Of a DNA stretch of 64,000 nucleotides, positions 1 through 64,000 are shown one piece after another. Every line of letters starts with the position of its first letter. Within the stretch, counting starts at the first letter, position 1. The notes under the pieces are model-generated. The model searched no databases, had not been told where the DNA came from, and saw nothing but the letters and a program-made list of their open reading frames with translations. The position numbers and the translations under genes were made by a program. Source of the stretch: an uncultured Thermoplasmata archaeon (lineage in GTDB: Archaea; Thermoplasmatota; Thermoplasmata; UBA10834); assembly GCA_963719945.1 (NCBI GenBank), contig CAVRDX010000001.1:704001-768000 (forward strand). Reading direction: 5' to 3'.

Positions 1-40
1 CTGGCGCGGGTACAAGAAGAAGACCGAACACGCCAAATGA
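1..40 (+). CDS. 3' end of a gene truncated by the window edge
   Basis: Frame reads ...WRGYKKKTEHAK then TGA at 38-40, converging on the next gene. Confidence 0.4.
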   Translation, partial: WRGYKKKTEHAK

Positions 41-48
41 TCCTGTGT

Positions 49-300
49 CTAGCTACGGTCGAATCGTGCGCAGATCAGGGTCCTGGTCCCAGTCACTCCC
101 TGGATCGTGCGTATCCTATCGGTCACGATATCGCAGAGTTCGTCGAAATCCTTTGTCTCCAAACGCGCGATCATATCATACTGACCGAAGAGTTGGTGAA
201 CTTCTCCGAGCTCAGGGAGCAACCTCAGCTGTTCAAGGACCTTGGATTCCTTGCCGGTTGCGGTGGTTATCAGTACAAATCCCATTGCCAGGGCAATCAC
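49..300 (-). CDS. Stand-alone Lrp/AsnC ligand-binding (RAM) domain protein
   Basis: GFVLIT...EVHQLFGQYDMIARLE...IRTIQGVTGTRTL pattern; no HTH; start uncertain (285-300). Confidence 0.85.
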   Translation of the reverse strand: MIALAMGFVLITTATGKESKVLEQLRLLPELGEVHQLFGQYDMIARLETKDFDELCDIVTDRIRTIQGVTGTRTLICARFDRS

Positions 301-506
301 CTGAGATTGGCTTAATCGACTCTTACGTACTATAAGCTATCGGGATTGTCCATCGATGCACATTATTGAATGCCTGTGTTTGCCCGCTGCATGTACGCAT
401 ATGTTCATTTGCCAGCACTGGCTTGTTATGCCTACATGTGCCCAATTTCGCAATCGCGAGTGTGATTCTTAAATACGCGAGTGGATGATTGTGGAGGGTT
501 GTCATC

Positions 507-1100
507 ATGGCAGGCCTCATTATCCTAGAGGGCATCGATGGTTGCGGCAAGTCAACGGTTGCCAAGAGGTTAGCCAAGGCCCTCGGAGAAAATGTGGTCC
601 TGACTCGAGAACCCACAGACTCGTGGATGGGAAAGGCGGTCAAGGATGGGGACGGCAAGGAAGTCAGCCCATACACCGATGCGCTTCTATTCATGACGGA
701 CAGGGCTTATCACGTAGCTGAGATGGTCGAGGAGATCAAGAAGGGCAAGCTCATCGTATGTGATCGATACTACCACTCCACCGTAGCGTACCAGACAGCA
801 TCTCTTAAGAGGAAGGGACTGGGAGATAATTTCGGCTGGCTTCTGGACGCGAATACAAGGATCGCGATAAAACCGGATGTGACATATCTTCTGAGAGTGC
901 CTGTCGATGTCGCGCTTGAGAGGATGTCAGACCGGCCTGAGAAATCGAGGTTCGAGAAGGCGGAGTTCCTCCAGGAAGTGAGCACGAACTATGATCGTCT
1001 CGCATCCATGGACAGCACGATTGTAATGATCGATGCGACCAAGGACCCTGACGAAGTGCTCGAACAGATACTCTCAGACATTAAGGAGCGGAACATATAA
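507..1100 (+). CDS. tmk: Thymidylate kinase
   Basis: LEGIDGCGKST P-loop, TREP, CDRYYHSTVAYQ. Confidence 0.95.
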   Translation: MAGLIILEGIDGCGKSTVAKRLAKALGENVVLTREPTDSWMGKAVKDGDGKEVSPYTDALLFMTDRAYHVAEMVEEIKKGKLIVCDRYYHSTVAYQTASLKRKGLGDNFGWLLDANTRIAIKPDVTYLLRVPVDVALERMSDRPEKSRFEKAEFLQEVSTNYDRLASMDSTIVMIDATKDPDEVLEQILSDIKERNI

Positions 1101-1128
1101 TATGAGGAACAGGACTGGAAGTGGTTAG

Positions 1129-2322
1129 ATGCACCCGGCAGATCATCTCAGAGGAGCCAAGAGCGACAAGCTGAAGGGACGCAAGATAGTACTTGGTCTC
1201 ACGGGCAGCATCGCAGCCGTCGAATCGATCAGGCTGTGCAGGGAACTCATAAGGCACGGAGCGGAAGTGCATGTGGTCATGTCGCCAGATGCGAAGACAA
1301 TAGTGCACCCGTACGCAATGGAGTTCGCTTCAGGCAGACCAGCCATCACGGAAATCGATGGGGGCGTGCAGCATGTGGCCCTGTGCGGAGATGTTCCGGA
1401 CAAGGCCGAACTCCTGTTGATCGCGCCCGCCACCGCCAATACAATATCGAAGATAGCATGCGGCATCGATGACACACCGGTGACCACCTTCGCAACTACC
1501 GCTTTGGGAACTGGCATTCAGGTAGTAGTCGTGCCAGCTATGCACGGGACGATGATCAAGAACAAGGCCGTCATCGAGAATATCAAGAAACTCAGGGACA
1601 TGGGGGTCTTGGTACTCGAACCGAGGATGGAAGAGGCGAAGGCGAAGATGCCGGATATCGAGCACATAGTGACCTATGCGATCCGAACCGTAGGCAAGAA
1701 CGACCTGAAGGGGAGGAAGGTGCTCGTCATCGCAGGAGCCACCGAGGAACCGATGGACGACATCAGGGTGGTCACGAACAAGAGTTCCGGAGAGACTGGC
1801 ATCGAGTTCGCGAGAGCTGCCTATGAGCATGGCGCTACCGTGGACCTCTGGATGGGAAGATGCGATACGCCGATTCCGAGCTATTTCACAACGACGAGGT
1901 TCTCCAGCTTCAAAGAGCTGGCAGAGCTGATGGGGAAGGTGGACCATGACATCGTGTTCTTCCCAGCAGCGGTATCGGATTATTCACCGGACAAGTTCGA
2001 AGGTAAGATGCACTCCGACAAGGAAAGCATCACAGTGACGCTCAAGAGAAACCCCAAACTGATAGACACCATCAAGGCCAAGGTCGTCGTGGGATTCAAG
2101 GCGCAGGCGAAGCTGGACGACGAGGGATTGGTGAACGAGGCGAAATTGCTCCTCGACAGATCCAAGTGCTCTCTGGTAGTGGCCAACAAGATAGAGGAGG
2201 TCTCGAAGGGCAAGACGAGGGTCCTGCTCGTCGAGAAGAACGGACTGTTCATCAGTCTTGATGGCACCAAGTTCAATGTCGCCGAAAGGGTCGTCGACAG
2301 GGTTGCGAGGATGATACAATGA
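1129..2322 (+). CDS. coaBC: Bifunctional phosphopantothenoylcysteine decarboxylase/synthetase
   Basis: GLTGSIAA, APATANTISKIACG, PAMH, AGATEEPMDDIRVVTNKSSG, AAVSDY. Confidence 0.95.
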   Translation: MHPADHLRGAKSDKLKGRKIVLGLTGSIAAVESIRLCRELIRHGAEVHVVMSPDAKTIVHPYAMEFASGRPAITEIDGGVQHVALCGDVPDKAELLLIAPATANTISKIACGIDDTPVTTFATTALGTGIQVVVVPAMHGTMIKNKAVIENIKKLRDMGVLVLEPRMEEAKAKMPDIEHIVTYAIRTVGKNDLKGRKVLVIAGATEEPMDDIRVVTNKSSGETGIEFARAAYEHGATVDLWMGRCDTPIPSYFTTTRFSSFKELAELMGKVDHDIVFFPAAVSDYSPDKFEGKMHSDKESITVTLKRNPKLIDTIKAKVVVGFKAQAKLDDEGLVNEAKLLLDRSKCSLVVANKIEEVSKGKTRVLLVEKNGLFISLDGTKFNVAERVVDRVARMIQ

Positions 2323-3179
2323 AGGTCACGGCGTTCAGCCCGGGCCATATCACGGGCTTTTTTGAGATATGTCCAGGAAAGGATCCACTATCGACAGGAT
2401 CCAGGGGTGCAGGTGTGTGCATCTCCCTGGGTGCGACATCTGAAGTCCAGCTGGTGCCGGCGACCAAGCAGTCCGTGAAGGTTACGATAAACGGCAAGCA
2501 GAGTCGCGCGGAGGTCACCAGGGCAGCCATATCGCATCTGATAGGTGACACCGGCATGAGGGTGAACATAGCGACTCAACTCGACCTCCCCATTGGCCAA
2601 GGTTTCGGGATGAGCGCAGCTGGAACACTCTCCGCCGCCATCGCTACTGCGTATGTGATGGGCAGGGAGAGGCAGGAGGCGTTCGAAGCGGCTCACATAG
2701 CCGAGATCGAATGCGGTTGCGGACTCGGCGATGTCTCGGCGATACACAGAGGCGGCGTGACCATAAGGACGAGACCAGGGCTCCCTCCGAAAGGTGAGGT
2801 GCTCAGGGTCGACGACGACCGCGAGATTGTCCTCGCCATCATAGGGAAGAAGCTCCTGACGAAAGAGATATTGGAGGATGAGGAGACTCGCAATGACATC
2901 AATTCCAAGGGCGCGGGTCTTCTGGACAGCATGGTCAAGGACCAGACCGTCGAGCGACTCATGGTTAACTCGCGCATATTCGCGATAGAATCTGGCCTGG
3001 CGACCAAGAAGATCATCAAGGCCATGGACCTCGTGAACGGCCCTGGCATGGCCAGCATGTCGATGCTTGGCAATTCACTCTTCGCAATAGGAGATGTCGA
3101 GAGGATAAAGGAACGGCTCTCCAGCATAGGAGATGTCAGAGTGTGCAAGATAGACACACAGGGTCCCAGATTATTGTGA
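2319..3179 (+). CDS. Archaeal pantoate kinase (GHMP family)
   Basis: FSPGHITGFF, GSRGAG, LPIGQGFGMSAAG, AHIAEI..G.GLGDV; ATGA overlap with coaBC. Confidence 0.9.
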   Translation: MKVTAFSPGHITGFFEICPGKDPLSTGSRGAGVCISLGATSEVQLVPATKQSVKVTINGKQSRAEVTRAAISHLIGDTGMRVNIATQLDLPIGQGFGMSAAGTLSAAIATAYVMGRERQEAFEAAHIAEIECGCGLGDVSAIHRGGVTIRTRPGLPPKGEVLRVDDDREIVLAIIGKKLLTKEILEDEETRNDINSKGAGLLDSMVKDQTVERLMVNSRIFAIESGLATKKIIKAMDLVNGPGMASMSMLGNSLFAIGDVERIKERLSSIGDVRVCKIDTQGPRLL

Positions 3180-3190
3180 GATCGATCTGA

Positions 3191-3493
3191 CTACTCGTAG
3201 AGAGTGAACAATCTATCGTCGCAATTCACATCGAACAGTCCGATCCTTGCACCGCAGTCGAGCCATCCATGAGCATAATTTACGCATGCGAAAGCGTTGA
3301 TGAGATCACCCTTCTTCAGAAAATCCTTCGAGTCCTCGAAATATGCTCTGGCCATCCCCAAGAAATCATCCGCGAGCTTACGATTGAATGAACGCTCGGG
3401 AGCGGCGACCTCCAGCTTGGAGAGGGCTTGCGATGTGATGCCTATGTACCTCTCGACCTTCTCGACGCTGAGCACGCTCTCCTCGGATGACAT
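3191..3493 (-). CDS. DUF357 family protein
   Basis: MARAYFEDSKDFL..GD..NAFACVNYAHGWLDCGARIGLF. Confidence 0.85.
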   Translation of the reverse strand: MSSEESVLSVEKVERYIGITSQALSKLEVAAPERSFNRKLADDFLGMARAYFEDSKDFLKKGDLINAFACVNYAHGWLDCGARIGLFDVNCDDRLFTLYE

Positions 3494-3494
3494 T

Positions 3495-5096
3495 TCACAT
3501 CCTTCTCGACGGCACCACTTCCACGCTCTCGCCGCCGTGCTTGGACTCCCTCGGCCTGACCTCCACGAACAGAGGCATCGATACACCGCCACCGGTGATG
3601 ATCGCTGTACCTATGGGCAGACGCTGTATCTCATCTTCCATGCCGTCCGTGAGACCCTCGATCGATGATGTGATCGCCTTGAGGTCATTGGGATTGTTGA
3701 CTTTGAGTATGATCTGAGTATTGCACTGGCTCAGGACGTTCTTGTCTACCTTGGCCGGCCGTTGGGTGATGATCATCAGACCCAGTCCGAACTTACGGCC
3801 TTCGGATGCGATCGTCCTGAAGACTTTCGAGCATGCAACGACTCCCTGCTGAGGGCAGAAGTTGTGAGCCTCTTCGACCACGAGCATCAGAGGCGGGATC
3901 TTCCCGACCTTTCTCAGCTCGAACATCGCGTTGCAGACCCTGTTCACGATGAGCTCCTGTATATCAGGTGGCGTGCCTCTCAGGTTTATGATGGTTGTCT
4001 TTCCTTTCTGGATCAGCTCATCGATCTTGGTACCTTGCTCTGCGAACACCTCTATCTCATTCAGATACTCCAGTTCGCTTATCAGACCTGCACTGGAGGG
4101 TTCGGCGTTCGCCTCGAGTACTGCGATGATGTCCTTCAGAGAATAGCTATCTTTGGTTTCGCGAAGGGCTTCTACAGCCTTCCGCAACATCGTGAGATAC
4201 GACCTCACATTCTTTATGTTGGTCAAGCCAAGGATCTCCCTGGCGTCTAGATTGTGCAGTGTGAATCTTAGCGGCTTCGCGCCCTTGTTGATGTTGGTGT
4301 CCGTCGCGAACTCCATGATCCGGTCTTCATATCCCTTTGGCGTCACTCCGAAATCCCTGGTTGTCTTCTTTACAACGCCCTTCTGCTTCATGGTGGAGTA
4401 TTCGCCGTGAGGGTCTAGCACGCATACGGTTACCTTGTGCTTCATCATCTCTTCGATGAGAGCACCTGAACAGTATGATTTGCCGCCGCCAGTCTTGCTC
4501 AATATGCAGACGTGTTTCTGGACGAGAGCGTTGATGTCAAGTTCTACCCTAATTTCGTGACCCGTGAGAAGACCGATGTATGCGCCTACGTCGGTGTGCT
4601 CTTTGATGCCTACAATCTCCTTGATCAATTCCTCATCGGCGCGCAAGACATTCTCCCCGGCCTTCAGAGGAGTTCTCGGGACCTGCAGCAGACTGCGCTC
4701 GTCCCTGTAACCAACAATGGATACGACAGCGACCTCTTTCTCCTCGATCGGCACCGGTGTGCCGTGCTTCATGGATTGTACGCCATCTATTGTGAGGTTC
4801 GTGCGCCTCTCCACTTCGGAGACCTGCCCAAGAACGAAACCGTGGATCGGGTGGTTGACCTGCACATACTCCATCTTCTCGAGCGGTGCGGTTATCACCA
4901 TGTTGAATTTGAGAGTGCCGACATTGCCATAGATCATCCCGACTTCTTCGAGTCCGCCAGAGTGCTTCTTCTTGGATCCTCTCGCGTGCTTCGCTGGCTG
5001 CTCCTGGGCAGACTCTGCAGGGGTATCTTCGGCCATGACAGTCTCCAGTTCCTGCGGAGATAGAATCATCTGGTCAGTACCTTCGTTCACGTGCAT
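3495..5096 (-). CDS. HerA-like ATPase (HAS barrel + DUF87)
   Basis: HVCILSKTGGGKS Walker A, DPHGEY, VEEAHNF Walker B, EGRKFG, ITQRP; start uncertain (5036-5174). Confidence 0.88.
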   Translation of the reverse strand: MHVNEGTDQMILSPQELETVMAEDTPAESAQEQPAKHARGSKKKHSGGLEEVGMIYGNVGTLKFNMVITAPLEKMEYVQVNHPIHGFVLGQVSEVERRTNLTIDGVQSMKHGTPVPIEEKEVAVVSIVGYRDERSLLQVPRTPLKAGENVLRADEELIKEIVGIKEHTDVGAYIGLLTGHEIRVELDINALVQKHVCILSKTGGGKSYCSGALIEEMMKHKVTVCVLDPHGEYSTMKQKGVVKKTTRDFGVTPKGYEDRIMEFATDTNINKGAKPLRFTLHNLDAREILGLTNIKNVRSYLTMLRKAVEALRETKDSYSLKDIIAVLEANAEPSSAGLISELEYLNEIEVFAEQGTKIDELIQKGKTTIINLRGTPPDIQELIVNRVCNAMFELRKVGKIPPLMLVVEEAHNFCPQQGVVACSKVFRTIASEGRKFGLGLMIITQRPAKVDKNVLSQCNTQIILKVNNPNDLKAITSSIEGLTDGMEDEIQRLPIGTAIITGGGVSMPLFVEVRPRESKHGGESVEVVPSRRM

Positions 5097-5213
5097 CCCA
5101 TCTCGATTCCCTAATATGACAGTCTCGTCTATTAATCTTTTGCGAGAGCGAAATCCAGTCGAGACGACCGTCAATATATTAGAGAGGAAACAGCATTGTC
5201 GCCAGACGGTACC

Positions 5214-6068
5214 ATGTATGTCGTAGGGGGGTCGGCCTCTCAGAGGCTCTCGGTAGAACTCGCAAAAGTTCTCAAGGCCAAATTGGCCAAGGTTGAGATC
5301 AAACGGTTTCCAGATGATGAGTGCTATGTCAGGATAGACGAGGAACTGGAAGGAGAAGACGTCTTCCTCGTACAGACAACCTGGCCGGACAAGAACATCG
5401 TGGAACTCTTCCTACTCCAAGATGCCATCCGCGAGTTCGATGTCTCATCCTTGACTACGGTCGTTCCCTACTTCGGATATGCACGACAGGACAAGCAGTT
5501 CAAAACAGGCGAGCCCATAAGCGCGCGGGCCATCGCGCGTCTCATTCAATCGAACACTGATGAATTCATCACCGTAGATATCCACGCACCATCAGTGATA
5601 GACTGGTTCAATGGTGTATCCGCTAAGAACGCGCACGCGTACCCCGAGATAGGCAAGTTCCTGAAAGCAAAGGGAACGGAGGTGGTACTATCACCCGACG
5701 AGGGAAGATGGGACAACGCTAAGCGCATAGCCGATGTCATGAACTGTGAAGCCGACTATCTCGTCAAGGAGAGACTGGATGGCGAGACCGTGACGATGAC
5801 TCCTAAGTCGCTGGACGTGAAAGGCAAGAAAGTGGCGATCGTCGACGACATCATCTCGACGGGAGGCACCATCGTGAAAGCGGCAGAACAGCTGAAGAAG
5901 CAAGGGGCCGCTCACATCGTCGCCGCATGTACCCATGGGGTGTTCGCACGGGACGCGGTCCCGAAACTCAAGAGATGCTGCGACGAGATTTATTCGACTG
6001 ATACGATAGAAAACCCCACGACGACCATAAGTGTGGCGCCACAGATAGCTAGGATGGCAATGGACTGA
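5214..6068 (+). CDS. prs: Ribose-phosphate pyrophosphokinase
   Basis: KRFPDDECYVRI, PYFGYARQDK, VDDIISTGGT. Confidence 0.95.
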   Translation: MYVVGGSASQRLSVELAKVLKAKLAKVEIKRFPDDECYVRIDEELEGEDVFLVQTTWPDKNIVELFLLQDAIREFDVSSLTTVVPYFGYARQDKQFKTGEPISARAIARLIQSNTDEFITVDIHAPSVIDWFNGVSAKNAHAYPEIGKFLKAKGTEVVLSPDEGRWDNAKRIADVMNCEADYLVKERLDGETVTMTPKSLDVKGKKVAIVDDIISTGGTIVKAAEQLKKQGAAHIVAACTHGVFARDAVPKLKRCCDEIYSTDTIENPTTTISVAPQIARMAMD

Positions 6069-6116
6069 TTTCCAACCAAAAGCTACATAAGCCCCTCTAG
6101 GATTCTCGGAGCTGGC

Positions 6117-7514
6117 ATGAAGAAAGCAGAGGATTTCAGCGAGTGGTACAACGAAATCGTCGAAAAGGCGAACCTAACTGACAAGCGCTATCCCATCAAA
6201 GGGATGAACGTCTGGACGCCCTATGGCTGGAAGATAATGCAGGCCATCGACCGGCACATAAGGGAAGGTTTTGACGGCACCGACCACCAGGAAGTATGTT
6301 TCCCTCTGCTCGTGCCTGAGGACCAGTTCGCCAAGGAGAAGGAACATATCAAGGGATTCGACGCTGAGGTATTCTGGGTCACACATGCAGGGTTGAACCC
6401 CCTGGACGTCAGGCTGTTGCTCAGACCTACCAGCGAGACGGCAATGTATCCGATGTTCTCGCTATGGGTCAGGTCCCATGCGGACCTCCCTCTCAAGACA
6501 TATCAGATCGTCAACACTTTCAGGTACGAGACAAAGCAGACTCGTGCATTCATCAGGGTCAGGGAGATACACTTCTTCGAATCACACACATGCCATGCTG
6601 ATTTCGAGGATGCGGAGAGGCAGGTCAGGGAAGACTACGAAATCCTGGAGAAGCTCGCCGAGAAGTGGTGCATACCATACAGATTGCTCAAACGCACAAG
6701 CTGGGACAAGTTCCCGGGCGCATTCTACACGGTCGGAATAGACACGCTCCTCCCATCAGGCAGGAGCCTGCAATTGGGTTCAATTCACCAGTACAAAGAG
6801 AATTTCTCCCGACCATATGACATCAAGTATGAGGACGACCAGGGTCAGCACAAGTACGTCCATCAGACCACCTATGGCATGAGCGAGAGGCTGGTCGGTT
6901 CAATAGTCGCGATCCACGGGGATGACAAGGGATTGGTGCTGCCCCCGGAGGTGGCATCCATCCAGGTCGTGATCGTGCCCGTACTCGCGAAAGGAGCCAT
7001 CGACAAGGTCACCGAAGAGGCTAGACAGTTGCATAAAGAGTTGAAGCAAGCTGGCCTCAGGGTCCATATTGACGAGAGGGATGTCAGACCAGGTGTCAAA
7101 TACTATGATTGGGAGCTCAAAGGCGTCCCACTCAGACTGGAGCTGGGTATGAGGGACATCGATAATGGCAAGGTAACTCTCGTCCGCAGGGACATCGGTG
7201 CGAAGTCCTTGAATGACAGGCCCAGAGCAGTCGATGAAGTCAAAGAAATGCTCTCAACCATAGCCAGGGAGATGCTCGCAAGAGCTCAGAAGGAGATGGA
7301 TGACAACGTGGTCACCGTCGATTCCTTGGAAAACCTCCCCAGCAAGATGATCCGCACAGGATGGTGCGGGGATGAAGAGTGCGGTCATGCCATCGAGACT
7401 AAGTCGGACAAGAATATCCTGGGCACGCCGATAGTCGACGAGAAGTACGATGGCAAGTGTGTCATCTGTGGCAAGCCCACAAAGACCCCGGTCTATCTCG
7501 CAAATGCGATGTGA
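6117..7514 (+). CDS. proS: Proline--tRNA ligase (archaeal type)
   Basis: FSEWYNEIV, LRPTSET, FRYETK.TR.FIRVREI, YYDWELKGVPLR, C-terminal Zn-binding Cys. Confidence 0.97.
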   Translation: MKKAEDFSEWYNEIVEKANLTDKRYPIKGMNVWTPYGWKIMQAIDRHIREGFDGTDHQEVCFPLLVPEDQFAKEKEHIKGFDAEVFWVTHAGLNPLDVRLLLRPTSETAMYPMFSLWVRSHADLPLKTYQIVNTFRYETKQTRAFIRVREIHFFESHTCHADFEDAERQVREDYEILEKLAEKWCIPYRLLKRTSWDKFPGAFYTVGIDTLLPSGRSLQLGSIHQYKENFSRPYDIKYEDDQGQHKYVHQTTYGMSERLVGSIVAIHGDDKGLVLPPEVASIQVVIVPVLAKGAIDKVTEEARQLHKELKQAGLRVHIDERDVRPGVKYYDWELKGVPLRLELGMRDIDNGKVTLVRRDIGAKSLNDRPRAVDEVKEMLSTIAREMLARAQKEMDDNVVTVDSLENLPSKMIRTGWCGDEECGHAIETKSDKNILGTPIVDEKYDGKCVICGKPTKTPVYLANAM

Positions 7515-7548
7515 GAAAGATCCGTGTATCTCAGAAAGGCGACCAGAG

Positions 7549-7779
7549 TCACTGGGGCAGAGGCTTCTTCTTCCTGTAGAGCAGGATACCCACGATCCCA
7601 AAAAGCATGAGCGGGGCGTAAATCACATAGATGCCTATGTTCCCCTTATCGAATGGGTACCATGTGTCGTACATTATGCCCCATATCCAATAAAGAGCGA
7701 TTCCTGCGACTAGGAGCAGTGCATAGAACGAGAATGTCGCCTTTCTCTGAAATTCTGCACCTTCCGTCTCGACCATCAT
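7549..7779 (-). CDS. Small two-TM membrane protein
   Basis: Two hydrophobic helices then YRKKK; TATA-like TTTATA about 20 nt upstream of the ATG. Confidence 0.7.
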   Translation of the reverse strand: MMVETEGAEFQRKATFSFYALLLVAGIALYWIWGIMYDTWYPFDKGNIGIYVIYAPLMLFGIVGILLYRKKKPLPQ

Positions 7780-7857
7780 CGCGCCCAATGAATTGGCCGT
7801 ATAAATTGCTTTTGATATAGTCTTGGATCTATCATTCAGCCTGTTTCCTCGGCAAAT

Positions 7858-7928
7858 ATCCCATAGTAAGGGCATTTTGGACTACGAGCCAGTCAGTTTC
7901 GTGGTTCCTAATCCTGCAGGGTCCACCA
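7858..7928 (+). pseudogene. Decayed tRNA-like sequence (Arg-like)
   Basis: CCCATAG..TAAGGGCA..TGGACTACGAGCCAG..GGTTCCTAATCCTGC-AGGGTCC-ACCA then TTTT; landmarks in tRNA order but stems broken and D-arm shortened. Confidence 0.4.
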
Positions 7929-8087
7929 TTTTACTGGCTAATCGTTTTCGGTGCAACTATGCAGCTATTGAAGATCAGAACTCCCCCTGCGTGATACATA
8001 CATAGATCGGAGTCACCTGACCTCCAAAATCCCATATATTCTGACCAAAAGGTTCTTCAAAAAGAGCGGCAATTCTGGGCAGGGAAT

Positions 8088-8594
8088 TTGATGAAAGCAC
8101 TGGTTGCCTATTTATCCTCAACGGGGAACACGAAGAAGATAGCTGAGGCCATCTGCGACGAAATAAGATGCGAAAAGGACATCATGAAAATCGACGAGGT
8201 CGAGGACATCGGATCGTATGATATTTCATTCCTTGGCTTTCCCGTCCACGGGTATGGACCCGACAAGAAGACAAAGGAATTTCTGGAGAAGCATTGCACT
8301 GATGGACGCAAGATAGCACTCTTCATAACGCATGCTGCACCAGAGGAAGAACCGGAACTCCCGGAAACGCTCGCGAAGTTCAAGCAGGCGGCTGCCAGAG
8401 CGGATACCCAGGGCATTTTCAACTGCCAGGGAGAGCTTGCCAAAGGTGTGAAATTCATTATGAAGATAGCTCCAAGCAAGACGATGCGCTCACAAGCAAA
8501 GAAGGATAACAGCAAAGGGCAACCAGATTCGGCTCGAGTGGAGAAGGCCCGGGCCTTCGCTCGAGAGACTATGAGTCGATTGGAGATTCTTTGA
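8088..8594 (+). CDS. Flavodoxin family protein
   Basis: YLSSTGNTKKIAEAI FMN-binding loop, LGFPVHG, FNCQG. Confidence 0.88.
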   Translation: MMKALVAYLSSTGNTKKIAEAICDEIRCEKDIMKIDEVEDIGSYDISFLGFPVHGYGPDKKTKEFLEKHCTDGRKIALFITHAAPEEEPELPETLAKFKQAAARADTQGIFNCQGELAKGVKFIMKIAPSKTMRSQAKKDNSKGQPDSARVEKARAFARETMSRLEIL

Positions 8595-8768
8595 AACCGA
8601 ACAAGTACTCAGAACTCGCTAAACGGGCAAACTAGGGTTTTCTCTTTTCCCGCAGGTTGCCTTTGGTGAGCACTCCATCCCGTTGGCATGTCCAGATGAT
8701 GGCTTCAGGATGAGCAGAGGATGGTGGCAGACTCCTCTCACTGCGATAGACAGGTTCTAACCCGCCAT

Positions 8769-8951
8769 TCAACTTAGGATCCCCACAATCCATATAATCA
8801 CCACAACTGCAAGAAACAACACTATGAATGCGAGTATAGTCGTTCCGCGCAATCCAAAAGAAGTCTTCTCATTTTCCAGACGCGCCTCCGTACCTTTGTT
8901 CTGAACCGTAAGATGCTGTGATGGTGGTGGCAATTGTCCGCGCATTGGCAC
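8769..8951 (-). CDS. Small protein with C-terminal TM helix
   Basis: 60 aa; polar N-terminus, long hydrophobic C-terminus. Confidence 0.55.
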   Translation of the reverse strand: MPMRGQLPPPSQHLTVQNKGTEARLENEKTSFGLRGTTILAFIVLFLAVVVIIWIVGILS

Positions 8952-9055
8952 ATATGACAGATGTTGGAGACCTTAAGGATAGTCACGATATCCCGCATTC
9001 AATCCCTGAGAGAAGCCCTTAAGGCATCGAGAACGATTCGGATATAGGGAATGTC

Positions 9056-9358
9056 GTGAAGTGTCCTGATTGTGGATGCGACGTCAAATTTCAAAAATCT
9101 AGCATATCATGTTCCAAATGCAGCTGGCAGCCATCACCTACGGTCCTTAACATGTATCGACTGGCTCCTATGACGAATAGACGCATCTTGGGTGGAGGCA
9201 TATCCTTGCTCGCTTTCGCAGGGGCATACTTCGTCTTCTATGATCACATTTGGATGGCCATTGTGATGGGCGCCTGCGGTCTTGCGCTAGTACCAATAAA
9301 TCTTGCCGTTCGAGATTTCGCAGTCAAGAGAATGATTGCCGAGTATGATAGCATCTGA
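9056..9358 (+). CDS. Zinc-ribbon plus two-TM protein
   Basis: CPDC...CSKC followed by two hydrophobic segments. Confidence 0.7.
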   Translation: MKCPDCGCDVKFQKSSISCSKCSWQPSPTVLNMYRLAPMTNRRILGGGISLLAFAGAYFVFYDHIWMAIVMGACGLALVPINLAVRDFAVKRMIAEYDSI

Positions 9359-9670
9359 TCTCGACATTCCATGTATTCTTGTATGGATTCGATAAACCAA
9401 GTCAGGACATCGGAGTTCCAAAGGAGCATAGTGTCCTCTGCCGGACAATCTGGGCGATGCAAATCTCATATCTATCACGGGTTCGGTGCTTTCCTAGGAG
9501 ACACTTCAGACTTGCATGCAGGCCGACCCTGAGCGACACATTCGACCACAGCGACGATAGCTGACATCTGGAAGGTCTTTCTCCCTATAGTTTCGAGGAG
9601 ATTTACAAGATACAGGAAGTTCTTTAAGAGCGGCAAGGCCTGCAAACATGTATTCGCATTCAGTGGAGAG

Positions 9671-9910
9671 ATGACAAACATGGAAATGGATTCATTGGAG
9701 AGAGAATTAAGTGATTCTATATCTCGGTTCTTGAAGGAAAGAGGGATAACAGAACCAAGAATAGCGATCAAGAGCAAGAACGCCTCCAGGAGGCTGCCAA
9801 TACGAGCACAAGGCGTAACACATCGAGAGGGCTTTGTGGAATGGGAACGTCCAAGGATGAACATAACCAAGATGAAAATATCCATCGTCTTTTCATCACT
9901 GGAACCTTGA
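9671..9910 (+). CDS. Hypothetical basic protein or gene fragment
   Basis: 79 aa ORF; frame stays open upstream to a TGA at 9530. Confidence 0.35.
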   Translation: MTNMEMDSLERELSDSISRFLKERGITEPRIAIKSKNASRRLPIRAQGVTHREGFVEWERPRMNITKMKISIVFSSLEP

Positions 9911-10035
9911 TAAGGTCATCTACAATCCTCTGCAGTCAAAGAGAATCTACACTAGATGTAATTACGATCGATATGAGTGGAACTCCACAGAAAAGCCGAT
10001 AGTCCCACCATACACTAATGTGGCTGGGATTCGAA

Positions 10036-10239
10036 ATGAAGTGTCCGAATTGCGACCACATGAATGCCAGCTATTCATTATTCTGTGGGATATGTGGTGC
10101 AGAACTGATCACATTTGAGCGCAATGAAGCACCGAAAGCCATCGATCTAGAGAGCAGCGGAACGGGTTCGTCATCTTTCTTCGATCTGGCATGTTGGCTG
10201 TTTCTGGGCGTATTGGAATTCGCTTCGGGATTCCTATGA
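10036..10239 (+). CDS. Zinc-ribbon protein with hydrophobic C-terminus
   Basis: MKCPNCDHMN....FCGICGAEL. Confidence 0.7.
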   Translation: MKCPNCDHMNASYSLFCGICGAELITFERNEAPKAIDLESSGTGSSSFFDLACWLFLGVLEFASGFL

Positions 10240-10372
10240 ATTCGATTACATCATATGCAATAACTCGTTGATTCAGGCTTCCATTTGACAATGGGAACGG
10301 AATCACGTATTATCGAAAATCTGGCAATATATGGATGAACCACCGCGTCAATAGTATCGTGAGGAGGAGAAA

Positions 10373-10534
10373 ATGGCCCAACAAATAACCATCCAGCCAC
10401 CACATGATGATGTAGCAAATCTCGAATACGATAAGGGTGGGCGCTTCCGAATGAGCGGACGTGGCGCCATCGCACTATTGATCATAATCACGCTATTGTT
10501 GGTAGCATACTGGATCCTCGATCAGATGCTATAG
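10373..10534 (+). CDS. Unannotated 53 aa protein with C-terminal TM helix
   Basis: GAGGAGGAG ribosome-binding site then ATG; MAQQITIQPPHDDVANLEYDKGGRFRMSGRGAIALLIIITLLLVAYWILDQML. Confidence 0.7.
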   Translation: MAQQITIQPPHDDVANLEYDKGGRFRMSGRGAIALLIIITLLLVAYWILDQML

Positions 10535-10614
10535 TCCACCCAAGAGTCAGCGTGAGTCATTTCAATCAGATCAGAAAGAATCATGAAATATGAGATCATT
10601 CGGCATTTGATAAG

Positions 10615-11019
10615 ATGGATATCAGAAACTCCGTCGCAACCTATTCGATAATAATCGGAATCATGATGGCAGCAATGTGGTCAGTGTTCGCCTTGACAGA
10701 CCAGATACCGGAATTCGAATCCAGCCCTCTTGAGATATCTTTCCATCTAGCAGCAGAACTGACGACCGCATTCGCATTGATACTTGGAGGAGTGACCATT
10801 GCGACAAGGAAGCATTGGGGATATTCAGTCAACATGATCGGATTAGGCATGCTGGCTTATACCGTGATAGTCAGCCCGGGCTACTATGCTGAATCAGGAG
10901 AGTTCGCATTCGTGGCCATGTTCGTGGTCTTGATGATTCTGACCCTTCTGTTCATCGTGATCTCCATCGTGAGGAAGGAGGATTTCCGTACAGAGAAGCT
11001 CGGTAGCGCAAATACGTGA
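10615..11019 (+). CDS. Four-TM hypothetical membrane protein
   Basis: Four hydrophobic helices; FHLAAE and VSPGYY motifs. Confidence 0.8.
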   Translation: MDIRNSVATYSIIIGIMMAAMWSVFALTDQIPEFESSPLEISFHLAAELTTAFALILGGVTIATRKHWGYSVNMIGLGMLAYTVIVSPGYYAESGEFAFVAMFVVLMILTLLFIVISIVRKEDFRTEKLGSANT

Positions 11020-11090
11020 ATACGCGGTGGATTGATCAGCTCTTATGCAAAATCGGCGAAAGGATATTCTCATCCCGAACCCCAATACGG

Positions 11091-11498
11091 ATGTTGATGA
11101 CAGAAGAGGTGGAAGTATCCGACGAGGAGTTGAGACGCAGACTGACTCCGAAGAGGTACAAGGTGCTCAGAGAAAAGGGAACTGAGGCACCATTTTCAGG
11201 TGAATTGCTTTACAATAAGAGGAATGGAAAGTACCTATGTGCCACTTGTGGGAACCAGCTTTTCGGATCTGAGACCAAGTACGATTCTGGATCAGGATGG
11301 CCCAGTTTCTGGGCACCTCTGTCAGAAGAGAGCATCGCAGAGACAGAAGATAATTCGATAGAACTGAGACGCACGGAACTTGTCTGCAGCAAATGCGGAA
11401 GCCATCTAGGTCATGTGTTCGATGATGGCCCTGCACCGACGGGAAGAAGGTACTGCATCAACTCGCTATCTCTCGACTTCGAAGAATCGAAGAAGTAA
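11091..11498 (+). CDS. msrB: Peptide methionine (R)-sulfoxide reductase
   Basis: GTEAPFSG, KYDSGSGWPSF, HLGHVFDDGP, RYCINS; two CxxC. Confidence 0.95.
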   Translation: MLMTEEVEVSDEELRRRLTPKRYKVLREKGTEAPFSGELLYNKRNGKYLCATCGNQLFGSETKYDSGSGWPSFWAPLSEESIAETEDNSIELRRTELVCSKCGSHLGHVFDDGPAPTGRRYCINSLSLDFEESKK

Positions 11499-11565
11499 AG
11501 ATCCTTTTAACAGAATTAATAGAGAACTAGGAAATGGTTTCTGTCGCACTGAACGGGTGAACAGA

Positions 11566-13056
11566 TCATCCGCCTGGTGACGAGGTACCGATCTTCAGGA
11601 ACTCCTCTTCTTCCTTCAAAGCCTGCTCGAATATCTCGAAGCCTTTCTCCAGTTGAGCTTTAGATATGCAGAGCGGTGGGGCAATCCTGAAGACATTGCC
11701 GTAAAAGCCAGAAGTGATCGTCATCAGACCGGACCTCCAGCACTTACCTTGGATATTGGTCGCCTCGTGTGGTTCCTTCGTGTACTGGTTCTTGACCAAT
11801 TCGACTCCGATCATGAGACCTCGGCCACGCACATCACCGATGATCTCGCGGCGCAGAGACATCTCTTTGAGCAACTTCGTCGCGTACTCGCCGAGCTTCG
11901 CAGCCCTGTCCACGAGGTTCTCCTCGATGATGGCCTGGACATGTGCGAGTCCTGCAGCCATCGTGATCGCATTGCCACCGAATGTCGATGAATGAGAGCC
12001 TGGTCTCCACTTCCTCATTATGTCGTGCTTGGCGATTATGGCACCAAGGGGCACGCCGCCTCCAAGGGCCTTTCCCATCACGAGGATGTCCGGGACCGTG
12101 TTGAAATGCTCGCACGCGAACATCTTGCCAGTCCGCGCGAAACCAGTCTGAACCTCGTCCATGACGAGAAGTGCATTCTGGGCTTCGCATATCTTTTTCA
12201 GTTGCGGGAGGAACTCTTTAGGCGGCACGACATAGCCACCCTCGCCTTGGATAGGTTCCACGAAGATCGATGCGATCTGGTTAGTTGTGCCACCAAGCTG
12301 CAGGACCTGGTTCTCGAGATAATCCATGCACCACATGCCGCATTCCGGGTATGTCTGCTTGAAAGCACACCTGTAGCAATAGGCATATGGCGAGAATATT
12401 ATTCCAGGAGACATCGGGCCGTAACTGTACCTGAGCTTCAACTTGCTCGTCAGAGCGAGACCCGCGCCGACACGGCCGTGATATGAACCGAAGAATGCGA
12501 CATGCTCGCTCCTCTTCGTATGATATCTGGACAACTTGAACGCGGCTTCCACGGCCTCTGCACCGCTGTTGCCGAAGAACGTGCCCTTGAGAGCCTTGTT
12601 TGGAGATATCTCGTGCAATAGCTTCGCGAAGTACGCCTCCTTGTCGAAGTACGCATCGTTGGCCATCGAGTGGATGAGTTTTGCCGCCTGATCCTGGATA
12701 GCCTTTGTGACCTTGTAATGGGTCCATCCTGCGTTCTGAACAGCAATTCCTGACGAGAAATCGAGCAGAACGTTCCCGTCGGCATCCATTACAGCTGCGC
12801 CGGATGCCCTGTCGATAGTGAACGTGAAACACCGGTCGTATGCATATGATACGTAGTCCCGGTCAATCTTGATGATCTCTTTGCTCTTTGGACCTGGAGC
12901 CCTGATTGATATCTTAGGTGCGTCCCTTGCCCAGGAGGCAACCCAACTCGGCAGAGGGAACTCCTCCGCTTGGGCTTTCGCCTGCTCCTCACTTTCAATG
13001 GATTTCGTCTGCTTGATCGGTTCTGCGACCGACTCATCCTCCACCATTTCACTCAT
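11566..13056 (-). CDS. Class III PLP aminotransferase (GABA/ornithine/putrescine transaminase-like)
   Basis: NSGAEAVEAA, EPIQGEGG, DEVQTGFARTG, GKALGGG, HSSTFGGN. Confidence 0.92.
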   Translation of the reverse strand: MSEMVEDESVAEPIKQTKSIESEEQAKAQAEEFPLPSWVASWARDAPKISIRAPGPKSKEIIKIDRDYVSYAYDRCFTFTIDRASGAAVMDADGNVLLDFSSGIAVQNAGWTHYKVTKAIQDQAAKLIHSMANDAYFDKEAYFAKLLHEISPNKALKGTFFGNSGAEAVEAAFKLSRYHTKRSEHVAFFGSYHGRVGAGLALTSKLKLRYSYGPMSPGIIFSPYAYCYRCAFKQTYPECGMWCMDYLENQVLQLGGTTNQIASIFVEPIQGEGGYVVPPKEFLPQLKKICEAQNALLVMDEVQTGFARTGKMFACEHFNTVPDILVMGKALGGGVPLGAIIAKHDIMRKWRPGSHSSTFGGNAITMAAGLAHVQAIIEENLVDRAAKLGEYATKLLKEMSLRREIIGDVRGRGLMIGVELVKNQYTKEPHEATNIQGKCWRSGLMTITSGFYGNVFRIAPPLCISKAQLEKGFEIFEQALKEEEEFLKIGTSSPGG

Positions 13057-13059
13057 CCC

Positions 13060-13494
13060 TTATTCCTCCCGAGACGGATCGAGAGTCAATGCACCTGTCT
13101 GGCACGCCTTGACGCATTTGGCTTCGCCCAGACACATATCACACATATATGCAGTTTCTATCCCGAACTCTCCCTCGAAGAAGCACGCATCGTATGGGCA
13201 CCTAGGTATGCAGGCCATGCAAGCGAAGCATCTGTGCTCGTCGAGGGTCCAATACTTCTTGTCGCCATGGAACTCAATGAGGGCTGAGGGACAGACCTCG
13301 CTGGGAGGACATTCCTCGCAATGCACGCATACGGTCGCTTTGTACTTGTCCTCCGCCTTGGATATCTTGATACGAGAGCGATCAATCGCTACGCTAGACT
13401 TGTGCATTTCCTTACAGATCTTTTCGCATTCCAGGCATCCGTTGCACTTGTCGGAGTGGAACACTACCCCAAATTTCTTTTTCGCAGAGCCCAT
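13060..13494 (-). CDS. 4x[4Fe-4S] electron-transfer protein (DmsB/AorA-like)
   Basis: CNGCLECEKIC, CVHCEECPPSEVCP, CFACMACIPRCP, CDMC...CVKAC; AGGAGG upstream. Confidence 0.9.
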   Translation of the reverse strand: MGSAKKKFGVVFHSDKCNGCLECEKICKEMHKSSVAIDRSRIKISKAEDKYKATVCVHCEECPPSEVCPSALIEFHGDKKYWTLDEHRCFACMACIPRCPYDACFFEGEFGIETAYMCDMCLGEAKCVKACQTGALTLDPSREE

Positions 13495-13654
13495 CTATGT
13501 ACCCTCCTGAGTTGCCACACCCGTTGAAATGTTGAGTGCGCCGAGTCAGGGAGACTTACTCCTGCAGCTCTCCAGTAAGCCTCTGATACCATATATATTC
13601 TTGGAATCGGGGGTATTTGTAGCTTCCCTTCTTACAATTACCAGTCAGACTTTA

Positions 13655-13697
13655 TGAATAATATTCAATCGGACACGGTTAAAGCTTGAATAATTCA
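13655..13697. promoter_or_regulatory. Two related palindromes, putative operator sites
   Basis: TGAATA-A-TATTCA (13655-13667) and TGAAT-A-ATTCA (13687-13697) in the AT-rich region upstream of the aminotransferase unit. Confidence 0.45.
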
Positions 13698-13851
13698 CAA
13701 TTCGCTCATTTGTATCGATTGCCTTTCGACTACGGCAATATTGGTGGTGAAAAATAGTTATCATCTGCATTGATATATATTGTTGTCTATATTTTTATAC
13801 TCACATAGAATTGAATCGAGGCATTCGGTCCAGACATCAAAATAGAGAGTG

Positions 13852-13878
13852 AAAAGGCATCTGCAAAAGAAAGATGCC
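13852..13878 (-). terminator. Hairpin plus T-run downstream of AOR
   Basis: Minus strand GGCATCT-9 nt-AGATGCC followed by TTTT. Confidence 0.6.
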
Positions 13879-13893
13879 GAGTTTAAGTATCTT

Positions 13894-15741
13894 TCAGCGC
13901 AAATAGCTCAGTTTCGGTACGATATCCCCGAGACCAGCCTTTTCGAGTGTCTCTCTTGTCGGCTTGCCATCGGAATCCCATCCCCAGAGAGAATAGTACT
14001 CGGACAACATCCTCTCGAATGATTCCTTCGATACTGCCTTGCCCTGAGTCTTGCCAGATGGAAGAGGAGACTTCGCCATCTTATCTGGAAGCGTGTCATC
14101 CTTCCTCGCGAATCCTTCCCTGACATTGAATGCACGAGTAAGGTTCCATATCCTGCGGCCGAGAGTGCGAAGGTGTTCCTCGCTGGATGGCACGCCAGTC
14201 ACCGCACTGTAGTATTTCGCCATATTGGGGAAGTTCACACCGTAGAAGTCACAGAATATGAAACTCCATTTGATGCTGGTCCTCGTCTGATCCTCCACGC
14301 ATGTCGCTGCCTTTCCCTCCGGGTCCCAAGGATTCGCGCTGCCATAGGCATCGCCTGCGACAGGCCATGCACGCAGATGACAAGCGCCCCTGTCGGATGT
14401 CGCGTATGCAAGGGCCATTCCTATGCTGCCCCTGGGATCATACGCGGGATATTCCATCCCCTTGACTGCGACCACCATCGCTTCAGCGCCTTTGCCGATC
14501 TTCTGAGCGGCACGTTTGGTACCGTCGGCGAGCAATGCCCCGATGTTCTGCCTTCTGGCGATCATCGCAGGCATCTTGACATATGCTTCGGCATTGCCGA
14601 ACCTCATGTCCAGTCCTCCGAAGTCGTCCTTGGACAGAACCCCTTTCTCATAGAGCTCCATCGCCATTGCGACAGCGTTGCCGGTCGATATCGAATCCAG
14701 ACCCTCCCTGTCGCACTCCTCAACGAACTTGATCACTGCCTCTACATCCTTTATACCACAGTTGGACCCACACAGTCCCAGGGTCTCATACTCAGGGCCC
14801 TCGGAAGCGGAATCCTTGAAGATGCCGCTCCTCACCTTGGCCCATGTTCCGCATGCTAGTGCGCAATCGAAGCATGCCCTCTTACGAACGAAGACCCTTG
14901 ATTTGATCGCCTCGGAGTTGATGCCATCGTGTCCGTCGAAGGTACCATCGTTCCAGTTCCTCGTCGGAAGTATTCCAGCGTCATTACTCATCTCCACAAG
15001 GATCGGCGTGCCATCGGTGATCATCCCTGCGTGATCTGGATTATCCACGACATCAGTACGTATCATCTCTTTGGCCATCTTCAACAGGCCATCCATGTCC
15101 GGAACCTCGACGCCGAGGGAACCCTTTGCCGCGATGGCCTTTAGGTTCTTGGAACCGAAGACCGCACCTGTGCCACCCCGGCCAGCGTTCCTAGTGAGAT
15201 CGCTCGTGACGCTCGATATGAGGCCGACATGCTCGCCGGCCGGTCCGATGCTCGCGACCCTTGCCATCTTCTGCCCGGTCTCCTTCCGGACGATTTCCTC
15301 AGTCGCGTAAGTATCCTTACCCCAGAGGTTCTTGGCATCGCGTATCTCCACTCTGCCATCGTTGAGCCAGAGATAGACCGGTTTGGACGCCTTGCCCGTT
15401 ATGATCATACCGTCGAATCCAGAATACTTGATCTCCGGTCCGAAGAAACCTCCGGCATAGCTGTCCAGGAAAGTCCCGGTCAAAGGAGATTTGGTTACTA
15501 TGACATACCTGCTGGTCAGAGGGACCAGCGTGCCCACGAGTGGGCCTGTCCACACCGAGAGTATGTTCTCTGGTGAGAGTGGGTCTGTGCCAGGCTTGAG
15601 CTCCTCGAACAGATACTTGGCGCCGAGACCTTTCCCTCCAATATACTGCTTCGCCCACTCCTTGTTGAGTGGCTCGGTGGATATCTTCTCATTCGTCAGA
15701 TCGACTCTCAGAACCTTGCCAGTATATCCGTCAGCAGTCAT
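13894..15741 (-). CDS. aor: Tungsten-type aldehyde:ferredoxin oxidoreductase
   Basis: GKVLRVDLT, KSPLTG, SIGPAGE, AGRGGTGAVFGSKNLKAI, CFDCALAC, EYET, DRGACH. Confidence 0.93.
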   Translation of the reverse strand: MTADGYTGKVLRVDLTNEKISTEPLNKEWAKQYIGGKGLGAKYLFEELKPGTDPLSPENILSVWTGPLVGTLVPLTSRYVIVTKSPLTGTFLDSYAGGFFGPEIKYSGFDGMIITGKASKPVYLWLNDGRVEIRDAKNLWGKDTYATEEIVRKETGQKMARVASIGPAGEHVGLISSVTSDLTRNAGRGGTGAVFGSKNLKAIAAKGSLGVEVPDMDGLLKMAKEMIRTDVVDNPDHAGMITDGTPILVEMSNDAGILPTRNWNDGTFDGHDGINSEAIKSRVFVRKRACFDCALACGTWAKVRSGIFKDSASEGPEYETLGLCGSNCGIKDVEAVIKFVEECDREGLDSISTGNAVAMAMELYEKGVLSKDDFGGLDMRFGNAEAYVKMPAMIARRQNIGALLADGTKRAAQKIGKGAEAMVVAVKGMEYPAYDPRGSIGMALAYATSDRGACHLRAWPVAGDAYGSANPWDPEGKAATCVEDQTRTSIKWSFIFCDFYGVNFPNMAKYYSAVTGVPSSEEHLRTLGRRIWNLTRAFNVREGFARKDDTLPDKMAKSPLPSGKTQGKAVSKESFERMLSEYYSLWGWDSDGKPTRETLEKAGLGDIVPKLSYLR

Positions 15742-15746
15742 CAGGA

Positions 15747-16151
15747 TCACCTACTCAGGACGCCCTTGGGACATACCTCGACGCATTGAGGATTGCCATT
15801 ACACAGGTCACACTTGATCGAATAAGAGCCGGATGGGTCCAGCCAGCAACCATTGTACGGGCACACATCCACGCAGGCCCCACACGCAGTGCACTCATCC
15901 TTGTCGACATAGTAGATGCCGAGCGACTCGTTCAACTTTATCGCTTCGACAGGGCACGCCTCGACGCAGGGGTGCTCGTCACAGTGTGTGCAGTGATTCA
16001 TCCTGAACTCGCCTGGTTCTGGGAACACATCCTCAACATTGATCCGCGACTCACTCGGGTTGAACTTCCCCGTGTGGGATGCAGAGCATATGAGGGCACA
16101 CATCTGGCAACCAGTGCACTTATCGAGATCGGCTTTCAGGCCCTTACTCAT
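15747..16151 (-). CDS. 4x[4Fe-4S] protein, probable AOR small subunit
   Basis: Four Cys motifs; stop codon overlaps the AOR ribosome-binding site. Confidence 0.9.
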   Translation of the reverse strand: MSKGLKADLDKCTGCQMCALICSASHTGKFNPSESRINVEDVFPEPGEFRMNHCTHCDEHPCVEACPVEAIKLNESLGIYYVDKDECTACGACVDVCPYNGCWLDPSGSYSIKCDLCNGNPQCVEVCPKGVLSR

Positions 16152-16190
16152 TGGTTTCGTCCTCCTAACGTCAATTTCTCACCATTTACA

Positions 16191-16266
16191 GGATGATACC
16201 GGGGGCTCCGCTGATTCATGTTCGTTGTGTTCCGAAATCTGAACGCAACTCCCCAGGCACCAATCC
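16191..16266 (-). promoter_or_regulatory. Structured 5' leader of the ferredoxin-AOR unit (candidate cis-regulatory RNA)
   Basis: GGAU(U)GGUGCC-U-GGGG pairs with CCCC-C-GGUAUCAUCC and encloses hairpin GUUG-C-GUUC/GAAC-A-CAAC. Confidence 0.45.
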
Positions 16267-16560
16267 CCTAGTCTAATCGCGTCTTGAGAATGCAGGTCCG
16301 GCATTTAGTACTTGTCGGTTTTATTCACCAGCCAGCCTGAACAATTTCTAATAGTCACGATGAGCCAGACGCCCGGATGGATATGCTAGATAGAGCGTAT
16401 CGATGCACTGAGTCCTCAATCAAGTGATATAAATATTAATCAACGGATATTCAATGCGACCTTGATTCTATATCAATCAAGGACTTCCTGCAGAAATGAG
16501 GATTGCGCGTCCCTTGACGCTCAAAAAATAGTTATACGAATCAGTCCTAATGCGCAGAAC

Positions 16561-17334
16561 ATGATTGCCGAGGGCACCAAGGTCCTTCTGATAGACTCAC
16601 AGGAGAAGAGAGTCATCGTGACTGCATCGAGAAAGATCCTCGAGGTCGGTGCGCTCGGCGTGATCGATGGCAGCAAGGTCTGCGATTCCTCATTCGGAGA
16701 GAAGCTCAGCATAGGTGGACGCGATTTCCTTCTTGTTCGACCGAGTGTCAGGGATATCCTCCGCATTATCGAGAGGAGAGCACAGATAATGGTCCCGAAG
16801 GACAGCTTCCTGATACCGATGTATCTTGACCTGGGAGCCGGGAGCAAGGTCCTCGAAGCGGGCGTCGGCTCGGGTGCCCTGACTATCGTCTTGCTGAAAG
16901 CAGTCGCCCCCAGCGGAAAGGTCGTGTCATACGATTTGCGAGAGGACCACGCGGTGATAGCCAAGAAGAATGTCATGCTCACCGATAACGGTCCGATCTG
17001 GAATCTGAGGATAGGCGATATCTGCACCACGGAGCTGGAAAATGATTTCGACGCGGTCGTGCTGGACATGCCTAACCCATGGGACGCTCTGGAGAACGTG
17101 ACGGGAGCACTGACGATCGGCGGTCAGATATGCTGTTACGTCCCCAACACGAACCAGTTGCATAAGGCCGTCGCTAAGATGGAGGACTTGCGACTATCAG
17201 ACATCCATGCATTCGAGACATTGCAGAGGGAGATGATAGTCCACGAAGGGGGCGTACGACCAAGCTTCGATATGCTCGGCCATACGGGCTACATGGTGTT
17301 CTCAAGGAAGGTCAGAGCGGTCAGACCAGAATGA
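16561..17334 (+). CDS. trmI: tRNA (adenine-N1)-methyltransferase
   Basis: RRAQIMVPKD, LEAGVGSGALT, LDMPNPW, RPSFDMLGHTGY. Confidence 0.92.
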   Translation: MIAEGTKVLLIDSQEKRVIVTASRKILEVGALGVIDGSKVCDSSFGEKLSIGGRDFLLVRPSVRDILRIIERRAQIMVPKDSFLIPMYLDLGAGSKVLEAGVGSGALTIVLLKAVAPSGKVVSYDLREDHAVIAKKNVMLTDNGPIWNLRIGDICTTELENDFDAVVLDMPNPWDALENVTGALTIGGQICCYVPNTNQLHKAVAKMEDLRLSDIHAFETLQREMIVHEGGVRPSFDMLGHTGYMVFSRKVRAVRPE

Positions 17335-17454
17335 TGGACACGAGATAGAATGGGATTCACACCGTGATACCTTTGACCGATTGTACTCCATCCTTGCAGT
17401 CAGACCCCCTAAAGCTAAGTATACGCTTGTCTAATGCACCAGCGGTGAGCAGGG

Positions 17455-17694
17455 ATGGTTGTTGCTGAAGTCAGGGTCGAGCTCAAGAAGGGCGTTGCGG
17501 ACCCTGAGGGTAAGAACACACTCAAAGCACTGGAATTGCTGGGCTTCGAAGGCATCAAGGACGTCAAGAGCGTCAAGGTCTTCGAGATCGAGATGGACGG
17601 ATCCTCAAAGGATGTCGAGAAGAAGGTAGATGACATGTGCAGGAAGCTCATCGCCAACCCGGTCATCCACAACTACTCGATCACATTGAAGTGA
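17455..17694 (+). CDS. purS: FGAM synthase subunit PurS
   Basis: LKKGVADPEG, KLIANPVIHNY. Confidence 0.95.
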   Translation: MVVAEVRVELKKGVADPEGKNTLKALELLGFEGIKDVKSVKVFEIEMDGSSKDVEKKVDDMCRKLIANPVIHNYSITLK

Positions 17695-17702
17695 GGGACA
17701 GG

Positions 17703-20039
17703 ATGACCGCTAGCAGGCTTTATGCTCGTCGAGATGTCCCGTTCGAACTCACGGACATCAATCTCAAGGATGCGACCGACGAAGAGCTCCTGGACATCAG
17801 CAGCGAGAGCGGGACCGGTCTGTCGCTGGACGAGATGCACCGGGTAAGGGAGTATTTCATCGGAAAGGGCCGTAACCCGACCGATGTTGAGCTCCAGTCA
17901 ATCGGCCAGGCATGGAGCGAACATTGTTGTTACAAGAGTTCGAAGGTATTCTTGAAGGAGTATGTATTCGGCATCAATACCCGGCATGTCATCGACCGAG
18001 GGGATGCTGGAGTCATGGAATTCGACAGGGACCACGCGTATGCCCTGAGGGTTGAGAGCCACAATCACCCGAGTGCGGTCGAGCCCTACGGTGGAGCAGC
18101 GACCGGTATCGGTGGCATAATCCGCGACGTCCTGTGCATGGGAGCTCAACCCATTGCATTGGTTGACCCTCTTTACTTTGGCCCACTTGACCTTCCATTC
18201 AACAAACTGCCGCCAGGGATCAAACATCCAAAGTACCTGTTCAGCGGAGTGGTCGCAGGGATAAGGGATTATGGGAACAGGGTGGGACTCCCGACCGTTT
18301 CTGGCGGAGTCTGGTTCGATGACGGCTATATCGGGAACTGCCTGGTCAATGTCGGATGCGTTGGCATCGCCGACAAGAAAGACATCCGCAGGAATGCGGT
18401 CAGGGGGCCGGGAGACATACTCGTCCTCGTAGGAGGACGGACCGGGCGGGATGGCATACACGGAGTCACATTTGCTTCGGCCGTGCTCACGAAGGAGAGC
18501 GAGACCGAATCCAGGGGAGCCGTCCAGCTGGGCGACCCGATCACGAAGGAGCCGGTCATACATGCGGTGCTGGAAGCGAATGAGAGAGGATTGATCAATG
18601 GCATGAAGGACCTCGGCGGAGGAGGCCTGTCATGCGTCGTCGGCGAGATAGCACTCTCAGGAGGCTGTGGCGCCGATGTGGAGCTATCGAAGGTTCCGCT
18701 CAAGGAGGATGGCCTCGCGCCATGGGAGATATGGGTCTCAGAATCACAGGAACGCATGATGCTTTCCGTATCACCCAAGAACCTCGAGGACTTGCTCCAT
18801 GTATTCAAGAAATGGGATGTGCTGGCGACCCCCGTCGCCAAAGTCATCCCCGAGAAGGTAGTGAGACTCGTATTCCAAGGCACGAAGGTCTTCGATGTCG
18901 AACTGGAGTTCCTTACCACGGGGCCCCTCTACTGCAGACCGTGCAGCATAGCGAGTGAGAAGAGGCCCAGAAAAGAAAAACATCCGAAGGCGAAGCTGAG
19001 ATACGACCGGGAACTACTCAAGCTCCTGTCGACCCCCAACATATGCAGCAAGGAGTGGGTCATCAGACAGTACGATCACGAGGTCCGAGCGAACACGGTC
19101 ATAAAACCGTTGCATGGAGAGATCGGACATTGGAGCCACGGCGACGCGTCAGTCATGAAACCTGTCGAAGAATCGTTCAGGGGTCTGGCGATCGCCACTG
19201 CATCGAACCCATACGCTGTCGGAGCCGACCCGTATAGAGGCGGGAAGACTTGTGTGGATGAAGTGTGTAGAAACCTGGCAGCTGTTGGTGCGAGACCGCA
19301 TTCCATGACCGATTGCCTCAATTTCGGAAACCCGGAGAAGCCCGATAGACTCTGGGCTTTCAGGGAGGCGGTCAAGGGAATAGGCGAGGTCGCCGGAGCG
19401 CTGAACATCCCGATACCGTCAGGCAACGTCAGCTTCTACAACGAATCACAGACAGGATCCGTTCTCCCGACGCCTACGATAATGGGGTGTGGGATAGTGC
19501 GAGACATACGCAAATGTGTCACATCTGACCTCAAGGAAGAAGGAAACAGCATAGCCCTCATAGGCACGACATCGCCCGAGATGGGCGCATCTTCATACTA
19601 TCGAATGACCAAGAACTGGTCCAAGAACGTGCCTGACGTCGATATCGCATCCCTCAAGGCGGGCATAGAAGTGGTCGTCGGAGGCATAGAACGAGGAGCC
19701 ATAGTCTCCTGCCACGACATCTCTGACGGCGGACTGGCAGTGGCGCTAGCAGAGATGTGCATAGGTGGGAATATAGGATGCCAAGTCGACCTGACTAGAC
19801 TAGGGGATATGAGGAACGATGCCAAGCTCTTCTCCGAGAGCAACAGTCGGTGGCTGGTCGAACTCAGAAAGGGCAAGGAGAAGCTGATGCCGAAGGACAG
19901 GAAGGCAAAGATGACAAAGATCGGCTCGGTCCAGGGAGATTCCCTATTCATATCATCATCCGACAAGACACTCATAGAGCTCGGAACCGACAAGATCGCC
20001 AAGAGCTTCAACGAACCGCTCTGGAGGCTGGTAGGATGA
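17703..20039 (+). CDS. purL: FGAM synthase subunit PurL
   Basis: WSEHCCYKSS, ESHNHPSAVEPYGGAATG, SESQERM, DCLNFGNPE. Confidence 0.97.
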   Translation: MTASRLYARRDVPFELTDINLKDATDEELLDISSESGTGLSLDEMHRVREYFIGKGRNPTDVELQSIGQAWSEHCCYKSSKVFLKEYVFGINTRHVIDRGDAGVMEFDRDHAYALRVESHNHPSAVEPYGGAATGIGGIIRDVLCMGAQPIALVDPLYFGPLDLPFNKLPPGIKHPKYLFSGVVAGIRDYGNRVGLPTVSGGVWFDDGYIGNCLVNVGCVGIADKKDIRRNAVRGPGDILVLVGGRTGRDGIHGVTFASAVLTKESETESRGAVQLGDPITKEPVIHAVLEANERGLINGMKDLGGGGLSCVVGEIALSGGCGADVELSKVPLKEDGLAPWEIWVSESQERMMLSVSPKNLEDLLHVFKKWDVLATPVAKVIPEKVVRLVFQGTKVFDVELEFLTTGPLYCRPCSIASEKRPRKEKHPKAKLRYDRELLKLLSTPNICSKEWVIRQYDHEVRANTVIKPLHGEIGHWSHGDASVMKPVEESFRGLAIATASNPYAVGADPYRGGKTCVDEVCRNLAAVGARPHSMTDCLNFGNPEKPDRLWAFREAVKGIGEVAGALNIPIPSGNVSFYNESQTGSVLPTPTIMGCGIVRDIRKCVTSDLKEEGNSIALIGTTSPEMGASSYYRMTKNWSKNVPDVDIASLKAGIEVVVGGIERGAIVSCHDISDGGLAVALAEMCIGGNIGCQVDLTRLGDMRNDAKLFSESNSRWLVELRKGKEKLMPKDRKAKMTKIGSVQGDSLFISSSDKTLIELGTDKIAKSFNEPLWRLVG

Positions 20040-20866
20040 AGATCTCGCAAGTCAAGGTATGCGTCCTCAGGATAGAGGGCACAAACTGCGAGGAGGAGAT
20101 GTTCCTCTCGTTCAAGAGGCTTGGAGCTAAGCCCGAAAAGGTCCACCTGAAACAACTGACGGGTACCGATGTCACCCCTGAGGAGAAGAGGTCTCTCTCG
20201 GACTATCACATATTAGCACTTCCAGGTGGTTTCTCGGCCGGAGACTACGTGCGCGCAGGCGCCATATTTGCCGCGCGCATGAAGAGCAGACTCTCCGGGG
20301 ACCTGGTAGATTTCGTCAAGTCCGGGAAACCCGTGCTTGGGATATGCAACGGATTCCAGATACTCGTGGAGCTTGGGCTCCTGCCCGCAATGTCTGGCAT
20401 CATGTCAGATGTCCCAGAGGCAGTGCTCGGAACCAACGATTCCGCAAGGTTCGAGTGCAGGCCTACACTCCTGAAGAAGGTGAACAGGGGCAGCTGCGTG
20501 TTCACCACCAAGATACCGGCCGATAAGATATCCATGATCCCCTCGGCGCATGCAGAAGGGAAGCTCATGTTCTCCATGGAGAACCAGACAAAGATATTGA
20601 AAGAGCTCGAGGACAACGATCAGATCGTGTTCAAGTATGTGGACCCAGAAGGGAACATCGCTGGATACCCATGGTGCCCGAACGGTGCCACTGATAACAT
20701 CGCTGGAATATGCAACAAAGACGGCACGGTATTCGGCATGATGCCCCATCCCGAGAGGGTATTCTTCAGATACTCCCATCCAGACTGGACGCGAAATCCA
20801 GATGGACCTGGAGATGGACGAGCGTTCTTTGAATCCGTCCTAGAATACGCTTCGAAAAAGCTCTGA
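20036..20866 (+). CDS. purQ: FGAM synthase glutaminase subunit PurQ
   Basis: GTNCE, PGGFSAGDY, GICNGFQ, MMPHPER. Confidence 0.96.
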   Translation: MKISQVKVCVLRIEGTNCEEEMFLSFKRLGAKPEKVHLKQLTGTDVTPEEKRSLSDYHILALPGGFSAGDYVRAGAIFAARMKSRLSGDLVDFVKSGKPVLGICNGFQILVELGLLPAMSGIMSDVPEAVLGTNDSARFECRPTLLKKVNRGSCVFTTKIPADKISMIPSAHAEGKLMFSMENQTKILKELEDNDQIVFKYVDPEGNIAGYPWCPNGATDNIAGICNKDGTVFGMMPHPERVFFRYSHPDWTRNPDGPGDGRAFFESVLEYASKKL

Positions 20867-20873
20867 AGACCGA

Positions 20874-21530
20874 TCACAATGAGACTATGAGTTCTACCTG
20901 GTCTCCGTCCTTCAGGCCGAGAGAGCGTCTCAGATGGTACTTGCAGATTACCTCTATGATATCTATGTGGTGAGAGCGCACAGGCAGAACGACCGCGCAT
21001 TCCATGTTCCTGATCGTCGCAAGGAAACACTTGACATCCCCGAAGGTCCTTCCCTCCTTCTCGAACCCCTTGATGAGGATCCCTTCGGACTTCTTCAGTA
21101 TCTCGAGCTTGGATAGCTCGTGCTGGTCGGTCCTGAGGTTCAAAGTGCCTTCATATGGCTTGAACCATAGTTTCTTCTGAAACTGCTCGGTGTAACCTTC
21201 CTGATTGACATAGTATTGACCTTCGCCGATACCAGATGTTATGGTGCCGAGGATTACCAGATGGTCCTTCATCTCGAATATCCTCTGATAATCCGAGTAT
21301 TCCTTTCTCAGGAGGTCGAACCCCTTGTCTGTAAGCTTGATCCTCTGCCTCCTCGCGCCGAGGTCCCGTTCGATCAGGCCCTCGCCCAGGAGTTCAAGGA
21401 TCTTCTTAGAAGCGGACTGTTGACTTATCTCGAGCACGTTTCCGAGCTCGCGAGAGGAAATCGCAATGTAATCATGCACACCGCCCATGAGGGCTATGTG
21501 CTTGAGCGTCGCAATCTGCTTTTCATGCAT
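20874..21530 (-). CDS. HTH-fused CTP-dependent riboflavin kinase/regulator (RbkR type)
   Basis: N-terminal HTH ISQQSASKKI; SGIGEGQYY, PYEGTLN, GRTFG, LR..LGLKDGD. Confidence 0.9.
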   Translation of the reverse strand: MHEKQIATLKHIALMGGVHDYIAISSRELGNVLEISQQSASKKILELLGEGLIERDLGARRQRIKLTDKGFDLLRKEYSDYQRIFEMKDHLVILGTITSGIGEGQYYVNQEGYTEQFQKKLWFKPYEGTLNLRTDQHELSKLEILKKSEGILIKGFEKEGRTFGDVKCFLATIRNMECAVVLPVRSHHIDIIEVICKYHLRRSLGLKDGDQVELIVSL

Positions 21531-21635
21531 GGCGTTTTCCGATAAGCGATGGTCGATAAATAGCTTTTCGACGAATGACCGTGTGACCTCTGAGGAGAAT
21601 TGAGCGATAATCGTCAGAAATGCCGCACAACATCG

Positions 21636-22004
21636 TTATTCTATCCCGTGCGGATTGAATATCAAATATCTGCCCGATCTGAGGCGCACGACAGGTATGT
21701 TCTCTGCCCTCAGACGAGAGATGAGCTCACGATCGTTCGTCAGCACAGCGGCGGAACGGTCTCTTGCGACGGATAGAACAGCATCGTCCCCACGCATCGA
21801 TGTCTCCACGATGACATACTTCTTGGCCAGGGCCATGGCAGCCTTTGCATGCTTGTCATGGATGTTCGACAGTTCACCTATGACCGAGCTCGGCACCAGG
21901 ACCGGGATCTCACCGAAAAGCCGCTTAAGCTCTCTATCCAGATGTATCTTGAACTGAAAAGGCATCAACAACGCGTTGGCATCGAGTACGACTGAGCTTA
22001 TCAT
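21636..22004 (-). CDS. PIN-domain protein (Fcf1/Utp24-like)
   Basis: VVLDANALLMPFQF, V..EL, GDD, TNDRELI; directly downstream of aIF2gamma. Confidence 0.88.
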   Translation of the reverse strand: MISSVVLDANALLMPFQFKIHLDRELKRLFGEIPVLVPSSVIGELSNIHDKHAKAAMALAKKYVIVETSMRGDDAVLSVARDRSAAVLTNDRELISRLRAENIPVVRLRSGRYLIFNPHGIE

Positions 22005-22014
22005 CCAAATCACC

Positions 22015-23250
22015 TCAGGAGGTGACTGTGCCGTAGCCGATGAGCCGCCATTTGCCGGTTATGCGCCTTGAGATAGCTATCCTCTGGCCCTTCTCCGCGC
22101 ATACTGGGATCTTCAAAGAAATATCGGCGGAATCGGTCCTTCCGCTCGTGACGACTCCCACGGTTGTAGCTGTACCCACGCTCAGCATGAGAGGCTCATT
22201 CGTCTTGAGATTCTCAACGGCCAGCTCAGATGAGACTCCGACGACACGCTTCATCAGAGTGGTTTCTATCGTGAAGGAATTACGGATCTCTGGCAGGGTC
22301 TTTGGTATGCCAGCTATCCGACCGACTAGAGAATCCGATTTCGTGACGACTGGATCGAGCCCGGTGCCGATTGCGATGAGGCCACCTGGACCTGCTTCCT
22401 CCAGTTTGAGACTTCCTGCGAACAGGGATCGAACCTGCGTGACTATCGGCTCCCAAGTCACCCCTTTGCTCGTCTCCACCTTCCGCCCTGGACGTACTTC
22501 GATATCGTCGCCGACGCGGAGCTTGCCCTGGATAAGAGAACCACCAATGACACCCCCTCTGAGCTTGTCTATCTTCGTGCCTGGAGGGTTCACGTCGAAC
22601 GACCTTGCGATGTACATCCTTGCGGGCTTGTTGAGATCCCATTTGGGAGTCGGGATGTTCTTCTCGATCGCCATTATTAGCATGTCGATGTTGACATCGT
22701 GATGTGCAGAGATCGGGATGATAGGTGCGTTCTCGGCGAATGTGCCCTTAACGAACGCCTTGATCTCCTTGTAGTTCGCTCTTGCCTCCTCCTTGGAGAC
22801 AAGGTCGATCTTGTTCTGGACCAGTATGATTTTTTCAACGCCGATTATTGACAGCGCCATCAGATGCTCCCTGGTCTGTGGCTGGGGGCAACTCTCGTTA
22901 GCTGCTATCAGCAACAGCGCGCCGTTCATTATCGCTGCGCCGGACAACATGGTGGCCATGAGTGTCTCGTGGCCGGGTGCGTCAACGAAGGACACGGTCC
23001 TCAGCATCTCGCACTCGCCGCCGCAGCTCGCGCACGTCGGCTTGTTGGAATAACATTCTGGCTCGCTGCAAGTCTTGCATTTGTAGAACGCGGTATCGGC
23101 ATAGCCGAGCCTTATCGATATGCCCCTCTTGACTTCCTCAGAATGACGGTCAGTCATCTCCCCTGTCAGAGCCTTCGTCAGCATAGTCTTGCCATGGTCG
23201 ACGTGGCCGATCATGCCAATGTTGGTCTCGGGTTGGGATGGGACAATCAT
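22015..23250 (-). CDS. eif2g: Translation initiation factor 2 gamma subunit
   Basis: [34 protein letters not shown]. Confidence 0.97.
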
Positions 23251-23645
23251 TATTCCTTCTTCTCCTCGGTCTTCATGAGCTCAGCTGTGGGCTTCATGCC
23301 ATGGGCGGTGATCTTGAAGTTTATCTGGATAGTGTCCGGGGCGATGGTGTTGCCACGAACATTCTTCTTCTTCCGGAGACCGCCCTCCTGCGCGTTGAAA
23401 CCTATGCTCTTCGAGATGAGGAGCTTCTTTCTTCTTGGACCGGGCAGGTCCTTCCTCATGGGGAACCCGTCCTTATCGCTACCACCGGTGATCTGGAGCT
23501 TGTACCCGGGAAGGCCCACAAATATCCCGTCGATGACTTCGCCTATCTTCTTGCCGATCAAGGAGTTCGCATGATGTCCTGCCACGGCTGCCTGATATGA
23601 CTTACCATCTTTGGGGTCGCTGATGACGGCTTTGAATTCTGCCAA
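23250..23645 (-). CDS. rps6e: 30S ribosomal protein S6e
   Basis: [20 protein letters not shown]; TTG start. Confidence 0.96.
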
Positions 23646-23806
23646 AGAATCAACTCCACTTTTGCAAGACGCCCTAATGCGAAAGGGATTATATAGGTTT
23701 CGGGGGCGGTAGATGACTCTGGTTGCCCCTGATCGGTTCCAATGAAAACCGGATTAGTCGATACGGTTAAGCTAATAACGATAGATGCGAGTGCTGCAGT
23801 GATCAT

Positions 23807-24133
23807 ATGATGAGGATCTCAAGAGAAGCTCTCAAGGAAATGATCGATCGCAATGAAGATCAGTTCACACTCGTAGATGCGCGCGAAGAAAGGGCGTTCG
23901 AGAAGGAACACATTCCGGGAGCAATATCCATCCCATCCAGCCAGCTGGGTGAGAACGCCCTTGGACGCCTGGGCAAGGATCAGACCATCGTCACTTATTG
24001 TTCGAACACCCAGTGCGAGGCGAGCACCATCGCGGCCGAGAAACTCGAGAAATACGGATACGAGAGGGTGATGGTGTTCAAGGGAGGGTTGAAGAACTGG
24101 AAGGATGCGGGATATGCGACTGAGACGGCTTGA
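23807..24133 (+). CDS. Single-domain rhodanese-like protein
   Basis: LVDARE, EHIPGAISIP, YCSNTQC, GGLKNW. Confidence 0.9.
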   Translation: MMRISREALKEMIDRNEDQFTLVDAREERAFEKEHIPGAISIPSSQLGENALGRLGKDQTIVTYCSNTQCEASTIAAEKLEKYGYERVMVFKGGLKNWKDAGYATETA

Positions 24134-25888
24134 TCATCGGCCCCAGAACGGCTTGTCCTTCCTCTTTATCTCGGCGATCTTCTCGAAGACCTCTATCTCG
24201 TCCTGCTTCAGCCCGAACTTCTCAAGCTGGAGAGCATGGCTCCCAGGTATGTCGACATAGAGAATATCCTCGACATCGATCTGCCTGCCCACCGTGACAT
24301 CGTCGATCGCTATGGCCACTTCGCTGCCGGCCAGGGCCTCCGGAACCGAATTCTCGCCGCTCCGGATGCTCTTTATCTTGCCTATCGGGCGTCCGTCGTC
24401 CTTCATCAGACCATGACCCGACCGAATCCGTCCTGCGAGCACTCTGACACCGACAATCGCGGGTTTGCTCACGCGGAACACATGATCCCTCAGTATCAGG
24501 ATCTTTCCTGGGAAGACTATCTCGAGACGCTTTTCCACCTCGAGCGCGCGTGACCGCACCTCGCACCACGCCTTGTACTCATCCAGCAGGCGGTAGATGA
24601 CAGCGTTCTCGAACATCCTGACCCCTGTGGAGTCCAGCTCAGCCTGAACATCGGGGTTCGATCCCGCATTGAAATTGAATATGACCCTGTGGAGAGGGTC
24701 CTCGAAGTTCGATGCTTCCATGACATCCTTCCTCGTCACCTTTCCTATGCCGACCTTCCGTATGGGCAGTTCCGCATTCTTCGCCTCGAAGACGAGCGCT
24801 TCGAGCGACCCTATCGCATCCCCGCGGACGATGATGCCCTCACTAGCCAGCTCCACATTCAGTTCGCTGACCTTTCTGACCGCGTCCATCAGCTCCTCGA
24901 CGTTCTCGTTCGCGACGCGTAGGATACCACCAGCCATGGAATTCTCGAGGTTCTGGGCAACTATCCGTATCCCAGCTGCTGCGGATACCGTTTTGACCTG
25001 GTCGAATCTCTGCGAAGGATCTCTGATCTCATCCAGAGGTCTAGGTCTCAGCAGGGCCCGCACCTTGGTGAGTATCGGATCGCCTTTGACGGAAGTGATC
25101 AGGATCTGATCGCCGACATTGATGATACCTTTGTAGATGATGGTGTCCAATATGGTCCCAAGGCCCTGTTCCTCCTTTACTTCGAGCACTGTGCCTTCAG
25201 CAGGGCCATACTCGGTCTTCAGCTCGACGTCCAGGAACTTCTGGGCGAGTCCAACGAGCATCAGCAGCAGGTCCGGCAATCCCTCGCCATGCTTCCCACT
25301 TACCGGGACTATGGCGACGCTCTTGGTGAAATCGGTTATGTGATCGAACCGTTCGGCGCTCAGCCCGGTCTTCTCGAATATCTTCCCAGCGATGTTGTAT
25401 ATGCGCTGGTCCATATCCTCGACGACCCTTGGGTCCTGGAGAGCCAGAGATTCAGCAATCGTCATATCCGCGTGCACACGCCAGCCCATGAGACGGTCGA
25501 CTTTGTTGGCCGCTATAACGAACGGAGTGCGCAATTTCTTCAGGATATTGATCGACTCGAGTGTCTGCGGCTTCATGCCCTCGTTGATATCGATCACGAG
25601 GATTGCTAGGTCGGCCAACGCCCCCCCTCGGGTTCTGAGAGATGCGAATGAATAGTGTCCGGGTGTGTCGATGAACAGAAGACCTGGCACCATGAACTTT
25701 CTGTCACCAATGAGTGGACGACAGAGCTCGTAGATGGTCTCTATCGGAACATCCGTCGCACCTATGTGTTGGGTGATCCCGCCCGCCTCGCGGGACACCA
25801 CCTTGGTGCCCCTGATTCTGTCAAGGATAGTAGATTTGCCATGGTCAACATGGCCCATGACCGAAACTATGGGCTGCCGTATCGTCAC
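24134..25888 (-). CDS. infB: Translation initiation factor aIF5B
   Basis: RQPIVSVMGHVDHGKS, EAGGITQHIGA, DTPGH, NKVD; no intein seen. Confidence 0.97.
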   Translation of the reverse strand: MTIRQPIVSVMGHVDHGKSTILDRIRGTKVVSREAGGITQHIGATDVPIETIYELCRPLIGDRKFMVPGLLFIDTPGHYSFASLRTRGGALADLAILVIDINEGMKPQTLESINILKKLRTPFVIAANKVDRLMGWRVHADMTIAESLALQDPRVVEDMDQRIYNIAGKIFEKTGLSAERFDHITDFTKSVAIVPVSGKHGEGLPDLLLMLVGLAQKFLDVELKTEYGPAEGTVLEVKEEQGLGTILDTIIYKGIINVGDQILITSVKGDPILTKVRALLRPRPLDEIRDPSQRFDQVKTVSAAAGIRIVAQNLENSMAGGILRVANENVEELMDAVRKVSELNVELASEGIIVRGDAIGSLEALVFEAKNAELPIRKVGIGKVTRKDVMEASNFEDPLHRVIFNFNAGSNPDVQAELDSTGVRMFENAVIYRLLDEYKAWCEVRSRALEVEKRLEIVFPGKILILRDHVFRVSKPAIVGVRVLAGRIRSGHGLMKDDGRPIGKIKSIRSGENSVPEALAGSEVAIAIDDVTVGRQIDVEDILYVDIPGSHALQLEKFGLKQDEIEVFEKIAEIKRKDKPFWGR

Positions 25889-25996
25889 GGATTCGCCAAT
25901 CACCCGACGGTATATCAATGTAACTCGGGACTATGCCTGGCTAGCGCTTCATCGAAGACGGTCAAAAACATGTAAGTAAACGGTTTATGGGGTTTG

Positions 25997-26452
25997 TCAC
26001 TTCTCGAACAGCCAACCCTCATCAGCGATTTCGTGCTTCTGAAGCTCGTAATCGTTGAAGAAGAGTTTGATCTCGCGCTTGGCACTCTCGGACGAATCTG
26101 ACCCGTGTATGATGTTCCTGCCAGTCACCTGACCGAAATCCCCTCGGATAGTCCCTGGTGCGGCGTCCTGCGGGTTCGTCTTGCCCATCATGGCCCTTGA
26201 GGCAGCAACACAGTTCTCGCCTTCGAGCACCATGCATACGACCGGACCGGATGTGATATAGGTCAGGAGATCGTCGAAGAATGCTTTTCCCTTGTGCTCC
26301 TCGTAATGCCTCTCCGCGAGCTCTCTGGGTATCCGCATCATCTTCATGGCGACGATCTTGATGCCTCGGTCCTCGAATCTCTGGACGATGCTGCCGATCA
26401 GACCTCGGGAGACACCATCGGGCTTGACCATTGCGAATGTCTTTTCGATCAT
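25997..26452 (-). CDS. ndk: Nucleoside diphosphate kinase
   Basis: [22 protein letters not shown]. Confidence 0.97.
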
Positions 26453-26871
26453 TCGCTCTTGTCCTCCGCTTTAGCGCCCTTGGACGCAGGGGTCTTCTTG
26501 CTCTTCTTGCCATCATCCTTCTTGGGCGTTTTGACTGCAGCCGCGGCCTTCTCAATCGTCTCAGTCTTCTCAGGGGTCTCCTCTGCCTCGGCCTCTTTCG
26601 GCTCGTCCTTTGCCTCGGCATTCTTGACCTTCTTCACCTTTCGCGTCTTGGCCTCGACCGCTTCGGGCGCCGACTTGAGCCTCAGACCCTTCTCCCGATC
26701 ATAGTACCTTGTCCAAGTTGTCCTGCGCGGAACTCTTCCCAGGTGCACCAGGTTCTTGTGACACTTGGACGAACAGAAGTTATAGATGACGCCGTCCTTC
26801 TTGATATACATGCTACCAGTGCCAGGTTCTATCTCGACACCGCAGAATGTGCAGACTCTTCGCTCTACCAT
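26449..26871 (-). CDS. rpl24e: 50S ribosomal protein L24e with charged C-terminal tail
   Basis: CTFCG..IEPGTG, FCSSKC. Confidence 0.95.
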
Positions 26872-26903
26872 CGTGAATCACCTCATAGACGGAATGTACT
26901 AAC

Positions 26904-27116
26904 TCAGCGCACGCTGAGCTTCTTAGCTTCCCTCGAGGTCTCCTTGAGCATCAGCACGTCGCCGACCCTTATCGGACCCATGGCGTTCCTCGTTATGATC
27001 CTGCCCTTGTCCCTACCGTCCAGGACCCTAACCTTCACCTGGGTCGCCTCGCCGGTCATGCCGGTCCTTCCAACGACCTCGACAACAGTTGCTGGTATGC
27101 TATCCATGTCAGCCAT
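26904..27116 (-). CDS. rps28e: 30S ribosomal protein S28e
   Basis: [21 protein letters not shown]. Confidence 0.96.
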
Positions 27117-27125
27117 TTAGGCCAC

Positions 27126-27497
27126 CTACTTCTTCAGCGCCTTCAGCTTCTCTGCGAGTTCGTCGAGCGCGGGCTTTCCCTTTGCCGGGTCGAGAACAGC
27201 GACGGCTGCCGTCGGCTTCTCCAATCCGCATGCGTTACCCAGCTCGGCCTTGCTCGGCACGAAGGCGTATGGAACGTTCTTCTCTTCACAAAGCGCGGGT
27301 ATGTGCATGAGTATCTCGGGCGGTGAGACGTCCTCGGCCATTATGACCATCTGAGTCTCGCCCCTCTCGATGAGCTTCGTGACTTCGTTCGTACCCTTTC
27401 TCAGCTTGCCGCCATCGCGCGCAAGCTCGACAATCTCATATGCCTGGTCTGCAAGTTCCTTCGGCGTCTCGAACTTGACATACACTGCTTTAGCCAA
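27126..27497 (-). CDS. rpl7ae: 50S ribosomal protein L7Ae
   Basis: KGTNEVTK..ERG, AEDVSPPEI; TTG start after AGGAGGT. Confidence 0.96.
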   Translation of the reverse strand: MAKAVYVKFETPKELADQAYEIVELARDGGKLRKGTNEVTKLIERGETQMVIMAEDVSPPEILMHIPALCEEKNVPYAFVPSKAELGNACGLEKPTAAVAVLDPAKGKPALDELAEKLKALKK

Positions 27498-27503
27498 TTT
27501 GAT

Positions 27504-27542
27504 ACCTCCTTCAGGTGCATTCGCACCGTCATCATTCACAGG
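27504..27542 (-). promoter_or_regulatory. K-turn/K-loop in the L7Ae 5' UTR (autoregulatory element)
   Basis: Box C AUGAUGA (27529-27535), stem GGUGC-GAAU-GCACC, box D CUGA (27511-27514) abutting AGGAGGU. Confidence 0.8.
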
Positions 27543-27752
27543 CTCTTCTTGAAAAGAGCAAGGTGATTAAAGGATGGTCATATAAAAGGATTGCTGAACT
27601 TACTCCTGATGTCAGGCATGCTCCAGAGGTTTCATAGATGTACCTCCATAAGAAATGATTGGATATGAGTCTCCAGAGGCTTGCGCCGACTCATTCAGCC
27701 GCCTTGCGATGAAACTATATCGCCGAGGGGCATCCCCTAAAGGGTGTGGCAG

Positions 27753-29636
27753 ATGACAGATTCAGACATACATTTCCAACCGCTCGGGAGGAAGACTCGC
27801 CCAAGACCAGGGACGACCCTACTCGACCTTGCGAACGACGCAGGGGTGTCGATAGAATCCATCTGCGGTTCCACAGGCAAGTGCGGCAAGTGCAAGGTCA
27901 TCGTCAGGTCTGGTTCGTCGCACATCAATAGTGTCAACAACAGCGAGAAGCATGCAATCAGAGAAATCGATATCGCTGAAGGCATGCGCCTGGCGTGTCA
28001 GGCGAAGATCATCACCGCAGGAAATATCGTCATAGAGGTGCCAGAGGAGAGCAGGAGAGGCACTCAACGACTTCAGGCGGCAGGTAAGGAACGATCCATT
28101 AGACTAAAACCTGCGTTCAGGAAGGTACTTCTCGAAATACCGCCAGCGACCCTCAAGGATATCAGGGCGGATGATGACCGCCTCCTTCAAGAGCTGTCGA
28201 AGAAGGCAAGGATAGCAGCCAACATCTCATCCGGAGTCCACAGGTCCATACCCCAGGCAATCAGGGACGACTCGCGGAGAGTCACCGTCACGATATTCAG
28301 AGAGAGGGAGATAGTACGACTGGAACCTGGAGATACGACGGACGAACTCTATGGAATAGCAATTGATATCGGCACCACGAAGGTGGTCGCATACCTTGTG
28401 AACCTCCTGGATGGGACGGTCATGGCCACGGAGATGATGCCGAACCCTCAGATTGCATTCGGCGAGGATGTGATGTCGAGGATCACATTCGCCACGAGGG
28501 AGAAGGATGGAAGCGCGAAGCTGCAGAAGAGCATGCTCGACGGAGTGAACAAACTAGTAAAGCGGTTGAGCGACAGCACAGGCGTTGACCGCGATGCCAT
28601 CCTGGAAGTCTTCGTGGTCGGAAATACCGCCATGCACCACATGTTCTTCGGGATACCCTCAGATCACCTCGCAACCGCACCATATGCACCCGCTGTCAGG
28701 ACCGCGATGTCCGTCAACTCAGCGCAACAGGGGATCGACATCTATCCATTCGGGAAGGTTTCCTCACTCCCTAACATCGCAGGATTTGTTGGCGCTGACG
28801 CAGTAGCGGGTCTGATATCGAGCGGCCTCTACAGAGACAAACACGTAGGCATGATGATCGACATAGGCACCAACACCGAGATAATCGCGGGGAACCGGGA
28901 TAGGCTGATAAGCTGCTCGTGCGCGTCTGGACCAGCGTTCGAAGGGGCTCACATCAAGTTCGGCATGAGGGCGTCGACGGGCGCAATCGAAAGGGTCTGG
29001 ATAGACCCATCCGATTGGAATGTGAAGATCAGCACAGTAGAAGACACACCTCCCAAAGGCATCTGCGGCTCAGGGATAGTCGATGCAATATCAGAGATGT
29101 TCAAGGCAGGTATAATCGACTCATCGGGCAGGATAAACGGCTCCGGGAAGAGCCCTCGAATCCGGAAGAACGGGGAAGGTGCTTCAGAATTCGTCCTAGC
29201 ATTCGCGGATGATGCCGACGCAGATCACGACATCGCCGTCACCCAACATGACGTACAAGAGATACAGCTCGCAAAAGCTGCCATTTTCACGGGAATCTCG
29301 ACTATGATGCGCAAGCTGGGCATCGAATGTGTCGATATCAGGCGGGTGTACGCCGCCGGGGCGTTCGGCACATACATCGACGCATCCAGCGCCATAACCA
29401 TAGGCATGTATCCTGATGTGCCAGTGGACAGAATCAGGTTCATAGGCAACTCAGCAGGAGCCGGCGCCAGGATGGCATTGAAATCCACATCGATCAGAGA
29501 CCTCGCGGACCGTTTGTCCAAGAAGGTCGAGTATGTCGAGCTGGCAGCGGAGAAGGACTTCCAGAAGGAGTTCGCCAAGGCGATGTTCATCCCACACAGG
29601 GATTTGAGCGTATTCCCGAGCGTCAGAAAGCCCTAG
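27753..29636 (+). CDS. ASKHA/DUF4445 ATPase with N-terminal [2Fe-2S] domain (RACo/AcsV-type corrinoid activator)
   Basis: CGSTGKCGKC...RLAC, DIGTT, FGEDVMSRI, DIGTNTE, SGPAFEG, GICGSG, AGAFG. Confidence 0.92.
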   Translation: MTDSDIHFQPLGRKTRPRPGTTLLDLANDAGVSIESICGSTGKCGKCKVIVRSGSSHINSVNNSEKHAIREIDIAEGMRLACQAKIITAGNIVIEVPEESRRGTQRLQAAGKERSIRLKPAFRKVLLEIPPATLKDIRADDDRLLQELSKKARIAANISSGVHRSIPQAIRDDSRRVTVTIFREREIVRLEPGDTTDELYGIAIDIGTTKVVAYLVNLLDGTVMATEMMPNPQIAFGEDVMSRITFATREKDGSAKLQKSMLDGVNKLVKRLSDSTGVDRDAILEVFVVGNTAMHHMFFGIPSDHLATAPYAPAVRTAMSVNSAQQGIDIYPFGKVSSLPNIAGFVGADAVAGLISSGLYRDKHVGMMIDIGTNTEIIAGNRDRLISCSCASGPAFEGAHIKFGMRASTGAIERVWIDPSDWNVKISTVEDTPPKGICGSGIVDAISEMFKAGIIDSSGRINGSGKSPRIRKNGEGASEFVLAFADDADADHDIAVTQHDVQEIQLAKAAIFTGISTMMRKLGIECVDIRRVYAAGAFGTYIDASSAITIGMYPDVPVDRIRFIGNSAGAGARMALKSTSIRDLADRLSKKVEYVELAAEKDFQKEFAKAMFIPHRDLSVFPSVRKP

Positions 29637-29875
29637 CCACACCGAATCGATCTGTCTGGAGAATCAGTCGAAGAATAATGCGTCGAGCCCTTCGAAGGAT
29701 TGATGGCCTCTGAAGATAAATCGATAGGGGGACCCCCCTTTCGAAATATGTGCACGATTAACAGGATACTTGAGAATGTGTACTAATCGGCCCCGCATAT
29801 CTTAAATAAGCTCGCATCGATGACGGGGTGACAGGCGATGTTAATTCTAGCGCGCCCGTCGGTGCATGTGAAATA

Positions 29876-31081
29876 ATGAAGGCTATGGTTTTAGGGGTAG
29901 GAGCAGTGGGCTCTGTCACCGCCGAGATACTCGCCAATTCGAACGAGTACGATAAGGTGGTCCTCGCCGATATCGATTTCGAGAAGGCGAAGAAGGCGGA
30001 GAAGAAGATATCGAATGACAAGGTCACGACAAAGAAGGTCGATGCATCCGATGTAGACGGAATGGTTCTGGCTTTCGAAGGGATCGATCTGGTCATGAAC
30101 GGCGTGATCCCGCGGTTCAACTACAAGATAATGGACGCCTGCGTGCAAGCCAAGGCAAACTACGCAGACATGGCATGGGACGTCGCACTCGACGACACTC
30201 TTGCGGGCGAAGTCATCCAAAAGCCGCCAGTGTGGCATTCACTGAAGAAAGACGCCGCATTCAAGGAGGCAGGACTCGCTGGAATGATCGGATTGGGTTG
30301 CGACCCTGGACTGTCGAACATCTTCGCGAGGATGGCAGCGGACAGGATGGACAAGGTCAAGGAGATACTCATAAGGGACGGAGACAACGGATATGTCGAA
30401 GGATACGAGTTCGCACCACTCTGGTCACCGGAGACCCTCATCGAAGAGGTGTTGATGCCTGCGACATATTATGCCGAGGGAGCGTACCGAAAGCTTCCGC
30501 CGTTCAGTGGCAAGGAGAAGTTCAACTTCCCAGACCCGGTGGGAGACCTCAACATCTACAATGTAGACCATGAGGAGCAGGAGACCCTTCCGACATTCAT
30601 AGGAGAGGTCCTGGGCAAGGGCTGCGACTACTGTGATTTCAAGATAGCTCTCGGAGACGAGTATGTCGACGCGATCAAGATGCTCGGCAAGCTCGGACTT
30701 GACTCACCCGAGAAGATAAATGTCAAGGGAGCGAAGGTCGCGCCAAGGGATGTCGTCGCAGCTGTCCTGCCGGACCCGTCGACCATCGGAGACAAGGCCA
30801 AGGGAGAGTGCGCCATCGGAAGCGTAGTCAAGGGAGAGAAGGATGGCAAGGACGTGGGATACTTCATATGGACCCAGCTGAACCATGAGGACACCTACAA
30901 GAAATACGGGCACAGCGCGACGGCCTACTCGGTAGGAGTCCCTCTCGCGATCGCAGGGATACTCTTCGCTCAGGGCAAGATAACCCAGAAAGGAGTGTTC
31001 CCGCCGGAGATGATGGACCCGAAGCCTTTCGTCGATATGCTCCCGAAGTTCGGCATGAACTGCCTCGAGAAGAAACTCTGA
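29876..31081 (+). CDS. Saccharopine dehydrogenase family protein (carboxy(nor)spermidine or lysine dehydrogenase-like)
   Basis: GVGAVG Rossmann motif, GLGCDPGLSN, WSPETLIEE, HEEQETLP, GVFPPE. Confidence 0.85.
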   Translation: MKAMVLGVGAVGSVTAEILANSNEYDKVVLADIDFEKAKKAEKKISNDKVTTKKVDASDVDGMVLAFEGIDLVMNGVIPRFNYKIMDACVQAKANYADMAWDVALDDTLAGEVIQKPPVWHSLKKDAAFKEAGLAGMIGLGCDPGLSNIFARMAADRMDKVKEILIRDGDNGYVEGYEFAPLWSPETLIEEVLMPATYYAEGAYRKLPPFSGKEKFNFPDPVGDLNIYNVDHEEQETLPTFIGEVLGKGCDYCDFKIALGDEYVDAIKMLGKLGLDSPEKINVKGAKVAPRDVVAAVLPDPSTIGDKAKGECAIGSVVKGEKDGKDVGYFIWTQLNHEDTYKKYGHSATAYSVGVPLAIAGILFAQGKITQKGVFPPEMMDPKPFVDMLPKFGMNCLEKKL

Positions 31082-31095
31082 TTCAAGAAACCAAC

Positions 31096-31133
31096 GCAGA
31101 AGGTCAGCGACCTTCTGCATCAATGATTTTTTT
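31096..31133 (+). terminator. Hairpin plus T7 terminator
   Basis: GCAGAAGGTC-AGC-GACCTTCTGC, then TTTTTTT 8 nt later. Confidence 0.7.
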
Positions 31134-31205
31134 CATCCATCGAAGTTCCAGATGGTCTCGATTTTCAGAATCCACAATATAGTTGATAAGCATTAGACAT
31201 CCGCG

Positions 31206-32423
31206 ATGAATGAGGGCGACAAGAGGATCCGAAGGTTCTACATCTTCAGAGCAGTCACATCATTCTCGCTCTGGATACCATTCTGGAGCCTATGGGCCTA
31301 CAAGAACCTCGACAGCCTATTCCTACTGACGGTCGTCGATGCCGTGTTCTGGAGCACGATAATCCTGTTCCAGTTGCCGGCTGGACTTCTGGGTGACAAA
31401 TTCGGGAGAAAGGCGGTCCTATTCACAGGAGAGATACTATTCTCGGTTGGAGTCCTGGCATTCGGGCTAAGCAACTCATTCGAAGAATACCTCATATCCA
31501 ATGTGGTATGGGCTCTGGGAGTGTGCTTCCTCATCAGCGGGGATACGCCGTTCCTCTATGATACCCTCCTCGAACTGGACAGAGGTGCAGACTTCATACA
31601 TGTCATGGGGACCGCGAACGCTGTTATGTTCATGACGAGCGCAGCTGCATGCGCGGTCGGAGGATTCATCGTCTCCGTGACGAACAGGATAGAACTGACG
31701 CTCATCATCGCATCATTAGTCGCGATAACGGGCACGTTCACCGTGGTCTTCCTGAGAGAGCCAAAGGTAGACCGGAGGTTCCAACAATCATATCGGGCTC
31801 AGCTCGGCACGGGATTCAAACAGGTCCTCAAATCCAGGCCGATCATAGTCCTCATCCTTTTCCAGATAGTGCTCGAGCTGGGCATCTACGTGATGATGAT
31901 CTTCAGATCGGTCTACATGAACGTGCAGCTGCGTCTCAACTTCCTGGAGATCGGATTGTTCTTTGCAAGCTTCGCATTAGTCGGAGGGCTGTTCACGATA
32001 CTGGCTGGCAGGATAGAGGGATGGCTCAAGGAAAAGCGCACGCTTATGTTCATGTTCGTCACCATGATATTCTCGTTTGCAGTCGTGTTCTTGGTCAGAT
32101 CTTCGGTAGCGGTCTCCACTCAGTACCTGATGTACATAATAACCGGGTTGCAGGCACCGATCATCAACGCGTACATAAACCGCCTTGTGGACTCATCTCA
32201 TCGTTCGACAGTAATGGGCATTGCAAGCATGATGTTCACCATCATGGTCGTGATAGTCGAGGTATCAATAGGGTGGATAGCGTCCATATGGGGGCTTGAG
32301 GAGAGCCTATTGATATTGGCGCTAGCGGTCACACCTGTCGGCATAATCCTGCTGTACCTCTGGAACAAAGAGGTCGATAAGTTCATGAGGAAACCGGTCA
32401 GACGCGACGCGCCTCTAGAGTGA
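31206..32423 (+). CDS. MFS transporter
   Basis: About 12 TM helices; GLLGDKFGRK motif A. Confidence 0.9.
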   Translation: MNEGDKRIRRFYIFRAVTSFSLWIPFWSLWAYKNLDSLFLLTVVDAVFWSTIILFQLPAGLLGDKFGRKAVLFTGEILFSVGVLAFGLSNSFEEYLISNVVWALGVCFLISGDTPFLYDTLLELDRGADFIHVMGTANAVMFMTSAAACAVGGFIVSVTNRIELTLIIASLVAITGTFTVVFLREPKVDRRFQQSYRAQLGTGFKQVLKSRPIIVLILFQIVLELGIYVMMIFRSVYMNVQLRLNFLEIGLFFASFALVGGLFTILAGRIEGWLKEKRTLMFMFVTMIFSFAVVFLVRSSVAVSTQYLMYIITGLQAPIINAYINRLVDSSHRSTVMGIASMMFTIMVVIVEVSIGWIASIWGLEESLLILALAVTPVGIILLYLWNKEVDKFMRKPVRRDAPLE

Positions 32424-32577
32424 GATTCCTCAACCACATGACTGCCCCTCATTCCGAGTGTAAAAAATGGGGGGAGAAGTGTAAGAAAAGGAACGGTCGC
32501 ACCATAGTTAAATGTTACCATTATCAAAATTGATAAATCTAGTCTGAGAGAATCAATCCTGCCTCGAAATAGTCATT

Positions 32578-35019
32578 TCACTTCTTCGCTTCGAGTGCCT
32601 TCTCTTTCTCGGCGACCAGGAGTCTAGTGCGTATGACCGTATCAGAGTTGAGTGACATGCTATCGATACCACACTCGACCAGGAACTCTGCGAACTCCGG
32701 GAAATCGGACGGCGCCTGACCGCAGATGCCGATCTTCTTGCCCTTTGCCTTCACGGTCTTGATCACGCTGGATATCATCCTCTTCACCGCGGGGCTTCTT
32801 TCATCGTAGAGTCCAGCGACCAATTCGGAGTCGCGGTCCAGCCCCAACATCAGTTGAGTGAGGTCGTTCGATCCAATCGAGAAGCCGTCGAACACCTCAG
32901 CGAACTCATCTGCCAGCACGACATTGGATGGTATCTCGCACATGACGTAGACCTCGAGACCCATCTGCCCTTGCTCCAGTCCGAATTCCTTCATCGTCTT
33001 GATGACCTTGCGACCCTCGTCAGGAGTCCTGCAGAACGGAACCATCACTTTCACGTTCATCAGACCTTTCTTCTCGCGAACCTGCTTCAGGGCCATGCAC
33101 TCAAGTCTGAACGCGGCCTTGAACTTCGGGTCGTAGAACCTCGACGCACCTCGCCATCCGATCATCGGGTTCGATTCCACTGGTTCGTAGAACTTGCCGC
33201 CTATCAGGTTGGCATATTCGTTCGATTTGAAATCCGAGAGACGAACAATCACATCACGCGGGTAGAAGGTGGCAGCGATCTTGCCTATGCCCCATGCGAG
33301 CTTGTCGAGGAAGAACTCATCCTTGCGGTCATAACCGTGAGTTCTCTCCTCAATCAACTCCACCACTTTGGCAACCTCGGGTTCGTGAGCTGCACGTTCC
33401 TTGAGCTTGTCGAATTCGATTAATGCGAGAGGATGTATCCCTATGTGCGAGGCGATGATGACCTCAAGCCGAGCGAGGCCAACACCATCGCATGGTATCT
33501 GACCCTGCGTGAACACATGCTCTGGAACTGCGACGTTCATCAGGATCTTGGTGCGGGTCGTCGGCATGTCTTTGAGATTGGTGCGGTCCACACGGAATTT
33601 TAGGTCACCCTCGTAGACTCGACCTTCGCCTTCCGATGTGTCGACGGTCACGAACTGACCGTCTCGGAGTATGGATGTAGCATTTCCAGAACCGATGATG
33701 CAAGGTATTCCGAGCTCTCTCGAGACAATGGCAGCATGACAAGTACGGCCGCCGCGGTCGGTGACGATCGCGGATGCGATCCTCATTATTGGTTCCCAGT
33801 CAGGATCGGTCTTGTCTGTGACAAGCACCTCACCCTTCTTGAACTCCGAAATCTCGTAGGCGCTCTCCAGAACGTTCACCTTGCCCTTGCCGATCTTCGA
33901 ACCGACGGCCTCTCCAGTGAGAAGAAGCTTGCCGTTTCCTTCCAGAACATACGTCTCAAGGATGTTCTCTATCTTGGACGCGTGCACCGTCTCTGGCCTG
34001 GCCTGGACGATGTACAGTTCGCCGGTGAGACCGTCCTTCGCCCATTCGATGTCCATCGGCTTCTTGTAATGGGATTCGATAATGATCGCCCATTCGGCGA
34101 GCTGCACGATCTCCGCATTGTCCAGCACGAATCGCTGTCGATCCGCGACCGAGACTTCCGCATCCATCATCCCGCCCTTCGGTGCATAGATCATCTTGTG
34201 CTGCTTGCTGCCGAGCTTCTTCTCTATGATCGGGTCTTCGAATTTGCCCAGACAGGGTTTGAACACGTAGAATTGATCGGGGTTCACCGCACCCTGAACG
34301 ATCATCTCGCCCAGGCCCCAGGAACCCGTCACGTATACGACCTTGTCGAACCCACTTTCCGTGTCGAGTGTGAACATGACGCCCGAACAGGCCTTGTCGC
34401 TCCGGACCATCCTCTGGACACCGACTGAGAGAGCGTTATCCAGCTGGCTGAAACCCTTGTGAGCCCTGTAAGCGATTGCGCGGTCTGTGAATAGACTCGC
34501 GAAACACTGCTTCATGGCTTTGAGCACATTCGTCTCGCCTCGGACGTTCAGAATCGTTTCATGCTGTCCCGCGAATGATGCACCATCCAGATCCTCGGAT
34601 GTCGCACTTGAACGAATTGCCACGCTAGGATTATCCATGTGTAAGCGTCTTCCTAGCTCCCAATAACCATACTCAATCTCCCTGCGGATGTTCTCAGGGA
34701 ACTCCGCCTCGAGGAAGGCCTTGCGCACCTTGGAACCACGTGCGGCCACATCGCTGGGGTTATCGGGGTCGATCCCCTCGAGTATCGTCTTGATCTTCAC
34801 CTCAAGGTCCGCTGCTTTCACGAATTCTTTGAATGATTTAGTAGTGACTGCAAAACCTTCTGGCACTCTAATGCCGTTGCTAGTGAGGTGCCTCAACATC
34901 TCGCCCAGAGATGCGTTCTTGCCGCCCACCTTGTCGATATCCTTGAGGCCTATCTGATCCAACCATAGCAGATGCTCGTTGGTCCTTTTCTCTGAGTTAT
35001 TGGCCCCCAATGGCATCAT
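32578..35019 (-). CDS. ppsA: Phosphoenolpyruvate synthase
   Basis: VGGKNASLGEM, RSSATSED, GGRTCHAAIVSRELG, SIGSNDLTQ, GICGQAPSD. Confidence 0.96.
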   Translation of the reverse strand: MMPLGANNSEKRTNEHLLWLDQIGLKDIDKVGGKNASLGEMLRHLTSNGIRVPEGFAVTTKSFKEFVKAADLEVKIKTILEGIDPDNPSDVAARGSKVRKAFLEAEFPENIRREIEYGYWELGRRLHMDNPSVAIRSSATSEDLDGASFAGQHETILNVRGETNVLKAMKQCFASLFTDRAIAYRAHKGFSQLDNALSVGVQRMVRSDKACSGVMFTLDTESGFDKVVYVTGSWGLGEMIVQGAVNPDQFYVFKPCLGKFEDPIIEKKLGSKQHKMIYAPKGGMMDAEVSVADRQRFVLDNAEIVQLAEWAIIIESHYKKPMDIEWAKDGLTGELYIVQARPETVHASKIENILETYVLEGNGKLLLTGEAVGSKIGKGKVNVLESAYEISEFKKGEVLVTDKTDPDWEPIMRIASAIVTDRGGRTCHAAIVSRELGIPCIIGSGNATSILRDGQFVTVDTSEGEGRVYEGDLKFRVDRTNLKDMPTTRTKILMNVAVPEHVFTQGQIPCDGVGLARLEVIIASHIGIHPLALIEFDKLKERAAHEPEVAKVVELIEERTHGYDRKDEFFLDKLAWGIGKIAATFYPRDVIVRLSDFKSNEYANLIGGKFYEPVESNPMIGWRGASRFYDPKFKAAFRLECMALKQVREKKGLMNVKVMVPFCRTPDEGRKVIKTMKEFGLEQGQMGLEVYVMCEIPSNVVLADEFAEVFDGFSIGSNDLTQLMLGLDRDSELVAGLYDERSPAVKRMISSVIKTVKAKGKKIGICGQAPSDFPEFAEFLVECGIDSMSLNSDTVIRTRLLVAEKEKALEAKK

Positions 35020-35386
35020 TTGCCCCGCCCGAAGCAGATTCTCGCCAGACGCTCGGTCAATATCCCGCACATACGCAACCATCATCACCTTTTAAATGCG
35101 ACCTGCGGGCTCGTCCAAACGACCCCGAATCGGTCAATCAACCCCCGGCTCAGTCGCCAGGTTCTCCACGGAGTCACTTGCGATACTGGGATAAATGCCG
35201 AGGGGTTAATAACATTTCCCAGATACATCGCGAGACCGGAAGGAAAACGGCGTGATTCGTATCATCAATGCCAGGCAAGTCATGCATAATTATGTGCAAC
35301 ACAATGACGTGGATCAAGATCGCTCTCACCTCGCTGGGGAAACAAATTATGCAACGTTCGCGTTTCCAGCATTCGGAGAATGAGCA

Positions 35387-36490
35387 GTGAGAGTCGCGAT
35401 GCTGACATACAGCACAAGAGCGAGAGGAGGCGTCGTCCACGCCATCAAATTGGCGGAGAGACTCCACAGAAGAGGTACAGATGTACGGCTCTATTCCCTT
35501 GCTCGGGATGATGATCCATCTGCGCGCGAAGGATATTTCAGAGATGTGGAAGTGCCGTTTGAAATCATCCCATATCGATGGCATCCAGACCTGATGACCA
35601 GACTGGAGAACATGATCTCTGCATATTCATCAAATCTGCCTTCGGATGCAGACATCTATCATGCCCAGGACTGCGTCGGCGGGACTGCGCTCATGAGAAT
35701 GAAGGATGAGGGCAGGATCTCAGCACCCGTCTTCAGGACCATTCATCACGTGGACGATTTTGCCGAGCCGTTGCTGTTCGAATTCGAGAAGCGAGCGGTC
35801 GCCAATGCGGATCACAGGTTCGTGGTCTCGCAATATTGGAAAGATGTGCTCAAGAGAGAATACGGATACGACTCGATCATAATCTATAATGGACTTGACG
35901 CAAAGGATTTCGCAACCATGCCGAAAAGGAGATCCACGGTACCAACAGTACTCTTCGTAGGCGGTCTCGAACCGCGCAAAGGCCTTGAGCATCTGTTCCT
36001 CGCGATGGAGCGCGTGAGCAAAGACCAGCCAACCGCAAGATTGGTGGCGGTTGCCAAAGCGGGCTTCCGCGGAGTAGACAATGCTTCATGGTTCGAGACA
36101 CTGGCAGATAGGATCGGCATCAGGGACAGGATAATCATGCTTGAGTCCGTGGAACAGCAGGATCTTATGCAACTCTATGCGGACTCAGACTTGCTGGTGC
36201 TGCCCTCGAGGAACGAAGGCTGGGGGCTTTCGTTGATGGAAGCCATGGCCTGCGGGAAGCCCGTGGTTGCGTCGAGGGTGGGAGGGATACCAGAACTTGT
36301 CAGGGACGGTATCGAGGGCATCCTTGTAGAGCAGGGTGATGTCATATCCCTCGCTGAAGCCATATCCAGAATCCTTGAGGATTCGAACCTGGCAGATAAA
36401 CTGGGACAAGCTGGAAGAGACAGGATCAAGCAGTTCACCTGGGACTCAGCCGCAGACACTGTTCTCGCCGAATATCGACGAGCGATCTAG
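35387..36490 (+). CDS. GT4 glycosyltransferase, MSMEG_0565-like
   Basis: LTYSTRARGGVVHA, HAQDC, RTIHHVDDF, GGLEPRKG, EGWGLSLMEAMA. Confidence 0.85.
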   Translation: MRVAMLTYSTRARGGVVHAIKLAERLHRRGTDVRLYSLARDDDPSAREGYFRDVEVPFEIIPYRWHPDLMTRLENMISAYSSNLPSDADIYHAQDCVGGTALMRMKDEGRISAPVFRTIHHVDDFAEPLLFEFEKRAVANADHRFVVSQYWKDVLKREYGYDSIIIYNGLDAKDFATMPKRRSTVPTVLFVGGLEPRKGLEHLFLAMERVSKDQPTARLVAVAKAGFRGVDNASWFETLADRIGIRDRIIMLESVEQQDLMQLYADSDLLVLPSRNEGWGLSLMEAMACGKPVVASRVGGIPELVRDGIEGILVEQGDVISLAEAISRILEDSNLADKLGQAGRDRIKQFTWDSAADTVLAEYRRAI

Positions 36491-37926
36491 GATTGCGCGA
36501 AGCCGTCCATGAAATGCACCATGAACTTCTCAGCTTCTGCAAGGCCGGCGATCTTCTTGTTTCCCTCGACCACCATGTACTCGTTCGGGCTGTGAGCGAG
36601 GTCGCTATGACCGATCCCGCTCATTGTGAACGGCAATTTGAGGAACCTGTTGAATACATAGAATGGCACCGCACCTCCGCTGTTGGGCCATATATCAGGA
36701 TCCTGGCCAAATGCTTTGAATGACCGGATTATCGATTGGACGACTGGCTCCTTCACGCTTGCCCTGCAGCAATCATAGCCGGTGTCGACCTCGGTCAATT
36801 CGATGTCCTTGTAGCCATGCGCATCCAGATGCTTGCGGACGAGCGGGATCATGTCCTTCTTCTCTTGGTTCGGGACGAGTCTGATATCAATCTTGCATGT
36901 GACCTCGTGAGGTAATACCGTCTTAGATCCTCGATCCATGTAGCCGCCCCAGATACCGTCGAGGTTCAGTGTGGTGCTGTATAGGAATTTCTTTATCAAT
37001 GCCTCTTTGTCGTCCTCTGGCAACATGAAGTTCTTCACTTTCATCCCCGACTTGAAAGAGCGTGAATCGAACCTCTTCGCGAGTTCCCTTATCAGCTCAT
37101 CGTCCTCCTCAAGTGGAGGTGCCATCTTGTCATGGAAACCTTCGATTAGTATCTTGCTTCCGTTCTCAGCAGACATCGTGCCAAGCGCATCCACCAACCG
37201 CCATACGGGGCTGTCGACCCAAGCCTTATGACTGCTGTGGATTCCGAACTCCTGCGGACCTCTGCCCCACTTCTTGCCGGAGGATTTGAGCTCGAAATAG
37301 ACAACGCCTTTCACGCCAAGGTACAAATTGGAGGCGCCGTCCGAATCCTGGCCAAAGAATGGAAAATAGCAGGCATCCGCCTTCGAAAGACGCTTCTTAT
37401 CCGTCTTGACATAGGCAGGAAGGTTCGTACTTCCCAACTCCTCCTCACCTTCAGCAACGAGGATCAGGTTCACGGGCGGCCGGCCGACAGATTTGTTGCA
37501 TGCTTCAACAGAATTCAAGAAAGCAGCTAGCGGTCCCTTCGTGTTATCAGCGCCGCGGTTCACGATCGCCTTCACCTTGCCCGATGGCAGCCTCTTCTCG
37601 ACGATCTTCGCTTCCATGGGTGGATGGTCCCAACCAGGCTCGTTGAAAGGCATCGTGTCGTACATGAAGTAACCTAGCAGGGTCTTGTCGGACGAGCCTT
37701 TGCACACGCCATAGACGACCGGATTCCCTTTGGTCTCGATGACCTCGACCTTGTCACAACCGACCTCCTCATAAAGCTTGGCGACCAGTTCAGCGCATTC
37801 AACGACGCCAAGTCCCTCCTGGCTCGAGCTGGGCTGCTTCAGCAAACGCCTAGTTCGGGCAATGTGTCCCTTGATGTCCTTATCGATACGCGCATAGACT
37901 TCCTCGAGCTTCTTCCCGTCGTCCAT
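36487..37926 (-). CDS. M20 family metallopeptidase/amidohydrolase
   Basis: MYDTMP, RGADNTKG, EGEEELGS, AHSPNEY. Confidence 0.9.
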   Translation of the reverse strand: MDDGKKLEEVYARIDKDIKGHIARTRRLLKQPSSSQEGLGVVECAELVAKLYEEVGCDKVEVIETKGNPVVYGVCKGSSDKTLLGYFMYDTMPFNEPGWDHPPMEAKIVEKRLPSGKVKAIVNRGADNTKGPLAAFLNSVEACNKSVGRPPVNLILVAEGEEELGSTNLPAYVKTDKKRLSKADACYFPFFGQDSDGASNLYLGVKGVVYFELKSSGKKWGRGPQEFGIHSSHKAWVDSPVWRLVDALGTMSAENGSKILIEGFHDKMAPPLEEDDELIRELAKRFDSRSFKSGMKVKNFMLPEDDKEALIKKFLYSTTLNLDGIWGGYMDRGSKTVLPHEVTCKIDIRLVPNQEKKDMIPLVRKHLDAHGYKDIELTEVDTGYDCCRASVKEPVVQSIIRSFKAFGQDPDIWPNSGGAVPFYVFNRFLKLPFTMSGIGHSDLAHSPNEYMVVEGNKKIAGLAEAEKFMVHFMDGFAQS

Positions 37927-38024
37927 GTCAATCGAAGGACATTATGACATCTTTCTGTAAAAGGGTTTCCGAAAGACTACCGAGGCCAAAGCCAAGATAT
38001 ACATGAACAACATGACAGGATTTG

Positions 38025-38648
38025 ATGGCCCTCGACCTGCTAATCGTGTTCATACCGATGTTCATCGTCATAGACCCATTCGGGGTCATTCCAATCTATC
38101 TGGCATTGACGAGGAGCATGGGTGCTGCCGCGAGAGCCAAGACTCTGAAATTTGCCATGGTATTCTCCACTTCGCTTCTGGTGGCCTTCGCTCTTCTCGG
38201 AAACGCAATACTCGATTATCTTTCCGTTTCCATAGATGCTCTCAGGATAGCCGGCGGACTTCTATTGCTGGTGATCGGTGTCATGATGCTGTATGAAGGA
38301 GACACCCCCCGGTCGAGGAGAAAGGGTGCAGAGGAGGCGGACGATTCACCACATGCACCAGAGGATGTCGCATTCGTGCCCCTCGGGACGCCCATGCTCG
38401 CAGGCCCGGGCGCCATTTCAGTTGTCATAACGCTGACAGGGACTACGCACATGCCCAACGTCATAATCGCCCTGCTCGCAGTCATGGCAATCATCGCGCT
38501 CATGCTGTGGAAGGTCGACCTCGTCTTCAAACTCATAGGGAACGCAGGCACGAGGGCTTTGACGAGGGTGATGGGTCTCATCACCTCCGCATACGCGGTG
38601 CAGATGATCCTTGACGGCATAACTGGGTACGCGGCATCAATCGCATAG
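38025..38648 (+). CDS. MarC family membrane protein
   Basis: IDPFG, AFVPLGTPMLAGPGAI, TRVMGLI. Confidence 0.92.
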   Translation: MALDLLIVFIPMFIVIDPFGVIPIYLALTRSMGAAARAKTLKFAMVFSTSLLVAFALLGNAILDYLSVSIDALRIAGGLLLLVIGVMMLYEGDTPRSRRKGAEEADDSPHAPEDVAFVPLGTPMLAGPGAISVVITLTGTTHMPNVIIALLAVMAIIALMLWKVDLVFKLIGNAGTRALTRVMGLITSAYAVQMILDGITGYAASIA

Positions 38649-38827
38649 TCTATCGAAGACCAACCTCAGACATCTGGATTGCGAATTTCCGACGGGCATA
38701 AAAGGTCCTGTCCCGATTTTAAGAACGGTTCGAATAGAAGATGCAGAAGTCGATCTCCAGCAGAGATCGAGCGGAGAGAATATCTATTCATGCGAACTGT
38801 ACGAAGCGGCCTGGATAGGTTCATCCA

Positions 38828-39739
38828 TCAAGTATGCACGACAGGAGATTTGTCATGGTCGCCTCCGCTCGAAGATACGAGATAGATCGATGCTAGCACC
38901 AGCGTGGCACCTATGATCGCCATCTCCATGAGGCTCTCATGGAGCAGAGTGAATGATATCAACAGAGCCGTGACGACCTCTAGAAGCATTATGGTGGCTG
39001 ACGACGTCGCAGATACCCCTTCGAGTCCCATAGCCCACAGCAAAGTAGCGACCGAAGTGCACGCTATGCCCAGATATATTATTGCAGCCCATGCGTTCGG
39101 CTCGATCGTGAAATCCGCACCGGTCCCCGCAAGGTACGCCAAAGGAAACACTAGCCATATCGTTGATGTAGTGATGGCTGCAGTGGATATCTCGATCGCC
39201 GAGTACCTTGAGAGCATCTTCTTGTTGAAGACGATGAAGAATGCCCATCCCCAACCTGCCAGAAATACCAGCATGTCGCCAAAGAACTCACTGCTAGTGA
39301 ATGACAGGCCACCCTCAGAAGTGAGGAAGATTATGCCGATCATACCTGTCAAGATACCCACGATCTGGATCTTGTTCAACCGCTCCCTGAAAACGTAGAA
39401 CGAGACTATCGCGACAGCGATGACATTGATATCCACCAGAAGCACGGTCTTGGAAGCGGTGGTCATTGTCAAGCCGACATATTGCGCCACGAACGCTCCA
39501 GCGTTGAACGCACCGATCAACCATATCCAGGGATTCCTTAGGACCGAGAATGAGAATCTGCCCATGTAGATGACGATAGCGAGTGTCACGACTGAGGCGA
39601 ATAGGAACCTCAGCCAGAGGAAAAGGACATCGTTCCCGACATAGGATAGACCCCACTTCACGCCAGGAAATGACGTGCCCCAGAGCAAGCTGGCAAGAAC
39701 GGTCAGGATTACCGCGCTGCGTCTGTCTCTGATAGGCAT
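38828..39739 (-). CDS. DMT/EamA family transporter
   Basis: LLWGTSF, LRF, two EamA repeats, about 10 TM helices. Confidence 0.9.
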   Translation of the reverse strand: MPIRDRRSAVILTVLASLLWGTSFPGVKWGLSYVGNDVLFLWLRFLFASVVTLAIVIYMGRFSFSVLRNPWIWLIGAFNAGAFVAQYVGLTMTTASKTVLLVDINVIAVAIVSFYVFRERLNKIQIVGILTGMIGIIFLTSEGGLSFTSSEFFGDMLVFLAGWGWAFFIVFNKKMLSRYSAIEISTAAITTSTIWLVFPLAYLAGTGADFTIEPNAWAAIIYLGIACTSVATLLWAMGLEGVSATSSATIMLLEVVTALLISFTLLHESLMEMAIIGATLVLASIYLVSSSGGDHDKSPVVHT

Positions 39740-39776
39740 GCACAATCGAGATTGCTAGGGACTATTAGAACCCTAC

Positions 39777-41435
39777 TCATGACTTCTGCGATTCCTTGGG
39801 AAGGTCGACATGGAATACACTCCCTTTGCCAACTTGACTCTCGACCCAAAGCCTTCCGCCATGTGCCTCTACTATGCCCTTCGAGATCGGAAGGCTAAGA
39901 CCGATCCTGTCGACCTGATGAGCTAGGTCATCCTTGGCGACTATGTAGAATCTGTCGAATATCTTTCCCAGATTCTCCAACGGTATGCCGATCCCGTTGT
40001 CCTTGACCCACACATGGACGAGCTTCCCCTCGTCCCTTGCACCTACCTGTATCTTCCCGCCATCCTCGGTGTACTTGATGGCGTTGTCCACCAGATTGTT
40101 GAAGACATCCCTTATGCGTCTTCTGTCAGCCATTATGAGAGGCATTGGGCCGTCCACGGCCAATGTGAGAGTCTGTCTCTTGTTCTCTGCTTCCTTGGTC
40201 CTATCCTTGATCAAGTCCTCAAGGACAGTATCAATCTTCAACGGTTCCGAATGTATCTGTAGACTGCCCTTTTCGAGTCTGCTGATATCCAGCATGCTTT
40301 CGACCAAGGCGTATAGCTTGTCGGTGTTGGCCTTTATGATTTTGAGCCTCTGACCGAACTTCGGATCGAGTTTGGGTGTGTACTCGGATTCGACCAGGTC
40401 GACATATCCTCGCATGACCGTAAGTGGGGTCCTGAGCTCATGGCTCACGACATCTATGAACTGGCTCTTCATTTGGTTCACTCGCTCCAGTTCCTGGTAG
40501 GTCTGAGTCAGCTTCTCGTACGATCTCTCAAGCTGGCTCTCCAGCCGAACCTTCGAGGTGGTGTCCAAGGCGACTAGAACGACCCCTTCCACAACCCTTC
40601 GTTCCGACATGATCGGAGTGGTCTTCACATGGAGATATGATGCCCGGTCAGGGGATGAGACATAGTGCACATCTGTCCTCTCGGCCCCGTGACCTTCCAT
40701 ACACTGCATTATCAACGCGTCGAGGCCGGATTTGTTTATCGCTGGTATCTCGAATATGCTCGTCCCTATGACCTCATCCTCGCTGTCCTTGTCAAGGAGC
40801 TTCATTATCTGCATGTTGGCAGCCCTCACGATTCCCCGAGGATCCATAGACATGATACCGATCGGAGCCATGGAGAGTACCTTCTCGGTCTCCTCGCGGC
40901 TCTTCTTCATGAGGAACTCGATTCTGACATTGTTAACGACAAGCGCGATATAGTCAGACAACCAGACCATCATGCGCTCGGCGTCCGGTCCGAATTGTTC
41001 ACGGCCGGAAACTCGTCCAATGAACAGGTGTGCGATAACAGTTCCGCGCAATACGATCGAGCTCAGCAACCCATGCGCGATCCCGAAAGACCCTGCGATC
41101 CCACGGACCGATTCTGGTATGTCATCAATCGTCACAAATCTGATCGTCCTCGAAGCATCTGCGCCGGAGAATGAAGCCTTGACTTGAGTTTCCACAGGGA
41201 ACCGCTTCATCGATATCGGGGCAAAGTCACCTTTCCCAACGATACCGGTCAGTCTGAGAAAATCGCCCTTTTCCTCGAGGAGTGCCATCGCCACGTAATC
41301 CGCATCGGTCAATTCCTTTATACTCTCAGAGACTGAAGAGAATGCGACTTCGGCATCCTTTGCGGATCTCAGCTGGGCATTGATCCGCTCGACGACATCC
41401 AGTAGAAGCAATCTCAGTTGAGGATCTTCCAGCAA
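39777..41435 (-). CDS. Cytoplasmic sensor histidine kinase (GAF-PAS-HisKA-HATPase)
   Basis: SHELRTPL, NLVDNAIKY, DNGIGI, IFDRFY, HGG. Confidence 0.92.
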   Translation of the reverse strand: MLEDPQLRLLLLDVVERINAQLRSAKDAEVAFSSVSESIKELTDADYVAMALLEEKGDFLRLTGIVGKGDFAPISMKRFPVETQVKASFSGADASRTIRFVTIDDIPESVRGIAGSFGIAHGLLSSIVLRGTVIAHLFIGRVSGREQFGPDAERMMVWLSDYIALVVNNVRIEFLMKKSREETEKVLSMAPIGIMSMDPRGIVRAANMQIMKLLDKDSEDEVIGTSIFEIPAINKSGLDALIMQCMEGHGAERTDVHYVSSPDRASYLHVKTTPIMSERRVVEGVVLVALDTTSKVRLESQLERSYEKLTQTYQELERVNQMKSQFIDVVSHELRTPLTVMRGYVDLVESEYTPKLDPKFGQRLKIIKANTDKLYALVESMLDISRLEKGSLQIHSEPLKIDTVLEDLIKDRTKEAENKRQTLTLAVDGPMPLIMADRRRIRDVFNNLVDNAIKYTEDGGKIQVGARDEGKLVHVWVKDNGIGIPLENLGKIFDRFYIVAKDDLAHQVDRIGLSLPISKGIVEAHGGRLWVESQVGKGSVFHVDLPKESQKS

Positions 41436-41591
41436 AACTCCGGACCTCCAAGGGAAATGTACAAATTACGTACGGGGGAGCACGTTCCTTCGCGATAACT
41501 GCATTCTCGATAGATAAGATGTTCGTAGAATTCCATTCTGAATATCAACGATGAAGCTAATATAATGAGTATCTAGCCTCATTACGGAGGC

Positions 41592-42113
41592 ATGACGATT
41601 CGGAGCATCGGCGGCAGGACCCCCAGAATCTCAGATCACGTGTTCATAGACGAATCTGCAGTGATCATTGGGGACGTGGAACTGTCGGAAAGGTGCAGCG
41701 TCTGGCCAGGAGCCGTCATCAGGGCAGATGACGACCGCATGAGCATCGGTGAGGGCAGCGCGATAATGGACATGGCATTTGCAGAAGCCCCAAAGGGCAG
41801 ACCTGTGACGATAGGACCGGGGTGTATAATCTCTCACGGCGCTCGGTTGCACGGATGCGTTCTGAAAGAATCGATCCTGGTTGGCATCGGCGCGATCGTG
41901 CTGGATGGCGTGAGTATCGGGAAGGGATCGATAATCGCCGCAGGCACAGTGCTTGCCCCTGGCACGAATGTGCTGGAAAACACGATGATGGTGGGAGTTC
42001 CTGGAAGGGTGCTTAGAAACACCACAGAGGAGGAACGCCAGGCGATTCACGCAGAAGTCAGAAAGGTGCAGGAGAAGGCGCTTCGATATGAGACGGAACT
42101 TGCATCTCGATGA
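41592..42113 (+). CDS. Gamma carbonic anhydrase-like hexapeptide-repeat protein
   Basis: IIGDV, IRADD, HGARLHGC, GVPGR. Confidence 0.88.
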   Translation: MTIRSIGGRTPRISDHVFIDESAVIIGDVELSERCSVWPGAVIRADDDRMSIGEGSAIMDMAFAEAPKGRPVTIGPGCIISHGARLHGCVLKESILVGIGAIVLDGVSIGKGSIIAAGTVLAPGTNVLENTMMVGVPGRVLRNTTEEERQAIHAEVRKVQEKALRYETELASR

Positions 42114-42262
42114 TTGCCGTAACAACTTGCACTGATTCGAGTACAAGGATGATGTGAAATCATCACTCCATTTAAATAGTTCGAACATTATTGATTCTTG
42201 CCTAAGGAACCCCTGCAGTGGTGTGAAGTGGAGGAATAAGTCAAGGCAAGAGGTGCACTAGA

Positions 42263-42361
42263 TTGGAGGTTCATTTCGGAAAACCCGTTGTTGCACGCGT
42301 CAGGAAATGCCGCACTGTTGTTGTCAAGAACAAGCGGCAGCCTGAGAACGACAAGAAGTAG
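42263..42361 (+). CDS. Unannotated 32 aa basic microprotein
   Basis: TTTAAATA upstream, GAGGTG 7 nt before TTG; MEVHFGKPVVARVRKCRTVVVKNKRQPENDKK. Confidence 0.5.
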   Translation: MEVHFGKPVVARVRKCRTVVVKNKRQPENDKK

Positions 42362-42373
42362 ATACTTCTTGTC
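42350..42373 (+). terminator. Perfect inverted repeat at the microprotein stop
   Basis: GACAAGAAGTA-GA-TACTTCTTGTC. Confidence 0.55.
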
Positions 42374-42510
42374 ATGGCAGTCAATCCATCGTTTCTATAG
42401 CAGTGGACATGATCAATTCGCGGGCGCGTGGCGCATGCGCCCACATTTATATGCGGCACCCGAAAATTATATACGGTCAGGAAGACGATATCTTGTCGGA
42501 AGGGATATAA

Positions 42511-42879
42511 ATGGCCTCTGGACAAATACCAGGCCCTCAGCCGCAGGGCCCATATCCGGGATATATGCCAGTCTATCAACCTGTGCAGAAACCGACCATA
42601 GAATACATGAGACCAATGGTCTCAGACGCAATGCTGACAATAATCTCAGTGTTGGGACTATTCCTCATGATGCTGGGATGGGTGATCTGGGGAGCCTCGA
42701 ACGACAACACAGTCGAGGACCTTGGACAATACCTCAAAGCATTCGGGATGTTCATACTGACTGCAGCAATGATGGTTGGCGGGCTGCTGAGAGTCGACAT
42801 GGACAAGTGGGTCAGGGCGGTCCTGATCTTCGGCGCAGTCCTGCTCATATCATGGGTAGGCTTCTGGTTCACCTTCTAG
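42511..42879 (+). CDS. Three-TM protein with Pro/Gln/Tyr-rich N-terminus
   Basis: PGPQPQGPYPGY then three hydrophobic helices. Confidence 0.8.
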   Translation: MASGQIPGPQPQGPYPGYMPVYQPVQKPTIEYMRPMVSDAMLTIISVLGLFLMMLGWVIWGASNDNTVEDLGQYLKAFGMFILTAAMMVGGLLRVDMDKWVRAVLIFGAVLLISWVGFWFTF

Positions 42880-42901
42880 GCACCAGAGTCCCGAAAACTC
42901 C

Positions 42902-43216
42902 TCAAACCCCATTATTTTTGATATCATGCGTCAATCGATCTTCGACGGACCGCATCTTGCTCTCTATTGTACCGGTTCGACCTCGCCTGTCATCGATCTT
43001 TATTGTGGTGATGACGCGTGTGCAATCTGCAGTCACGGATTTGTGACAACTGCGTATTACGGACATGACCTCGTCATATTCACCCTCGATTACCGTCCCC
43101 ATAGGGTTAAGCTTGAACGGGAGGTCTGAACCTTTGACTATGTCAATGCATCTGGCGACATATTCCCCAACGCTCTCTCCTTTGCCCAAGGGCACAACAC
43201 TGAATTCCACAAGCAT
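42902..43216 (-). CDS. MTH1187/YkoF thiamine-binding family protein
   Basis: EFSVVPLG, LNPMGTVIEG, IKIDDR. Confidence 0.9.
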   Translation of the reverse strand: MLVEFSVVPLGKGESVGEYVARCIDIVKGSDLPFKLNPMGTVIEGEYDEVMSVIRSCHKSVTADCTRVITTIKIDDRRGRTGTIESKMRSVEDRLTHDIKNNGV

Positions 43217-43449
43217 GATCACATCTCCGCACAGATATGTTCATTCATCAGAATGGCAATCATACTAGAAAGTACGATGTTCGCCGCATCCTTATCGTTG
43301 AACACGAACATATTTATACGGGCGGCCGCTAAATGAATATTCTGTTTGCACAGGGGTCGCGTCATTCTCGGTTGCAAGGTTGGTTTGTTATGAAGGGAAG
43401 AGGGGAGAATCTGAATATTCTTACCAAGCTGAAGAAGTCTGATGATGAA

Positions 43450-43833
43450 TTGGCTGCGACAACGCTTACCGTTGAGCATCTGACGAAGGCGATCAAGAAC
43501 AGCATCGACAAGTCCGGAATGCCAGAGGAAGAGGCGAGGGCTATGGCCCAGCATGTGATGAACTTCTTCGGGTACAGCGAGCGGATAATCGACAATGTGC
43601 TGGAGCCCGAAGACAGGGACGCATTCTACATGCTTGAAGACGCAGGGATACTCGTCACCGAGCGTGAGGAGACGACGCTCTACGACGGCAGGGAGTGGAG
43701 GATCCACTACTGGATGTTCCGCAAGGACCGTATACAGGAGCTCATATCCGGCCGCGCAAGGGGTCTGGGTGCACTGGTCGAAGACGGCAATGTATATGAC
43801 GAGATACCAGATGATATCTGGAGTAGAGAATAG
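43450..43833 (+). CDS. DUF6015-like winged-helix protein
   Basis: FFGYSERIIDNVLEPEDRDAFYMLEDAGIL..EREETTLYDGREWRIHYW; start at TTG 43450 or ATG 43390. Confidence 0.75.
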   Translation: MAATTLTVEHLTKAIKNSIDKSGMPEEEARAMAQHVMNFFGYSERIIDNVLEPEDRDAFYMLEDAGILVTEREETTLYDGREWRIHYWMFRKDRIQELISGRARGLGALVEDGNVYDEIPDDIWSRE

Positions 43834-43889
43834 GCGGGGAGTCTACTTTCAGGGTACCTAGGGAAAGCGATTAGTGGTACTCAGCGTTC

Positions 43890-45800
43890 ATGAGGTACTG
43901 GATGGATTACTCACAGTTCCCATACCAGCCCCGGCCAGGTCAGGAGCGGCTGATGCAAGCGGTGACCTTGGCCTGCGAGAACAGATGCCACACCGTCATC
44001 GAGAGTGGCACAGGGACTGGCAAGACCGTATGCACCCTCACGGCTGCACTCGAGTTCTCCAGGTCGAGAGGGAAGAAGATCCTCTACCTTACACGGACAA
44101 ATTCTCAGCAGAGACAGGTCATGACAGAGCTCAGGCAGCTCTCCATGAAGGCGAAGGTCTTTGGAGTCGCTCTTCAGGGTAGAAGGAACATGTGCCCGCT
44201 CGCATGCACGGATGAGGAACTCGTCCATGGCAATCCAGAGGAGCTCTCCAAGGTATGCAGCGAACGAAAGGCGCGCGTTCTCAAGGGGGATGAGGATGCC
44301 TGCAAATTCTATGCCGCAACGATCTCCCAGGACCTACAGCCCGTCCTAAGGTTCTCCAAGGATGAACTGCCGACAGCTGAGGAGTTTACCGACTACTGCA
44401 TCGAGAGGGATCTGTGCCCCTACGAAATATGCAAGATACACCTGCCAAATGCGGATGTCGTCGCGGCGCCGTACATAATGTTCTTCGACAGATTCATCAA
44501 GCACGCGCTTCTCGACTGGATGGCATGCTCACCTTCGGATCTCGTCGTCATAATTGATGAAGCCCATAACCTGCCGTCCTACGCAAGGGAGCTGGAATCC
44601 GCTGAACTCTCATCGATAGGCTTGCGCATGGCGAACAGGGAGGTAGAGGAGTTCGGTGACCCTGAGGTCGCCGAGGGAACGAGTCTCGGAGACTTCATAG
44701 GGATCCTGGAGGACATCCTCGATGCCGCCGTGCAGGAATACCTGATAGACGATGACGGGATAATCCCGCAGTCATTCGTCGAAGAGGAGCTGATGTTCAG
44801 GACCCATATGACGAGCAGAGGCCTGAAATCGCTCCTGTCGCAGACGACCAACTACGGCGAGATGGTAAGGGACAACAAGAAACTCTCCGGAAGGCTCCCC
44901 AGGTCATATGTCTTCGGCACTTCCAATTTCCTCACATTCTGGCACCTGCTGGAAGAGAGCCAATATATCAAGCTCGTATCCGAGCATGAAGCCAAGGCCA
45001 TCGAAGCGTATTGTCTTGATTCATCGATCGCATGCAAACCGCTCATGGAGTGCCATACCAGCGTGCACATGTCAGGCACCCTCAAACCCCTAGATGAATA
45101 CAAGGAGTCGATAGGCCTCCCGAACGATTCGAGGGCTGTCGATATACCGTCGCCCTTCCCACCTCAGAACAGATTGATTCTGTATTCCGACGAGGTCTCG
45201 ACCAAGCATGACGACATAAGCCGGGACGAGACGATGGTCGACAGGATCGCAGACCACATATCGGCGATGCTAAGAGGAATCCAGAGGAGCGCGATCGTGT
45301 TCTATCCATCATATGCACTCATGGAGAAGATATCTTCGAGGACGGCAGACGCTATGAACGGCAGGAAGGTGTTCTTCGAGACCAGGAAGATGGACCAGGC
45401 AGGCCTGATGGACATCGTTCGCGGGTTCAAGCATGCTTCTGGAAATGCCGTGATGCACGCGATCGCTGGCGGGAGGATAAGCGAGGGCTTGGACTTCCCT
45501 GGCGCTGAGATGGAATTGGCGATCATCGCGGGGGTACCCTACCCCAAACCGACCGCCAAGCAGAGAGCGCTCCAGCACTTCTGCGAAATCAGATTCGGAA
45601 AGGGCTGGGAGCACGCAGTCCAGGCGCCAACATGCAGAAAGCTCGAGCAGGCGATCGGCAGACTGATACGTAGCGAGACCGACCGCGGTGTCGCCGTTGT
45701 ACTCGACAAGAGGATGATCCACTTCAGGGAAGTCATCGAAGCTAAGAAGACCGAGGACCCGCTGGCCGACGTTCTCAAGTTCTTCGAAAGTTCGACATGA
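43890..45800 (+). CDS. xpd: XPD/Rad3-like Fe-S DNA helicase
   Basis: RPGQ, SGTGTGKT, Fe-S Cys (MCP, CPYE), IDEAHNL, SGTL, SEGLDF, QAIGRLIR. Confidence 0.92.
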   Translation: MRYWMDYSQFPYQPRPGQERLMQAVTLACENRCHTVIESGTGTGKTVCTLTAALEFSRSRGKKILYLTRTNSQQRQVMTELRQLSMKAKVFGVALQGRRNMCPLACTDEELVHGNPEELSKVCSERKARVLKGDEDACKFYAATISQDLQPVLRFSKDELPTAEEFTDYCIERDLCPYEICKIHLPNADVVAAPYIMFFDRFIKHALLDWMACSPSDLVVIIDEAHNLPSYARELESAELSSIGLRMANREVEEFGDPEVAEGTSLGDFIGILEDILDAAVQEYLIDDDGIIPQSFVEEELMFRTHMTSRGLKSLLSQTTNYGEMVRDNKKLSGRLPRSYVFGTSNFLTFWHLLEESQYIKLVSEHEAKAIEAYCLDSSIACKPLMECHTSVHMSGTLKPLDEYKESIGLPNDSRAVDIPSPFPPQNRLILYSDEVSTKHDDISRDETMVDRIADHISAMLRGIQRSAIVFYPSYALMEKISSRTADAMNGRKVFFETRKMDQAGLMDIVRGFKHASGNAVMHAIAGGRISEGLDFPGAEMELAIIAGVPYPKPTAKQRALQHFCEIRFGKGWEHAVQAPTCRKLEQAIGRLIRSETDRGVAVVLDKRMIHFREVIEAKKTEDPLADVLKFFESST

Positions 45801-45904
45801 ATGCCCGATTGTGACGTATCCTCACCAGCCATTCGTCTGATGGTGCAAATCAGCCTAGTCCACCCGTGTCCATTAATAAACCCCTCTACCATATGCCCTC
45901 CCGC

Positions 45905-46468
45905 ATGTCTCCTTTGGAGTATGCGCTGGCGGGCCTCCTGCTTATGCTCCCTGCGCTCGTGCCGAACTCGGCAGCCGTGCTGTTCGGGGGTGGCAGACCG
46001 ATTGATTTTGGGAAATCCTGGAGAGGCAAGAGACTCCTCGGTGATGGAAAGACCTGGAGAGGGTTCTTTGGTGGCGTGATCACTGGTTTCGCAGTGGGAA
46101 TGGTAGTGGTCGCATGGACCCTGACGGTCGACCGCCAGGACGTATGGGGATATGGCGACCTGCCGTGGGCAGCCGTGATCGTGGCTGCGCTGAGTTTCGG
46201 ATCCATGATCGGAGACAGCTGCGGGTCGTTCCTCAAGAGACGATTGGGTGTTGGCAGAGGCGGCAAGGCCCCGATCCTGGACCAATACAACTTCGTCATC
46301 GGCGCCATCATCTTGGTCCTGCTGGTGCGACCAAGCTGGTTCATGGCACACTACATCGAAGGCGATTGTATCTGGGGATTGGTGGCATTCTTTATCGCCG
46401 TACCAGTGATGCACAGGACGGCAAACATAATAGGTTATAAGATTGGCAAGAAGAATGTTCCGTGGTGA
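45905..46468 (+). CDS. carS: CDP-archaeol synthase
   Basis: PNSAAVLFGGG.PIDFG, LGDGKTWRG, GD..GSFLKRRLG, DQ. Confidence 0.92.
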   Translation: MSPLEYALAGLLLMLPALVPNSAAVLFGGGRPIDFGKSWRGKRLLGDGKTWRGFFGGVITGFAVGMVVVAWTLTVDRQDVWGYGDLPWAAVIVAALSFGSMIGDSCGSFLKRRLGVGRGGKAPILDQYNFVIGAIILVLLVRPSWFMAHYIEGDCIWGLVAFFIAVPVMHRTANIIGYKIGKKNVPW

Positions 46469-46480
46469 AGGTGGAAGAAA

Positions 46481-46981
46481 ATGCTGAAAAAGATGCTTGT
46501 GGAAATGAAGGTCGTGCAGACAGGGGATTTCGTGCTCGCATCAGGCAAGAAGAGCAACTTCTTCGTCAACATCAAGAAGGCTAGCACGGACCCGAAGGTG
46601 CTTCGCGAGATTGGAAGGGAGATGGCGCCTCATATCGGGGACGCAAAGATCGCGGGCATGGCTCTGGGGGCGGTTCCGATAGCTGTCGCGGTTGCTCTGG
46701 AGACCGACCAGCCGTATGTCATGGTCAGGAAGGAGGCGAAGGACCATGGAACCAAAGAGCTTATAGAAGGAGAGGTGAACAGCGGGGATACCTTCGTCGT
46801 CGTCGAGGACGTCGCCACCACCGGAGGGTCCACCATGAAGGTCGTGAATGCCCTCAGAGATAAGGGCGCGACAGTCAAGAAGGCGATCGTGGTTGTCGAC
46901 AGGGAGGAGGGCGCCACCGAAATGCTATCCCAACAAGGCATCACCCTGATATCGATATTCAAAGCAAAGGACCTCGTATGA
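46481..46981 (+). CDS. pyrE: Orotate phosphoribosyltransferase
   Basis: FVLASGK, RKEAKDHGT, VEDVATTGGS. Confidence 0.95.
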   Translation: MLKKMLVEMKVVQTGDFVLASGKKSNFFVNIKKASTDPKVLREIGREMAPHIGDAKIAGMALGAVPIAVAVALETDQPYVMVRKEAKDHGTKELIEGEVNSGDTFVVVEDVATTGGSTMKVVNALRDKGATVKKAIVVVDREEGATEMLSQQGITLISIFKAKDLV

Positions 46982-47535
46982 TCCGAGATGCCATAGACCC
47001 TGGATGCAAGAGATGCCGTCTTCATCTGGGACGGACACAGGTGGTAACGGGGACAGGGTCTCCGTCCTCAAGATTGGTTTTCATAGGAGAAGCCCCAGGC
47101 AGGGACGAGGATCTGAAAGGGGAACCGTTCGTGGGGCGTGCTGGAATGGTGCTCAACTCCGCACTGGTGTCCGCGGGCGTCACAAGAGATGACGTCTATA
47201 TCACCAACCTCGTGAAATGCAGACCTCCCGACAACAGGAAGCCTAGAAAGGACGAGGTCGAAGCTTGTTCAATACATCTGGCGGCGGAATTCTCACACTT
47301 GAAGCCATCCGTAGTCTGCCTGCTCGGACAGTCCGTGGCCAAGGGTATTCTGGACGAGGACAGGAGCATGGCTGAGCTTGCAGGGACCGAGAGGACCGTG
47401 ACCCTCTGGGGACACGATGTACGGGCATTCATATCATATCATCCTGCGGCGTGTCTTTATACGAGGGAGAACGTCGATAAGTTCGACGAGACCATCAGGA
47501 TATGTGTCGAAGCTGCTGGTCTCTCTCGAAGGTAG
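46978..47535 (+). CDS. Uracil-DNA glycosylase family 4
   Basis: CKRC, GEAPG..ED..G.PFVG, KCRPP.NR, YHPAA. Confidence 0.93.
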   Translation: MIRDAIDPGCKRCRLHLGRTQVVTGTGSPSSRLVFIGEAPGRDEDLKGEPFVGRAGMVLNSALVSAGVTRDDVYITNLVKCRPPDNRKPRKDEVEACSIHLAAEFSHLKPSVVCLLGQSVAKGILDEDRSMAELAGTERTVTLWGHDVRAFISYHPAACLYTRENVDKFDETIRICVEAAGLSRR

Positions 47536-47541
47536 GGCAAG

Positions 47542-49398
47542 ATGCGAATAGCGAGCATCGTGTGCATGGCGGTGATTGCCGCTTTGATATCGACAATACC
47601 CTTGCCAGCGGACAGCTCCCATGTGGAGGGTGCATCGACCGATGATATCAGCTGGACCATCATGGTCTACATGGCAGCGGATGCATACCCAGAACTACCT
47701 TGGGAGGATGATGTCAACGAGATGGAGGGGGCATCACTTCCGGATTGCATCAATGTGATAATTCTAGTGGACCCGCTAGGGGATGACAATTCGGTCATTC
47801 TGGAGTTGGCAGAGGACGACCCATGGAATGCAGAGATCGTATCTACAATCTTGCCGGACGACGGAACAGTCATACCCACGGGGGAAGCGAACATGGCCTC
47901 TCCGATGGTCTTGAGCAACTTCATCATCTATGCGAGCAACGAGTTTCCCGCAGACAGACTTGTGCTGGTGATCTGGGGTCATGGCGGTGGATGGTTCGGC
48001 ATCTGCCCGGACGGCCCTTCCGTGATGTCAATAGTCGATTTGGGTGACGCGCTACATCAGGCGACTGTCGATCTCGAACGACCTCTCGATATGATCATCA
48101 CCGATACCTGCGTCGAAGGGGTGATGGAGACCATGTATGAGGTCCGGAATTGCGCGAACATATATGTCGGCAGCGAGAAGCTCGTGCCAGCGACTGGCCT
48201 TGAGTACGACCTGGCTTTGGATTCACTCTCCGATGATCCTGCACAGACTCCCGCGGAATGGGGCAGTTCGATAGTTGAGGATTATGTATCCAGCTTATTC
48301 TTCTCAGACTTGTCTGTGGAGCTCGGAGTCTTCGACCTGGATGAGATCGAACTACTCGCCCAGGGAATGGACCGATTCTCTCACCAGGCGCTCATATACG
48401 ACTCGCTCTATGGAAACGACCTGCAGTCTGCGATCTTGTCGGCACAGAGTTCAGACTACGATGGATGGTACAAGGATATCGGTGACCTCTTCTCCCGAAT
48501 CCAGCAGGCTCCGCTCCCGATCGAACTCAGAGCACTTGCATCCAGTGTCCTGCGCACCTATGATGATTTCGTGGTGTGTTCGCAGTCATATTCGAGCCTG
48601 TTGGATGAATCGCAGACCAACTTCACAGGTGCGGCTGTGTACATCCCGACATATGACATCATGGATTACGGGTATGACGATCTTGATTTTGCGATGACCG
48701 ATTGGGATGAGATGTGTGTCGAAGCACTAGACACGGGGGATGTGCAAGACAATAATGCGCCCGCACCGTCTGTAGAATATGTCGAGACGGATGGTGTGTT
48801 GAGCACGGCGATAATAGAATGGGATGAAGGATTTGAATACTACGAGGCATGGGTTTTCATAAACACGACGAACGGGCTTGAGATGTGGGACGTGATAGGG
48901 TCAGAGGAACCTTCGATCGTCATTAATGGCGTGGGTGGAGAACTGACAATCTCAACATGGGCGGGGTCTCAGGTGCAAGCGGAGACGCACCATACCATTG
49001 ACGCACTCATGCAGTGCACGATCACCCTAAATGTAATTCTTACATCCATGAATGGACCACCACCAGATGGGATCGATGTGGTCGCGATAACTGAGAAGGG
49101 TGAATTCGAGTTCACGAACACCGGCGACGGATATGCACTGGAGATGATTGTCCCCGATGACGCCTCGATAGGCGACCTGATCACGATCGAAGTAAGGGAT
49201 CGAGAGACTGGTGCATTGATCGGATCGAATAGGACCTACATCGAGACGAACCGCTCGGTGACCGAAGTGCTCGTGTGGTCGGCTCCATCAACGGGATTGG
49301 GAATGCAATTCTATCTCCCGGCTGGGGCCTTGGTCGCAATCGCAATCATCCTGATCATGGTAGCCGCGAGCGCCAGACATAAGAAGAACAGGCTCTGA
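47542..49398 (+). CDS. Secreted, membrane-anchored clostripain-family (C11) cysteine peptidase
   Basis: Signal peptide, WTIMVYMAAD, EANM, WGHGGGW (His), DTC (Cys), GSE; C-terminal TM plus RHKK. Confidence 0.88.
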   Translation: MRIASIVCMAVIAALISTIPLPADSSHVEGASTDDISWTIMVYMAADAYPELPWEDDVNEMEGASLPDCINVIILVDPLGDDNSVILELAEDDPWNAEIVSTILPDDGTVIPTGEANMASPMVLSNFIIYASNEFPADRLVLVIWGHGGGWFGICPDGPSVMSIVDLGDALHQATVDLERPLDMIITDTCVEGVMETMYEVRNCANIYVGSEKLVPATGLEYDLALDSLSDDPAQTPAEWGSSIVEDYVSSLFFSDLSVELGVFDLDEIELLAQGMDRFSHQALIYDSLYGNDLQSAILSAQSSDYDGWYKDIGDLFSRIQQAPLPIELRALASSVLRTYDDFVVCSQSYSSLLDESQTNFTGAAVYIPTYDIMDYGYDDLDFAMTDWDEMCVEALDTGDVQDNNAPAPSVEYVETDGVLSTAIIEWDEGFEYYEAWVFINTTNGLEMWDVIGSEEPSIVINGVGGELTISTWAGSQVQAETHHTIDALMQCTITLNVILTSMNGPPPDGIDVVAITEKGEFEFTNTGDGYALEMIVPDDASIGDLITIEVRDRETGALIGSNRTYIETNRSVTEVLVWSAPSTGLGMQFYLPAGALVAIAIILIMVAASARHKKNRL

Positions 49399-49403
49399 AT
49401 CGC

Positions 49404-50075
49404 TCAGAATCTCTTACTGAACAGATATTTCAGATTGCTCAGACCGTCTCGCCAGCTGTTCAATTTGACCTCACCCACCCGGACACGGTATGCGATCGGA
49501 ACCTCGACAGACTTGCATCTCCTGAAGGCTTCGATCTTGATCTCCTCGGACATCGCCATGCCGTCGCTCTCGATGTCGAGGCTTGGTAATATCTCCTTTC
49601 GGAAGACCCACATCCCACTCTGAGAGTCATGGACACGCACTCTGAACAAGAGTCTCATTGAGATAGAGAGCACCTTGTTGCCGAATCTGTGCATGCCGCT
49701 CATCGCTCCAGCTTCCATATTAGCGAACCTGTCGGTAGTGATGAAGTCGAGGTTCTCCCGCTCCAACCTATCGCTCAGTCCAGGAATGTCCGACGCCGGG
49801 TAGGTCATATCTGCATCCAAAGTCGCGATGATATCACCAGAGGCCTTCTCGAACCCCGTCTTGTAAGCCCTGCCATAGCCACGCCGCGGTTCGTCGATGA
49901 CTACCGCACCCTTCTCGCATGCTATCTCCCGGGTACGATCCTTCGAGTTTGTGTCGACGACCAGGACCTCGTAGGGTCTGATGCCCTCCAGTGCCGATCG
50001 GACCTCGTCCAGAACCAATCCGATACTCCGGTCCTCGTTCATAGTTGGAATGATGACAGATATCTTTCCGGCCAT
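49404..50075 (-). CDS. GT2 glycosyltransferase (Dol-P-sugar synthase-like)
   Basis: IPTMNE, RGYG, DAD, DSQSG, R.GE.KL. Confidence 0.9.
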   Translation of the reverse strand: MAGKISVIIPTMNEDRSIGLVLDEVRSALEGIRPYEVLVVDTNSKDRTREIACEKGAVVIDEPRRGYGRAYKTGFEKASGDIIATLDADMTYPASDIPGLSDRLERENLDFITTDRFANMEAGAMSGMHRFGNKVLSISMRLLFRVRVHDSQSGMWVFRKEILPSLDIESDGMAMSEEIKIEAFRRCKSVEVPIAYRVRVGEVKLNSWRDGLSNLKYLFSKRF

Positions 50076-50082
50076 GGACGGA

Positions 50083-50928
50083 TCATCTCCCCGGGAAGAT
50101 AACGCTCGACCGTTTCCGCTTCTTCCTCTCCGCCTGCAAGGCAGATATGCGCTCAGGGGGGTGCTCGAACAACTTGCACATCATGTAACCGAGCAAGGCG
50201 ACGCCCAAACGCGCGAGAGCCCAGAAAGAAATCGATGTCTCGAACAATCGCTGAGGCTTGTAACTCGACCAGAGATTGCCGTACTTCATGGTGAGTTGTT
50301 TGCGGCCCCAGCCATTCCAGAAAGCCTGTTTTAGGAAACCTATGAAGCTGCCCTTTGTTCGATGATATATGATCGCGTCGTCATTGTAGCCCAGAGTGAA
50401 TCCGGAGGAGACTGCTCTGAAGTTCAGGTCTATGTCCTCTGCCGTGATGAACCATTCATCGAATCCGTTCACTGAATCCATAACCAGCTTCTTCCAAGCC
50501 ATGTTCGCGCTCGGATAGGACACATCAAAGCCGTTGTGATAGAGTTCGACGCGCTCCAGGTCCTCGAATGCGTGATACCCGATGTTTATCGCTTTTCCCG
50601 CGACTATGTCGAATTCTGCGAGTGATCTCCTCAGCTCGGTGAGCCAGAACGGGTTGGCTATGCAATCTCCGCCAGTAGTAGCGATTGCGTCGCCTTTCGC
50701 CTGGGCAAGCCCGAAGTTGGTACTCTCGCCGCGAGTGCCAGGATGATGGAACAGGCTGATCTCGGGGTGCTTCTCCATGTATTTCCTTATAATTTCGACA
50801 GTGCCGTCACAGCTCCCCGCATCGACTATGACGATCTCGAATGGTCCTTCCTGGGTAACGAGGCTGTCAAGGAGGTCCCTTATGTGCCGCTTCTCGTTAA
50901 GCAGGTTCAGGACTACGCTTATGAGCAT
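50083..50928 (-). CDS. GT2 glycosyltransferase
   Basis: IVDAGSCDGT, GFDE...AEDIDL. Confidence 0.88.
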   Translation of the reverse strand: MLISVVLNLLNEKRHIRDLLDSLVTQEGPFEIVIVDAGSCDGTVEIIRKYMEKHPEISLFHHPGTRGESTNFGLAQAKGDAIATTGGDCIANPFWLTELRRSLAEFDIVAGKAINIGYHAFEDLERVELYHNGFDVSYPSANMAWKKLVMDSVNGFDEWFITAEDIDLNFRAVSSGFTLGYNDDAIIYHRTKGSFIGFLKQAFWNGWGRKQLTMKYGNLWSSYKPQRLFETSISFWALARLGVALLGYMMCKLFEHPPERISALQAERKKRKRSSVIFPGR

Positions 50929-50990
50929 CCTAAATCAACGCCCTCGGAAATGGCTGAGACCTTATTATGGTTTCCAGTTCGGAACCGAGG

Positions 50991-52304
50991 TCAGGCATAT
51001 CCGTACCCAATCCCCAGATACTTCGCACCGGAGGCTTTCACTTTCTTCGGGTCCAGGCATCTCCGGCCATCCACCACCACAGGGGACTTCATCTTAGAGA
51101 ACTCCTTCCGACCCAGCTTGCGGAAATCAGGCCAATCGGACTGCACTATGCACGCATCAGCTCCTGCGATGCACTCCGCAGCAGACGAGGCGTATTCGAT
51201 CGTCGGCATCACCCTGATGAAGTTGGACATAGCCATCGGATCGTACGCGACGACCCTGGCCCCTCTGGACAACAGTGATGTGATGAGCGATACTGCCCTT
51301 GTCTCCCGAATATCATCCACACCGCCTTTGAACGCCAGACCCAAAACAGCCACGCGCATCCCCCGGATAGAACCGACCTCGCGCTCCAACAACCAGATTG
51401 CCTCCACAGGCTGATGCTCATTGATTCCATCGAGTGCTGACAATAGCTTGGAGGAATATCCCTCCTGGCGGGCCTTGTCCCTCAAGGCCTTCACGTCCTT
51501 CGGCAGACAGCTCCCACCGTAGCCCAACCCTGGCGTCAGAAAGAGCGGCCCGATCCGAGGATCCTTGCCGGCGGCGACGAGGACCGTCTCGGAATCTATC
51601 CCGAACCTGACGCACATATTGGCTATCTCGTTGGCGTAGGATATTTTCGTCGCGAGGAAAGAGTTCGATGCGTACTTTATCATCTCAGCAGTCCGCAGGT
51701 CCGTGCGTATCTTATGAGTCTTGACCTTGGAATACAACCTCATGAGCATGTCGCCAGAGCGTTTGTCCATCGACCCAACGACGATCCTGGAGGGTTCCAT
51801 GCTGTCCTTCAACGCGCTGCCCTCCTGGAGGAACTCTGGGTTCATGCAGAGCCCGAAACCGGTTCCGGCCAACTTGCCAGAGCCAGATTCGAGTATGGGT
51901 TTCACCACGGAATCCGTCGTCGAGGGGACCACGGTGCTCTTCATCACGACCACCTTGAAATCATCGGATAGCCGGAGTGCTTTGGATATGGTCCTGGACG
52001 CGGACTTCACAGGCGTCATGTTGATCCGTCCAGATGGCAAAGACGGTGTCTGGACGCATATGAAAACGAATCTCGAATCTATCGCTGCCTGAAGCACGTC
52101 TGTCGTTGCACTCAACTTCCCAGACTTGACGAGCTTGCCAAGCTCCTTCTCGAGAGGAGGCTCGTAAAAAGGTGACTTGCCAGAGTTGACTGTCCTCACA
52201 CGGACTTCGTCGATATCGGCGCAGACCACATCATGACCGAGCTTGCCGAACATGACTCCAGTGGCAAGTCCCACATACCCAGCTCCGACGACGCAGATCT
52301 TCAT
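50991..52304 (-). CDS. ugd: UDP-glucose 6-dehydrogenase family protein
   Basis: GAGYVG, KSTV, NPEFLQEG, KYASNSFLA.KIS, GGSCLPKD. Confidence 0.9.
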   Translation of the reverse strand: MKICVVGAGYVGLATGVMFGKLGHDVVCADIDEVRVRTVNSGKSPFYEPPLEKELGKLVKSGKLSATTDVLQAAIDSRFVFICVQTPSLPSGRINMTPVKSASRTISKALRLSDDFKVVVMKSTVVPSTTDSVVKPILESGSGKLAGTGFGLCMNPEFLQEGSALKDSMEPSRIVVGSMDKRSGDMLMRLYSKVKTHKIRTDLRTAEMIKYASNSFLATKISYANEIANMCVRFGIDSETVLVAAGKDPRIGPLFLTPGLGYGGSCLPKDVKALRDKARQEGYSSKLLSALDGINEHQPVEAIWLLEREVGSIRGMRVAVLGLAFKGGVDDIRETRAVSLITSLLSRGARVVAYDPMAMSNFIRVMPTIEYASSAAECIAGADACIVQSDWPDFRKLGRKEFSKMKSPVVVDGRRCLDPKKVKASGAKYLGIGYGYA

Positions 52305-52398
52305 CGAGCCTCGAATCGACTGTTACCGTATAAATCCTTTCAGAAAACGACCTCGAGCCCGGAAATCATTATATTGTCACCTGGCGTTCAAACGGGTG

Positions 52399-53253
52399 AT
52401 GAAGGTCGTCATACCAGCCGCAGGATTGGGGATAAGGTTCCTGCCGGCCACGAAGGTACAGCCGAAGGAGATGTTGCCGGTTGTAGACAAACCAGCCATA
52501 CAGTATGTCGTCGAGGAAGCGGTCTCTTCCGGAATGACTGATCTGATCATCATCACTGGCCGAGGGAAGAGGGCAATCGAAGATCATTTCGACAGATCAT
52601 ACGAATTGGAGCACAAGCTCAGGGACAGTGGCAACATTGAGGCCCTCGAAGAGGTAAAGAGGATCGCCTCCATGGCCGACATATTCTACATCAGGCAGAA
52701 GGAGCAGCTCGGGCTTGGCCATGCCATACTATGTGCCAAGAAGCATGTGGGGAACGAACCATTCGCTGTAATGCTCGGTGACGATATCGTGGTCAACGAC
52801 CATCCATGCATAGGCCAGTTGGCAGACATCCATGAGGAGATGGGGTCGTCAGTGGTCGGGGTCGAAAGCGTGCCCAAGTCCAAGATATCCAGATACGGAG
52901 TCATAGACGGTAAGAAGGTCCGGAAGGGGTTATACAAGGTGAGAAATCTGATCGAGAAGCCTTCGCCCGAGGAGGCGCCGTCAGATCTCGCGATAATCGG
53001 AAGATATGTCTTCGAACCGGAGATATTCACATATCTGGAAAAGATAGGTCCTGGCAAGGACGGCGAATATCAGCTCACGGACGCTATGAAGCTACTCTGT
53101 CGCAAGAAAGGGCTCTACGGGCTGAAGTTCGCGGGAAGGAGGTTCGACATCGGCAGCAAGGCGGACTGGATCAGGGCCACCGTCGAGCTCAGCAGCGAAC
53201 GGAAGGACATCGCCTCCGAGCTCGGATTCACTGTCCACAAGAAGACCAGGTAG
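52399..53253 (+). CDS. galU: UTP--glucose-1-phosphate uridylyltransferase
   Basis: PAAGLG.RFLPATK.QPKEMLP, GLGHA, LGDD, EKP, QLTDA. Confidence 0.93.
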   Translation: MKVVIPAAGLGIRFLPATKVQPKEMLPVVDKPAIQYVVEEAVSSGMTDLIIITGRGKRAIEDHFDRSYELEHKLRDSGNIEALEEVKRIASMADIFYIRQKEQLGLGHAILCAKKHVGNEPFAVMLGDDIVVNDHPCIGQLADIHEEMGSSVVGVESVPKSKISRYGVIDGKKVRKGLYKVRNLIEKPSPEEAPSDLAIIGRYVFEPEIFTYLEKIGPGKDGEYQLTDAMKLLCRKKGLYGLKFAGRRFDIGSKADWIRATVELSSERKDIASELGFTVHKKTR

Positions 53254-53356
53254 ATACAGGGCCAGGCAGTACTACAGTGTTTTCTGTAGGTCCACAAGGT
53301 ATTGTTCAATAATCCTTTATAGCAGCCATAGGATTTCGAATAGGGGGCAAGACCCG

Positions 53357-53851
53357 ATGAGACTCCTGGCAGAATATTACAAGGTAGACGATGCCGAGAT
53401 CGGCGAAGGCACTGTCGTACGAGATTACGTCAACCTCTATGGGTGCAGGATAGGCAGGGACTGCAAGATTGGAGCATATGCTGAGATACAGAGAGGCGTC
53501 ACGATCGGTGACAGATGCAAGATCGAGGCTTTCGCATTCATACCGTCAGGGGTCACGATAGAGGATGAGGTCTTCATCGGGCCACATGCTTGTTTCACCA
53601 ACGATCGAGTGCCAAAGGCCGTCGGGGATTGGGAGGTGACGCCCACAATCGTCAAGAAGGGGGCGTCGATAGGAGCCAATGCTACGATAGTCTGCGGCAT
53701 CACTATCGGCGAGAACGCGCTCGTGGGAGCAGGGGCCGTTGTGACGAAGAACGTTCCCGCAGGAGCAGTCGTTGTCGGATCACCGGCCAAGATTATCAAG
53801 AAGAAGACCATCGGTAAGGTCAAGAAGAGTTCGAGGAGGAGTAAGAAATGA
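53357..53851 (+). CDS. Hexapeptide-repeat sugar N-acyltransferase (WbpD/WlbB-like)
   Basis: VFIGP..CFTND, GASIGANATI. Confidence 0.85.
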   Translation: MRLLAEYYKVDDAEIGEGTVVRDYVNLYGCRIGRDCKIGAYAEIQRGVTIGDRCKIEAFAFIPSGVTIEDEVFIGPHACFTNDRVPKAVGDWEVTPTIVKKGASIGANATIVCGITIGENALVGAGAVVTKNVPAGAVVVGSPAKIIKKKTIGKVKKSSRRSKK

Positions 53852-54936
53852 AAGTACCGCAGGCGCAGCCAGTCATGACGGAGAAGATGATAGAAGCCGC
53901 CGCGACAGCCCTCAGGAACGAGAGGCTCACGCTGGGTGACAGCGTGTTCAAGTTCGAGGAGGCTTTCGCAAAGATGTGCGGCGTCGACCATGCCATCGCC
54001 CTTGGCTCAGGAACAGCAGCCCTGCAACTCGGCCTTCAGGCCGCGGGAGTGAAATCAGGCGACAAGGTCCTCACATCTGCGATGTCTTTCGTAGCCACTT
54101 CGAACTCGTTCGTCGTATTCGGCGCGAAGCCAGTGTTCTCCGATGTCGACGGAGTCGACTTCAACCTGGATCCAGCCAAGATCCACCTGGACAAGGAGAC
54201 CAAAGCGATCATACCAGTACACCTCTATGGCCATCCCGCGAAGATGGACGAGATCAACGAGATTGCGAAGAAGCATGATGCGGTCGTCGTCGAGGATGCC
54301 TGTCAAGCGCATGGCGCCAGGTACAAGGGTCGGAGGGCTGGCGCCCTCGGGCTCATGGGTTGCTTCTCATTCTACCCCACTAAGAACATGCATGTCGGCG
54401 GAGACGGTGGGATGATCACCACGAACGATGCCAGGATCGCAGAGGTCACGAAGAAGCTCAGACACTGCGGCAGGAAAGGGCAGTACGAGCATGACATCAT
54501 AGGCTACACCGCCAGGCTGAATACTGCGAACGCCGCGGTGGGAATAGAGCAATTGAAACTCCTGGACCAGTGGAACAACAAGAGGCGAGAGATAGCCAAG
54601 AAATACGACCAGATGTTGAAAGGAGTAGGCGATCTCAGGCTTCCGTTGCAGCCAAGCAAGGACTTCGAACCAGTTTACCATCAGTACTCGTTGCTCACGA
54701 AGAAGAGGAACGAGCTCAAGGCACATCTGGAATCCAATGGAATCGGCGTCGGTGTGCACTATGAGATCCCGATACACCTGCAGCCGATATACAGGGAGAT
54801 GTATGGGTTCAAGGAGGGCATGTTGCCAATCACTGAGAGGCTGTGCAAGGAAGTCCTTACCCTGCCCATGTTCGTCGACATAAAGGACGAACAGATCAAG
54901 TATGTCGTGGAGAACATCAAGGGATTCTACGGTTAG
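53848..54936 (+). CDS. DegT/DnrJ sugar aminotransferase (WbpE-like)
   Basis: SGTAAL, PVHLYG, EDACQAHG, SFYPTKN. Confidence 0.92.
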   Translation: MKVPQAQPVMTEKMIEAAATALRNERLTLGDSVFKFEEAFAKMCGVDHAIALGSGTAALQLGLQAAGVKSGDKVLTSAMSFVATSNSFVVFGAKPVFSDVDGVDFNLDPAKIHLDKETKAIIPVHLYGHPAKMDEINEIAKKHDAVVVEDACQAHGARYKGRRAGALGLMGCFSFYPTKNMHVGGDGGMITTNDARIAEVTKKLRHCGRKGQYEHDIIGYTARLNTANAAVGIEQLKLLDQWNNKRREIAKKYDQMLKGVGDLRLPLQPSKDFEPVYHQYSLLTKKRNELKAHLESNGIGVGVHYEIPIHLQPIYREMYGFKEGMLPITERLCKEVLTLPMFVDIKDEQIKYVVENIKGFYG

Positions 54937-54946
54937 GTCGAGAGAT

Positions 54947-55900
54947 ATGGCGAAGTACAATGTCGGTGTCATAGGGATAGGCTACTGGGGCAGGAAGATC
55001 CTGGACGAGTTCACGAAAGTAGAGGATGTCAGTGTGGTCGGGGTATCCGACCTTGACGAGAAGAATCTTGCTTTCGCCAGCGAGAGGTACGGCGTGAAGT
55101 CCGGGTACAAGAACTACAAGGACCTGCTCGCGGTGGATGGATTGAACGCGGTGGCCATCTGCACTCCGAACAAGTTGCATTTCCAGGTGTGCAAGGACGC
55201 ACTCGAGGCTGGCAAGCACGTACTGGTCGAGAAGCCGATAACCCTCACATCGAAGGAGGGCAGAGAATTGGTCGCGCTCGCCGAGAAGAAAGGGCTCCTG
55301 CTATCCGTCGGTCACATATTCAGATTCAACAACGCGCTGTCTGAGATAAGACGGTTGATCGAGCAGAAGTTCTTCGGCAAACTGTTCCTCATGGAGATGA
55401 CATGGGTCAATCTCGAGAAGGCGTTCCCAGACAGGGACGTTCTCTTCGACCTGGCCCCGCACATGTTCGACATACAGAACTATCTCCTCGGGGAATGGCC
55501 AGAGGAGATCATCTGCGTGGGAGGACCGTTCAGGAGGGAAGAGGGCGAGGAGACGGCCTATGTGACCACCAAGTTCAAGGACGGCGTCATCGCGACCGCG
55601 AATGTCAGCTGGCTAGTGCCCAGGAAGACCAGACAGATCATGCTAGTGGGCGAGAACAGGTCCGCCCTCATAGATGCAGTCGGCCAGGAAGTCACCGTCT
55701 ACGAAAGCGGATATACATACAAGCTCGGGGTCGATAGGAACAACACGATCGGTGACGAGCTGGTGCATTTCGTCAAATCCATCGCCAATCCGAAGACGGA
55801 GACCAAGAACAGCGGCATCGTCGGCGTGAAGACGGTGGAACTGATAGAAGCTGCAAAGACCTCGATGAGGGAGGGACGCTCCGTAAAGCTGCAGCATTGA
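54947..55900 (+). CDS. Gfo/Idh/MocA oxidoreductase (WbpB-like)
   Basis: GIGYWG, GKHVLVEKP, DLAPH. Confidence 0.88.
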   Translation: MAKYNVGVIGIGYWGRKILDEFTKVEDVSVVGVSDLDEKNLAFASERYGVKSGYKNYKDLLAVDGLNAVAICTPNKLHFQVCKDALEAGKHVLVEKPITLTSKEGRELVALAEKKGLLLSVGHIFRFNNALSEIRRLIEQKFFGKLFLMEMTWVNLEKAFPDRDVLFDLAPHMFDIQNYLLGEWPEEIICVGGPFRREEGEETAYVTTKFKDGVIATANVSWLVPRKTRQIMLVGENRSALIDAVGQEVTVYESGYTYKLGVDRNNTIGDELVHFVKSIANPKTETKNSGIVGVKTVELIEAAKTSMREGRSVKLQH

Positions 55901-55945
55901 CCTCATAGGGGCATTTTTATAGTCTGCTCGGCGAATCACCGGGGG

Positions 55946-57079
55946 ATGGCATCCACCCTGATGCTCCTAGCGAATCCGTATAGACCCGATCCCCGAGTCA
56001 GAATCGAAGCCAAGACTCTCACTGCTGCGGGGTATCGTGTCCAGATACTCGCCTGGAGCAGGGATACGGGAAAGGCCGAGACAATCGAAGAAGAGGGCGT
56101 CGAAATCATCAGGACTGGCCCTGTATGCCCATTCAGATCCGCAGGGAGGATGGTCTCCAGCCTCCCGAGATATTGGATGGCTGCGCTGAGGGCATCTAGG
56201 AGCATGCAGTTCGACCTCATTCATAGTCATGACCTGGACACCCTGCCACTCGGATTATGCATATCACGATTGACCGGAAAACCGCTCATCTACGATGGGC
56301 ACGAATTGTATTCCGCAATGGTGAAGGACGATGTGGGACCCATGTACCGACCTCTGTCGATACTCGAGCGCTTGCTCGTGGTGCGGGCGGATTCGGTCGT
56401 CACTGTGAGCGAGACCCTCGCAGACATCCTTTCCCGAGGCAGGAGTGACAAAGCGAGGATAGTCAGGACCAGTCCAGATGTCACGCCGGCCTCGGCGGAA
56501 GAGATCGCCTCGATCCGTGCCAAGTATGGCATCGGAGGGTTCGTGCTCGGCTACCTAGGCTCTCTAGAGCCAGGAAGATTCGTAGAGGAGCTTATCGGGG
56601 CTTTCGACCCCGAGGACGGCGTTACCGTGCTCATTGCAGGGAGCGGTTCCCTACAGGAAAAGGTGAAAGACGCGGCGGCGCATAAGAGCAATGTGATCTA
56701 TGTAGGCTCCATCAGCGCGGAAGAGGCACTCAGATTGACGGCAGCCAGTGACTTGGTGACCGCCATGATGGACCCCGGGAACCCCAATAATGTCATCGGC
56801 ACCCCTGGCAAGATATTGAATTCCATGGCTTTGGGCAAGCCAGTCGTGACGAATGAAGGCCTCGAGATTGCGAAGCTCGTCGAAAGCGCCGGATGCGGGA
56901 TCATTGTTCAATACAACAGAGATGATTTCAGGCAATCCATTCTGAAATCGATGAAGAATCTCGCACAACTCAAGGACAAGGGAGAGAAGGGAAAAATCCA
57001 CTTCGACAAGCACCTATCATGGTCAAAGAGCAGGGACGAGCTCCTAGCTGCCTACCGGTTCATGCTAGGCGCTGACTAG
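55946..57079 (+). CDS. GT4 glycosyltransferase
   Basis: DPRV..EA..L, HSHDLDT, YDGHE, MALGKPV. Confidence 0.87.
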   Translation: MASTLMLLANPYRPDPRVRIEAKTLTAAGYRVQILAWSRDTGKAETIEEEGVEIIRTGPVCPFRSAGRMVSSLPRYWMAALRASRSMQFDLIHSHDLDTLPLGLCISRLTGKPLIYDGHELYSAMVKDDVGPMYRPLSILERLLVVRADSVVTVSETLADILSRGRSDKARIVRTSPDVTPASAEEIASIRAKYGIGGFVLGYLGSLEPGRFVEELIGAFDPEDGVTVLIAGSGSLQEKVKDAAAHKSNVIYVGSISAEEALRLTAASDLVTAMMDPGNPNNVIGTPGKILNSMALGKPVVTNEGLEIAKLVESAGCGIIVQYNRDDFRQSILKSMKNLAQLKDKGEKGKIHFDKHLSWSKSRDELLAAYRFMLGAD

Positions 57080-57127
57080 TAATCCTGGGAAGAAGTATTA
57101 TATACCCAGCAACCCATTTTATTCCCT

Positions 57128-57145
57128 GTCCGACACATGTCGGAC
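57128..57145. promoter_or_regulatory. Palindrome at the predicted smc transcription start
   Basis: GTCCGACA-CA-TGTCGGAC about 25 nt downstream of TATA-like TTATATA. Confidence 0.45.
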
Positions 57146-57230
57146 TAGATCGGATGGGATGCAGGAAACAGCTGACGTCATAGTGCGTTAGCGATGGTTG
57201 TTTTCTCGTCCTGGATGGGAGTCGATCTCG

Positions 57231-60200
57231 ATGTACCTGAAAGAGATAGAGCTCGAGAATTTCAAATCGTTCGCTCGAAAAACGCGGATTCCGCTTCTGC
57301 ATGGTTATACCTCGGTCACGGGTCCGAACGGTGCGGGCAAATCGAATGTCACTGATGCGATCCTCTTCGTTCTCGGACCAAAGAGTTCGAGGGTGATCAG
57401 GGCAGGCAAACTCACTGACCTCATATTCAATGGCGGTAAGGACAAGAAACCGGCAACCGAATGCAAGGTAAGCCTGATATTCTCCAACGAAGACAGGTTG
57501 ATACCTATCGATTCCGACAACGTGAAACTCACGAGGGTCGTGAGGACATCCGAATCCGCAGAGGGATATTACTCGTACTTCTATGTCAACGACCGGAAAT
57601 CTTCTCTGGGAGAATTCGACAGCCTGCTGGCCAATGCCAGGATAAGTGCTGACGGCTATAATTTCGTCCAGCAGGGGGACATCACTAGGATCGTCGAGAT
57701 GAGCAATCTCGAGAGAAGGAGGATCCTGGACGACATCGCGGGGATAACGAAGTTCGACCAGGACATACAGAGCGCTGATAAGGAGCGAGCAGTTGCGGAG
57801 GAGAACGTCGCTCGCCTGTCGATCATACTCGACGAGATCAGGAAGCAGATGAAGCAACTCGAGAAGGATCGCGAAGGAGCGCTCAAATACAAAGACATAC
57901 ACGAGAGGCTCGCTTTTGCCAAGGCGGCCCTGGCCACGAAACACCGCGACTCCGTAGATAGAGAGATCGCCTCCCTTCACGAGCAGGTCGAGAAGAACGC
58001 CGTTGAGAAAGCAAAGGCAGAGGAGAAGAAGGGAGAACTGCACGACGAGCATCGCCAGATCGCTGACGACCTCAACGCGATAGAGAACGAGATTGTTGAG
58101 AGAGGCGGCGAAGAGGCGAAACAGATCAAGGAGAAGATCGACAGCCTCAGGATCGAACTCGCACGTGCAAAGGATGCTCAGGATAATGCTGCCGAGATGA
58201 CCGAATCACTCGAGGAAGTGAAAGTCGCCCAGACCGAGGACATAAAGGCTGTGAAGAAGGACCTCACAGCTCTTGAGGAGAAACTCGCCCCGCTGGAAGA
58301 GGACCACAGAGCGAAATCTGGGATCCTTGAGAGCAGCAGGAACGAATTGACTTCTCACAAGGACATGGTCTCCAAGACGGACTCGGAATTGAGCAACCTC
58401 CAGAAGGATACGGTGGAACTCGCGGTCAAGGTCACTTCGATGGACGAAAAGCACCACGCGCTAAAGCTCGAGCTGGATCGACTGACCGAGCGCGAATCGC
58501 GTCTCAAACTGGACATCGCGAACCTCGAGGAGACCAAGAAGACCTATGAGTTCGAGCTCAAGGATTCCGAATGGTCGCTGAAGGAGCTGAAGGACGAGAC
58601 TTTCAACTCTGGCAAGGGGATAAAGAAGCAGCAGGAGGAGTACTACTCTCTCAGGAACAAGGAGAAGAAACTCAGCCAGCAATACCAGGACCTAGATAAC
58701 GCGATCAAGAGCCTCACCAGAGAATACAACCAGATAAAGGCGGAAGCGGAAGCCCATGACCTGATAAAGAAGGGCTACAACTCTGCCACGAGCGCACTGA
58801 TGGAATGCCGGGACAGGGGTTCCATCAAGGGCATCCACGGAACGGTCGCGGAGCTGGCGGATGTCTCTGAGGATTACGAGACCGCATTGAATGTCGCTGC
58901 GGGTCACAGGATGCAATCGATAGTCGTGGATAACGACGAGGTCGCATCGCAGTGCATAAATCACCTGAAGAAGAACAAGCTCGGAAGAGCCACATTCCTA
59001 CCGCTCAACAAGATGCTGGATGGACGTCCGAGAGGAAAGTCGATCCTGGCAGCCAACTCGGGCCTGGGATTTGCCATAGACCTCGTGAAATTCGACGAGA
59101 AATACAGGACGGCGTTCTGGTTCGTCTTCGGAGATACAGTAGTCGTCAAGACCCTGGACGATGCGCGGAAGCTCATGGGAGGCGTGAGACTCGTCACTCT
59201 GGAAGGGGAACTCGCAGAGGCTAGCGGAGCGATGGTCGGAGGTAACCTCGATAAGAACCTCCTGAAGTTCGGCGCAGCCTCGGAGAGCAAGTTGGAGAAG
59301 AAATCCACCGAGCTAAGGACCGCGATCGATTCGCAAGAGAGCATCCAGGGAGAGCTAACGGAACTCAAGACAAGATTGACGGAACTCGAAGGCCAGATAA
59401 GGGACTCGAATGCAAAGGACAGCGGAGAGAGCATCAGGATCAGCACGCTTCAGGCAAAGAAGAAGGAGTTCGATCAGAAGCTCGCATCCATCGCCAATGA
59501 ACTCGAGGTCAAGGACAAAGAACTCACAGAATGCCTCGGACTCATCGAGAAAGTCAACATAGACATAGGCAGGTTCTCTGAGGAGATCCAGAAGATAAAG
59601 GTGCGGAAGGAGGCGATGGACAAGAAGCTCATGGACGCCACGCCGCACGAGCTCTCACAGAAGCTGAAGAAGCTTGAGAGCGAGATATTCGAATTATCCA
59701 ATGAAGTGAGCGGACTGAGCTCCGAGATACAGACTATCAAGAAGCAGATAGAGCTCGTGACTGGTCGAAAGAACGAGCTCACGGCAGGACTCGATACTAC
59801 GAACCAGAGGATCGAAGAGCTCAAGGCGAAGCAGGAGGAGAGCCAGGAGAAGCAGATTCAACACGACACCGAGCTCAAGGCCCTGCAGAACATGGAGAGG
59901 TCGATGGGGGACAAGCTCAATTCCCTGAGGACAAAGCGCGACGGCCTCTACAAGAAGAAGACGGACACGGAAGCGAACATCGAAAAGCAGCTGACGAAGG
60001 CGCAGACCTGCGGAGACATAGTGCTCAGTCTTCAAACGAAGATCGCTGAGACCGATAAGAGGCTACTGGACGCCCAGACTGATTTGGCACAGTACGGATC
60101 CATCGAACTGCCTCAGGATCTGCCGACGATGGAGGACCTGAAGGCAACCGTCATCGAGAGCGAGAGGACCATCAATACCCTCGGAAACGTCAACCTGAAA

Positions 60201-60836
60201 GCCATCGACGAGTTCGACGAGAAGAGGGGCAGACACGACGAATTGAAGGAAGAGATATCCCAACTGAACAAACAGAATTCCAACCTGATGAAACTCGTGG
60301 CCGAACTCAATGACAAGAAGAAAGTCGGCTTCATGAAGATCTTTGGTGGCATAAACGAGAATTTCAAGAAGACCTTCGCCGAGCTTTCCGCAGGAGGGGA
60401 CGCTGAACTGCTCCTGGAGAACGAGGAGGACCCGCTCTCAGGTGGACTCATAATCAAAGCGAGGCCGAAGGACAAGAAGGTCGTCAGGATGCACGCGCTC
60501 TCAGGAGGCGAGAAGAGCCTCACCGCGCTCAGCTTCATATTCGCGATACAGGCGCACGAACCATCACCATTCTACCTGCTGGACGAAGTCGACATGTTCC
60601 TCGATGGCATCAACGCGGAGAATGTGGCGAAGGCGGTCAAGAGGGGTTCGAAGAACGCTCAGTTCATACAGATATCCCTGCGCAAGGTAACGCTCAAGGA
60701 ATCGGATCACATCATAGGAGTAACGATGCAACGCGATGGTATGTCCGAGGTAGTCTTCAAGCCGAACATCGGGGACATGGCGGACAACCCTGCCGAACCG
60801 GCAGACCAGCCACCAGCACAGGAGGAAGCCGCATGA
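57231..60836 (+). CDS. smc: Chromosome segregation protein SMC
   Basis: NFKSF, GPNGAGKSN, coiled coils, hinge GRATFLPL, LSGGEKS, LDEVD. Confidence 0.97.
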   Translation: MYLKEIELENFKSFARKTRIPLLHGYTSVTGPNGAGKSNVTDAILFVLGPKSSRVIRAGKLTDLIFNGGKDKKPATECKVSLIFSNEDRLIPIDSDNVKLTRVVRTSESAEGYYSYFYVNDRKSSLGEFDSLLANARISADGYNFVQQGDITRIVEMSNLERRRILDDIAGITKFDQDIQSADKERAVAEENVARLSIILDEIRKQMKQLEKDREGALKYKDIHERLAFAKAALATKHRDSVDREIASLHEQVEKNAVEKAKAEEKKGELHDEHRQIADDLNAIENEIVERGGEEAKQIKEKIDSLRIELARAKDAQDNAAEMTESLEEVKVAQTEDIKAVKKDLTALEEKLAPLEEDHRAKSGILESSRNELTSHKDMVSKTDSELSNLQKDTVELAVKVTSMDEKHHALKLELDRLTERESRLKLDIANLEETKKTYEFELKDSEWSLKELKDETFNSGKGIKKQQEEYYSLRNKEKKLSQQYQDLDNAIKSLTREYNQIKAEAEAHDLIKKGYNSATSALMECRDRGSIKGIHGTVAELADVSEDYETALNVAAGHRMQSIVVDNDEVASQCINHLKKNKLGRATFLPLNKMLDGRPRGKSILAANSGLGFAIDLVKFDEKYRTAFWFVFGDTVVVKTLDDARKLMGGVRLVTLEGELAEASGAMVGGNLDKNLLKFGAASESKLEKKSTELRTAIDSQESIQGELTELKTRLTELEGQIRDSNAKDSGESIRISTLQAKKKEFDQKLASIANELEVKDKELTECLGLIEKVNIDIGRFSEEIQKIKVRKEAMDKKLMDATPHELSQKLKKLESEIFELSNEVSGLSSEIQTIKKQIELVTGRKNELTAGLDTTNQRIEELKAKQEESQEKQIQHDTELKALQNMERSMGDKLNSLRTKRDGLYKKKTDTEANIEKQLTKAQTCGDIVLSLQTKIAETDKRLLDAQTDLAQYGSIELPQDLPTMEDLKATVIESERTINTLGNVNLKAIDEFDEKRGRHDELKEEISQLNKQNSNLMKLVAELNDKKKVGFMKIFGGINENFKKTFAELSAGGDAELLLENEEDPLSGGLIIKARPKDKKVVRMHALSGGEKSLTALSFIFAIQAHEPSPFYLLDEVDMFLDGINAENVAKAVKRGSKNAQFIQISLRKVTLKESDHIIGVTMQRDGMSEVVFKPNIGDMADNPAEPADQPPAQEEAA

Positions 60837-61771
60837 GCATGACAGCACCGGAGATGGATTGCGCACAGGTTCTGAACCATCTGATGTTTCAGAAATCAAT
60901 AATCGATGATGGCATACAGGAGAAGCGGGAGGAGCGCATCGAGAGCTATCTCCGCACGGTCGAGGAGATCAGGGAAGGGACGCTCGTCCCATCCGAAGAC
61001 CCGTTCGAGAGAAGCGTCTCCATCCTCTTCGAGCTCGTGATCCAGCAGAAGTTCAATCCATGGGACATCAACCTGATCGAATTCTCAAAGCTCTACATGA
61101 ACAGGATCAAGAAGGCTGACGAGGTCAACCTGATAATCGCGGGCAAGCTCGTGTACATGGCATGGGAGATACTCCGCATGCAGACGGAGCTGGTTCTGCA
61201 GCGGGCGGACAAACCAGAGACTGTCGAGGTCATGTTCGATGGTTGGGAACCCGAGGGCTTCGACCTGTTCGTCGACCCGTTCGAGCTCGGCGCCGGAGAG
61301 GCTCTCCTCTACAACGATGAGATGCCGATAGACGAGAAGATCAGGCGCAAATCGGACAGGCCTGTGACACTCATCGACCTACTCGACGCATTCGAGGAGG
61401 CCAAGCAGGAGAGCGATATACGCAAGGAACTGTCGAAGTTCATGCAGAAGTACAAGAGGCCAGACTTCGACGACAAGTCGCACAAGGAGAGCCTCGAGGA
61501 TGACATCGCCAGTGTATGGGACAGGCTGCAGAAGTGCGGAAGCGGACCGATACCAGTCGGCGACCTGTTCACCACCGGAAAGGAAGATAGGATAACCGTG
61601 TTCGTCTCAGTGCTCTTCCTCGCGAAGATGGGGAAGATCAATATCTGGCAGGAAGAAGTGCCATACGGAATGATATTCGTGGAAGCGAAGGTGCCATGGG
61701 ATATCGCCCATCTCGAAGATGCGGCGACGGTACCCGAAGTCCCGGTCCAGAATGTGTCGGTGGTCAAGTGA
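60833..61771 (+). CDS. scpA: Kleisin ScpA
   Basis: PWDINL, VTLIDLLDA, F.SVLFL..G...Q..PYG; ATGA overlap with smc. Confidence 0.88.
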   Translation: MSMTAPEMDCAQVLNHLMFQKSIIDDGIQEKREERIESYLRTVEEIREGTLVPSEDPFERSVSILFELVIQQKFNPWDINLIEFSKLYMNRIKKADEVNLIIAGKLVYMAWEILRMQTELVLQRADKPETVEVMFDGWEPEGFDLFVDPFELGAGEALLYNDEMPIDEKIRRKSDRPVTLIDLLDAFEEAKQESDIRKELSKFMQKYKRPDFDDKSHKESLEDDIASVWDRLQKCGSGPIPVGDLFTTGKEDRITVFVSVLFLAKMGKINIWQEEVPYGMIFVEAKVPWDIAHLEDAATVPEVPVQNVSVVK

Positions 61772-62280
61772 AGAGTGAGAGGATCATCGAAGCCGAGCTG
61801 TTCTCCGCCGGCAAACCTGTGACAGTGACGGACCTGTCCCAGAAATCAGGCCTTGATACCAGGACTATAAGGGGCGCACTTCAGAAGCTCACCGAAGAAT
61901 ACAACGATTCGGACAGAGCGATCGAGATATCCAAGATGGGGCCAAGGTACTCCATGCAGGTCAAGAAAGACTACAAGGACTTGGCATACAGGCTGGCAGA
62001 CATGAACATACCCAAGGATGTCCTCAAGACCGCATCGCTCATCGCATATTATCAGCCAGTGCTGCAGAGCAAGCTCTTCGATCTCCTGGGCAGCAAGATA
62101 TATGATCATGTGAAGAAGCTTGAGGAACTCAAACTCGTCAAGACGAGGAAGAGGAAGAACAGCCTCGAGATCACCACGACAAAGAAGTTCATCGAGACTT
62201 TCGGAATAGACGCCCGGTCCAGGGATGAGGTCAAAGCTTGGTTCGAGGGAGAACTTGCCAAGAAGGCCAAGAAGAACTGA
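61768..62280 (+). CDS. scpB: Kite protein ScpB
   Basis: IEAELF.AG.P, T.SLIAY.QP, TT.KF...FG; GTGA overlap with scpA. Confidence 0.9.
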   Translation: MKSERIIEAELFSAGKPVTVTDLSQKSGLDTRTIRGALQKLTEEYNDSDRAIEISKMGPRYSMQVKKDYKDLAYRLADMNIPKDVLKTASLIAYYQPVLQSKLFDLLGSKIYDHVKKLEELKLVKTRKRKNSLEITTTKKFIETFGIDARSRDEVKAWFEGELAKKAKKN

Positions 62281-62369
62281 GTTTGACCCATTCCAGTGAC
62301 ATATGTCAGGCCCTTCGGATACGCAAAGCTTTAAGTGACCTGCGTACATTGCGACTTCAGTGATTTCTG

Positions 62370-62585
62370 ATGGTCATGCCGCTCAGTTTGCTTGAGAAAT
62401 CGATGAACAAGAAAGTCTCTCTTCTGCTCAAGGACAGCAGGACGCTCGAGGGTACCCTCGTGGGATTCGACGATTACTTGAACATGGTCCTCGACGATAC
62501 CGAAGAGACGAACGGTGACCAAGTAAAGAGACTCGGCACGGTCATACTCCGCGGGAACAATGTCGTCAGCATAGCCCCGAAGTAA
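62370..62585 (+). CDS. Sm-like archaeal protein
   Basis: G.L.GFD.YLNMVL (Sm1), LRGNNV (Sm2). Confidence 0.93.
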   Translation: MVMPLSLLEKSMNKKVSLLLKDSRTLEGTLVGFDDYLNMVLDDTEETNGDQVKRLGTVILRGNNVVSIAPK

Positions 62586-62675
62586 TGGCCTGCAAGATTC
62601 TGCAGACATTGATTGCTCAGCGGATGCCCTGACACTGAAGATGATTTTATACATCCAAGTCGTTCCACGGCTGAC

Positions 62676-63650
62676 ATGAAAGCTGTACTGTTGGTGGGAG
62701 GGCTTGGAACCAGACTCCGGCCCCTGACATATCGTATTCCAAAACCACTCGTTCCTGTGATGGGGAAGCCGCTCATCATGCATGCGGTCGACTCCCTCCC
62801 AGATGAGGTTGACGAGGTGATCATCCCTGTTGGCTACAAGAAGGAGGTCATGCAGGATTATCTCGAGAGGAATAGACCGAAGCGAAAGATAACACTCGTC
62901 GACGAGCCTGAACCGCTTGGTACCGGTGGAGCGGTGAAGAACGTTGAAGAGTACATCGATGGGCCGTTCATGGTTCTGAACGGAGACATGATATCATCAT
63001 TGGACCTCAACGACTTCCTGCGATTCCACAGGACAAAAGGAGGGATCGCATCGATCTCGCTGTGGCAGGTGGAGGACCCATCCCCCTTCGGCGTCGCCTT
63101 GCTAGATGAAGACAATAGGATAACGAGATTCCAGGAGAAGCCGAAGAGGGAAGAAGCATTCTCTGATTGGATCAATGCAGGTGCATATGCGCTCGAATAC
63201 GAGGTGCTTGATCACATAGGTGAGGGCTTTGTCTCAATGGAACGAGAGGTCTTCCCGAAGCTCCTTGACCTTGGCATGTATGGACTGAAATTCGACGGAC
63301 ACTGGATCGACTGCGGAACCAGAGAGAACCTGCTGGGCGCGTTCAATATCCTGATGGGCTCCATGAGCAATGTATCACCAGAGGCGGTGATCGAAGGCGC
63401 AGTCATCAATGAGCCAGCTGTAGTCGAGAAGGGCGCAGTGATAGCCGGTGCGACGATTGGCCCGAATTCATACATATCCGAGCGCGCGGTCGTTGGTCCG
63501 CTCTCAAATGTCCAAGGTTCTATCATCTACAGTGATGCACGGATCGGGTCCAGGAGCAAGATCCGCGACTCGATAATCGATGAGGGCGTCACGATACCGG
63601 ATGGTGCAGAGATCGTTTCGAAGATCATAAGCCATGCAGCAGATGAATGA
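62676..63650 (+). CDS. Sugar-phosphate nucleotidyltransferase with C-terminal hexapeptide repeats
   Basis: GGLGTRLRPLT..PKPL, EPLGTGGA, NGD, FQEKP. Confidence 0.9.
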   Translation: MKAVLLVGGLGTRLRPLTYRIPKPLVPVMGKPLIMHAVDSLPDEVDEVIIPVGYKKEVMQDYLERNRPKRKITLVDEPEPLGTGGAVKNVEEYIDGPFMVLNGDMISSLDLNDFLRFHRTKGGIASISLWQVEDPSPFGVALLDEDNRITRFQEKPKREEAFSDWINAGAYALEYEVLDHIGEGFVSMEREVFPKLLDLGMYGLKFDGHWIDCGTRENLLGAFNILMGSMSNVSPEAVIEGAVINEPAVVEKGAVIAGATIGPNSYISERAVVGPLSNVQGSIIYSDARIGSRSKIRDSIIDEGVTIPDGAEIVSKIISHAADE

Positions 63651-63668
63651 ACCGTTGTCGCATTCGTA

Positions 63669-64000
63669 TCAGAAGAACCACACATAGCTCAGGAACATTA
63701 GTCCGGATATCGTAGCCGCTGCAGGTATCGTGAGTATCCACGCAATGACTATCTTTCTTCCGACGCCCCATCTGACGGCTGAAGCGCGTTTGGTCGCGCC
63801 TACACCCATGATCGCTCCGGATGCGGTATGCGTTGTGCTGACAGGGATTCCGAATATCGCAGTGACCATCAGCATGGTGGCCGCGCCCGTCTCAGCACAG
63901 AATCCCTGGTAGGGATCGAGCTTGGTTATTCTTGAGGCCATCGTCTTGACGATCCTCCATCCGCCGAAGAAGGTGCCCAGTGCCAACATCGCACCGCAAG
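63669..64000 (-). CDS. PiT family phosphate transporter, C-terminal part (truncated by window edge)
   Basis: GGWRIVKT, GIPVSTTH, AWILTIP. Confidence 0.92.
   Translation of the reverse strand, partial: CGAMLALGTFFGGWRIVKTMASRITKLDPYQGFCAETGAATMLMVTAIFGIPVSTTHTASGAIMGVGATKRASAVRWGVGRKIVIAWILTIPAAATISGLMFLSYVWFF

Follow-up and report, generated by a model that had tools for sequence, protein, structure and literature searches.

A four-cluster polyferredoxin gene paired with a class III aminotransferase gene in uncultured Thermoplasmata

Two polyferredoxin-headed units on the minus strand

Open reading frame analysis of the window, the whole 64-kb stretch of DNA studied here, places four minus-strand genes in two transcription units. 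The upstream unit consists of a polyferredoxin gene (FeS1) followed by an aldehyde:ferredoxin oxidoreductase gene (AOR), and the downstream unit of a second polyferredoxin gene (FeS2) followed by a class III aminotransferase gene (AT). An AGGAGG site lies 8 nt ahead of the ATG of both FeS1 and FeS2. This arrangement had been described in an earlier note on the same DNA, which saw two co-oriented units headed by paralogous 4x[4Fe-4S] genes behind AGGAGG sites, with AOR after FeS1 and the aminotransferase 3 nt after FeS2; the reading frames, sites, Pfam domains and coordinates all agree with that description. The upper bound of the region in the note, 16310, takes in a non-coding leader upstream of FeS1.

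FeS1 (15747–16151, minus strand) encodes a 134-residue protein with Fer4 family matches, in which 16 cysteines form four cluster motifs for 4x[4Fe-4S]. Its stop codon overlaps an in-frame GTG (15750), and the likely ATG of AOR, at 15741, follows 3 nt later. We consider the ATG the likelier start, in agreement with the 615-residue genes called in relatives. Read from this codon, AOR (13894–15741, minus strand) encodes 615 residues and is covered end to end by two Pfam profiles, AFOR_N (PF02730, 268 bits) and AFOR_C (PF01314, 439 bits), with E-values of 2e-131 and 6e-80 for the two domains. The nearest solved structures are 9MQX_D (1e-145), 1AOR and 8C0Z_A, which is AorB (2e-130). Judged by these matches, the gene belongs to the tungsten AOR/FOR/WOR family, and its cofactor and aldehyde oxidation activity are predicted accordingly. 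FeS1 resembles the AOR small subunits AorA and WOR5-S and is encoded beside the AOR catalytic subunit, as expected of such a subunit. In those type-A loci that extend far enough, FeS1 is 74–97% identical and sits immediately ahead of AOR. It also shares 43% identity with a third, likewise AOR-linked FeS protein of the same genome. The first unit is thus, on sequence grounds, an ordinary AorAB/WOR5-type tungsten AOR with its own four-cluster Fe-S subunit.

The two units are separated by a 399-bp spacer (13495–13893) with a GC content of 37–39%, compared with 52–59% in the genes. The AT-rich spacer of about 400 bp with a hairpin and T-run, as noted earlier, is therefore present, and the hairpin folds. 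It begins 16 nt past the AOR stop (13852–13878, minus strand) and pairs GGCAUCU with AGAUGCC in a 7-bp stem around a 9-nt loop, followed by a UUUU run (-9.5 kcal/mol, z = -2.8, or -2.76 unrounded). It falls short of a stricter bacterial terminator consensus, a scan with which did not report it; the hairpin is likely the transcript end of the AOR unit. An Rfam scan of positions 11000–17000 at E <= 1 returned no matches. A TATA-box-like element, CCAAGAATATATATG (13590–13604, minus strand), precedes the FeS2 ATG by about 100 nt. Four loci with FeS2 proteins of only 68–71% identity keep this block unchanged, suggesting that FeS2 and AT have a promoter of their own, implying a leader of about 75 nt. 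Further upstream are two palindromes (13655–13697, no strand), TGAAT-N3-ATTCA at 13655–13667 and TGAAT-N1-ATTCA at 13687–13697. They are the only two matches in the window, where 0.37 would be expected by chance, and their TGAA...TTCA cores are partly conserved in three related loci (L001, L003 and L004), making them candidate operator sites ahead of this promoter. Because the promoters of the two units are separate, the earlier proposal that FeS2 is co-induced with AOR is not supported.

Conservation of the FeS2–AT pair

FeS2 (13060–13494, minus strand) ends in TAA, which is followed by GGG and then by the ATG of AT (11566–13056, minus strand), leaving a gap of 3 nt. The pair is small, 144 and 496 residues. 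Like FeS1, FeS2 has 16 cysteines in four motifs for 4x[4Fe-4S], all 16 of them invariant in 29 family members. Its nearest solved chains are MvhB, AorA (8C0Z_C) and WOR5-S, and it is 32% identical to FeS1 (E 3e-23). The family is narrow and restricted in lineage: among 1.84 billion protein representatives it comprises two clusters at 50% identity, beyond which scores fall from 210 to about 100 bits with single-stretch matches. No fused FeS2–AT protein was found among the best 150 of these representatives or among the top 120 relatives of AT.

The synteny of the pair was examined in species-representative genomes. AT lies directly downstream of FeS2 in 47 of 47 evaluable FeS2-family loci, adjacent or overlapping, mostly with a 4-nt overlap (ATGA, TTGA or GTGA). 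No gene intervenes in any of them, which argues against the pair being the remnant of a deletion. We conclude from this anatomy that the second unit is an obligate, translationally coupled gene pair, apparently under its own regulated promoter. Across the 41 related genomes searched, FeS2 is confined to those carrying this AT lineage. Both genes are present in 23 of the 24 genomes of the same family, and in the remaining one the start of AT coincides with the edge of a contig. Both also occur in one genome of another family. Three genomes of the same order carry only a group of AT paralogues without the N-terminal tail and no FeS2 orthologue, and eleven other genomes of the class have neither a close AT nor an FeS2 orthologue. 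The tail-less paralogues are 60–65% identical, and no FeS gene lies upstream in the one locus examined.

The relation of the pair to AOR differs between two clades. In the clade of the window, every one of the 33 loci whose upstream sequence is long enough has FeS1 and AOR about 400 bp ahead of the pair. In a second, deeply diverged clade, seven loci, each from a different species, keep FeS2 and AT with no AOR within 5 kb. A search for PF01314, whose control behaved as it should, found no gene in five of five genomes of this clade, among them one of about 95% completeness. FeS2 thus lacks the adjacency to and co-occurrence with AOR expected of an AOR subunit; the pair, and not its linkage to AOR, is the conserved unit. 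In a quick tree of the aminotransferases the first split separates off the second clade, and the clade of the window and the FeS-less group are sisters with weak support (85).

Near the pair in the AOR-less genomes are genes for a HemL-like PLP enzyme, an Lrp/AsnC regulator, a second omega-transaminase, an NAD-type methylmalonate-semialdehyde dehydrogenase and a saccharopine-dehydrogenase-like protein; no ferredoxin-dependent enzyme was found there. Nor did the scanned loci contain an oxidoreductase conserved beside the pair in both clades. A P5C-dehydrogenase-like neighbour, considered as a clue to ornithine as the substrate, occurs in only 2 of 54 scanned loci, both in the clade of the window, and was therefore rejected as general evidence. 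Outgroup relatives have other neighbours that are linked to ferredoxin or activate acids: one (L068) adjoins an IOR-like 2-oxoacid:ferredoxin oxidoreductase and another (L069) succinyl-CoA-synthetase-like genes. Several of the metagenome-assembled genome records come from mud or sediment samples.

Two computational approaches were applied to the association of the proteins. Prediction of an AT–FeS2 complex, with both proteins supplied as alignments, four 4Fe-4S clusters included and AT as a monomer, gave scores of 0.01 and 0.08, where the mark is 0.32, and is not used as evidence on binding in either direction. For FeS2, mirror-tree partial correlations across 27 genomes were 0.30 and 0.47. 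The positive control failed (FeS1 with AOR given AT, 0.09; FeS1 with AT given AOR, 0.47), so the FeS2 values are uninformative.

An omega-aminotransferase-like PLP enzyme

AT is a fold type I PLP enzyme that matches Aminotran_3 (PF00202) over profile positions 9–403 of 403 (1e-110, 370.7 bits). The nearest characterised or solved enzyme is 7VNO, the ornithine/lysine omega-aminotransferase PH1423 of Pyrococcus horikoshii (9e-95 over residues 52–483); TK2101 is another Thermococcales enzyme of this kind. The residues K329, D300, Q303, E267, R195, R457 and T358 are invariant in 28 relatives; of these, the Schiff-base lysine K329 and the PLP-binding D300 and Q303 align with 7VNO. AT retains the full residue set of a normal two-substrate transaminase, with both of the arginines that bind carboxylate. 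PH1423 acts on L/D-ornithine and L/D-lysine and weakly on GABA (PMC9986279, table 3).

AT falls under the curated cut-off of every NCBIfam model, and its substrate is therefore not assigned. It scores 345.7 against the 4-aminobutyrate aminotransferase model TIGR00700 (cut-off 506.65) and 490.9 against NF004426 (PRK05769, cut-off 552), and is by these scores kin to both families and assignable to neither. Identity as a biosynthetic ArgD/LysJ, which the earlier note had named as a case against its proposal, was rejected: the TIGR00707 score is 329.8 bits, below the cut-off of 410, another gene of the same genome is the better candidate (C4:203877–205025, 391 bits), and no arginine or lysine biosynthesis genes adjoin AT. 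Membership in the racemase families is similarly disfavoured, with scores of 332 against NF004171 (cut-off 639) and 329 against NF045634 (cut-off 800). The Pyrococcus racemases of the GABA-AT fold, the Ala/Ser racemase 9WQZ (2e-92) and the broad-specificity racemase 9WRF (3e-89), share the fold and subfamily of AT. 9WQZ, however, reads EPIQGDAG where AT has EPIQGEGG, with Asp in the place of E272, a residue invariant in the 28 relatives. 7VNO also reads EPIQGEGG, which agrees with the earlier suggestion that this Glu points to a transaminase. We therefore regard AT, from its sequence, as transaminase-like and not as a member of the racemase family.

Two features set AT apart from the solved enzymes. 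One is an invariant motif, C227-x2-C230-x8-C239-x3-C243, that 7VNO lacks, as does every other solved chain found. The motif also occurs in FeS-less paralogues and outgroup enzymes, and it is therefore not specific to the pairing with FeS2. The other is an N-terminal extension: family profiles begin to align at residues 45–78, after a variable tail of about 33 residues that is specific to the FeS-linked copies. An AlphaFold2 model from 28 sequences is poor, with a mean pLDDT of 62, and is unreliable in the tail (residues 1–29) and the cysteine region (223–236), both below 50. The extension of about 35 residues proposed earlier as an acidic docking arm is thus real, but it is acidic only in the clade of the window, short and near neutral in the second clade, poorly conserved and predicted to be disordered. 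Comparison of the FeS-linked clades with FeS-less paralogues and outgroup enzymes yielded 11 scattered positions common to both FeS-linked clades and not shared by the paralogues. Several of these are the outgroup state, and the specificity positions gave no docking signature in AT.

Possible roles of FeS2 and comparison with known systems

PLP transamination is redox-neutral and needs no redox partner, so the pairing has no explanation in known biochemistry: a four-cluster ferredoxin occurs solely in translational coupling to a single aminotransferase lineage, in more than one order and with or without AOR. Literature searches found no description of a ferredoxin/class III aminotransferase pairing. 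Based on the observations above, we favour, with a probability of about 0.45, the explanation that FeS2 is a dedicated electron-transfer protein of the pathway step begun by AT. AT would move the omega-amino group of a diamino or omega-amino acid, probably of the ornithine, lysine or GABA type, onto a 2-oxo acid and release a semialdehyde; FeS2 would take up the electrons from oxidation of this product. Both the type of substrate and the reaction's direction are inferred here, as would be any contact of FeS2 with AT. In the family of the window the neighbouring AOR may oxidise the product. The amine-to-aldehyde-to-acid route suggested in the earlier note is plausible in this clade, where FeS1 and AOR precede the pair in every locus that could be assessed; it is not the conserved core, as the AOR-less clade keeps the pair. 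There another oxidoreductase would perform the oxidation, which is hypothetical given the lack of a ferredoxin-dependent gene near the pair. If FeS2 does serve the next step, the locus defines a ferredoxin-linked route of omega-amine or diamino-acid catabolism, which would matter for how abundant uncultured Thermoplasmata turn over carbon and nitrogen.

Three other explanations were weighed. The idea that FeS2 can stand in for FeS1 as small subunit of the neighbouring AOR, rerouting electrons or recruiting AT to AOR for aldehyde channelling, had been raised in the earlier note; the paralogy with FeS1, the AorA and WOR5-S relatives and the constant neighbourhood of FeS1 and AOR in the clade of the window speak for it. 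Yet FeS2 is more distant from FeS1 than is the third AOR-linked protein and shares its promoter with AT, not with AOR. Retention of the pair in AOR-less relatives indicates that FeS2 is not simply a spare AOR subunit, and as a general explanation we consider this very improbable. FeS2 might instead lack a catalytic electron-transfer role, either sensing redox state or oxygen, or stabilising AT and so gating its activity or assembly, or being merely a co-expressed ferredoxin used elsewhere. FeS2 evolves about twice as fast as AT (mean Kimura distance 0.34 compared with 0.15 in 27 genomes), which, together with the absence of a shared oxidoreductase neighbour, is consistent with this explanation, as is the disordered and poorly conserved N-terminal tail of AT, which may simply result from the start/stop overlap. 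A strictly conserved 16-cysteine wire of four clusters is, however, typical of electron conduits and not of sensors, and a general ferredoxin would neither be limited to genomes with one aminotransferase lineage nor stay translationally coupled across orders; we judge a non-catalytic role quite unlikely.

Finally, AT may itself be a redox-coupled B6 enzyme, with FeS2 docking and passing electrons to or from a PLP/PMP intermediate, perhaps via a metal or Fe-S site at the four cysteines. The two proteins would then act as a keto-acid-independent amine:ferredoxin oxidoreductase or a ferredoxin-driven reductive aminase. The PLP enzyme is the only conserved genomic partner of FeS2, translationally coupled to it in both deeply diverged clades and in AOR-less genomes, FeS2 retains every cluster ligand, and the cysteine motif is invariant in the enzyme clade. 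Against this, the motif extends to FeS-less and outgroup enzymes, the complete transaminase residue set is kept, and the FeS-linked clades have no residues of their own, mostly showing the outgroup state where they differ from the FeS-less group. Oxidative deamination is also a thermodynamically poor reductant of low-potential ferredoxin, as judged from established redox potentials. We therefore think it unlikely, if less than far-fetched, that FeS2 and AT form a new two-subunit enzyme of anaerobic archaea in which a polyferredoxin wires electrons to or from the PLP/PMP site, possibly via the four-cysteine site. Direct action of FeS2 on the PLP enzyme would define a new enzyme class, and a ferredoxin-driven amination or deamination catalyst would be of interest for biocatalysis.

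A precedent for such coupling is the PMP/[2Fe-2S] dehydrase E1 with its reductase E3 in 3,6-dideoxyhexose synthesis. E1 belongs to the DegT/DnrJ/EryC1 family, has its own cluster and works with a flavin/[2Fe-2S] reductase. To our knowledge, E1/E3 and the [2Fe-2S] centre of mammalian GABA-AT are the only cases of Fe-S centres in B6 enzymes of the aminotransferase fold, and we know of neither using a separate 4x[4Fe-4S] protein. The CxxC of the mammalian GABA-AT cluster is at a different position, aligning with GNSGAEA in AT. We also know of no ferredoxin gene partner of 7VNO. That enzyme shares with AT the EPIQGEGG motif, the Schiff-base lysine region and both substrate arginines, but lacks the N-terminal tail and reads PYPNPYRNPW...DELINRV in place of the four-cysteine motif. 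FeS1 and AOR have the arrangement of AorAB(C) of Aromatoleum aromaticum (8C0Z), WOR5 of Pyrococcus furiosus (6X6U/6X1O) and 9MQX, a complex of an AOR with an Fe-S subunit, with a 4x[4Fe-4S] gene directly upstream of that for the tungsten AOR catalytic subunit, except that the locus has no gene for the FAD subunit AorC. The FeS proteins of the locus match 8C0Z_C, 6X6U_B and 9MQX_E. FeS2 belongs to the same fold family as AorA and WOR5-S, but its partner is a PLP enzyme and it is kept in genomes without AOR.

Organization of the gene cluster

The region contains four minus-strand genes arranged in two units. The upstream unit consists of FeS1 (16151..15747, 134 aa), a protein with four [4Fe-4S] motifs, and AOR, a tungsten-type aldehyde oxidoreductase read from an ATG (15741..13894, 615 aa), with the in-frame GTG at 15750 as a less likely start; the 615-aa length is also found in the relatives' gene calls. 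The downstream unit is formed by FeS2 (13494..13060, 144 aa), a paralog of FeS1, and AT, a class-III PLP enzyme (13056..11566, 496 aa) that starts 3 nt after the FeS2 TAA. Both FeS genes carry AGGAGG 8 nt before the start codon, and their products, each with 16 cysteines in four motifs, are 32% identical. Full-length Pfam domains were found in AOR (AFOR_N/AFOR_C) and AT (Aminotran_3). The GC content of the 399-bp gap between FeS2 and AOR is 37–39%, compared with 52–59% in the genes, and the gap starts with a hairpin and U-run (-9.5 kcal/mol, z = -2.8). The earlier note had described these genes, their domains, the 3-nt spacing and the gap hairpin correctly. The span it considered includes the FeS1-AOR leader (16152-16310), which is non-coding and about 150 nt long; an Rfam scan of the region, including this leader, gave no match at E <= 1.

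The cluster is flanked on the plus strand by a flavodoxin-like gene (8088-8594) and an MsrB (SelR) methionine-sulfoxide reductase gene (11016-11498). GCD14 tRNA methyltransferase and PurS/PurL genes lie upstream, and this synteny is kept in relatives. The 1.78-Mb genome encodes eight class-III PLP paralogs and three AORs. The second AOR, 40% identical and outside the window (contig C2:98985-109150), has no adjoining FeS gene that we could see; two tandem class-III aminotransferase paralogs and an aldehyde-dehydrogenase-like gene are found within 10 kb of it. The third (contig C3:80587-82841; L007:4573-6854) has its own four-cluster FeS subunit of 149 aa, 43% identical to FeS1, and adjoins an ArsA-type ATPase gene.

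Conservation and control of the FeS2-AT pair

The FeS2-AT feature is real and strongly conserved. FeS2 orthologs are numerous in Thermoplasmata MAGs (63–92% identity), and scanning with each species represented by a single genome yielded 48 FeS2-family loci. In a tblastn survey, AT lies directly 3' of FeS2 in 47 of the 47 evaluable loci, the remaining locus being at a contig edge; the ferredoxin-aminotransferase pairing, for which the earlier note had proposed a synteny search, is thus conserved. Forty-one loci belong to the window's own clade, type A, and FeS1-AOR is positioned approximately 400 bp before the pair in all 33 that reach far enough upstream. The other seven form a deeply diverged clade, type B (FeS2 44–50% identical), labeled Ca. 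Sysuiplasma or Sysuiplasmataceae, Methanomassiliicoccales, or plain Thermoplasmata MAGs. No AOR is present within 5 kb of the pair at any of these seven loci. The co-inherited, conserved unit is therefore the polyferredoxin and the PLP enzyme, and AOR is a family-specific neighbor. A convergent HemL-like class-III PLP gene accompanies every type-B pair, and an Lrp/AsnC regulator is upstream in five of the seven; the window's genome encodes a homolog of this regulator, 50% identical, at contig C4:374717-375163. In both types, the gene junctions indicate that FeS2 and AT are translationally coupled; the genes overlap by ATGA, TTGA or GTGA, with the 3-nt spacer instead in the window. At two loci (L018:5457-6928 and L035:5439-6889), the AT match is broken up by frameshifts or assembly errors into two or three segments that overlap but are read in different frames.

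We also searched 41 related genomes for co-occurrence. Every genome of the window's family carries the tailed AT (at least 81% identity) together with a tail-less paralog of about 458 aa (60–65% identity). FeS2 was seen in 23 of the family's 24 genomes; in the exception, G002, AT begins at a contig edge. Three genomes of the same order have the tail-less type only, with no FeS2 ortholog found, one genome of another family (G033) has both FeS2 and AT, and neither was found in eleven other class-level genomes. No FeS gene lies upstream of the tail-less paralog at the single locus examined. In a set of 1.84 billion representative proteins, the FeS2 family is represented by two 50%-identity clusters, scoring 255 and 210 bits, below which single-stretch matches drop to about 100 bits, the level of generic polyferredoxins; none of the best 150 matches is an FeS2-aminotransferase fusion. 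Across 29 FeS2 sequences, none of the 16 cysteines varies. A mirror-tree analysis did not pass its positive control.

The gap was aligned with those of three relatives whose FeS2 proteins are 68–71% identical. A TATA-like block, CCAAGAATATATATG, approximately 100 nt 5' of the FeS2 ATG, is invariant, and TGAA...TTCA elements upstream of it are conserved. The window has two perfect palindromes, TGAAT-N1/3-ATTCA, with no other match in 64 kb (0.37 expected by chance), and the gap length is maintained at 404–411 bp in relatives. The TATA-like block, the palindromes and the conserved gap length together point to a separate promoter for FeS2-AT, which is probably regulated. Type-B FeS2 leaders (L012:4445-4550, L006, L010 and L011) share a hairpin, UGCCG...CGGCA with inner stem GUUUGU/GCAAAC, whose 3' end abuts the GGAGG ribosome-binding site and which may be a translational control element. 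The L012 leader folds with z = -4.1; the L011 leader retains the outer stem and has lost the inner one.

Identity of the aminotransferase

AT retains the Schiff-base lysine, the PLP-binding Asp/Gln, both carboxylate-binding arginines and EPIQGEGG. Its nearest solved relative, 7VNO, is the ornithine delta-aminotransferase PH1423, which accepts L/D-Orn and L/D-Lys as substrates and shows weak activity with 5-aminovalerate, 6-aminohexanoate and GABA (PMC9986279, table 3). The Glu in EPIQGEGG had been taken to distinguish AT from racemases with Asp, and the Ala/Ser racemase 9WQZ indeed has EPIQGDAG at this motif. AT falls under every curated NCBIfam cut-off (PRK05769, 491 vs 552; GABA-AT, 346 vs 507; ArgD, 330 vs 410). 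We rejected an ArgD/LysJ identity on this last score and on a better candidate in the same genome (contig C4:203877-205025). Two type-B loci have a saccharopine-dehydrogenase-like gene and a second omega-transaminase close by, one of them adding a CoA-acylating methylmalonate-semialdehyde dehydrogenase; because of these neighbors, substrates of polyamine or beta-alanine type are possible. At L068:4001-7859, in an Asgard-labeled MAG, genes for an IorA/IorB-like 2-oxoacid:ferredoxin oxidoreductase directly follow an outgroup AT (46% identical), and glycine-cleavage and SHMT genes lie upstream.

The LPxWVxxWAR segment (AT residues 35-44) is common to tail-less paralogs, and only the first 11–37 residues are specific to FeS-linked copies. 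This tail, predicted to be disordered, had been proposed as an acidic docking arm. It is acidic in type A (net charge -5 to -7), but in type B it is shorter and its charge is close to neutral. The tail may serve as a tether, or be a mere by-product of a start codon set on the upstream stop.

Four cysteines, C227-x2-C230-x8-C239-x3-C243 (PYAYCYRCAFKQTYPECGMWC; window 12328-12378, AT residues 227-243), do not vary in any of the 121 relatives retrieved, among them tail-less, FeS-less paralogs and Asgard-labeled outgroup enzymes at 46–49% identity. The motif is missing from 7VNO and every solved chain found. It looks like an uncharacterized metal site, which may be a Zn or Fe-S site of a class-III aminotransferase subfamily.

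Role of FeS2

The nearest solved relatives of FeS2 are MvhB, AorA (8C0Z_C) and WOR5-S. Our leading, still tentative reading (probability about 0.45) is that FeS2 is a dedicated electron carrier for oxidation of the transaminase's product. In the window's family, AOR would oxidize the semialdehyde product of AT and FeS2 would carry the electrons. Outgroup AT relatives adjoin ferredoxin-linked enzymes too, such as the IOR-like oxidoreductase. The earlier note had instead suggested that FeS2 is a swappable AOR subunit. No gene of the AOR family (PF01314) was found in five type-B genomes of 1.6–2.1 Mb, one about 95% complete; the same search detected the family in five of 14 control genomes. Because FeS2-AT is present where no AOR was found, FeS2 is not in general an AOR subunit, and the swappable-subunit proposal, which breaks down in these genomes, is very improbable.

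The main rival to a dedicated carrier is that the PLP enzyme is itself redox-coupled through FeS2. As precedents, only the PMP/[2Fe-2S] dehydrase E1 and the mammalian GABA-AT cluster are known. The four-cysteine motif is not specific to the pairing and is therefore, alone, no argument for a redox wire. We consider redox coupling of the PLP enzyme unlikely. A role for FeS2 as a sensor or stabilizer appears slightly less probable still.

With respect to known systems, the nearest relatives of AOR are 9MQX_D, 1AOR and AorB, and FeS1-AOR is therefore an ordinary AorAB/WOR5-type pair. The AOR half of the locus is of a known kind, and the association of FeS2 with AT is undescribed.
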